A DNA stretch of 50,737 nt, taken from Nemertoderma westbladi (taxonomy: Eukaryota > Animalia > Xenacoelomorpha). The position numbers and the translations under genes were made by a program. The stretch spans positions 1-50,737 of the forward strand of contig JAUCBJ010005844.1 in the NCBI GenBank assembly GCA_032718475.1, in the 5' to 3' direction. The notes under the pieces were generated by a model. It was not told the origin of the DNA. It did not search any database and saw only the letters and a list, made by a program, of their open reading frames with translations. Below are positions 1 to 50,737 of this stretch, piece after piece. Numbering within the stretch: the stretch's first letter is position 1; the number at the start of each line of letters is the position of its first letter.

Positions 1-3000
1 GAGTTCGGTGTTCGTAGTACCGAGGTTGAGAAGGTGCGTTGCTTACGAGTTCAGTGTTCGTAGTACCGAGGTTGAGAAGACGCGTTGCTTACGAGTTCAG
101 TGTTCGTAGTACCGAGGTTGAGAAGGTGCGTTGCTTACGAGTTCAGTGTTCGTAGTACCGAGGTTGAGAAGACGCGTTGCTTACGAGTTCAGTGTTCGTA
201 GTACCGAGGTTGAGAAGGTGCGTTGCTTACGAGTTCAGTGTTCGTAGTACCGAGGTTGAGAAGGTGCGTTGCTTACGAGTTCGGTGTTCGTAGTACCGAG
301 GTTGAGAAGGTGCGTTGCTTACGAGTTCAGTGTTCGTAGTACCGAGGTTGAGAAGGTGCGTTGCTTACGAGTTCGGTGTTCGTAGTACCGAGGTTGAGAA
401 GGTGCGTTGCTTACGAGTTCAGTGTTCGTAGTACCGAGGTTGAGAAGACGCGTTGCTTACGAGTTCGGTGTTCGTAGTACCGAGGTTGAGAAGGTGCGTT
501 GCTTACGAGTTCAGTGTTCGTAGTACCGAGGTTGAGAAGGTGCGTTGCTTACGAGTTCAGTGTTCGTAGTACCGAGGTTGAGAAGGTGCGTTGCTTACGA
601 GTTCAGTGTTCGTAGTACCGAGGTTGAGAAGGTGCGTTGCTTACGAGTTCGGTGTTCGTAGTACCGAGGTTGAGAAGGTGCGTTGCTTACGAGTTCAGTG
701 TTCGTAGTACCGAGGTTGAGAAGGTGCGTTGCTTACGAGTTCGGTGTTCGTAGTACCGAGGTTGAGAAGGTGCGTTGCTTACGAGTTCGGTGTTCGTAGT
801 ACCGAGGTTGAGAAGGTGCGTTGCTTACGAGTTCGGTGTTCGTAGTACCGAGGTTGAGAAGGTGCGTTGCTTACGAGTTCAGTGTTCGTAGTACCGAGGT
901 TGAGAAGGTGCGTTGCTTACGAGTTCGGTGTTCGTAGTACCGAGGTTGAGAAGGTGCGTTGCTTACGAGTTCGGTGTTCGTAGTACCGAGGTTGAGAAGG
1001 TGCGTTGCTTACGAGTTCGGTGTTCGTAGTACCGAGGTTGAGAAGGTGCGTTGCTTACGAGTTCAGTGTTCGTAGTACCGAGGTTGAGAAGGTGCGTTGC
1101 TTACGAGTTCAGTGTTCGTAGTACCGAGGTTGAGAAGGTGCGTTGCTTACGAGTTCGGTGTTCGTAGTACCGAGGTTGAGAAGGTGCGTTGCTTACGAGT
1201 TCAGTGTTCGTAGTACCGAGGTTGAGAAGGTGCGTTGCTTACGAGTTCGGTGTTCGTAGTACCGAGGTTGAGAAGGTGCGTTGCTTACGAGTTCGGTGTT
1301 CGTAGTACCGAGGTTGAGAAGGTGCGTTGCTTACGAGTTCGGTGTTCGTAGTACCGAGGTTGAGAAGGTGCGTTGCTTACGAGTTCGGTGTTCGTAGTAC
1401 CGAGGTTGAGAAGGTGCGTTGCTTACGAGTTCAGTGTTCGTAGTACCGAGGTTGAGAAGGTGCGTTGCTTACGAGTTCAGGTGTTCGTAGTACCGAGGTT
1501 GAGAAGGTGCGTTGCTTACGAGTTCGGTGTTCGTAGTACCGAGGTTGAGAAGGTGCGTTGCTTACGAGTTCAGTGTTCGTAGTACCGAGGTTGAGAAGGT
1601 GCGTTGCTTACGAGTTCGGTGTTCGTAGTACCGAGGTTGAGAAGGTGCGTTGCTTACGAGTTCGGTGTTCGTAGTACCGAGGTTGAGAAGGTGCGTTGCT
1701 TACGAGTTCAGTGTTCGTAGTACCGAGGTTGAGAAGGTGCGTTGCTTACGAGTTCGGTGTTCGTAGTACCGAGGTTGAGAAGGTGCGTTGCTTACGAGTT
1801 CGGTGTTCGTAGTACCGAGGTTGAGAAGGTGCGTTGCTTACGAGTTCGGTGTTCGTAGTACCGAGGTTGAGAAGGTGCGTTGCTTACGAGTTCAGTGTTC
1901 GTAGTACCGAGGTTGAGAAGGTGCGTTGCTTACGAGTTCGGTGTTCGTAGTACCGAGGTTGAGAAGGTGCGTTGCTTACGAGTTCAGGTGTTCGTAGTAC
2001 CGAGGTTGAGAAGGTGCGTTGCTTACGAGTTCGGTGTTCGTAGTACCGAGGTTGAGAAGGTGCGTTGCTTACGAGTTCAGTGTTCGTAGTACCGAGGTTG
2101 AGAAGGTGCGTTGCTTACGAGTTCGGTGTTCGTAGTACCGAGGTTGAGAAGGTGCGTTGCTTACGAGTTCAGTGTTCGTAGTACCGAGGTTGAGAAGGTG
2201 CGTTGCTTACGAGTTCGGTGTTCGTAGTACCGAGGTTGAGAAGGTGCGTTGCTTACGAGTTCGGTGTTCGTAGTACCGAGGTTGAGAAGGTGCGTTGCTT
2301 ACGAGTTCAGTGTTCGTAGTACCGAGGTTGAGAAGGTGCGTTGCTTACGAGTTCGGTGTTCGTAGTACCGAGGTTGAGAAGGTGCGTTGCTTACGAGTTC
2401 AGTGTTCGTAGTACCGAGGTTGAGAAGGTGCGTTGCTTACGAGTTCGGTGTTCGTAGTACCGAGGTTGAGAAGGTGCGTTGCTTACGAGTTCAGTGTTCG
2501 TAGTACCGAGGTTGAGAAGGTGCGTTGCTTACGAGTTCGGTGTTCGTAGTACCGAGGTTGAGAAGGTGCGTTGCTTACGAGTTCGGTGTTCGTAGTACCG
2601 AGGTTGAGAAGGTGCGTTGCTTACGAGTTCAGTGTTCGTAGTACCGAGGTTGAGAAGGTGCGTTGCTTACGAGTTCGGTGTTCGTAGTACCGAGGTTGAG
2701 AAGGTGCGTTGCTTACGAGTTCAGTGTTCGTAGTACCGAGGTTGAGAAGGTGCGTTGCTTACGAGTTCAGTGTTCGTAGTACCGAGGTTGAGAAGGTGCG
2801 TTGCTTACGAGTTCAGTGTTCGTAGTACCGAGGTTGAGAAGGTGCGTTGCTTACGAGTTCAGTGTTCGTAGTACCGAGGTTGAGAAGGTGCGTTGCTTAC
2901 GAGTTCGGTGTTCGTAGTACCGAGGTTGAGAAGGTGCGTTGCTTACGAGTTCAGTGTTCGTAGTACCGAGGTTGAGAAGGTGCGTTGCTTACGAGTTCGG

Positions 3001-6000
3001 TGTTCGTAGTACCGAGGTTGAGAAGGTGCGTTGCTTACGAGTTCAGGTGTTCGTAGTACCGAGGTTGAGAAGGTGCGTTGCTTACGAGTTCGGTGTTCGT
3101 AGTACCGAGGTTGAGAAGGTGCGTTGCTTACGAGTTCGGTGTTCGTAGTACCGAGGTTGAGAAGGTGCGTTGCTTACGAGTTCAGTGTTCGTAGTACCGA
3201 GGTTGAGAAGGTGCGTTGCTTACGAGTTCGGTGTTCGTAGTACCGAGGTTGAGAAGGTGCGTTGCTTACGAGTTCAGTGTTCGTAGTACCGAGGTTGAGA
3301 AGGTGCGTTGCTTACGAGTTCAGTGTTCGTAGTACCGAGGTTGAGAAGGTGCGTTGCTTACGAGTTCGGTGTTCGTAGTACCGAGGTTGAGAAGGTGCGT
3401 TGCTTACGAGTTCGGTGTTCGTAGTACCGAGGTTGAGAAGGTGCGTTGCTTACGAGTTCAGTGTTCGTAGTACCGAGGTTGAGAAGGTGCGTTGCTTACG
3501 AGTTCAGTGTTCGTAGTACCGAGGTTGAGAAGGTGCGTTGCTTACGAGTTCAGTGTTCGTAGTACCGAGGTTGAGAAGGTGCGTTGCTTACGAGTTCAGT
3601 GTTCGTAGTACCGAGGTTGAGAAGGTGCGTTGCTTACGAGTTCGGTGTTCGTAGTACCGAGGTTGAGAAGGTGCGTTGCTTACGAGTTCAGTGTTCGTAG
3701 TACCGAGGTTGAGAAGGTGCGTTGCTTACGAGTTCGGTGTTCGTAGTACCGAGGTTGAGAAGGTGCGTTGCTTACGAGTTCAGTGTTCGTAGTACCGAGG
3801 TTGAGAAGGTGCGTTGCTTACGAGTTCAGTGTTCGTAGTACCGAGGTTGAGAAGGTGCGTTGCTTACGAGTTCAGTGTTCGTAGTACCGAGGTTGAGAAG
3901 GTGCGTTGCTTACGAGTTCGGTGTTCGTAGTACCGAGGTTGAGAAGGTGCGTTGCTTACGAGTTCGGTGTTCGTAGTACCGAGGTTGAGAAGGTGCGTTG
4001 CTTACGAGTTCAGTGTTCGTAGTACCGAGGTTGAGAAGGTGCGTTGCTTACGAGTTCAGGTGTTCGTAGTACCGAGGTTGAGAAGGTGCGTTGCTTACGA
4101 GTTCAGTGTTCGTAGTACCGAGGTTGAGAAGGTGCGTTGCTTACGAGTTCAGTGTTCGTAGTACCGAGGTTGAGAAGGTGCGTTGCTTACGAGTTCAGTG
4201 TTCGTAGTACCGAGGTTGAGAAGGTGCGTTGCTTACGAGTTCGGTGTTCGTAGTACCGAGGTTGAGAAGGTGCGTTGCTTACGAGTTCAGTGTTCGTAGT
4301 ACCGAGGTTGAGAAGGTGCGTTGCTTACGAGTTCAGTGTTCGTAGTACCGAGGTTGAGAAGGTGCGTTGCTTACGAGTTCAGTGTTCGTAGTACCGAGGT
4401 TGAGAAGGTGCGTTGCTTACGAGTTCGGTGTTCGTAGTACCGAGGTTGAGAAGGTGCGTTGCTTACGAGTTCGGTGTTCGTAGTACCGAGGTTGAGAAGG
4501 TGCGTTGCTTACGAGTTCAGTGTTCGTAGTACCGAGGTTGAGAAGGTGCGTTGCTTACGAGTTCAGTGTTCGTAGTACCGAGGTTGAGAAGGTGCGTTGC
4601 TTACGAGTTCGGTGTTCGTAGTACCGAGGTTGAGAAGGTGCGTTGCTTACGAGTTCAGTGTTCGTAGTACCGAGGTTGAGAAGGTGCGTTGCTTACGAGT
4701 TCGGTGTTCGTAGTACCGAGGTTGAGAAGGTGCGTTGCTTACGAGTTCAGTGTTCGTAGTACCGAGGTTGAGAAGGTGCGTTGCTTACGAGTTCAGTGTT
4801 CGTAGTACCGAGGTTGAGAAGGTGCGTTGCTTACGAGTTCAGTGTTCGTAGTACCGAGGTTGAGAAGGTGCGTTGCTTACGAGTTCAGTGTTCGTAGTAC
4901 CGAGGTTGAGAAGGTGCGTTGCTTACGAGTTCAGTGTTCGTAGTACCGAGGTTGAGAAGGTGCGTTGCTTACGAGTTCAGTGTTCGTAGTACCGAGGTTG
5001 AGAAGGTGCGTTGCTTACGAGTTCAGTGTTCGTAGTACCGAGGTTGAGAAGGTGCGTTGCTTACGAGTTCGGTGTTCGTAGTACCGAGGTTGAGAAGGTG
5101 CGTTGCTTACGAGTTCGGTGTTCGTAGTACCGAGGTTGAGAAGGTGCGTTGCTTACGAGTTCAGTGTTCGTAGTACCGAGGTTGAGAAGGTGCGTTGCTT
5201 ACGAGTTCGGTGTTCGTAGTACCGAGGTTGAGAAGGTGCGTTGCTTACGAGTTCAGTGTTCGTAGTACCGAGGTTGAGAAGGTGCGTTGCTTACGAGTTC
5301 AGTGTTCGTAGTACCGAGGTTGAGAAGGTGCGTTGCTTACGAGTTCGGTGTTCGTAGTACCGAGGTTGAGAAGGTGCGTTGCTTACGAGTTCAGTGTTCG
5401 TAGTACCGAGGTTGAGAAGGTGCGTTGCTTACGAGTTCAGTGTTCGTAGTACCGAGGTTGAGAAGGTGCGTTGCTTACGAGTTCGGTGTTCGTAGTACCG
5501 AGGTTGAGAAGGTGCGTTGCTTACGAGTTCAGTGTTCGTAGTACCGAGGTTGAGAAGGTGCGTTGCTTACGAGTTCGGTGTTCGTAGTACCGAGGTTGAG
5601 AAGGTGCGTTGCTTACGAGTTCAGTGTTCGTAGTACCGAGGTTGAGAAGGTGCGTTGCTTACGAGTTCAGTGTTCGTAGTACCGAGGTTGAGAAGGTGCG
5701 TTGCTTACGAGTTCGGTGTTCGTAGTACCGAGGTTGAGAAGGTGCGTTGCTTACGAGTTCGGTGTTCGTAGTACCGAGGTTGAGAAGGTGCGTTGCTTAC
5801 GAGTTCAGTGTTCGTAGTACCGAGGTTGAGAAGGTGCGTTGCTTACGAGTTCGGTGTTCGTAGTACCGAGGTTGAGAAGGTGCGTTGCTTACGAGTTCAG
5901 GTGTTCGTAGTACCGAGGTTGAGAAGGTGCGTTGCTTACGAGTTCGGTGTTCGTAGTACCGAGGTTGAGAAGGTGCGTTGCTTACGAGTTCAGTGTTCGT

Positions 6001-9000
6001 AGTACCGAGGTTGAGAAGGTGCGTTGCTTACGAGTTCGGTGTTCGTAGTACCGAGGTTGAGAAGGTGCGTTGCTTACGAGTTCGGTGTTCGTAGTACCGA
6101 GGTTGAGAAGGTGCGTTGCTTACGAGTTCAGTGTTCGTAGTACCGAGGTTGAGAAGGTGCGTTGCTTACGAGTTCGGTGTTCGTAGTACCGAGGTTGAGA
6201 AGGTGCGTTGCTTACGAGTTCAGTGTTCGTAGTACCGAGGTTGAGAAGGTGCGTTGCTTACGAGTTCAGGTGTTCGTAGTACCGAGGTTGAGAAGGTGCG
6301 TTGCTTACGAGTTCAGTGTTCGTAGTACCGAGGTTGAGAAGGTGCGTTGCTTACGAGTTCAGTGTTCGTAGTACCGAGGTTGAGAAGGTGCGTTGCTTAC
6401 GAGTTCAGTGTTCGTAGTACCGAGGTTGAGAAGGTGCGTTGCTTACGAGTTCGGTGTTCGTAGTACCGAGGTTGAGAAGGTGCGTTGCTTACGAGTTCAG
6501 TGTTCGTAGTACCGAGGTTGAGAAGGTGCGTTGCTTACGAGTTCAGTGTTCGTAGTACCGAGGTTGAGAAGGTGCGTTGCTTACGAGTTCGGTGTTCGTA
6601 GTACCGAGGTTGAGAAGGTGCGTTGCTTACGAGTTCGGTGTTCGTAGTACCGAGGTTGAGAAGGTGCGTTGCTTACGAGTTCAGTGTTCGTAGTACCGAG
6701 GTTGAGAAGGTGCGTTGCTTACGAGTTCGGTGTTCGTAGTACCGAGGTTGAGAAGGTGCGTTGCTTACGAGTTCAGTGTTCGTAGTACCGAGGTTGAGAA
6801 GGTGCGTTGCTTACGAGTTCGGTGTTCGTAGTACCGAGGTTGAGAAGGTGCGTTGCTTACGAGTTCGGTGTTCGTAGTACCGAGGTTGAGAAGGTGCGTT
6901 GCTTACGAGTTCGGTGTTCGTAGTACCGAGGTTGAGAAGGTGCGTTGCTTACGAGTTCGGTGTTCGTAGTACCGAGGTTGAGAAGGTGCGTTGCTTACGA
7001 GTTCAGTGTTCGTAGTACCGAGGTTGAGAAGGTGCGTTGCTTACGAGTTCGGTGTTCGTAGTACCGAGGTTGAGAAGGTGCGTTGCTTACGAGTTCGGTG
7101 TTCGTAGTACCGAGGTTGAGAAGGTGCGTTGCTTACGAGTTCGGTGTTCGTAGTACCGAGGTTGAGAAGGTGCGTTGCTTACGAGTTCGGTGTTCGTAGT
7201 ACCGAGGTTGAGAAGGTGCGTTGCTTACGAGTTCGGTGTTCGTAGTACCGAGGTTGAGAAGGTGCGTTGCTTACGAGTTCAGTGTTCGTAGTACCGAGGT
7301 TGAGAAGGTGCGTTGCTTACGAGTTCAGTGTTCGTAGTACCGAGGTTGAGAAGGTGCGTTGCTTACGAGTTCAGTGTTCGTAGTACCGAGGTTGAGAAGG
7401 TGCGTTGCTTACGAGTTCGGTGTTCGTAGTACCGAGGTTGAGAAGGTGCGTTGCTTACGAGTTCAGTGTTCGTAGTACCGAGGTTGAGAAGGTGCGTTGC
7501 TTACGAGTTCAGTGTTCGTAGTACCGAGGTTGAGAAGGTGCGTTGCTTACGAGTTCAGTGTTCGTAGTACCGAGGTTGAGAAGGTGCGTTGCTTACGAGT
7601 TCAGTGTTCGTAGTACCGAGGTTGAGAAGGTGCGTTGCTTACGAGTTCAGTGTTCGTAGTACCGAGGTTGAGAAGGTGCGTTGCTTACGAGTTCAGTGTT
7701 CGTAGTACCGAGGTTGAGAAGGTGCGTTGCTTACGAGTTCAGTGTTCGTAGTACCGAGGTTGAGAAGGTGCGTTGCTTACGAGTTCGGTGTTCGTAGTAC
7801 CGAGGTTGAGAAGGTGCGTTGCTTACGAGTTCGGTGTTCGTAGTACCGAGGTTGAGAAGGTGCGTTGCTTACGAGTTCAGTGTTCGTAGTACCGAGGTTG
7901 AGAAGGTGCGTTGCTTACGAGTTCGGTGTTCGTAGTACCGAGGTTGAGAAGGTGCGTTGCTTACGAGTTCAGTGTTCGTAGTACCGAGGTTGAGAAGGTG
8001 CGTTGCTTACGAGTTCAGTGTTCGTAGTACCGAGGTTGAGAAGGTGCGTTGCTTACGAGTTCGGTGTTCGTAGTACCGAGGTTGAGAAGGTGCGTTGCTT
8101 ACGAGTTCAGTGTTCGTAGTACCGAGGTTGAGAAGGTGCGTTGCTTACGAGTTCGGTGTTCGTAGTACCGAGGTTGAGAAGGTGCGTTGCTTACGAGTTC
8201 AGTGTTCGTAGTACCGAGGTGGAGAAGGTGCGTTGCTTACGAGTTCAGTGTTCGTAGTACCGAGGTTGAGAAGGTGCGTTGCTTACGAGTTCGGTGTTCG
8301 TAGTACCGAGGTGGAGAAGGTGCGTTGCTTACGAGTTCGGTGTTCGTAGTACCGAGGTTGAGAAGGTGCGTTGCTTACGAGTTCGGTGTTCGTAGTACCG
8401 AGGTTGAGAAGGTGCGTTGCTTACGAGTTCAGTGTCGTACTACCGAGGTTGAGAAGGTGCGTTGCTTACGAGTTCAGTGTTCGTAGTACCGAGGTTGAGA
8501 AGGTGCGTGCTTACGAGTTCGGTGTTCGTAGTACCGAGGTTGAGAAGGTGCGTTGCTTACGAGTTCGGTGTTCGTAGTACCGAGGTTGAGAAGGTGCGTT
8601 GCTTACGAGTTCAGTGTTCGTAGTACCGAGGTTGAGAAGGTGCGTTGCTTACGAGTTCGGTGTTCGTAGTACCGAGGTTGAGAAGGTGCGTTGCTTACGA
8701 GTTCAGTGTTCGTAGTACCGAGGTTGAGAAGGTGCGTTGCTTACGAGTTCAGTGTTCGTAGTACCGAGGTTGAGAAGGTGCGTTGCTTACGAGTTCGGTG
8801 TTCGTAGTACCGAGGTTGAGAAGGTGCGTTGCTTACGAGTTCGGTGTTCGTAGTACCGAGGTTGAGAAGGTGCGTTGCTTACGAGTTCAGTGTTCGTAGT
8901 ACCGAGGTTGAGAAGGTGCGTTGCTTACGAGTTCAGTGTTCGTAGTACCGAGGTTGAGAAGGTGCGTTGCTTACGAGTTCGGTGTTCGTAGTACCGAGGT

Positions 9001-12000
9001 TGAGAAGGTGCGTTGCTTACGAGTTCGGTGTTCGTAGTACCGAGGTTGAGAAGGTGCGTTGCTTACGAGTTCAGTGTTCGTAGTACCGAGGTTGAGAAGG
9101 TGCGTTGCTTACGAGTTCGGTGTTCGTAGTACCGAGGTTGAGAAGGTGCGTTGCTTACGAGTTCAGTGTTCGTAGTACCGAGGTTGAGAAGGTGCGTTGC
9201 TTACGAGTTCAGTTTTCGTAGTACCGAGGTTGAGAAGGTGCGTTGCTTACGAGTTCAGTGTTCGTAGTACCGAGGTTGAGAAGGTGCGTTGCTTACGAGT
9301 TCGGTGTTCGTAGTACCGAGGTTGAGAAGGTGCGTTGCTTACGAGTTCAGTGTTCGTAGTACCGAGGTTGAGAAGGTGCGTTGCTTACGAGTTCGGTGTT
9401 CGTAGTACCGAGGTTGAGAAGGTGCGTTGCTTACGAGTTCGGTGTTCGTAGTACCGAGGTTGAGAAGGTGCGTTGCTTACGAGTTCGGTGTTCGTAGTAC
9501 CGAGGTTGAGAAGGTGCGTTGCTTACGAGTTCGGTGTTCGTAGTACCGAGGTTGAGAAGGTGCGTTGCTTACGAGTTCAGTGTTCGTAGTACCGAGGTTG
9601 AGAAGGTGCGTTGCTTACGAGTTCGGTGTTCGTACTACCGAGGTTGAGAAGGTGCGTTGCGTACGAGTTCGGTGTTCGTAGTACCGAGGTTGAGAAGGTG
9701 CGTTGCTTACGAGTTCAGTGTTCGTAGTACCGAGGTTGAGAAGGTGCGTTGCTTACGAGTTCGGTGTTCGTAGTACCGAGGTTGAGAAGGTGCGTTGCTT
9801 ACGAGTTCGGTGTTCGTAGTACCGAGGTGGAGAAGGTGCGTTGCTTACGAGTTCAGTGTTCGTAGTACCGAGGTTGAGAAGGTGCGTTGCTTACGAGTTC
9901 GGTGTTCGTAGTACCGAGGTTGAGAAGGTGCGTTGCGTACGAGTTCGGTGTTCGTAGTACCGAGGTTGAGAAGGTGCGTTGCGTACGAGTTCGGTGTTCG
10001 TAGTACCGAGGTTGAGAAGGTGCGTTGCTTACGAGTTCAGTGTTCGTAGTACCGAGGTTGAGAAGGTGCGTTGCGTACGAGTTCGGTGTTCGTAGTACCG
10101 AGGTTGAGAAGGTGCGTTGCGTACGAGTTCGGTGTTCGTAGTACCGAGGTTGAGAAGGTGCGTTGCGTACGAGTTCGGTGTTCGTAGTACCGAGGTTGAG
10201 AAGGTGCGTTGCTTACGAGTTCGGTGTTCGTAGTACCGAGGTGGAGAAGGTGCGTTGCTTACGAGTTCGGTGTTCGTAGTACCGAGGTTGAGAAGGTGCG
10301 TTGCTTACGAGTTCAGTGTTCGTAGTACCGAGGTTGAGAAGGTGCGTTGCTTACGAGTTCAGTGTTCGTAGTACCGAGGTTGAGAAGGTGCGTTGCTTAC
10401 GAGTTCAGTGTCGTAGTACCGAGGTTGAGAAGGTGCGTTGCTTACGAGTTCGGTGTTCGTAGTACCGAGGTGGAGAAGGTGCGTTGCTTACGAGTTCGGT
10501 GTTCGTAGTACCGAGGTTGAGAAGGTGCGTTGCTTACGAGTTCAGTATTCGTAGTACCGAGGTTGAGAAGGTGCGTTGCTTACGAGTTCAGTGTTCGTAG
10601 TACCGAGGTTGAGAAGGTGCGTTGCTTACGAGTTCAGTGTCGTAGTACCGAGGTTGAGAAGGTGCGTTGCTTACGAGTTCAGTGTTCGTAGTACCGAGGT
10701 TGAGAAGGTGCGTTGCTTACGAGTTCAGTATTCGTAGTACCGAGGTTGAGAAGGTGCGTTGCTTACGAGTTCAGTGTTCGTAGTACCGAGGTTGAGAAGG
10801 TGCGTTGCTTACGAGTTCAGTGTCGTAGTACCGAGGTTGAGAAGGTGCGTTGCTTACGAGTTCAGTGTTCGTAGTACCGAGTTTGAGAAGGTGCGTTGCT
10901 TACGAGTTCAGTGTTCGTAGTACCGAGGTTGAGAAGGTGCGTTGCTTACGAGTTCAGTATTCGTAGTACCGAGGTTGAGAAGGTGCGTTGCTTACGAGTT
11001 CAGTGTTCGTAGTACCGAGGTTGAGAAGGTGCGTTGCTTACGAGTTCAGTGTTCGTAGTACCGAGGTTGAGAAGGTGCGTTGCTCACGAGTTCAGTGTTC
11101 GTAGTACCGAGTTTGAGAAGGTGCGTTGCTTACGAGTTCAGTGTTCGTAGTACCGAGGTTGAGAAGGTGCGTTGCTTACGAGTTCAGTGTTCGTAGTACC
11201 GAGGTTGAGAAGGTGCGTTGCTTACGAGTTCAGTATTCGTAGTACCGAGGTTGAGAAGGTGCGTTGCTTACGAGTTCAGTGTTCGTAGTACCGAGGTTGA
11301 GAAGGTGCGTTGCTCACGAGTTCAGTGTTCGTAGTACCGAGGTTGAGAAGGTGCGTTGCGTACGAGTTCAGTGTTCGTAGTACCGAGGTTGAGAAGGTGC
11401 GTTGCTCACGAGTTCAGTGTTCGTAGTACCGAGGTTGAGAAGGTGCGTTGCTTACGAGTTCAGTGTTCGTAGTACCGAGGTGGAGAAGGTGCGTTGCTTA
11501 CGAGTTCAGTGTTCGTAGTACCGAGGTTGAGAAGGTGCGTTGCTTACGAGTTCGGTGTTCGTAGTACCGAGGTGGAGAAGGTGCGTTGCTTACGAGTTCA
11601 GTGTTCGTAGTACCGAGGTTGAGAAGGTGCGTTGCTTACGAGTTCGGTGTTCGTAGTACCGAGGTTGAGAAGGTGCGTTGCTTACGAGTTCAGTGTTCGT
11701 AGTACCGAGGTGGAGAAGGTGCGTTGCTTACGAGTTCAGTGTTCGTAGTACCGAGGTTGAGAAGGTGCGTTGCTTACGAGTTCGGTGTTCGTAGTACCGA
11801 GGTGGAGAAGGTGCGTTGTTTACGAGTTCGGTGTTCGTAGTACCGAGGTAGAGAAGGTGCGTTGCTTACGAGTTCGGTGTTCGTATTACCGAGGTTGCGA
11901 AGGTGCGTTGCTTACGAGTTCAGTGTCGTACTACCGAGGTTGAGAAGGTGCGTTGCTTACGAGTTCAGTGTTCGTAGTACCGAGGTTGAGAAGGTGCGTT

Positions 12001-13726
12001 GAGTTCGGTGTTCGTAGTACCGAGGTTGAGAAGGTGCGTTGCTTACGAGTTCGGTGTTCGTAGTACCGAGGTTGAGAAGGTGCGTTGCTTACGAGTTCAG
12101 TGTTCGTAGTACCGAGGTGGAGAAGGTGCGTTGCTTACGAGTTCGGTGTTCGTAGTACCGAGGTTGAGAAGGTGCGTTGCTTACGAGTTCAGTGTTCGTA
12201 GTACCGAGGTTGAGAAGGTGCGTTGCTTACGAGTTCAGTGTTCGTAGTACCGAGGTTGAGAAGGTGCGTTGCTTACGAGTTCGGTGTTCGTAGTACCGAG
12301 GTTGAGAAGGTGCGTTGCTTACGAGTTCAGTGTTCGTAGTACCGAGGTGGAGAAGGTGCGTTGCTTACGAGTTCAGTGTTCGTAGTACCGAGGTTGAGAA
12401 GGTGCGTTGCTTACGAGTTCGGTGTTCGTAGTACCGAGGTGGAGAAGGTGCGTTGCTTACGAGTTCAGTGTTCGTAGTACCGAGGTTGAGAAGGTGCGTT
12501 GCTTACGAGTTCGGTGTTCGTAGTACCGAGGTTGAGAAGGTGCGTTGCTTACGAGTTCAGTGTTCGTAGTACCGAGGTGGAGAAGGTGCGTTGCTTACGA
12601 GTTCAGTGTTCGTAGTACCGAGGTTGAGAAGGTGCGTTGCTTACGAGTTCGGTGTTCGTAGTACCGAGGTGGAGAAGGTGCGTTGTTTACGAGTTCGGTG
12701 TTCGTAGTACCGAGGTTGAGAAGGTGCGTTGCTTACGAGTTCGGTGTTCGTATTACCGAGGTTGCGAAGGTGCGTTGCTTACGAGTTCAGTGTCGTAGTA
12801 CCGAGGTTGAGAAGGTGCGTTGCTTACGAGTTCGGTGTTCGTAGTACCGAGGTGGAGAAGGTGCGTTGCTTACGAGTTCGGTGTTCGTAGTACCGAGGTG
12901 GAGAAGGTGCGTTGCTTACGAGTTCAGTGTTCGTAGTACCGAGGTTGAGAAGGTGCGTTGCTTACGAGTTCGGTGTTCGTAGTACCGAGGTTGAGAAGGT
13001 GCGTTGCTTACGAGTTCAGTGTTCGTAGTACCGAGGTGGAGAAGGTGCGTTGCTTACGAGTTCAGTGTTCGTAGTACCGAGGTTGAGAAGGTGCGTTGCT
13101 TACGAGTTCGGTGTTCGTAGTACCGAGGTGGAGAAGGTGCGTTGCTTACGAGTTCAGTGTTCGTAGTACCGAGGTTGAGAAGGTGCGTTGCTTACGAGTT
13201 CGGTGTTCGTAGTACCGAGGTTGAGAAGGTGCGTTGCTTACGAGTTCAGTGTTCGTAGTACCGAGGTGGAGAAGGTGCGTTGCTTACGAGTTCAGTGTTC
13301 GTAGTACCGAGGTTGAGAAGGTGCGTTGCTTACGAGTTCGGTGTTCGTAGTACCGAGGTGGAGAAGGTGCGTTGTTTACGAGTTCGGTGTTCGTAGTACC
13401 GAGGTTGAGAAGGTGCGTTGCTTACGAGTTCGGTGTTCGTATTACCGAGGTTGCGAAGGTGCGTTGCTTACGAGTTCAGTGTCGTACTACCGAGGTTGAG
13501 AAGGTGCGTTGCTTACGAGTTCAGTGTTCGTAGTACCGAGGTTGAGAAGGTGCGTTGAGTTCGGTGTTCGTAGTACCGAGGTTGAGAAGGTGCGTTGCTT
13601 ACGAGTTCGGTGTTCGTAGTACCGAGGTTGAGAAGGTGCGTTGCTTACGAGTTCAGTGTTCGTAGTACCGAGGTGGAGAAGGTGCGTTGCTTACGAGTTC
13701 GGTGTTCGTAGTACCGAGGTTGAGAA
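1..13726. repeat. Satellite A, left block: 46-bp tandem repeat, ~300 copies, continues beyond the left edge
   Basis: Monomer GAGTTC(A/G)GTGTTCGTAGTACCGAGGTTGAGAAGGTGCGTTGCTTAC read directly. Near-perfect copies; copy number estimated as length/46. Confidence 0.99.
13712..13726 (+). other. Left target-site duplication (TACCGAGGTTGAGAA) of the LINE insertion
   Basis: The satellite stops after this 15-mer and resumes at 14716 with the same 15-mer, so 15 bp of one monomer are duplicated around the insert. Confidence 0.9.
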
Positions 13727-13797
13727 TAATAAATAATAATAATATATATTTATTTATATAGCGCCAAATTTACATAATATACGTACTCTAAGGCGCT
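13727..13797 (-). other. LINE 3' terminal stem-loop and (TTA)n tail
   Basis: Inverted repeat AGCGCC (13760-13765)/GGCGCT (13792-13797), followed on the minus strand by ATATAAAT and TTA repeats. In L2-clade LINEs a 3' stem-loop plus short repeat tail is the RT recognition signal. Confidence 0.7.
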
Positions 13798-14297
13798 GAC
13801 AGCACATAGTACACAGTAATTAATAGTTCGTGAATGCAATAGCAATAGTTATGAAATAAAAAAATCAACTAAAATAATGTAGTAATTAAAAACCAACAAT
13901 AAAAACATCATAAAATATAGTAAAAACAAACAATAAAAACGATCATCGTAAATATTGTAGCATATAGTAAAAAACAAACAATAAAAAAAAACGATCAACG
14001 CAAGCATTCCAGTGCGGGTTAAATTAAAATGTAATTAATGGCAGAATAGAATATAATGGCAGTGATAATGAATTAAAATTAATAGTAAAAACAAACAATA
14101 AAAACAACTGTTATGGTGGACTTTTTAAGATTTAAAATATATTGATGTTAAAAACAATCGTGTATACATCCAGTACTTAAGTTAAAATTAAATTTAAAAT
14201 TGAAAGTAATTAATTAAAAAATGTCAGTCGTCCATTAAAACAAATAAATAATGTTTAGTTTAGATTTAACTTCATATGCACAGCGTAATATAGGACA

Positions 14298-14714
14298 CTA
14301 GTTTACGTGGTATTCCAGATTGTACAGGTGAGTTTTTAGACGTTTCTTAAAAATGCCCACATTCGATGATTCGCGTATGGCCGGAGGCAATGCGTTCCAT
14401 ACAGTTGGAGCAGCAATGGAGAACGATCGCCTACCATAATGTTCCGTATTGTAGCGAGGGGCCACGAGTAAACCCAGCCCGCTGGATCGCATCTCGCGGA
14501 TGGGTAGGTACGGAGTTAGTAAGTCGCTTAGATACTTCGGGGCACAGTTATTTACGCATTTCCAAGTTAGCAAGGCAATTTTAAAGTCTATGCGGCGAAC
14601 TATAGGTAACCAGTGCAATGCTTTTAGGGTTGGAGTTATATGGTCCCTCTTCTTTACACCACATAGAAGTCGAGCCGCGGAGTTTTGAACGTACTGTAGT
14701 TTCTGAATGGATTT
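14298..14714 (-). pseudogene. C-terminal fragment (138 aa) of LINE ORF2 reverse transcriptase protein
   Basis: Frame open from the truncation point to the stop: KSIQKLQYVQNSAARLLCGVKKRDHITPTLKALHWLPIVRRIDFKIALL...APKYLSDLL...GRRSFSIAAPTVWNALP...FKKRLKTHLY. Matches the LQxVQNxAAR, HITPxLxxLHWLP and WNxLP motifs of L2-type ORF2 ends. Confidence 0.92.
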
Positions 14715-14715
14715 T

Positions 14716-17700
14716 TACCGAGGTTGAGAAGGTGCGTTGCTTACGAGTTCAGTGTTCGTAGTACCGAGGTTGAGAAGGTGCGTTGCTTACGAGTTCAGTG
14801 TTCGTAGTACCGAGGTTGAGAAGGTGCGTTGCTTACGAGTTCGGTGTTCGTAGTACCGAGGTTGAGAAGGTGCGTTGCTTACGAGTTCGGTGTTCGTAGT
14901 ACCGAGGTTGAGAAGGTGCGTTGCTTACGAGTTCAGTGTTCGTAGTACCGAGGTTGAGAAGGTGCGTTGCTTACGAGTTCAGTTTTCGTAGTACCGAGGT
15001 TGAGAAGGTGCGTTGCTTACGAGTTCGGTGTTCGTACTACCGAGGTTGAGAAGGTGCGTTGCGTACGAGTTCGGTGTTCGTAGTACCGAGGTGGAGAAGG
15101 TGCGTTGCTTACGAGTTCAGTGTTCGTAGTACCGAGGTTGAGAAGGTGCGTTGCTTACGAGTTCGGTGTTCGTAGTACCGAGGTTGAGAAGGTGCGTTGC
15201 TTACGAGTTCAGTGTTCGTAGTACCGAGGTTGAGAAGGTGCGTTGCTTACGAGTTCAGTTTTCGTAGTACCGAGGTTGAGAAGGTGCGTTGCTTACGAGT
15301 TCAGTTTTCGTAGTACCGAGGTTGAGAAGGTGCGTTGCTTACGAGTTCGGTGTTCGTAGTACCGAGGTTGAGAAGGTGCGTTGCTTACGAGTTCAGTTTT
15401 CGTAGTACCGAGGTTGAGAAGGTGCGTTGCTTACGAGTTCGGTGTTCGTAGTACCGAGGTGGAGAAGGTGCGTTGCTTACGAGTTCGGTGTTCGTAGTAC
15501 CGAGGTTGAGAAGGTGCGTTGCTTACGAGTTCGGTGTTCGTAGTACCGAGGTTGAGAAGGTGCGTTGCTTACGAGTTCGGTGTTCGTAGTACCGAGGTTG
15601 CGAAGGTGCGTTGCTTACGAGTTCAGTGTTCGTAGTACCGAGGTTGAGAAGGTGCGTTGCTTACGAGTTCGGTGTTCGTACTACCGAGGTTGAGAAGGTG
15701 CGTTGCGTACGAGTTCGGTGTTCGTAGTACCGAGGTTGAGAAGGTGCGTTGCTTACGAGTTCAGTGTTCGTAGTACCGAGGTTGAGAAGGTGCGTTGCTT
15801 ACGAGTTCGGTGTTCGTAGTACCGAGGTTGAGAAGGTGCGTTGCTTACGAGTTCGGTGTTCGTAGTACCGAGGTGGAGAAGGTGCGTTGCTTACGAGTTC
15901 AGTGTTCGTAGTACCGAGGTTGAGAAGGTGCGTTGCTTACGAGTTCGGTGTTCGTAGTACCGAGGTTGAGAAGGTGCGTTGCGTACGAGTTCGGTGTTCG
16001 TAGTACCGAGGTTGAGAAGGTGCGTTGCGTACGAGTTCGGTGTTCGTAGTACCGAGGTTGAGAAGGTGCGTTGCTTACGAGTTCAGTGTTCGTAGTACCG
16101 AGGTTGAGAAGGTGCGTTGCGTACGAGTTCGGTGTTCGTAGTACCGAGGTTGAGAAGGTGCGTTGCGTACGAGTTCGGTGTTCGTAGTACCGAGGTTGAG
16201 AAGGTGCGTTGCGTACGAGTTCGGTGTTCGTAGTACCGAGGTTGAGAAGGTGCGTTGCTTACGAGTTCGGTGTTCGTAGTACCGAGGTGGAGAAGGTGCG
16301 TTGCTTACGAGTTCGGTGTTCGTAGTACCGAGGTTGAGAAGGTGCGTTGCTTACGAGTTCAGTATTCGTAGTACCGAGGTTGAGAAGGTGCGTTGCTTAC
16401 GAGTTCAGTGTTCGTAGTACCGAGGTTGAGAAGGTGCGTTGCTTACGAGTTCAGTGTCGTAGTACCGAGGTTGAGAAGGTGCGTTGCTTACGAGTTCGGT
16501 GTTCGTAGTACCGAGGTGGAGAAGGTGCGTTGCTTACGAGTTCGGTGTTCGTAGTACCGAGGTTGAGAAGGTGCGTTGCTTACGAGTTCAGTATTCGTAG
16601 TACCGAGGTTGAGAAGGTGCGTTGCTTACGAGTTCAGTGTTCGTAGTACCGAGGTTGAGAAGGTGCGTTGCTTACGAGTTCAGTGTCGTAGTACCGAGGT
16701 TGAGAAGGTGCGTTGCTTACGAGTTCAGTGTTCGTAGTACCGAGGTTGAGAAGGTGCGTTGCTTACGAGTTCAGTATTCGTAGTACCGAGGTTGAGAAGG
16801 TGCGTTGCTTACGAGTTCAGTGTTCGTAGTACCGAGGTTGAGAAGGTGCGTTGCTTACGAGTTCAGTGTCGTAGTACCGAGGTTGAGAAGGTGCGTTGCT
16901 TACGAGTTCAGTGTTCGTAGTACCGAGTTTGAGAAGGTGCGTTGCTTACGAGTTCAGTGTTCGTAGTACCGAGGTTGAGAAGGTGCGTTGCTTACGAGTT
17001 CAGTATTCGTAGTACCGAGGTTGAGAAGGTGCGTTGCTTACGAGTTCAGTGTTCGTAGTACCGAGGTTGAGAAGGTGCGTTGCTTACGAGTTCAGTGTTC
17101 GTAGTACCGAGGTTGAGAAGGTGCGTTGCTCACGAGTTCAGTGTTCGTAGTACCGAGTTTGAGAAGGTGCGTTGCTTACGAGTTCAGTGTTCGTAGTACC
17201 GAGGTTGAGAAGGTGCGTTGCTTACGAGTTCAGTGTTCGTAGTACCGAGGTTGAGAAGGTGCGTTGCTTACGAGTTCAGTATTCGTAGTACCGAGGTTGA
17301 GAAGGTGCGTTGCTTACGAGTTCAGTGTTCGTAGTACCGAGGTTGAGAAGGTGCGTTGCTCACGAGTTCAGTGTTCGTAGTACCGAGGTTGAGAAGGTGC
17401 GTTGCGTACGAGTTCAGTGTTCGTAGTACCGAGGTTGAGAAGGTGCGTTGCTCACGAGTTCAGTGTTCGTAGTACCGAGGTTGAGAAGGTGCGTTGCGTA
17501 CGAGTTCAGTGTTCGTAGTACCGAGGTTGAGAAGGTGCGTTGCTTACGAGTTCAGTATTCGTAGTACCGAGGTTGAGAAGGTGCGCTACTTACGATACGA
17601 GTTCAGTATTCGTAGTACCGAGGTTGAGAAGGTGCGTTGCTTACGAGTTCAGTGTTCGTAGTACTGAGGTTGAGAAGTACCGAGGTTGAGAAGGTGCGCT

Positions 17701-20700
17701 ACTTACGATACGAGTTCAGTATTCGTAGTACCGAGGTTGAGAAGGTGCGTTGCTTACGAGTTCAGTGTTCGTAGTACTGAGGTTGAGAAGTACCGAGGTT
17801 GAGAAGTACCGAGGTTGAGAAGGTGCGTTGCTCACGAGTTCGGTGTTCGTAGTACCGAGGTTGAGAAGGTGCGTTGCTTACGAGTTCGGTGTTCGTAGTA
17901 CCGAGGTTGAGAAGGTGCGTTGCGTACGAGTTCAGTGTTCGTAGTACCGAGGTTGAGAAGGTGCGCTACTTACGATACGAGTTCAGTATTCGTAGTACCG
18001 AGGTTGAGAAGGTGCGTTGCTTACGAGTTCAGTGTTCGTAGTACCGAGGTTGAGAAGGTGCGTTGCTTACGAGTTCAGTGTTCGTAGTACTGAGGTTGAG
18101 AAGTACCGAGGTTGAGAAGTACCGAGGTTGAGAAGGTGCGTTGCTCACGAGTTCGGTGTTCGTAGTACCGAGGTTGAGAAGGTGCGTTGCGTACGAGTTC
18201 AGTGTTCGTAGTACCGAGGTTGAGAAGGTGCGTTGCTTACGAGTTCGGTGTTCGTAGTACCGAGGTTGAGAAGGTGCGTTGCTTACGAGTTCAGTATTCG
18301 TAGTACCGAGGTTGAGAAGGTGCGCTACTTACGATACGAGTTCAGTATTCGTAGTACCGAGGTTGAGAAGGTGCGTTGCTTACGAGTTCAGTGTTCGTAG
18401 TACTGAGGTTGAGAAGTACCGAGGTTGAGAAGTACCGAGGTTGAGAAGGTGCGTTGCTCACGAGTTCGGTGTTCGTAGTACCGAGGTTGAGAAGGTGCGT
18501 TGCTTACGAGTTCGGTGTTCGTAGTACCGAGGTTGAGAAGGTGCGTTGCGTACGAGTTCAGTGTTCGTAGTACCGAGGTTGAGAAGGTGCGCTACTTACG
18601 ATACGAGTTCAGTATTCGTAGTACCGAGGTTGAGAAGGTGCGTTGCTTACGAGTTCAGTGTTCGTAGTACCGAGGTTGAGAAGGTGCGTTGCTTACGAGT
18701 TCAGTGTTCGTAGTACTGAGGTTGAGAAGTACCGAGGTTGAGAAGTACCGAGGTTGAGAAGGTGCGTTGCTCACGAGTTCGGTGTTCGTAGTACCGAGGT
18801 TGAGAAGGTGCGTTGCGTACGAGTTCAGTGTTCGTAGTACCGAGGTTGAGAAGGTGCGTTGCTTACGAGTTCGGTGTTCGTAGTACCGAGGTTGAGAAGG
18901 TGCGTTGCTTACGAGTTCAGTATTCGTAGTACCGAGGTTGAGAAGGTGCGCTACTTACGATACGAGTTCAGTATTCGTAGTACCGAGGTTGAGAAGGTGC
19001 GTTGCTTACGAGTTTAGTGTTCGTAGTACCGAGGTTGAGAAGGTGCGTTGCTTACGAGTTCGGTGTTCGTAGTACCGAGGTTGAGAAGGTGCGTTGCTTA
19101 CGAGTTCAGTGTTCGTAGTACCGAGGTTGAGAAGGTGCGTTGCTTACGAGTTCAGTGTTCGTAGTACCGAGGTTGAGAAGGTGCGTTGCTTACGAGTTCA
19201 GTGTTCGTAGTACCGAGGTTGAGAAGGTGCGTTGCTTACGAGTTCGGTGTTCGTAGTACCGAGGTTGAGAAGGTGCGTTGCTTACGAGTTCAGTGTTCGT
19301 AGTACCGAGGTTGAGAAGGTGCGTTGCTTACGAGTTCAGTGTTCGTAGTACCGAGGTTGAGAAGGTGCGTTGCTTACGAGTTCAGTGTTCGTAGTACCGA
19401 GGTTGAGAAGGTGCGTTGCTTACGAGTTCGGTGTTCGTAGTACCGAGGTTGAGAAGGTGCGTTGCTTACGAGTTCAGTGTTCGTAGTACCGAGGTTGAGA
19501 AGGTGCGTTGCTTACGAGTTCAGTGTTCGTAGTACCGAGGTTGAGAAGGTGCGTTGCTTACGAGTTCGGTGTTCGTAGTACCGAGGTTGAGAAGGTGCGT
19601 TGCTTACGAGTTCAGTGTTCGTAGTACCGAGGTTGAGAAGGTGCGTTGCTCACGAGTTCAGTGTTCGTAGTACCGAGGTTGAGAAGGTGCGTTGCGTACG
19701 AGTTCAGTGTTCGTAGTACCGAGGTTGAGAAGGTGCGTTGCTTACGAGTTCAGTGTTCGTAGTACCGAGGTTGAGAAGGTGCGTTGCTTACGAGTTCGGT
19801 GTTCGTAGTACCGAGGTTGAGAAGGTGCGTTGCTTACGAGTTCAGTGTTCGTAGTACCGAGGTTGAGAAGGTGCGTTGCTTACGAGTTCGGTGTTCGTAG
19901 TACCGAGGTTGAGAAGGTGCGTTGCTTACGAGTTCAGTGTTCGTAGTACCGAGGTTGAGAAGGTGCGTTGCTCACGAGTTCAGTGTTCGTAGTACCGAGG
20001 TTGAGAAGGTGCGTTGCGTACGAGTTCAGTGTTCGTAGTACCGAGGTTGAGAAGGTGCGTTGCGTACGAGTTCAGTGTTCGTAGTACCGAGGTTGAGAAG
20101 GTGCGTTGCTTACGAGTTCAGTATTCGTAGTACCGAGGTTGAGAAGGTGCGCTACTTACGATACGAGTTCAGTATTCGTAGTACCGAGGTTGAGAAGGTG
20201 CGTTGCTTACGAGTTCAGTGTTCGTAGTACTGAGGTTGAGAAGTACCGAGGTTGAGAAGTACCGAGGTTGAGAAGGTGCGTTGCTCACGAGTTCGGTGTT
20301 CGTAGTACCGAGGTTGAGAAGGTGCGTTGCTTACGAGTTCGGTGTTCGTAGTACCGAGGTTGAGAAGGTGCGTTGCGTACGAGTTCAGTGTTCGTAGTAC
20401 CGAGGTTGAGAAGGTGCGCTACTTACGATACGAGTTCAGTATTCGTAGTACCGAGGTTGAGAAGGTGCGTTGCTTACGAGTTCAGTGTTCGTAGTACCGA
20501 GGTTGAGAAGGTGCGTTGCTTACGAGTTCAGTGTTCGTAGTACTGAGGTTGAGAAGTACCGAGGTTGAGAAGTACCGAGGTTGAGAAGGTGCGTTGCTCA
20601 CGAGTTCGGTGTTCGTAGTACCGAGGTTGAGAAGGTGCGTTGCGTACGAGTTCAGTGTTCGTAGTACCGAGGTTGAGAAGGTGCGTTGCTTACGAGTTCG

Positions 20701-23700
20701 GTGTTCGTAGTACCGAGGTTGAGAAGGTGCGTTGCTTACGAGTTCAGTATTCGTAGTACCGAGGTTGAGAAGGTGCGCTACTTACGATACGAGTTCAGTA
20801 TTCGTAGTACCGAGGTTGAGAAGGTGCGTTGCTTACGAGTTTAGTGTTCGTAGTACCGAGGTTGAGAAGGTGCGTTGCTTACGAGTTCGGTGTTCGTAGT
20901 ACCGAGGTTGAGAAGGTGCGTTGCTTACGAGTTCAGTGTTCGTAGTACCGAGGTTGAGAAGGTGCGTTGCTTACGAGTTCAGTGTTCGTAGTACCGAGGT
21001 TGAGAAGGTGCGTTGCTTACGAGTTCAGTGTTCGTAGTACCGAGGTTGAGAAGGTGCGTTGCTTACGAGTTCGGTGTTCGTAGTACCGAGGTTGAGAAGG
21101 TGCGTTGCTTACGAGTTCAGTGTTCGTAGTACCGAGGTTGAGAAGGTGCGTTGCTTACGAGTTCAGTGTTCGTAGTACCGAGGTTGAGAAGGTGCGTTGC
21201 TTACGAGTTCAGTGTTCGTAGTACCGAGGTTGAGAAGGTGCGTTGCTTACGAGTTCGGTGTTCGTAGTACCGAGGTTGAGAAGGTGCGTTGCTTACGAGT
21301 TCAGTGTTCGTAGTACCGAGGTTGAGAAGGTGCGTTGCTTACGAGTTCAGTGTTCGTAGTACCGAGGTTGAGAAGGTGCGTTGCTTACGAGTTCGGTGTT
21401 CGTAGTACCGAGGTTGAGAAGGTGCGTTGCTTACGAGTTCAGTGTTCGTAGTACTGAGGTTGAGAAGTACCGAGGTTGAGAAGTACCGAGGTTGAGAAGG
21501 TGCGTTGCTTACGAGTTCAGTGTTCGTAGTACCGAGGTTGAGAAGGTGCGTTGCTTACGAGTTCAGTGTTCGTAGTACCGAGGTTGAGAAGGTGCGTTGC
21601 TTACGAGTTCGGTGTTCGTAGTACCGAGGTTGAGAAGGTGCGTTGCTTACGAGTTCGGTGTTCGTAGTACCGAGGTTGAGAAGGTGCGTTGCGTACGAGT
21701 TCAGTGTTCGTAGTACCGAGGTTGAGAAGGTGCGCTACTTACGATACGAGTTCAGTATTCGTAGTACCGAGGTTGAGAAGGTGCGTTGCTTACGAGTTCA
21801 GTGTTCGTAGTACCGAGGTTGAGAAGGTGCGTTGCTTACGAGTTCAGTGTTCGTAGTACTGAGGTTGAGAAGTACCGAGGTTGAGAAGTACCGAGGTTGA
21901 GAAGGTGCGTTGCTCACGAGTTCGGTGTTCGTAGTACCGAGGTTGAGAAGGTGCGTTGCTTACGAGTTCAGTGTTCGTAGTACCGAGGTTGAGAAGGTGC
22001 GTTGCTTACGAGTTCAGTGTTCGTAGTACCGAGGTTGAGAAGGTGCGTTGCTTACGAGTTCAGTGTTCGTAGTACCGAGGTTGAGAAGGTGCGTTGCTTA
22101 CGAGTTCAGTGTCGTAGTACCGAGGTTGAGAAGGTGCGTTGCTTACGAGTTCAGTGTTCGTAGTACCGAGGTGGAGAAGACGCGTTGCTTACGAGTTCAG
22201 TGTTCGTAGTACCGAGGTTGAGAAGGTGCGTTGCTTACGAGTTCAGTGTTCGTAGTACCGAGGTTGAGAAGGTGCGTTGCTTACGAGTTCAGTGTTCGTA
22301 GTACCGAGGTTGAGAAGGTGCGTTGCTTACGAGTTCAGTGTCGTAGTACCGAGGTTGAGAAGGTGCGTTGCTTACGAGTTCAGTGTTCGTAGTACCGAGG
22401 TGGAGAAGACGCGTTGCTTACGAGTTCAGTGTTCGTAGTACCGAGGTTGAGAAGGTGCGTTGCTTACGAGTTCGGTGTTCGTAGTACCGAGGTTGAGAAG
22501 GTGCGTTGCGTACGAGTTCAGTGTTCGTAGTACCGAGGTTGAGAAGTACCGAGGTTGAGAAGTACCGAGGTTGAGAAGGTGCGTTGCTCACGAGTTCGGT
22601 GTTCGTAGTACCGAGGTTGAGAAGGTGCGTTGCTTACGAGTTCGGTGTTCGTAGTACCGAGGTTGAGAAGGTGCGTTGCGTACGAGTTCAGTGTTCGTAG
22701 TACCGAGGTTGAGAAGGTGCGCTACTTACGATACGAGTTCAGTATTCGTAGTACCGAGGTTGAGAAGGTGCGTTGCTTACGAGTTCAGTGTTCGTAGTAC
22801 CGAGGTTGAGAAGGTGCGTTGCTTACGAGTTCAGTGTTCGTAGTACTGAGGTTGAGAAGTACCGAGGTTGAGAAGTACCGAGGTTGAGAAGGTGCGTTGC
22901 TCACGAGTTCGGTGTTCGTAGTACCGAGGTTGAGAAGGTGCGTTGCTTACGAGTTCGGTGTTCGTAGTACCGAGGTTGAGAAGGTGCGTTGCGTACGAGT
23001 TCAGTGTTCGTAGTACCGAGGTTGAGAAGGTGCGTTGCTTACGAGTTCAGTATTCGTAGTACCGAGGTTGAGAAGGTGCGCTACTTACGATACGAGTGCG
23101 GTGTTCGTAGTACCGAGGTTGAGAAGTACCGAGGTTGAGAAGGTGCGTTGCTTACGAGTTCAGTGTTCGTAGTACCGAGGTTGAGAAGGTGCGTTGCTCA
23201 CGAGTTCAGTGTTCGTAGTACCGAGGTTGAGAAGGTGCGTTGCTTACGAGTTCAGTGTTCGTAATACCGAGGTTGAGAAGACGCGTTGCTTACGAGTTCA
23301 GTGTTCGTAGTACCGAGGTTGAGAAGGTGCGTTGCTTACGAGTTCAGTGTTCGTAGTACCGAGGTTGAGAAGGTGCGTTGCTTACGAGTTCAGTGTTCGT
23401 AGTACCGAGGTTGAGAAGACGCGTTGCTTACGAGTTCAGTGTTCGTAGTACCGAGGTTGAGAAGGTGCGTTGCTTACGAGTTCAGTGTTTGTAGTACCGA
23501 GGTTGAGAAGGTGCGTTGCTTACGAGTTCAGTGTTCGTAGTACCGAGGTTGAGAAGGTGCGTTGCTTACGAGTTCGGTGTTCGTAGTACCGAGGTGGAGA
23601 AGGTGCGTTGCTTACGAGTTCAGTGTTCGTAGTACCGAGGTTGAGAAGGTGCGTTGCTTACGAGTTCGGTGTTCGTAGTACCGAGGTTGAGAAGGTGCGT

Positions 23701-26700
23701 TGCTTACGAGTTCAGTGTTCGTAGTACCGAGGTTGAGAAGGTGCGTTGCTTACGAGTTCGGTGTTCGTAGTACCGAGGTTGAGAAGGTGCGCTACTTACG
23801 ATACGAGTGCGGTGTTCGTAGTACCGAGGTTGAGAAGGTGCGTTGCTTACGAGTTCAGTGTTCGTAGTACCGAGGTTGAGAAGGTGCGTTGCTTACGAGT
23901 TCAGTGTTCGTAGTACCGAGGTTGAGAAGACGCGTTGCTTACGAGTTCAGTGTTCGTAGTACCGAGGTTGAGAAGGTGCGTTGCTTACGAGTTCAGTGTT
24001 CGTAGTACCGAGGTTGAGAAGGTGCGTTGCTTACGAGTTCAGTGTTCGTAGTACCGAGGTTGAGAAGACGCGTTGCTTACGAGTTCAGTGTTCGTAGTAC
24101 CGAGGTTGAGAAGGTGCGTTGCTTACGAGTTCAGTGTTTGTAGTACCGAGGTTGAGAAGGTGCGTTGCTTACGAGTTCAGTGTTCGTAGTACCGAGGTTG
24201 AGAAGGTGCGTTGCTTACGAGTTCGGTGTTCGTAGTACCGAGGTGGAGAAGGTGCGTTGCTTACGAGTTCAGTGTTCGTAGTACCGAGGTTGAGAAGGTG
24301 CGTTGCTTACGAGTTCGGTGTTCGTAGTACCGAGGTTGAGAAGGTGCGTTGCTTACGAGTTCAGTGTTCGTAGTACCGAGGTTGAGAAGGTGCGTTGCTT
24401 ACGAGTTCAGTGTTCGTAGTACCGAGGTTGAGAAGGTGCGTTGCTTACGAGTTCGGTGTTCGTAGTACCGAGGTGGAGAAGGTGCGTTGTTTACGAGTTC
24501 GGTGTTCGTAGTACCGAGGTGGAGAAGGTGCGTTGCTTACGAGTTCAGTGTTCGTAGTACCGAGGTTGAGAAGGTGCGTTGCTTACGAGTTCAGTGTTCG
24601 TAGTACCGAGGTTGAGAAGGTGCGTTGCTTACGAGTTCAGTGTTCGTAGTACCGAGGTTGAGAAGGTGCGTTGCTTACGAGTTCGGTGTTCGTAGTACCG
24701 AGGTGGAGAAGGTGCGTTGTTTACGAGTTCGGTGTTTGTAGTACCGAGGTTGAGAAGGTGCGTTGCTTACGAGTTCAGTGTTCGTAGTACCGAGGTTGAG
24801 AAGGTGCGTTGCGTACGAGTTCAGTGTTCGTAGTACCGAGGTTGAGAAGGTGCGTTGCTTACGAGTTCGGTGTTCGTAGTACCGAGGTTGAGAAGGTGCG
24901 TTGCTTACGAGTTTAGTGTTCGTAGTACCGAGGTTGAGAAGGTGCGTTGCTTACGAGTTTGGTGTTCGTAGTACCGAGGTGGAGAAGGTGCGTTGTTTAC
25001 GAGTTCGGTGTTCGTAGTACCGAGGTTGAGAAGGTGCGTTGCTTACGAGTTCAGTGTTCGTAGTACCGAGGTTGAGAAGGTGCGTTGCTTACGAGTTCGG
25101 TGTTCGTAGTACCGAGGTTGAGAAGGTGCGTTGTTTACGAGTTCGGTGTTCGTAGTACCGAGGTTGAGAAGGTGCGTTGCGTATGAGTTCGGTGTTCGTA
25201 GTACCGAGGTTGAGAAGGTGCGTTGCGTACGAGTTCAGTGTTCGTAGTACCGAGGTTGAGAAGGTGCGTTGCTTACGAGTTCGGTGTTCGTAGTACCGAG
25301 GTTGAGAAGGTGCGTTGCTTACGAGTTCAGTGTTCGTAGTACCGAGGTTGAGAAGACGCGTTGCTTACGAGTTCGGTGTTCGTAGTACCGAGGTTGAGAA
25401 GGTGCGTTGCTTACGAGTTCAGTGTTCGTAGTACCGAGGTTGAGAAGACGCGTTGCTTACGAGTTCGGTGTTCGTAGTACCGAGGTTGAGAAGGTGCGTT
25501 GCTTACGAGTTCAGTGTTCGTAGTACCGAGGTTGAGAAGGTGCGTTGCTTACGAGTTCAGTGTTCGTAGTACCGAGGTGGAGAAGGTGCGTTGCTTACGA
25601 GTTCGGTGTTCGTAGTACCGAGGTTGAGAAGGTGCGTTGCTTACGAGTTCGGTGTTCGTAGTACCGAGGTTGAGAAGGTGCGTTGCTTACGAGTTCGGTG
25701 TTCGTAGTACCGAGGTTGAGAAGGTGCGTTGCTTACGAGTTCGGTGTTCGTAGTACCGAGGTTGAGAAGGTGCGTTGCTTACGAGTTCAGTGTTCGTAGT
25801 ACCGAGGTTGAGAAGGTGCGTTGCTTACGAGTTCAGTGTTCGTAGTACCGAGGTTGAGAAGGTGCGTTGCTTACGAGTTCGGTGTTCGTAGTACCGAGGT
25901 GGAGAAGGTGCGTTGTTTACGAGTTCGGTGTTCGTAGTACCGAGGTTGAGAAGGTGCGTTGCTTACGAGTTCGGTGTTCGTAGTACCGAGGTTGAGAAGG
26001 TGCGTTGCTTACGAGTTTGGTGTTCGTAGTACCGAGGTGGAGAAGGTGCGTTGTTTACGAGTTCGGTGTTCGTAGTACCGAGGTTGAGAAGGTGCGTTGC
26101 TTACGAGTTCAGTGTTCGTAGTACCGAGGTTGAGAAGGTGCGTTGCTTACGAGTTCAGTGTTCGTAGTACCGAGGTTGAGAAGACGCGTTGCTTACGAGT
26201 TCGGTGTTCGTAGTACCGAGGTTGAGAAGGTGCGTTGCGTATGAGTTCGGTGTTCGTAGTACCGAGGTTGAGAAGGTGCGTTGCGTACGAGTTCAGTGTT
26301 CGTAGTACCGAGGTTGAGAAGGTGCGTTGCTTACGAGTTCGGTGTTCGTAGTACCGAGGTTGAGAAGGTGCGTTGCTTACGAGTTCAGTGTTCGTAGTAC
26401 CGAGGTTGAGAAGACGCGTTGCTTACGAGTTCAGTGTTCGTAGTACCGAGGTTGAGAAGGTGCGTTGCTTACGAGTTCAGTGTTCGTAGTACCGAGGTTG
26501 AGAAGACGCGTTGCTTACGAGTTCGGTGTTCGTAGTACCGAGGTTGAGAAGGTGCGTTGCTTACGAGTTCAGTGTTCGTAGTACCGAGGTTGAGAAGACG
26601 CGTTGCTTACGAGTTCGGTGTTCGTAGTACCGAGGTTGAGAAGGTGCGTTGCTTACGAGTTCAGTGTTCGTAGTACCGAGGTTGAGAAGGTGCGTTGCTT

Positions 26701-29446
26701 ACGAGTTCGGTGTTCGTAGTACCGAGGTTGAGAAGGTGCGTTGCTTACGAGTTCAGTGTTCGTAGTACCGAGGTTGAGAAGACGCGTTGCTTACGAGTTC
26801 GGTGTTCGTAGTACCGAGGTTGAGAAGGTGCGTTGCTTACGAGTTCAGTGTTCGTAGTACCGAGGTTGAGAAGGTGCGTTGCTTACGAGTTCAGTGTTCG
26901 TAGTACCGAGGTTGAGAAGGTGCGTTGCTTACGAGTTCAGTGTTCGTAGTACCGAGGTGGAGAAGGTGCGTTGCTTACGAGTTCGGTGTTCGTAGTACCG
27001 AGGTTGAGAAGGTGCGTTGCGTACGAGTTCAGTGTTTGTAGTACCGAGGTTGAGAAGGTGCGTTGCTTACGAGTTCAGTGTTCGTAGTACCGAGGTTGAG
27101 AAGGTGCGTTGCTTACGAGTTCGGTGTTCGTAGTACCGAGGTTGAGAAGGTGCGTTGCTTACGAGTTCGGTGTTCGTAGTACCGAGGTTGAGAAGGTGCG
27201 TTGCTTACGAGTTCAGTGTTCGTAGTACCGAGGTTGAGAAGGTGCGTTGCTTACGAGTTCGGTGTTCGTAGTACCGAGGTGGAGAAGGTGCGTTGTTTAC
27301 GAGTTCGGTGTTCGTAGTACCGAGGTTGAGAAGGTGCGTTGCTTACGAGTTCGGTGTTCGTAGTACCGAGGTGGAGAAGGTGCGTTGTTTACGAGTTCGG
27401 TGTTCGTAGTACCGAGGTTGAGAAGGTGCGTTGCGTACGAGTTCAGTGTTCGTAGTACCGAGGTTGAGAAGGTGCGTTGCGTACGAGTTCGGTGTTCGTA
27501 GTACCGAGGTTGAGAAGGTGCGTTGCTTACGAGTTCAGTGTTCGTAGTACCGAGGTTGAGAAGGTGCGTTGCTTACGAGTTCGGTGTTCGTAGTACCGAG
27601 GTGGAGAAGGTGCGTTGTTTACGAGTTCGGTGTTCGTAGTACCGAGGTTGAGAAGGTGCGTTGCGTACGAGTTCAGTGTTCGTAGTACCGAGGTTGAGAA
27701 GGTGCGTTGCGTACGAGTTCGGTGTTCGTAGTACCGAGGTTGAGAAGGTGCGTTGCGTACGAGTTCAGTGTTCGTAGTACCGAGGTTGAGAAGGTGCGTT
27801 GCTTACGAGTTCGGTGTTCGTAGTACCGAGGTGGAGAAGGTGCGTTGTTTACGAGTTCGGTGTTCGTAGTACCGAGGTTGAGAAGGTGCGTTGCGTACGA
27901 GTTCAGTGTTCGTAGTACCGAGGTTGAGAAGGTGCGTTGCGTACGAGTTCAGTGTTCGTAGTACCGAGGTTGAGAAGGTGCGTTGCTTACGAGTTCAGTG
28001 TTCGTAGTACCGAGGTTGAGAAGGTGCGTTGCTTACGAGTTCGGTGTTCGTAGTACCGAGGTTGAGAAGGTGCGTTGCGTACGAGTTCAGTGTTCGTAGT
28101 ACCGAGGTTGAGAAGGTGCGTTGCTTACGAGTTCGGTGTTCGTAGTACCGAGGTTGAGAAGACGCGTTGCTTACGAGTTCGGTGTTCGTAGTACCGAGGT
28201 TGAGAAGGTGCGTTGCTTACGAGTTCAGTGTTCGTAGTACCGAGGTTGAGAAGGTGCGTTGCTTACGAGTTCGGTGTTCGTATTACCGAGGTTGAGAAGG
28301 TGCGTTCTTACGAGTTCAGTGTTCGTAGTACCGAGGTTGAGAAGGTGCGTTGCTTACGAGTTCGGTGTTCGTAGTACCGAGGTTGAGAAGGTGCGTTGCT
28401 TACGAGTTCAGTGTTCGTAGTACCGAGGTTGAGAAGGTGCGTTGCTTACGAGTTCGGTGTTCGTAGTACCGAGGTTGAGAAGGTGCGTTGCTTACGAGTT
28501 CAGTGTTCGTATTACCGAGGTTGAGAAGGTGCGTTCTTACGAGTTCAGTGTTCGTAGTACCGAGGTTGAGAAGGTGCGTTGCTTACGAGTTCGGTGTTCG
28601 TAGTACCGAGGTTGAGAAGGTGCGTTGCTTACGAGTTCGGTGTTCGTATTACCGAGGTTGAGAAGGTGCGTTGCTTACGAGTTCGGTGTTCGTATTACCG
28701 AGGTTGAGAAGGTGCGTTCTTACGAGTTCAGTGTTCGTAGTACCGAGGTTGAGAAGGTGCGTTGCTTACGAGTTCAGTGTTCGTAGTACCGAGGTTGAGA
28801 AGGTGCGTTGCTTACGAGTTCAGTGTTCGTAGTACCGAGGTTGAGAAGGTGCGTTGCTTACGAGTTCAGTGTTCGTAGTACCGAGGTGGAGAAGGTGCGT
28901 TGCTTACGAGTTCAGTGTTCGTAGTACCGAGGTTGAGAAGGTGCGTTGCTTACGAGTTCGGTGTTCGTAGTACCGAGGTTGAGAAGGTGCGTTGCTTACG
29001 AGTTCAGTGTTCGTAGTACCGAGGTGGAGAAGGTGCGTTGCTTACGAGTTCAGTGTTCGTAGTACCGAGGTTGAGAAGGTGCGTTGCTTACGAGTTCAGT
29101 GTTCGTATTACCGAGGTTGAGAAGGTGCGTTGCTTACGAGTTTAGTGTTCGTAGTACCGAGGTTGAGAAGGTGCGTTGCTTACGAGTTCAGTGTTCGTAG
29201 TACCGAGGTTGAGAAGGTGCGTTGCTTACGAGTTCAGTGTTCGTAGTACCGAGGTTGAGAAGGTGCGTTGCTTACGAGTTCAGTGTTCGTAGTACCGAGG
29301 TTGAGAAGGTGCGTTGCTTACGAGTTCGGTGTTCGTAGTACCGAGGTTGAGAAGGTGCGTTGCTTACGAGTTCAGTGTTCGTAGTACCGAGGTTGAGAAG
29401 GTGCGTTGCTTACGAGTTCAGTGTTCGTAGTACCGAGGTTGAGAAG
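14716..29446. repeat. Satellite A, right block: ~320 copies, including 16-, 45- and 51-bp variant monomers
   Basis: Same monomer; starts with the right TSD (14716-14730) and ends at ...GGTTGAGAAG 29446. Confidence 0.99.
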
Positions 29447-29545
29447 TTGAGTATTCTTATGCACGATGCATCTCAGCAAGCCAATTGGTTATGGTGGTGG
29501 CACAAATTCTTTTGTTAAGCCAGCATAGCATTTTAATGTGCAGCT

Positions 29546-29587
29546 GTAGTGCAGTGCAGTAGTGTAGTGCCGTGCAGTGCAGTGCAG
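29546..29587. repeat. Imperfect (GCAGT)n microsatellite
   Basis: gtagtgcagtgcagtagtgtagtgccgtgcagtgcagtgcag. Confidence 0.75.
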
Positions 29588-29851
29588 CATGTTTGTTCAA
29601 TGTGCAGCTGATTTTAAATACTTGGAGAAATTGAGAGGGCTCAACTAAGAGTTAGACATTTTCCACTGCGTGGTACCGTAAGCTTAAAGAGTAAGCTTAG
29701 TGCTACGTGCGTCACAGATCATACTTAAACACAATGTGGTTCAAGCATGTTCGATCGTATATTCCTTGTCAGTGAGGGTGGGGATGGTTCCCCATTCTTG
29801 ACAATCAATATACTGATGCGATAGTCCAACGCGAGCTCACTGCGGCTGAAG

Positions 29852-29865
29852 CCGCTAGGGGGCGG
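29852..29865 (+). promoter_or_regulatory. CTCF-like motif CCGCTAGGGGGCGG
   Basis: Close match to the CTCF core CCASYAGRKGGCRS. Motif match only; binding not shown. Confidence 0.45.
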
Positions 29866-30492
29866 TAGATACGAAAGCGAGGTACGTACGGTTGCACCCA
29901 TTCACCCAGGGCGCAGCTGTTGACGATTCCGGTCATATTAGCTGTCCCAAGGTTGATTGCGGAGGTCAGACAACCGACATGTCATGCACACGGCCATTTC
30001 GGTTTGACTAAACATTTAAACTCCGCCAGTCTCTCATTCTCACTGGGATATTCTCACCAGGGTAGCACCAGGATGGGGCTACCAAAGGTGGTAGTGAACA
30101 GAGCAAGACTATGCACAATCACCTCATGACACAACTCGCGAGCCCAATCAACAGATGTTGGCTGACAGACTGTTAATGTTAACTGGTCTAGCATCTAAGC
30201 GAATTCATTAGTCGATATCCATCGACCCTCAATATTCGATCATCTATCAACTACTGAATGTCCCTATAAGTTTAACATCGATTCATAAGGTAAACGTGTT
30301 TCTCTTTATCCGACCCGGTAATATGGAATACACTGCCGTCGGAACTTACTCGGTGTCCTCACTAGATATTTTAAAGAAAAGACAAAAAATACACTTTATT
30401 ATTTATCGTCAAATTAATGTGGGGCGAGCCACGAAGTTGGCGGAGCCTTAGCGAATTGACACTGTTAGGGGGTGGGTCAATTTATGCAAATA

Positions 30493-30555
30493 GTTGTCGT
30501 CGTCGTCGTTGTCGTCGTCGTCGTCGTTGTCGTCGTCGTTGTCGTCGTCGTCGTT
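30493..30555. repeat. (GTC/GTT)21 microsatellite
   Basis: Read directly; explains the poly-Arg ORF 30417-30605. Confidence 0.95.
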
Positions 30556-30579
30556 ACGATTTTGACATGCTATTAACTT

Positions 30580-31140
30580 TGTCGGATTTAAAGCTGCCAA
30601 GTTGAAAATTTGTAGGTATCAATATGAGCTAAAGTTGAGACGTTTGAGAGACTTTCAGACACCATCAGAGCAATAGTCTCCTGCTAGAGGGCCACATGTC
30701 TAAACGTTAAATGTCCTCCCATTTCTTTGCTTTTAATCCATTTATGCTGAAATTTGGCAGATATGTACTTAGACCATTAGCTGTGACTTTGAAAGAAGGA
30801 ATTGAATTGAATTGAATTGAAGGCTAATCCGTGTGCAGTTCTTCAGTCTGCCGTTAGAGGGCGAAATGTTTGAAAGTGAAATCTTTCTCCCATCTCGTTA
30901 TTTATGATCCGTTCAAGCTGAAACGTAGCAGATATGTAGTAGAAGTCGGCCTGAGTCTTTGGTGGGCAGTAAACGGTCTGGAGTCCTCCAGTCTGCCGCT
31001 AGAGGGCGAAATGTATAACTGTCCCCAATTCCTTGATATTAATTTATTTAAAGTGAATATTGGCATATGTACTAGAGCACATGCTGCGTCTTTCTGAGGA
31101 AGGTGGTCGATCTGCATTTCTCCAGTCTGCCGCTAGAGGT
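30580..31140 (+). repeat. About 4 diverged ~135-170-bp tandem core repeats, each with a CTCF-like motif
   Basis: Recurring AGTCT..CCGCTAGAGGGCGAAATGT-like blocks at ~30680, 30851, 30996 and 31130, each of the first three followed by GCTGAAA....GCAGATATGTA-like blocks. Confidence 0.75.
30799..30821. repeat. (GAATT)4 microsatellite
   Basis: gaattgaattgaattgaattgaa. Confidence 0.85.
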
Positions 31141-31193
31141 AAGCGGAAATTCAAGACGCTGGTCACACTACTAAACGCATTATTTCAACATTC

Positions 31194-31430
31194 TGCAGAC
31201 ACCTGGTGCAGACACCTGGTGCAGACAACTGGTGCAGACACCTGGTGCAGACACCTGGTGCAGACACCTGGTGCAGACACCTGGTGCAGACACCTGGTGC
31301 AGACACCTGGTGGGTGCAGACACCTGGTGGGTGCAGACACCTGGTGCAGACACCTGGTGCAGACACCTGGTGCAGACACCTAGTGCAGACACCTGGTGCA
31401 GACACCTGGTGCAGACACCTGGTGCAGACA
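31194..31430. repeat. 13-bp minisatellite (TGCAGACACCTGG)n, ~18 copies
   Basis: Read directly; two units have a 4-bp GTGG insertion. Explains the overlapping repetitive ORFs at 31060-31559. Confidence 0.97.
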
Positions 31431-32307
31431 GTTAGGCAGACCGGTACTGAAATGAATTACACAATAGCCTACATTCGCAGAAAAGCCTTTCTAGAATTAT
31501 CACTTATGACTACTTATTTGCGTGCATTTTTCACTGGGATTGGCTGCGTGCGTGTCTAGCGTCGTCTCTTTGATTACGTTGAACCATTGGCAATATACAG
31601 AATGTTTTGATTGGACCTATAGGACTAGGAACTTTGCGTGGAAGAATATAATGGTAGAAATCATAACAAATAATACTCATATAACTTATATTTCGGCAGT
31701 TCTTTTAAATATGTAAACCTCTACCGGACTGCTGATTCATATACATTCCTAACATTCCACACCACATTCCAATAATATCCTAATACAGTAATACTTTCGA
31801 ATTAGTACTTAAATTAAATTTAAGTCACGTGCTGCGCGAAGGCCCCACTTCGTGTTACTATTTACCCTATATATTTTAAATACTTCATTTTTATTAGTTA
31901 ATGTGTTTCAAATTGTCAGTCAGTTTTGTGTATTATGTTACTACCTTAACGTACACGTAGACATTTCTAATTTTTTTCTGACATTGGAACACTATCGGCG
32001 CTTTATCAATACATTTTTAAAATAATAACGTGGTAAATAAAACATTTTAAAGTAATTATTCAACACCCACTACGGCCTGTTTCGCAGAAGCTTGAAATAT
32101 TTTATATAAGCATACGCGAGCTCTCATCAACAGACTGAAACGTGATTGGCGCAAGTTTATAGTGCCGCTTCCCAGTGGTTAGTTAGAGCCCTTTTCATTG
32201 CTCTATATTAATTACCAATGAGTTCCGTTTGTGGTATCTACCTGTGTTTTAGTTTTATTTTTTCGTTAAAAAACACCAAAATCACATTGCATCTGTAATT
32301 TCATTAG

Positions 32308-32331
32308 TTTGTAATTTTGTTTTTGTAACAG
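32308..32331 (+). promoter_or_regulatory. 3' splice site of the Maf1 exon (T-rich tract + CAG)
   Basis: tttgtaattttgtttttgtaacag immediately precedes the Maf1-like codons. Confidence 0.85.
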
Positions 32332-32451
32332 CTACAATCCAGACCTTCAGAGCGACCCTTATGGAGAAGATGGGAGTCTTTGGTCCTTCAATTATTTCTT
32401 CTACAATCAAAAACTCAAGAGAATGTTATTCTTTACGTGTAGAGCCACAAG
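32332..32451 (+). CDS. MAF1: Internal coding exon (120 nt, phase 2-2) of Maf1, repressor of RNA polymerase III transcription (C-box region)
   Basis: Translation from 32333: [39 protein letters not shown]. Aligns without gaps to human MAF1 as I recall it ([39 protein letters not shown]). Bounded by cag| and AAG|GTATGT. The ORF track shows this frame only from the ATG at 32423. Confidence 0.95.
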
Positions 32452-35400
32452 GTATGTTTGGTTATTCTTTACGTGTAGAGCCACAAGGTATGTTTGGTTA
32501 TTCTTTACTAGAGCCACAAGGTATGTTTGGTTATTCTTTACGTGTAGAGCCACAAGGTATGTTTGGTTATTCTTTACGTGTAGAGCCACAAGGTATGTTT
32601 GGTTATTCTTTACGTGTAGAGCCACAAGGTATGTTCGGTTATTCTTTACGTGTAGAGCCACAAGGTATGTTCGGTTATTCTTTACGTGTAGAGCGACAAG
32701 GTATGTTTGGTTATTCTTTACGTGTAGAGCCACAAGGTATGTTTGGTTATTCTTTACGTGTAGAGCCACAAGGTATGTTTGGTTATTCTTTACTAGAGCC
32801 ACAAGGTATGTTTGGTTATTCTTTACTAGAGCCACAAGGTATGTTTGGTTATTCTTTACTAGAGCCACAAGGTATGTTTGGTTATTCTTTACTTGAGCCA
32901 CAAGGTATGTTTGGTTATTCTTTACTAGAGCCACAAGGTATGTTTGGTTATTCTTTACTAGAGCCACAAGGTATGTTTGGTTATTCTTTACTTGAGCCAC
33001 AAGGTATGTTTGGTTATTCTTTACTAGAGCCACAAGGTATGTTCGGTTATTCTTTACGTGTAGAGCGACAAGGTATGTTTGGTTATTCTTTACGTGTAGA
33101 GCCACAAGGTATGTTTGGTTATTCTTTACGTGTAGAGCCACAAGGTATGTTTGGTTATTCTTTACTAGAGCCACAAGGTATGTTTGGTTATTCTTTACTA
33201 GAGCCACAAGGTATGTTTGGTTATTCTTTACTAGAGCCACAAGGTATGTTTGGTTATTCTTTACTAGAGCCACAAGGTATGTTTGGTTATTCTTTACTTG
33301 AGCCACAAGGTATGTTTGGTTATTCTTTACTAGAGCCACAAGGTATGTTTGGTTATTCTTTACTAGAGCCACAAGGTATGTTTGGTTATTCTTTACGTGT
33401 AGAGCCACAAGGTATGTTTGGTTATTCTTTACGTGTAGAGCCACAAGGTATGTTTGGTTATTCTTTACGTGTAGAGCGACAAGGTATGTTTGGTTATTCT
33501 TTACGTGTAGAGCCACAAGGTATGTTTGGTTATTCTTTACGTGTAGAGCCACAAGGTATGTTCGGTTATTCTTTACGTGTAGAGCGACAAGGTATGTTTG
33601 GTTATTCTTTACGTGTAGAGCCACAAGGTATGTTTGGTTATTCTTTACGTGTAGAGCCACAAGGTATGTTTGGTTATTCTTTACTAGAGCCACAAGGTAT
33701 GTTTGGTTATTCTTTACTAGAGCCACAAGGTATGTTTGGTTATTCTTTACGTGTAGAGCCACAAGGTATGTTTGGTTATTCTTTACGTGTAGAGCCACAA
33801 GGTATGTTTGGTTATTCTTTACGTGTAGAGCCACAAGGTATGTTTGGTTATTCTTTACGTGTAGAGCCACAAGGTATGTTTGGTTATTCTTTACTAGAGC
33901 CACAAGGTATGTTTGGTTATTCTTTACTAGAGCCACAAGGTATGTTTGGTTATTCTTTACGTGTAGAGCCACAAGGTATGTTTGGTTATTCTTTACTAGA
34001 GCCACAAGGTATGTTTGGTTATTCTTTACTAGAGCCACAAGGTATGTTTGGTTATTCTTTACGTGTAGAGCCACAAGGTATGTTTGGTTATTCTTTACTA
34101 GAGCCACAAGGTATGTTTGGTTATTCTTTACTAGAGCCACAAGGTATGTTTGGTTATTCTTTACGTGTAGAGCCACAAGGTATGTTTGGTTATTCTTTAC
34201 TAGAGCCACAAGGTATGTTTGGTTATTCTTTACTAGAGCCACAAGGTATGTTTGGTTATTCTTTACTAGAGCCACAAGGTATGTTTGGTTATTCTTTACG
34301 TGTAGAGCCACAAGGTATGTTTGGTTATTCTTTACGTGTAGAGCCACAAGGTATGTTTGGTTATTCTTTACGTGTAGAGCCACAAGGTATGTTTGGTTAT
34401 TCTTTACTAGAGCCACAAGGTATGTTTGGTTATTCTTTACTAGAGCCACAAGGTATGTTTGGTTATTCTTTACGTGTAGAGCCACAAGGTATGTTTGGTT
34501 ATTCTTTACTAGAGCCACAAGGTATGTTTGGTTATTCTTTACTAGAGCCACAAGGTATGTTTGGTTATTCTTTACGTGTAGAGCCACAAGGTATGTTTGG
34601 TTATTCTTTACGTGTAGAGCCACAAGGTATGTTTGGTTATTCTTTACTAGAGCCACAAGGTATGTTTGGTTATTCTTTACGTGTAGAGCCACAAGGTATG
34701 TTTGGTTATTCTTTACGTGTAGAGCCACAAGGTATGTTTGGTTATTCTTTACGTGTAGAGCCACAAGGTATGTTTGGTTATTCTTTACTAGAGCCACAAG
34801 GTATGTTTGGTTATTCTTTACGTGTAGAGCCACAAGGTATGTTTGGTTATTCTTTACGTGTAGAGCCACAAGGTATGTTTGGTTATTCTTTACTAGAGCC
34901 ACAAGTTATGTTTGGTTATTCTTTACTAGAGCCACAAGGTATGTTTGGTTATTCTTTACGTGTAGAGCCACAAGGTATGTTTGGTTATTCTTTACGTGTA
35001 GAGCCACAAGGTATGTTTGGTTATTCTTTACTAGAGCCACAAGGTATGTTTGGTTATTCTTTACTAGAGCCACAAGGTATGTTTGGTTATTCTTTACTTG
35101 AGCCACAAGGTATGTTTGGATATTCTTTACTAGAGCCACAAGGTATGTTTGGTTATTCTTTACTAGAGCCACAAGGTATGTTTGGTTATTCTTTACGTGT
35201 AGAGCCACAAGGTATGTTTGGTTATTCTTTACGTGTAGAGCCACAAGGTATGTTTGGTTATTCTTTACGTGTAGAGCGACAAGGTATGTTTGGTTATTCT
35301 TTACGTGTAGAGCCACAAGGTATGTTTGGTTATTCTTTACGTGTAGAGCCACAAGGTATGTTCGGTTATTCTTTACGTGTAGAGCGACAAGGTATGTTTG

Positions 35401-38400
35401 GTTATTCTTTACGTGTAGAGCCACAAGGTATGTTTGGTTATTCTTTACGTGTAGAGCCACAAGGTATGTTTGGTTATTCTTTACTAGAGCCACAAGGTAT
35501 GTTTGGTTATTCTTTACTAGAGCCACAAGGTATGTTTGGTTATTCTTTACGTGTAGAGCCACAAGGTATGTTTGGTTATTCTTTACGTGTAGAGCCACAA
35601 GGTATGTTTGGTTATTCTTTACGTGTAGAGCCACAAGGTATGTTTGGTTATTCTTTACGTGTAGAGCCACAAGGTATGTTTGGTTATTCTTTACTAGAGC
35701 CACAAGGTATGTTTGGTTATTCTTTACTAGAGCCACAAGGTATGTTTGGTTATTCTTTACGTGTAGAGCCACAAGGTATGTTTGGTTATTCTTTACTAGA
35801 GCCACAAGGTATGTTTGGTTATTCTTTACTAGAGCCACAAGGTATGTTTGGTTATTCTTTACGTGTAGAGCCACAAGGTATGTTTGGTTATTCTTTACTA
35901 GAGCCACAAGGTATGTTTGGTTATTCTTTACTAGAGCCACAAGGTATGTTTGGTTATTCTTTACTAGAGCCACATGGTATGTTTGGTTATTCTTTACGTG
36001 TAGAGCCACAAGGTATGTTTGGTTATTCTTTACGTGTAGAGCCACAAGGTATGTTTGGTTATTCTTTACGTGTAGAGCCACAAGGTATGTTTGGTTATTC
36101 TTTACTAGAGCCACAAGGTATGTTTGGTTATTCTTTACTAGAGCCACAAGGTATGTTTGGTTATTCTTTACGTGTAGAGCCACAAGGTATGTTTGGTTAT
36201 TCTTTACTAGAGCCACAAGGTATGTTTGGTTATTCTTTACTAGAGCCACAAGGTATGTTTGGTTATTCTTTACGTGTAGAGCCACAAGGTATGTTTGGTT
36301 ATTCTTTACGTGTAGAGCCACAAGGTATGTTTGGTTATTCTTTACTAGAGCCACAAGGTATGTTTGGTTATTCTTTACGTGTAGAGCCACAAGGTATGTT
36401 TGGTTATTCTTTACGTGTAGAGCCACAAGGTATGTTTGGTTATTCTTTACGTGTAGAGCCACAAGGTATGTTTGGTTATTCTTTACTAGAGCCACAAGGT
36501 ATGTTTGGTTATTCTTTACGTGTAGAGCCACAAGGTATGTTTGGTTATTCTTTACGTGTAGAGCCACAAGGTATGTTTGGTTATTCTTTACTAGAGCCAC
36601 AAGGTATGTTTGGTTATTCTTTACTAGAGCCACAAGGTATGTTTGGTTATTCTTTACGTGTAGAGCCACAAGGTATGTTTGGTTATTCTTTACGTGTAGA
36701 GCCACAAGGTATGTTTGGTTATTCTTTACGTGTAGAGCCACAAGGTATGTTTGGTTATTCTTTACGTGTAGAGCCACAAGGTATGTTTGGTTATTCTTTA
36801 CGTGTAGAGCCACAAGGTATGTTTGGTTATTCTTTACTAGAGCCACAAGGTATGTTTGGTTATTCTTTACTAGAGCCACAAGGTATGTTTGGTTATTCTT
36901 TACGTGTAGAGCCACAAGGTATGTTTGGTTATTCTTTACTAGAGCCACAAGGTATGTTTGGTTATTCTTTACTAGAGCCACAAGGTATGTTTGGTTATTC
37001 TTTACGTGTAGAGCCACAAGGTATGTTTGGTTATTCTTTACGTGTAGAGCCACAAGGTATGTTCGGTTATTCTTTACGTGTAGAGCCACAAGGTATGTTT
37101 GGTTATTCTTTACTAGAGCCACAAGGTATGTTTGGTTATTCTTTACTAGAGCCACAAGGTATGTTTGGTTATTCTTTACGTGTAGAGCCACAAGGTATGT
37201 TTGGTTATTCTTTACTAGAGCCACAAGGTATGTTTGGTTATTCTTTACTAGAGCCACAAGGTATGTTTGGTTATTCTTTACGTGTAGAGCCACAAGGTAT
37301 GTTTGGTTATTCTTTACGTGTAGAGCCACAAGGTATGTTTGGTTATTCTTTACGTGTAGAGCCACAAGGTATGTTTGGTTATTCTTTACGTGTAGAGCCA
37401 CAAGGTATGTTTGGTTATTCTTTACTAGAGCCACAAGGTATGTTTGGTTATTCTTTACTAGAGCCACAAGGTATGTTTGGTTATTCTTTACGTGTAGAGC
37501 CACAAGGTATGTTTGGTTATTCTTTACTAGAGCCACAAGGTATGTTTGGTTATTCTTTACTAGAGCCACAAGGTATGTTTGGTTATTCTTTACTAGAGCC
37601 ACAAGGTATGTTTGGTTATTCTTTACGTGTAGAGCCACAAGGTATGTTCGGTTATTCTTTACGTGTAGAGCCACAAGGTATGTTTGGTTATTCTTTACTA
37701 TAGCCACAAGGTATGTTTGGTTATTCTTTACTAGAGCCACAAGGTATGTTTGGTTATTCTTTACTAGAGCCACAAGGTATGTTTGGTTATTCTTTACTAG
37801 AGCCACAAGGTATGTTTGGTTATTCTTTACTAGAGCCACAAGGTATGTTTGGTTATTCTTTACTAGAGCCACAAGGTATGTTTGGTTATTCTTTACTAGA
37901 GCCACAAGGTATGTTTGGTTATTCTTTACGTGTAGAGCCACAAGGTATGTTTGGTTATTCTTTACTAGAGCCACAAGGTATGTTTGGTTATTCTTTACTA
38001 GAGCCACAAGGTATGTTTGGTTATTCTTTACGTGTAGAGCCACAAGGTATGTTTGGTTATTCTTTACTAGAGCCACAAGGTATGTTTGGTTATTCTTTAC
38101 TAGAGCCACAAGGTATGTTTGGTTATTCTTTACGTGTAGAGCCACAAGGTATGTTTGGTTATTCTTTACTAGAGCCACAAGGTATGTTTGGTTATTCTTT
38201 ACTAGAGCCACAAGGTATGTTTGGTTATTCTTTACTAGAGCCACAAGGTATGTTTGGTTATTCTTTACGTGTAGAGCCACAAGGTATGTTTGGTTATTCT
38301 TTACGTGTAGAGCCACAAGGTATGTTTGGTTATTCTTTACGTGTAGAGCCACAAGGTATGTTTGGTTATTCTTTACTAGAGCCACAAGGTATGTTTGGTT

Positions 38401-41400
38401 ATTCTTTACTAGAGCCACAAGGTATGTTTGGTTATTCTTTACTAGAGCCACAAGGTATGTTTGGTTATTCTTTACTAGAGCCACAAGGTATGTTTGGTTA
38501 TTCTTTACTAGAGCCACAAGGTATGTTTGGTTATTCTTTACTAGAGCCACAAGGTATGTTTGGTTATTCTTTACTAGAGCCACAAGGTATGTTTGGTTAT
38601 TCTTTACTAGAGCCACAAGGTATGTTCGGTTATTCTTTACGTGTAGAGCCACAAGGTATGTTTAGTTATTCTTTACGTGTAGAGCCACAAGGTATGTTTG
38701 GTTATTCTTTACGTGTAGAGCCACAAGGTATGTTTGGTTATTCTTTACTAGAGCCACAAGGTATGTTTGGTTATTCTTTACTAGAGCCACAAGGTATGTT
38801 AGGTTATTCTTTACGTGTAGAGCCACAAGGTATGTTTGGTTATTCTTTACGTGTAGAGCCACAAGGTATGTTTGGTTATTCTTTACGTGTAGAGCCACAA
38901 GGTATGTTTGGTTATTCTTTACTAGAGCCACAAGGTATGTTTGGTTATTCTTTACTAGAGCCACAAGGTATGTTTGGTTATTCTTTACTAGAGCCACAAG
39001 GTATGTTTGGTTATTCTTTACTAGAGCCACAAGGTATGTTTGGTTATTCTTTACTAGAGCCACAAGGTATGTTTGGTTATTCTTTACTAGAGCCACAAGG
39101 TATGTTTGGTTATTCTTTACTAGAGCCACAAGGTATGTTCGGTTATTCTTTACGTGTAGAGCCACAAGGTATGTTTGGTTATTCTTTACTAGAGCCACAA
39201 GGTATGTTTGGTTATTCTTTACGTGTAGAGCCACAAGGTATGTTTGGATATTCTTTACTAGAGCCACAAGGTATGTTTTGTTATTCTTTACGTGTAGAGC
39301 CACAAGGTATGTTTAGTTATTCTTTACGTGTAGAGCCACAAGGTATGTTTGGTTATTCTTTACGTGTAGAGCCACAAGGTATGTTTGGTTATTCTTTACT
39401 AGAGCCACAAGGTATGTTTGGTTATTCTTTACTAGAGCCACAAGGTATGTTTGGTTATTCTTTACTAGAGCCACAAGGTATGTTTGGTTATTCTTTACTA
39501 GAGCCACAAGGTATGTTTGGTTATTCTTTACTAGAGCCACAAGGTATGTTTGGTTATTCTTTACTAGAGCCACAAGGTATGTTTGGTTATTCTTTACTAG
39601 AGCCACAAGGTATGTTTGGTTATTCTTTACTAGAGCCACAAGGTATGTTTGGTTATTCTTTACGTGTAGAGCCACAAGGTATGTTTGGTTATTCTTTACG
39701 TGTAGAGCCACAAGGTATGTTTGGTTATTCTTTACGTGTAGAGCCACAAGGTATGTTTGGTTATTCTTTACTAGAGCCACAAGGTATGTTTGGTTATTCT
39801 TTACTAGAGCCACAAGGTATGTTTGGTTATTCTTTACTAGAGCCACAAGGTATGTTTGGTTATTCTTTACTAGAGCCACAAGGTATGTTTGGTTATTCTT
39901 TACTAGAGCCACAAGGTATGTTTGGTTATTCTTTACTAGAGCCACAAGGTATGTTTGGTTATTCTTTACTAGAGCCACAAGGTATGTTCGGTTATTCTTT
40001 ACGTGGAGAGCCACAAGGTATGTTTGGTTATTCTTTACTAGAGCCACAAGGTATGTTTGGTTATTCTTTACGTGTAGAGCCACAAGGTATGTTTGGATAT
40101 TCTTTACTAGAGCCACAAGGTATGTTTGGTTATTCTTTACGTGTAGAGCCACAAGGTATGTTTGGATATTCTTTACTAGAGCCACAAGGTATGTTTGGTT
40201 ATTCTTTACGTGTAGAGCCACAAGGTATGTTTGGTTATTCTTTACTAGAGCCACAAGGTATGTTAGGTTATTCTTTACGTGTAGAGCCACAAGGTATGTT
40301 TGGTTATTCTTTACTAGAGCCACAAGGTATGTTAGGTTATTCTTTACGTGTAGAGCCACAAGGTATGTTTGGTTATTCTTTACTAGAGCCACAAGGTATG
40401 TTCGGTTATTCTTTACGTGTAGAGCCACAAGGTATGTTTGGTTATTCTTTACTAGAGCCACAAGGTATGTTTGGTTATTCTTTACTAGAGCCACAAGGTA
40501 TGTTAGGTTATTCTTTACGTGTAGAGCCACAAGGTATGTTTGGTTATTCTTTACTAGAGCCACAAGGTATGTTCGGTTATTCTTTACGTGTAGAGCCACA
40601 AGGTATGTTTGGATATTCTTTACTAGAGCCACAATGTATGTTTGGTTATTCTTTACGTGTAGAGCCACAAGGTATGTTTGGTTATTCTTTACTAGAGCCA
40701 CAAGGTATGTTAGGTTATTCTTTACGTGTAGAGCCACAAGGTATGTTTGGTTATTCTTTACTAGAGCCACAAGGTATGTTTGGATATTCTTTACTAGAGC
40801 CACAAGGTATGTTTGGTTATTCTTTACTAGAGCCACAAGGTATGTTTGGTTATTCTTTACTAGAGCCACAAGGTATGTTAGGTTATTCTTTACGTGTAGA
40901 GCCACAAGGTATGTTTGGTTATTCTTTACGTGTAGAGCCACAAGGTATGTTTGGTTATTCTTTACGTGTAGAGCCACAAGGTATGTTTGGTTATTCTTTA
41001 CGTGTAGAGCCACAAGGTATGTTTGGTTATTCTTTACTAGAGCCACAAGGTATGTTTGGTTATTCTTTACTAGAGCCACAAGGTATGTTTGGTTATTCTT
41101 TACTAGAGCCACAAGGTATGTTTGGTTATTCTTTACTAGAGCCACAAGGTATGTTCGGTTATTCTTTACGTGGAGAGCCACAAGGTATGTTTGGTTATTC
41201 TTTACTAGAGCCACAAGGTATGTTTGGTTATTCTTTACGTGTAGAGCCACAAGGTATGTTTGGATATTCTTTACTAGAGCCACAAGGTATGTTTGGTTAT
41301 TCTTTACGTGTAGAGCCACAAGGTATGTTTGGATATTCTTTACTAGAGCCACAAGGTATGTTTGGTTATTCTTTACGTGTAGAGCCACAAGGTATGTTTG

Positions 41401-44400
41401 GTTATTCTTTACTAGAGCCACAAGGTATGTTAGGTTATTCTTTACGTGTAGAGCCACAAGGTATGTTTGGTTATTCTTTACTAGAGCCACAAGGTATGTT
41501 AGGTTATTCTTTACGTGTAGAGCCACAAGGTATGTTTGGTTATTCTTTACTAGAGCCACAAGGTATGTTCGGTTATTCTTTACGTGTAGAGCCACAAGGT
41601 ATGTTTGGTTATTCTTTACTAGAGCCACAAGGTATGTTTGGTTATTCTTTACTAGAGCCACAAGGTATGTTAGGTTATTCTTTACGTGTAGAGCCACAAG
41701 GTATGTTTGGTTATTCTTTACTAGAGCCACAAGGTATGTTCGGTTATTCTTTACGTGTAGAGCCACAAGGTATGTTTGGATATTCTTTACTAGAGCCACA
41801 ATGTATGTTTGGTTATTCTTTACGTGTAGAGCCACAAGGTATGTTTGGTTATTCTTTACTAGAGCCACAAGGTATGTTAGGTTATTCTTTACGTGTAGAG
41901 CCACAAGGTATGTTTGGTTATTCTTTACTAGAGCCACAAGGTATGTTTGGATATTCTTTACTAGAGCCACAAGGTATGTTTGGTTATTCTTTACTAGAGC
42001 CACAAGGTATGTTTGGTTATTCTTTACTAGAGCCACAAGGTATGTTAGGTTATTCTTTACGTGTAGAGCCACAAGGTATGTTTGGTTATTCTTTACGTGT
42101 AGAGCCACAAGGTATGTTTGGTTATTCTTTACGTGTAGAGCCACAAGGTATGTTTGGTTATTCTTTACGTGTAGAGCCACAAGGTATGTTTGGTTATTCT
42201 TTACTAGAGCCACAAGGTATGTTTGGTTATTCTTTACTAGAGCCACAAGGTATGTTTGGTTATTCTTTACTAGAGCCACAAGGTATGTTTGGTTATTCTT
42301 TACTAGAGCCACAAGGTATGTTTGGTTATTCTTTACTAGAGCCACAAGGTATGTTTGGTTATTCTTTACTAGAGCCACAAGGTATGTTTGGTTATTCTTT
42401 ACTAGAGCCACAAGGTATGTTCGGTTATTCTTTACGTGTAGAGCCACAAGGTATGTTTGGTTATTCTTTACTAGAGCCACAAGGTATGTTTGGTTATTCT
42501 TTACGTGTAGAGCCACAAGGTATGTTTGGATATTCTTTACTAGAGCCACAATGTATGTTTGGTTATTCTTTACGTGTAGAGCCACAAGGTATGTTTGGTT
42601 ATTCTTTACTAGAGCCACAAGGTATGTTAGGTTATTCTTTACGTGTAGAGCCACAAGGTATGTTTGGTTATTCTTTACTAGAGCCACAAGGTATGTTAGG
42701 TTATTCTTTACGTGTAGAGCCACAAGGTATGTTTGGTTATTCTTTACTAGAGCCACAAGGTATGTTCGGTTATTCTTTACGTGTAGAGCCACAAGGTATG
42801 TTTGGTTATTCTTTACTAGAGCCACAAGGTATGTTTGGTTATTCTTTACTAGAGCCACAAGGTATGTTAGGTTATTCTTTACGTGTAGAGCCACAAGGTA
42901 TGTTTGGTTATTCTTTACTAGAGCCACAAGGTATGTTCGGTTATTCTTTACGTGTAGAGCCACAAGGTATGTTTGGTTATTCTTTACGTGTAGAGCCACA
43001 AGGTATGTTTGGTTATTCTTTACTAGAGCCACAAGGTATCTTCGGTTATTCTTTACGTGTAGATCCACAAGGTATGTTTGGTTATTCTTTACTAGAGCCA
43101 CAAGGTATGTTTGGTTATTCTTTACTAGAGCCACAAGGTATGTTTGGATATTCTTTACGTGTAGAGCCACAATGTATGTTTGGTTATTCTTTACGTGTAG
43201 AGCCACAAGGTATGTTTGGTTATTCTTTACTAGAGTCACAAGGTATGTTTGGATATTCTTTACTAGAGCCACAAGGTATGTTTGGTTATTCTTTACTAGA
43301 GCCACAAGGTATGTTTGGATATTCTTTACTAGAGCCACAAGGTATGTTTGGTTATTCTTTACGTGTAGAGCCACAAGGTATGTTCGGTTATTCTTTACGT
43401 GTAGAGCCACAAGGTATGTTTGGTTATTCTTTACTAGAGCCACAAGGTATGTTTGGTTATTCTTTACGTGTAGAGCCACAAGGTATGTTTGGTTATTCTT
43501 TACTAGAGCCACAAGGTATGTTTGGTTATTCTTTACTAGAGCCACAAGGTATGTTCGGTTATTCTTTACGTGTAGAGCCACAAGGTATGTTTGGTTATTC
43601 TTTACGTGTAGAGCCACAAGGTATGTTTGGTTATTCTTTACTAGAGCCACAAGGTATGTTTGGTTATTCTTTACTAGAGCCACAAGGTATGTTCGGTTAT
43701 TCTTTACGTGTAGAGCCACAAGGTATGTTTGGTTATTCTTTACGTGTAGAGCCACAAGGTATGTTTGGTTATTCTTTACTAGAGCCACAAGGTATGTTCG
43801 GTTATTCTTTACGTGTAGAGCCACAAGGTATGTTTGGTTATTCTTTACTAGAGCCACAAGGTATGTTTGGTTATTCTTTACTAGAGCCACAAGGTATGTT
43901 TGGATATTCTTTACGTGTAGAGCCACAATGTATGTTTGGTTATTCTTTACGTGTAGAGCCACAAGGTATGTTTGGTTATTCTTTACTAGAGTCACAAGGT
44001 ATGTTTGGTTATTCTTTACTAGAGCCACAAGGTATGTTTGGATATTCTTTACTAGAGCCACAAGGTATGTTTGGTTATTCTTTACTAGAGCCACAAGGTA
44101 TGTTTGGTTATTCTTTACTAGAGCCACAAGGTATGTTCGGTTATTCTTTACGTGTAGAGCCACAAGGTATGTTTGGTTTTTCTTTACTAGAGCCACAAGG
44201 TATGTTTGGTTATTCTTTACGTGTAGAGCCACAAGGTATGTTTGGTTATTCTTTACTAGAGCCACAAGGTATGTTTGGTTATTCTTTACGTGTAGAGCCA
44301 CAAGGTATGTTTGGTTATTCTTTACGTGTAGAGCCACAAGGTATGTTTGGTTATTCTTTACTAGAGCCACAAGGTATGTTAGGTTATTCTTTACGTGTAG

Positions 44401-47400
44401 AGCCACAAGGTATGTTTGGTTATTCTTTACGTGTAGAGCCACAAGGTATGTTTGGTTATTCTTTACTAGAGCCACAAGGTATGTTTGGATTTTCTTTACG
44501 TGTAGAGCCACAATGTATGTTTGGTTATTCTTTACGTGTAGAGCCACAAGGTATGTTTGGTTATTCTTTACTAGAGTCACAAGGTATGTTTGGTTATTCT
44601 TTACTAGAGCCACAAGGTATGTTTGGATATTCTTTACTAGAGCCACAAGGTATGTTTGGTTATTCTTTACTAGAGCCACAAGGTATGTTTGGTTATTCTT
44701 TACTAGAGCCACAAGGTATGTTCGGTTATTCTTTACGTGTAGAGCCACAAGGTATGTTTGGTTATTCTTTACTAGAGCCACAAGGTATGTTTGGTTATTC
44801 TTTACGTGTAGAGCCACAAGGTATGTTTGGTTATTCTTTACTAGAGCCACAAGGTATGTTTGGTTATTCTTTACGTGTAGAGCCACAAGGTATGTTTGGA
44901 TATTCTTTACGTGTAGAGCCACAAGGTATGTTTGGTTATTCTTTACTAGAGCCACAAGGTATGTTTGGATATTCTTTACGTGTAGAGCCACAATGTATGT
45001 TTGGTTATTCTTTACGTGTAGAGCCACAAGGTATGTTTGGTTATTCTTTACTAGAGCCACAAGGTATGTTTGGATATTCTTTACTAGAGCCACAAGGTAT
45101 GTTCGGTTATTCTTTACGTGTAGAGCCACAATGTATGTTTGGTTATTCTTTACGTGTAGAGCCACAAGGTATGTTTGGTTATTCTTTACTAGAGACACAA
45201 GGTATGTTTGGTTATTCTTTACTAGAGACACAAGGTATGTTTGGTTATTCTTTACTAGAGCCACAAGGTATGTTTGGATATTCTTTACTAGAGCCACAAG
45301 GTATGTTTGGATATTCTTTACTAGAGCCACAAGGTATGTTTGGTTATTCTTTACGTGTAGAGCCACAAGGTATGTTTGGTTATTCTTTACTAGAGCCACA
45401 AGGTATGTTCGGTTATTCTTTACGTGTAGAGCCACAAGGTATGTTTGGTTATTCTTTACGTGTAGAGCCACAAGGTATGTTTGGTTATTCTTTACTAGAG
45501 CCACAAGGTATGTTTGGTTATTCTTTACTAGAGCCACAAGGTATGTTCGGTTATTCTTTACGTGTAGAGCCACAAGGTATGTTTGGTTATTCTTTACTAG
45601 AGCCACAAGGTATGTTTGGTTATTCTTTACGTGTAGAGCCACAAGGTATGTTTGGTTATTCTTTACGTGTAGAGCCACAAGGTATGTTTGGTTATTCTTT
45701 ACGTGTAGAGCCACAAGGTATGTTTGGTTATTCTTTACTTGATACCACAAGGTATGTTTGGTTATTCTTTACGTGTAGAGCCACAAGGTATGTTTGGTTA
45801 TTCTTTACTAGAGTCACAAGGTATGTTTGGATATTCTTTACTAGAGCCACAAGGTATGTTTGGTTATTCTTTACGTGTAGAGCCACAAGGTATGTTTGGT
45901 TATTCTTTACTAGAGCCACAAGGTATGTTCGGTTATTCTTTACGTGTAGAGCCACAAGGTATGTTTGGATATTCTTTACTAGAGCCACAATGTATGTTTG
46001 GTTATTCTTTACGTGTAGAGCCACAAGGTATGTTTGGTTATTCTTTACTAGAGCCACAAGGTATGTTCGGTTATTCTTTACGTGTAGAGCCACAAGGTAT
46101 GTTTGGTTATTCTTTACTAGAGTCACAAGGTATGTTTGGTTATTCTTTACGTGTAGAGCCACAAGGTATGTTTGGTTATTCTTTACTAGAGCCACAAGGT
46201 ATGTTTGGTTATTCTTTACTAGAACCACAAGGTATGTTTGGTTATTCTTTACTAGAGCCACAAGGTATGTTTGGTTATTCTTTACGTGTAGAGCCACAAG
46301 GTATGTTTGGTTATTCTTTACGTGTAGAGCCACAAGGTATGTTTGGTTATTCTTTACTAGAGGCACAAGGTATGTTTGGTTATTCTTTACTAGAGCCACA
46401 AGGTATGTTTGGTTATTCTTTACTAGAGCCACAAGGTATGTTTGGTTATTCTTTACGTGTAGAGCCACAAGGTATGTTTGGTTATTCTTTACGTGTAGAG
46501 CCACAAGGTATGTTTGGTTATTCTTTACTAGAGCCACAAGGTATGTTTGGTTATTCTTTACGTGTAGAGCCACAAGGTATGTTTGGTTATTCTTTACGTG
46601 TAGAGCCACAAGGTATGTTTGGTTATTCTTTACTAGAGCCACAAGGTATGTTCGGTTATTCTTTACGTGTAGAGCCACAAGGTATGTTTGGTTATTCTTT
46701 ACGTGTAGAGCCACAAGGTATGTTTGGTTATTCTTTACTAGAGCCACAAGGTATGTTCGGTTATTCTTTACGTGTAGAGCCACAAGGTATGTTTGGTTAT
46801 TCTTTACGTGTAGAGCCACAAGGTATGTTTGGTTATTCTTTACTAGAGCCACAAGGTATGTTCGGTTATTCTTTACGTGTAGAGCCACAAGGTATGTTCG
46901 GTTATTCTTTACGTGTAGAGCCACAAGGTATGTTTGGTTATTCTTTACGTGTAGAGCCACAAGGTATGTTTGGTTATTCTTTACTAGAGCCACAAGGTAT
47001 GTTCGGTTATTCTTTACGTGTAGAGTCACAAGGTATGTTTGGTTATTCTTTACTAGAGCCACAAGGTATGTTCGGGTATTCTTTACTAGAGCCACAAGGT
47101 ATGTTCGGTTATTCTTTACTAGAGCCACAATGTATGTTTGGTTATTCTTTACTAGAGCCACAAGGTATGTTCGGTTATTCTTTACGTGTAGAGCCACAAG
47201 GTATGTTTGGTTATTCTTTACGTGTAGAGCCACAAGGTATGTTTGGTTATTCTTTACTAGAGCCACAAGGTATGTTCGGTTATTCTTTACGTGTAGAGCC
47301 ACAAGGTATGTTCGGTTATTCTTTACGTGTAGAGCCACAAGGTATGTTTGGTTATTCTTTACGTGTAGAGCCACAAGGTATGTTTGGTTATTCTTTACTA

Positions 47401-48459
47401 GAGCCACAAGGTATGTTCGGTTATTCTTTACGTGTAGAGTCACAAGGTTTGTTTGGTTATTCTTTACTAGAGCCACAAGGTATGTTTGGTTATTCTTTAC
47501 TAGAGCCACAAGGTATGTTTGGTTATTCTTTACTAGAGCCACAAGGTATGTTCGGGTATTCTTTACTAGAGCCACAAGGTATGTTCGGTTATTCTTTACT
47601 AGAGCCACAAGGTATGTTTGGTTATTCTTTACGTGTAGAGCCACAAGGTATGTTTGGTTATTCTTTACGTGTAGAGCCACAAGGTATGTTTGGTTATTCT
47701 TTACGTGTAGAGCCACAAGGTATGTTTGGTTATTCTTTACTAGAGCCACAAGGTATGTTCGGTTATTCTTTACGTGTAGAGCCACAAGGTATGTTTGGTT
47801 ATTCTTTACGTGTAGAGCCACAAGGTATGTTTGGTTATTCTTTACTAGAGCCACAAGGTATGTTCGGTTATTCTTTACGTGTAGAGCCACAAGGTATGTT
47901 CGGTTATTCTTTACGTGTAGAGCCACAAGGTATGTTTGGTTATTCTTTACGTGTAGAGCCACAAGGTATGTTTGGTTATTCTTTACTAGAGCCACAAGGT
48001 ATGTTCGGTTATTCTTTACGTGTAGAGTCACAAGGTATGTTTGGTTATTCTTTACTAGAGCCACAAGGTATGTTCGGGTATTCTTTACTAGAGCCACAAG
48101 GTATGTTCGGTTATTCTTTACTAGAGCCACAATGTATGTTTGGTTATTCTTTACTAGAGCCACAAGGTATGTTTGGTTATTCTTTACTAGAGCCACAAGG
48201 TATGTTTGGTTATTCTTTACGTGTAGAGCCACAAGGTATGTTTGGTTATTCTTTACTAGAGCCACAAGGTATGTTCGGTTATTCTTTACGTGTAGAGCCA
48301 CAAGGTTTGTTTGGTTATTCTTTACTAGAGCCACAAGGTATGTTTGGTTATTCTTTACGTGTAGAGCCACAAGGTATGTTTGGTTATTCTTTACTAGAGC
48401 CACAAGGTATGTTCGGTTATTCTTTACGTGTAGAGCCACAAGGTATGTTTGGTTATTCT
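32425..48459. repeat. Satellite B: mixed 36-bp and 33-bp units, ~465 copies, derived from the Maf1 exon end and 5' splice site
   Basis: 36-mer GTTATTCTTTACGTGTAGAGCCACAAGGTATGTTTG; the 33-mer lacks GTG. The first unit overlaps the last 27 nt of the exon. First and last units are 36-mers; the array ends at GTTATTCT|CTGCC. Confidence 0.99.
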
Positions 48460-48483
48460 CTGCCCCAAATGTGTACGTATGTT

Positions 48484-48524
48484 TGTGGGGCGAGCCACGT
48501 AAGTACACGTGAGCCTTGGCGTAT
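48484..48524 (+). mobile_element. Second, degraded copy of the head of the 30410 element
   Basis: TGTGGGGCGAGCCACGtAAGT..GAGCCTTgGCGtATT versus TGTGGGGCGAGCCACGAAGT..GAGCCTTAGCGAATT at 30418; the first 16 bp are identical. Confidence 0.7.
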
Positions 48525-48593
48525 TAGGGTTTTGGTGGGTGGGAGTTGGTATTATTTTGGGGGGGGATTTTAATTTTATGTTGTGTTATGTGC

Positions 48594-50456
48594 GTTTGAT
48601 AGGGGGTTGTATTGGTGGTGTGATATTGGTTATTTATTGTTTTGGGGTGAGTTGAGTGGTATGTAGGTGTATTGTGGTGTTTATTGTTGTATTTGTGGTA
48701 GGGATTGGGTAGATGTATTGGGTGTTTGTTGTTATGGAGGGGGGAGGTTATTATGGTGTTTTGGGTTTGGAGGGGGTTAGGGGTGTGGGGTTGGGGAGTT
48801 TAGGTTTTGGAGGAGTGTTGGAGGGTTTTGGGTGTATTGGGGTGATTTGGTGGGTTGTAATTGTTTGTAGGAGGATGGGTTTGTGTTTGGTGGGTTTGTG
48901 AGTGTTGATTTTGGTAGTAGGGTAGTTGTGGGGGTGGTTGGGGGGGGTTAGGGGTGTGGGTGGGGGGTAAATGTGGTGTTTGGTGGTAAAGGAGGAGGGA
49001 GGGAGGGGGGGGGAGGAGAGGGGTGTTTATGAATTGTGTGGTGGGGGATGTTTGGATTTTGGTGGGGAGAGTGTGAATGGGTGTGTGGGTTGTTGTTTGT
49101 ATATTGGGGGGTTTTGGGGGGTGGGTGAGATGGTGTGTGAGGGGATTATTGGTTGAGAGTGGGGAGGGATTTTGGTGGATAAATAGTGTGTGGGGGGGGG
49201 GAGTGAGGGGAGGTATGGGGGGGTAGGGGGGGGGAGTAGTTGGAGGGTTGGGGTGAGGGTAGGGTTAGTTATATGGGGGATTGGTGGTTAGATTGTTTTT
49301 ATTGTTTAGATTGTTATGGGTTGGGTTGAAAGTTATGGTTATGTATAAAAGGAGTTGAGGAAGGGGTATGGTATGTAGGGTGGGGTGAGTAGTTTGTTGG
49401 TGTGTGGGGTGTTTGAGTAGGATGAGTTTGGGGGATAGGGAGTGGGGAGGGGAGTTAGGGTGGTTTGTAGGGGTTGTTTTGTGGGGGGGAGGAGGGGGGG
49501 GGTGGAGTGTTTGTGTAGTTGGGGGGGGGGGGGGGTATTGTGGGGGGGGATTTTTAGGGATTTGTAGGGTGGTTGGTAGAGAGGGTGTAATAGGAGGTGA
49601 GAGAGATTATTATTATTAGTGTGTGTTTTGTGTTGTGTTATGGGGGGTGATTAGATTGGTAGGTTTGGGGGGGGTATGGGGGGGGGTAAAAAAAAAAAAA
49701 AGAAGAGGGATATTTTTTTTGGAGGGGTGTGGGTGTGGTAAGAAAAAAAAAAAAAAAAAATATTTTTTTGTGGGGTGGGATGGTTGGGTTGTTATGGTTT
49801 TATATTGTTTTGGGTTTATGGGTAGGGTTGTGTGAGGTAGTTTTGAAGTGTATGTAGGGTGTAGGATTTAGTATGGTAGGGTATGGTATGATTGGTGTAT
49901 GGGGGGAAGGGTTGGGGTGTGGTTTGGATTGGGGTGGGTGGGTGGGGTGGGGGGGGGAAGGGTGGAAATAGATGAGATTTGGGGGGGTGGTTTGGATTAG
50001 TTATGGTTTGATGTAAGGGGGTTTAAATAAAAGGATATTTTGGATAGATTGATTTAAAAAAAAAAAAAAAAAGAAGAAAAAGTGGGTATGTAGGGAGGTT
50101 AGAAAAATGTGAGGATTGTAATGGGGGGATATGAGTGTAGATGGTGTGTTTGTTATATGGGGGTTATATGGGGGGTGGGTGGTGGTTTGTTTGTTTGAAG
50201 AGTGAGTTATTGTTGGAGGGATTGAGGAGGTTATAAGTTGTGAGGGGTGGGGGAGATTAGAAAGTTTTTATTAGTATTTATTAGGTATAGTTGGTGTAGT
50301 AGGGGGGATTTTGATAGTTTGGGTAATTTTGGTTTGTTTTTGTGTTGATAGGAGGGTTATGGGGTAGGAAGAGTGATGGGAATTGTTGGTGTGAGGTTTT
50401 GGTAGGATGGTGTGAGGGGGGGTGGTAGTGTGGGAGTAAGGTGTTTGGGGGATTTG
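48594..50456. other. Cytosine-free G/T-rich low-complexity tract, probable low-quality read or assembly artefact
   Basis: No C seen on the + strand between 48593 and 50457; aperiodic, with long G and A homopolymers. Confidence 0.7.
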
Positions 50457-50737
50457 CTGAGATTGTGATGTTAGGTTTTGTTATAGATTGGGTTTGTGTT
50501 TTATGGGTTACGTACTGATGGTTCAGTTTATTTACCATTTGTAAGAGCGTAAATTTGCAGTAGCTAATATGGATTTATTGTTATCATATGTTATCAGTTG
50601 GATTCAGCATTAGACAATTGTTATTGTTATGTTCATTGTGCTCATCAATTGGTCCTTTAAAGGAGCTGTGCGAATTGGTTTAGTTTGTTGAGAGGGGTGG
50701 TGAAACAAAATGTTTGTTGACGAAAATCCCAACCTAA

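Follow-up and report, generated by a model that had tools for sequence, protein, structure and literature searches.

The stretch of DNA analysed here, referred to as the window, comprises 50,737 nucleotides (nt) of a single contig from Nemertoderma westbladi. It contains one coding exon of the Maf1 gene, and the end of this exon runs directly into a long tandem array. The exon and its borders consist of the following features (a slash in a splice-site motif marks the exon-intron cut):

32308 to 32331, plus strand: 3' splice site of the Maf1 exon (T-rich tract ending in AACAG), from the sequence, the point at which a contig of sequencing run X4 leaves the window, and the border in homologues.
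32332 to 32451, plus strand: Maf1 coding exon of 120 nt, intact, phase 2 at both ends (YNPDL...FFTCRAT), from translation, Pfam, homologues and the X4 contig.
32449 to 32457, plus strand: first, authentic donor AAG/GTATGT, cut after 32451, from the sequence and the exon end in homologues.

The exon encodes the end of the Maf1 domain (Pfam PF09174, E 5.7e-15), and animal Maf1 homologues are 78-90% identical to it among the 120 matches listed of 544. Both exon borders recur in other animals: genomic-DNA records, for example P0003, P0008, P0010 and P0038, stop or diverge at the same two places. The coral-type homologues P0004, P0006, P0014 and P0016 differ by one or two residues directly after FTCRAT, which may reflect shifted acceptors of the next exon.

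Is this exon copy transcribed? A 314-nt contig from run X4 (a run labelled 'DNA?') covers positions 32330-32451 at a depth of 500, with one difference over 122 nt. Upstream, it leaves the window sequence at the 3' splice site and continues in letters that, read by eye, encode EIQFNDCEVY. Homologues have matching residues in their upstream exon, for example EIAANECEVY and EISVNECEIY. Because the contig joins the exon to upstream-exon-like sequence, it represents a spliced molecule; the exon is therefore transcribed and spliced at its 5' end, which settles a doubt raised in the initial annotation, namely that this exon copy might never be transcribed. At its other end the contig stops at 32451, which is the first donor; this comes from one run and from filtered records, and contigs drop rare forms. 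No X4 contig lies on the array, and the X4 animal may carry another allele.

A tblastn search found no other Maf1 exon within the window, and the end of the upstream exon was not found there either; thus, the upstream intron must be longer than 32 kb. The solitary position of the exon could also mean that the array lies in a dead duplicate, in which case donor choice would be irrelevant. This is very unlikely, since the exon and both of its splice sites are intact, the spliced X4 contig is nearly identical to it, and run X2 has one contig over the exon, at an ordinary depth of 22.

The array that begins inside the exon can be described by five further features:

32425 to 32460, plus strand: founding 36-nt unit, 27 nt of exon and 9 nt of intron, from the sequence and unit parsing.
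32425 to 48459, plus strand: tandem array of 466 units and a partial unit, with block duplications of up to 37 units, from TRF, unit parsing and abundance in runs X1 and X2.
32894 to 32896, plus strand: first in-frame stop (TGA) in the array, with donors 2-13 upstream of it and in frame, from translation.
45727 to 45760, plus strand: the only frame-shifting unit, the single one of 34 nt, from unit parsing.
48452 to 48461, plus strand: terminal partial unit, 8 bases exact and 9 of 10 matching, from the sequence and a variant unit in X2.

TRF reports 466.2 copies with a period of 33 over the 16,035 nt of the array. When cut into units, it yields 466 full ones (216 of 36 nt, 249 of 33 nt and one of 34 nt), in line with the approximately 465 copies given in the initial annotation. 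The start given there, 32332, is that of the exon; the array itself begins at 32425. The same annotation described the unit as 27 nt of exon encoding LFFTCRAT followed by 9 nt of intron, and unit 1 has exactly this make-up: its exon part (32425-32451) reads LFFTCRAT with split codons, and its intron part occupies 32452-32460. Unit 1 is the exon-coded form of the repeat and lies across the Maf1 donor, which supports the proposal that the array was born from this exon-intron junction. The 33-nt unit corresponds to the 36-nt unit without 3 nt of the exon-derived part. The complete donor motif AAG/GTATGT is kept in 450 of the 466 units and the GT in 465, so that the donors, earlier called identical, are so in the great majority of units, while the rest differ. 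No fixed multi-unit period, and hence no higher-order repeat structure, was detected in the array; block duplications are scattered through it at different spacings. Tandem arrays account for 88% of the window.

The term used for the array in the initial annotation was satellite. Classical satellite DNA forms multi-locus or megabase heterochromatic arrays, with an abundance far above that of one short locus. In X2, roughly 1-1.6 times the number of copies in the window suffices to explain the depth of the repeat; the array is a very long single-locus minisatellite, and "satellite" overstates it.

This abundance was assessed with assembled contigs of public sequencing runs (six runs listed, from three studies). 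Three repeat contigs of X2, a DNA run, at depths of 5111, 6786 and 6224, have 31-mer multiplicities of 142, 184 and 190 in the window, which gives per-copy depths of 36.0, 36.9 and 32.8x. The six X2 contigs of at least 630 nt among the matches listed have depths of 12.6-38.4x and bracket these values. Because the X2 repeat depths fit the copy numbers of the window at 33-37x, like the long contigs of the same run, the array is real and not an artefact of assembly. Over 603 nt, X2 shows 8 letter differences and one gap relative to the window; it therefore represents another haplotype, in which the number of units is close to that of the window and the proportion of 33-nt to 36-nt forms is the same. 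Its contig over the exon starts at 31853 and breaks off at 32454, where the last 31-mer containing a unique base lies; a direct transition from exon to repeat would produce just such an end. The X2 depth leaves little room for large arrays elsewhere, although the placement of all units at this locus is beyond proof by depth.

Could a short repeat nevertheless have been inflated at a poor contig end? Two observations point in this direction. A stretch of 1,863 nt without C on the plus strand begins 135 nt past the array and resembles base-calling junk, and the depth in run X3 fits only about 5 copies. Inflation is nonetheless extremely unlikely: the units are present in hundreds of copies in both X1 (33-nt form, depth 11,588) and X2, the three X2 repeat contigs agree with the 33:36 make-up of the window, and the 16 kb of array contain a single indel together with nested block duplications. 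The initial annotation had named rarity of the unit k-mers in reads as a sign of artefact; contigs of X1 and X2 contain them at matching abundance. X3, which is filed under the same sample as X1, has one 33-nt contig (depth 156, near positions 32445-32500 of the window), about 40-fold below what the window predicts at the 31x depth of the other X3 contigs. The cause could be a restriction-based library, as the array has one GATC site in 16 kb, or a short allele.

There are further signs of possible variation between alleles. A contig of X1 has a depth of 202 against a multiplicity of 39, which suggests that the TTCG variant of the unit is rarer in X1 than in the window, and X2 holds a unit variant that is absent from the window. 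Either the unit make-up differs between haplotypes or the order of units in the window is imperfect. Candidate signs of allele variation are the X2 unit variant absent from the window, the apparently lower TTCG content of X1 and the low depth of X3; contigs cannot give allele lengths. At the right junction of the array no bridging contig was present among the matches listed, and positions 48532-48990 are without coverage in all four runs except for one short X3 match.

How did the array grow? It contains repeated blocks of 37, 23, 17, 17 and 14 units, whereas shuffled arrays (n=30) give blocks of at most 10; the number of variant units per quarter of the array is 18 and 16, then 42 and 50. From this pattern we infer block amplification by slippage or unequal exchange. 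The array closes with the incomplete unit GTTATTCT (48452-48459); when the comparison is carried on to 48461, 9 of 10 bases match. This 8-mer occurs 438 times in the window and every copy lies inside the array; the chance of the terminal match is about 5e-5 given the composition of the flank. It had been suggested that an ancestral 8-bp direct repeat seeded the first duplication. The array does end in the 8-bp match, and a microhomology seed is plausible but unproven, as a truncated last unit fits the array end equally well. In X2, an internal variant unit agrees with the terminal piece at its ninth base, which is compatible with either history. In the mechanism proposed here, slippage would first have duplicated 36 nt over the junction, probably aided by 8-10 nt of microhomology. 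A deletion of 3 nt would then have produced the 33-nt unit, and blocks of both unit types would have been amplified through unequal exchange or slippage. The genome is likely to grow giant intronic arrays readily, because the upstream intron of Maf1 holds another, unrelated array of at least 28 kb.

The copies show no sign of selection, either on the donors or on coding capacity. Of the 21 types of substitution, 5 affect the 9 nt of the donor, against an expectation of 25% (p=1). One of the 21 is synonymous, 18 are missense and 2 create a stop; since about 20% would be synonymous by chance, the copies have not been kept as coding sequence. Both main unit lengths are multiples of 3, and translation of the units in the frame of Maf1 gives LFFT(C)RATRYVW, a property on which the initial annotation did not remark. 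The first in-frame stop, at 32894, comes after 13 donors, and 387 of the 466 donors are in the Maf1 frame. A 1,816-residue open reading frame in another frame was rejected as a gene; it follows from stop-free units whose length is divisible by 3.

Which of the donors does the spliceosome use? Within each 36-nt unit, the donor is preceded by the 27 nt that precede the first donor and followed by the sequence that follows the first donor. Because the units share this context, local sequence hardly separates the donors, but position can. Use of the first donor gives an exon of 120 nt, use of donor 2 gives 156 nt and use of donor 13 gives 540 nt. In predicted RNA folding, the first donor is the most unpaired of the first 14 (0.147 versus 0.005-0.10); all of these values are low and model-dependent, and they were given no weight.

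Use of the first donor has precedents. In human F7, donors of identical sequence recur every 37 nt and are functional, yet splicing takes place at the most upstream one only; the first donor is also the only one in use in LMNB2 and PDGF (PMC1557585; the latter two as cited there). Splicing is reported to be undisturbed by the amphioxus minisatellites known as mirages (PMC3087553, PMC3902484). There are also reports to the contrary. When strong donors are duplicated in model substrates, splicing shifts to the downstream copy once the spacing exceeds approximately 30 nt, and the shift is almost complete by 45 nt (PMC3413131). The donor spacing of 33-36 nt in the Maf1 array lies inside this zone and counts against use of the first donor. 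The second or third donor is used to some degree in IFI6 and CBS (cited in PMC1557585), the second donor of ABCA7 is in use at a low level (PMC5954066), and repeats at exon-intron borders can alter splicing (PMC10078293, PMC2812944).

Taken together, it is likely that this 466-copy minisatellite, derived from an exon-intron junction, is neutral and that the spliceosome still acts on the first donor. As local contexts are near-identical, position would decide, and the donor that is nearest to the exon's acceptor and first to be transcribed would win, through exon definition or through 5'-to-3' scanning as in human F7. Donor 1 is expected to account for most splicing, with minor leakage that stays in frame. 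Leakage to donors 2-13 would insert in-frame repeats of 11-12 residues where the core of Maf1 meets its acidic tail, while later donors would meet a stop; the array would thus be tolerated rather than selected.

Alternatively, the array might modify splicing in a length-dependent manner, as in ABCA7, by reducing use of the next acceptor or by leaking to donors 2-13. Either the level of Maf1 or the acidic tail of the protein would then change, and with it the repression of RNA polymerase III. This would fit with the increase of ABCA7 exon 19 skipping with VNTR length and the use of its second donor (PMC5954066), with a spacing at which downstream donors can win (PMC3413131), and with units of 33 and 36 nt that contain no stop in the Maf1 frame before 32894 and place most donors in frame. 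However, synonymous changes are not in excess, units with stops have spread, and the divisibility of both length classes by 3 has a probability of 1 in 9 by chance; furthermore, F7 constructs were spliced at the upstream site only (PMC1557585). Such a modifier role is unlikely, and the same holds for the proposed effect on RNA polymerase III repression.

Another suggestion is that the intron is removed stepwise, with the units acting as recursive (dual-specific) sites or containing a 9-nt micro-exon. AG/GT is present in 450 units and the 33-nt unit also has a T-rich tract ending in TAG; this motif occurs in 243 copies, with 12 pyrimidines in 17 nt compared with 11 for the true acceptor. The resemblance is one of sequence only: the tract derives from the Leu and Phe codons of the exon, and the motif is conserved no better than neutral sequence. 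AAG is a weak acceptor and competing AGs lie just upstream. Stepwise removal is thus highly improbable for Maf1, despite the example of UBC, which is spliced through a tandem array of dual-specific sites (PMC10809524). More generally, it is quite unlikely that the donor array is active in Maf1 splicing, with its length setting the joining of the acidic-tail exon or the in-frame repeats, or with recursive removal via AG/GT. If it were, a repeat born from an exon would act as a heritable control on how strongly RNA polymerase III is repressed.

The neutral reading places the array in a known class. The initial annotation implied that the arrangement was novel; however, minisatellites that span a donor have already been named as mirages and F7-type VNTRs, ABCA7 alleles have about 427 donor-bearing units, and the Maf1 array stands out only by its size. 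Three of five features that define the class are present and none fails: the first monomer spans the true exon-intron boundary (unit 1 across the donor at 32451), the donor sequence is reiterated along the intron (450 of 466 units), and the unit is of minisatellite size (33 and 36 nt; cited cases, 10-160 bp). The other two are continued expression with splicing mainly at the first donor, for which the spliced X4 contig covers the upstream side of the exon, and variation between alleles, for which the contigs give candidate signs. Amphioxus mirages have been described in Adh3, the globins BflGb6 and BflGb9, troponin C and PGBD5. Like the Maf1 array, they repeat an exon-intron boundary in tandem, and part of each unit is exon sequence; their units measure 10-160 bp and their length is unstable (PMC3087553, PMC3902484). 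Mirages for which counts are given have 3-6 units (BflGb6), against 466 units and 16 kb in Maf1.

Human cases differ from the Maf1 array in several ways. The 37-bp VNTR of F7 intron 7 also has a first monomer that spans the donor and repeats donors every 37 nt, but it has 5-9 copies and includes 4 nt of exon, compared with 27 nt and in-frame units in Maf1 (PMC1557585). Furthermore, use of the first donor was tested by experiment in F7, while in Maf1 we infer it by analogy. IFI6, CBS, LMNB2 and PDGF have 10-25 copies (as cited in PMC1557585), and the copy number in Maf1 is 20-90 times that of the F7-type human cases. The 25-bp VNTR in intron 18 of ABCA7 likewise has a unit that starts with a donor GT, and its alleles reach 10,678 bp, or about 427 units, although the number of units with a full donor may be lower. 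This unit is wholly intronic and frame-shifting, whereas the Maf1 unit is three quarters exon; with long ABCA7 alleles, the downstream exon is skipped more often and the risk of disease is higher (PMC5954066). UBC resembles the Maf1 array in having tandem AGGT sites at each unit border; its units are coding and its sites have been shown to be in use, in contrast to the bare motif in Maf1 (PMC10809524).

A literature search that covered few subscription journals found no larger exon-containing donor array. The Maf1 array thus widens the size range of the known cases, with 466 copies in 16 kb compared with approximately 427 in 10.7 kb for ABCA7 and 3-25 for the exon-containing cases in the available reports. 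Owing to its spacing of 33-36 nt and near-identical local context, it is a handy natural substrate for the dispute between scanning for the first donor, as in F7, and downstream preference, as in model substrates. The gain is modest, since smaller arrays already permit the same test; it would be greater if allele length altered Maf1 isoforms.

The sequences around the array have features of their own. Directly past it, at 48462-48491, lies an imperfect palindrome with another copy of the first 9 nt of the intron (48477-48485), which runs into a dispersed repeat also present at about 30418. The stretch without C on the plus strand (48594-50456) is non-periodic and G/T-rich, with long runs of G and A. 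It is probably base-calling junk near the contig end and would be very odd if natural. A garbled copy of the array was considered for this tail and rejected: k-mer sharing lies within 1.3 sd of resampled controls, and a period of 33-36 is absent.

The second giant array occupies positions 1-29446, in the upstream Maf1 intron, and runs off the left end of the window; the place where it arose is outside this stretch. It consists of about 633 units of 46 bp and carries a donor-like AAG/GTGCGT on the Maf1 strand, in 579 exact copies. The possibility that it represents the end of the upstream Maf1 exon was rejected, as tblastn and a search for the exon end found no Maf1 exon match there. A 1-kb insert in this array (13727-14715) is flanked by a 15-nt duplication of array sequence and contains a 138-residue frame on the minus strand, for which Pfam gives no hit; the insert is presumably the 3' end of an L2-type LINE. 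The same intron contains a small 13-bp minisatellite of 17.6 copies at 31194-31430, and two short dispersed repeats, at 31780-31860 and 32134-32185, have very high depth in X1-X3.
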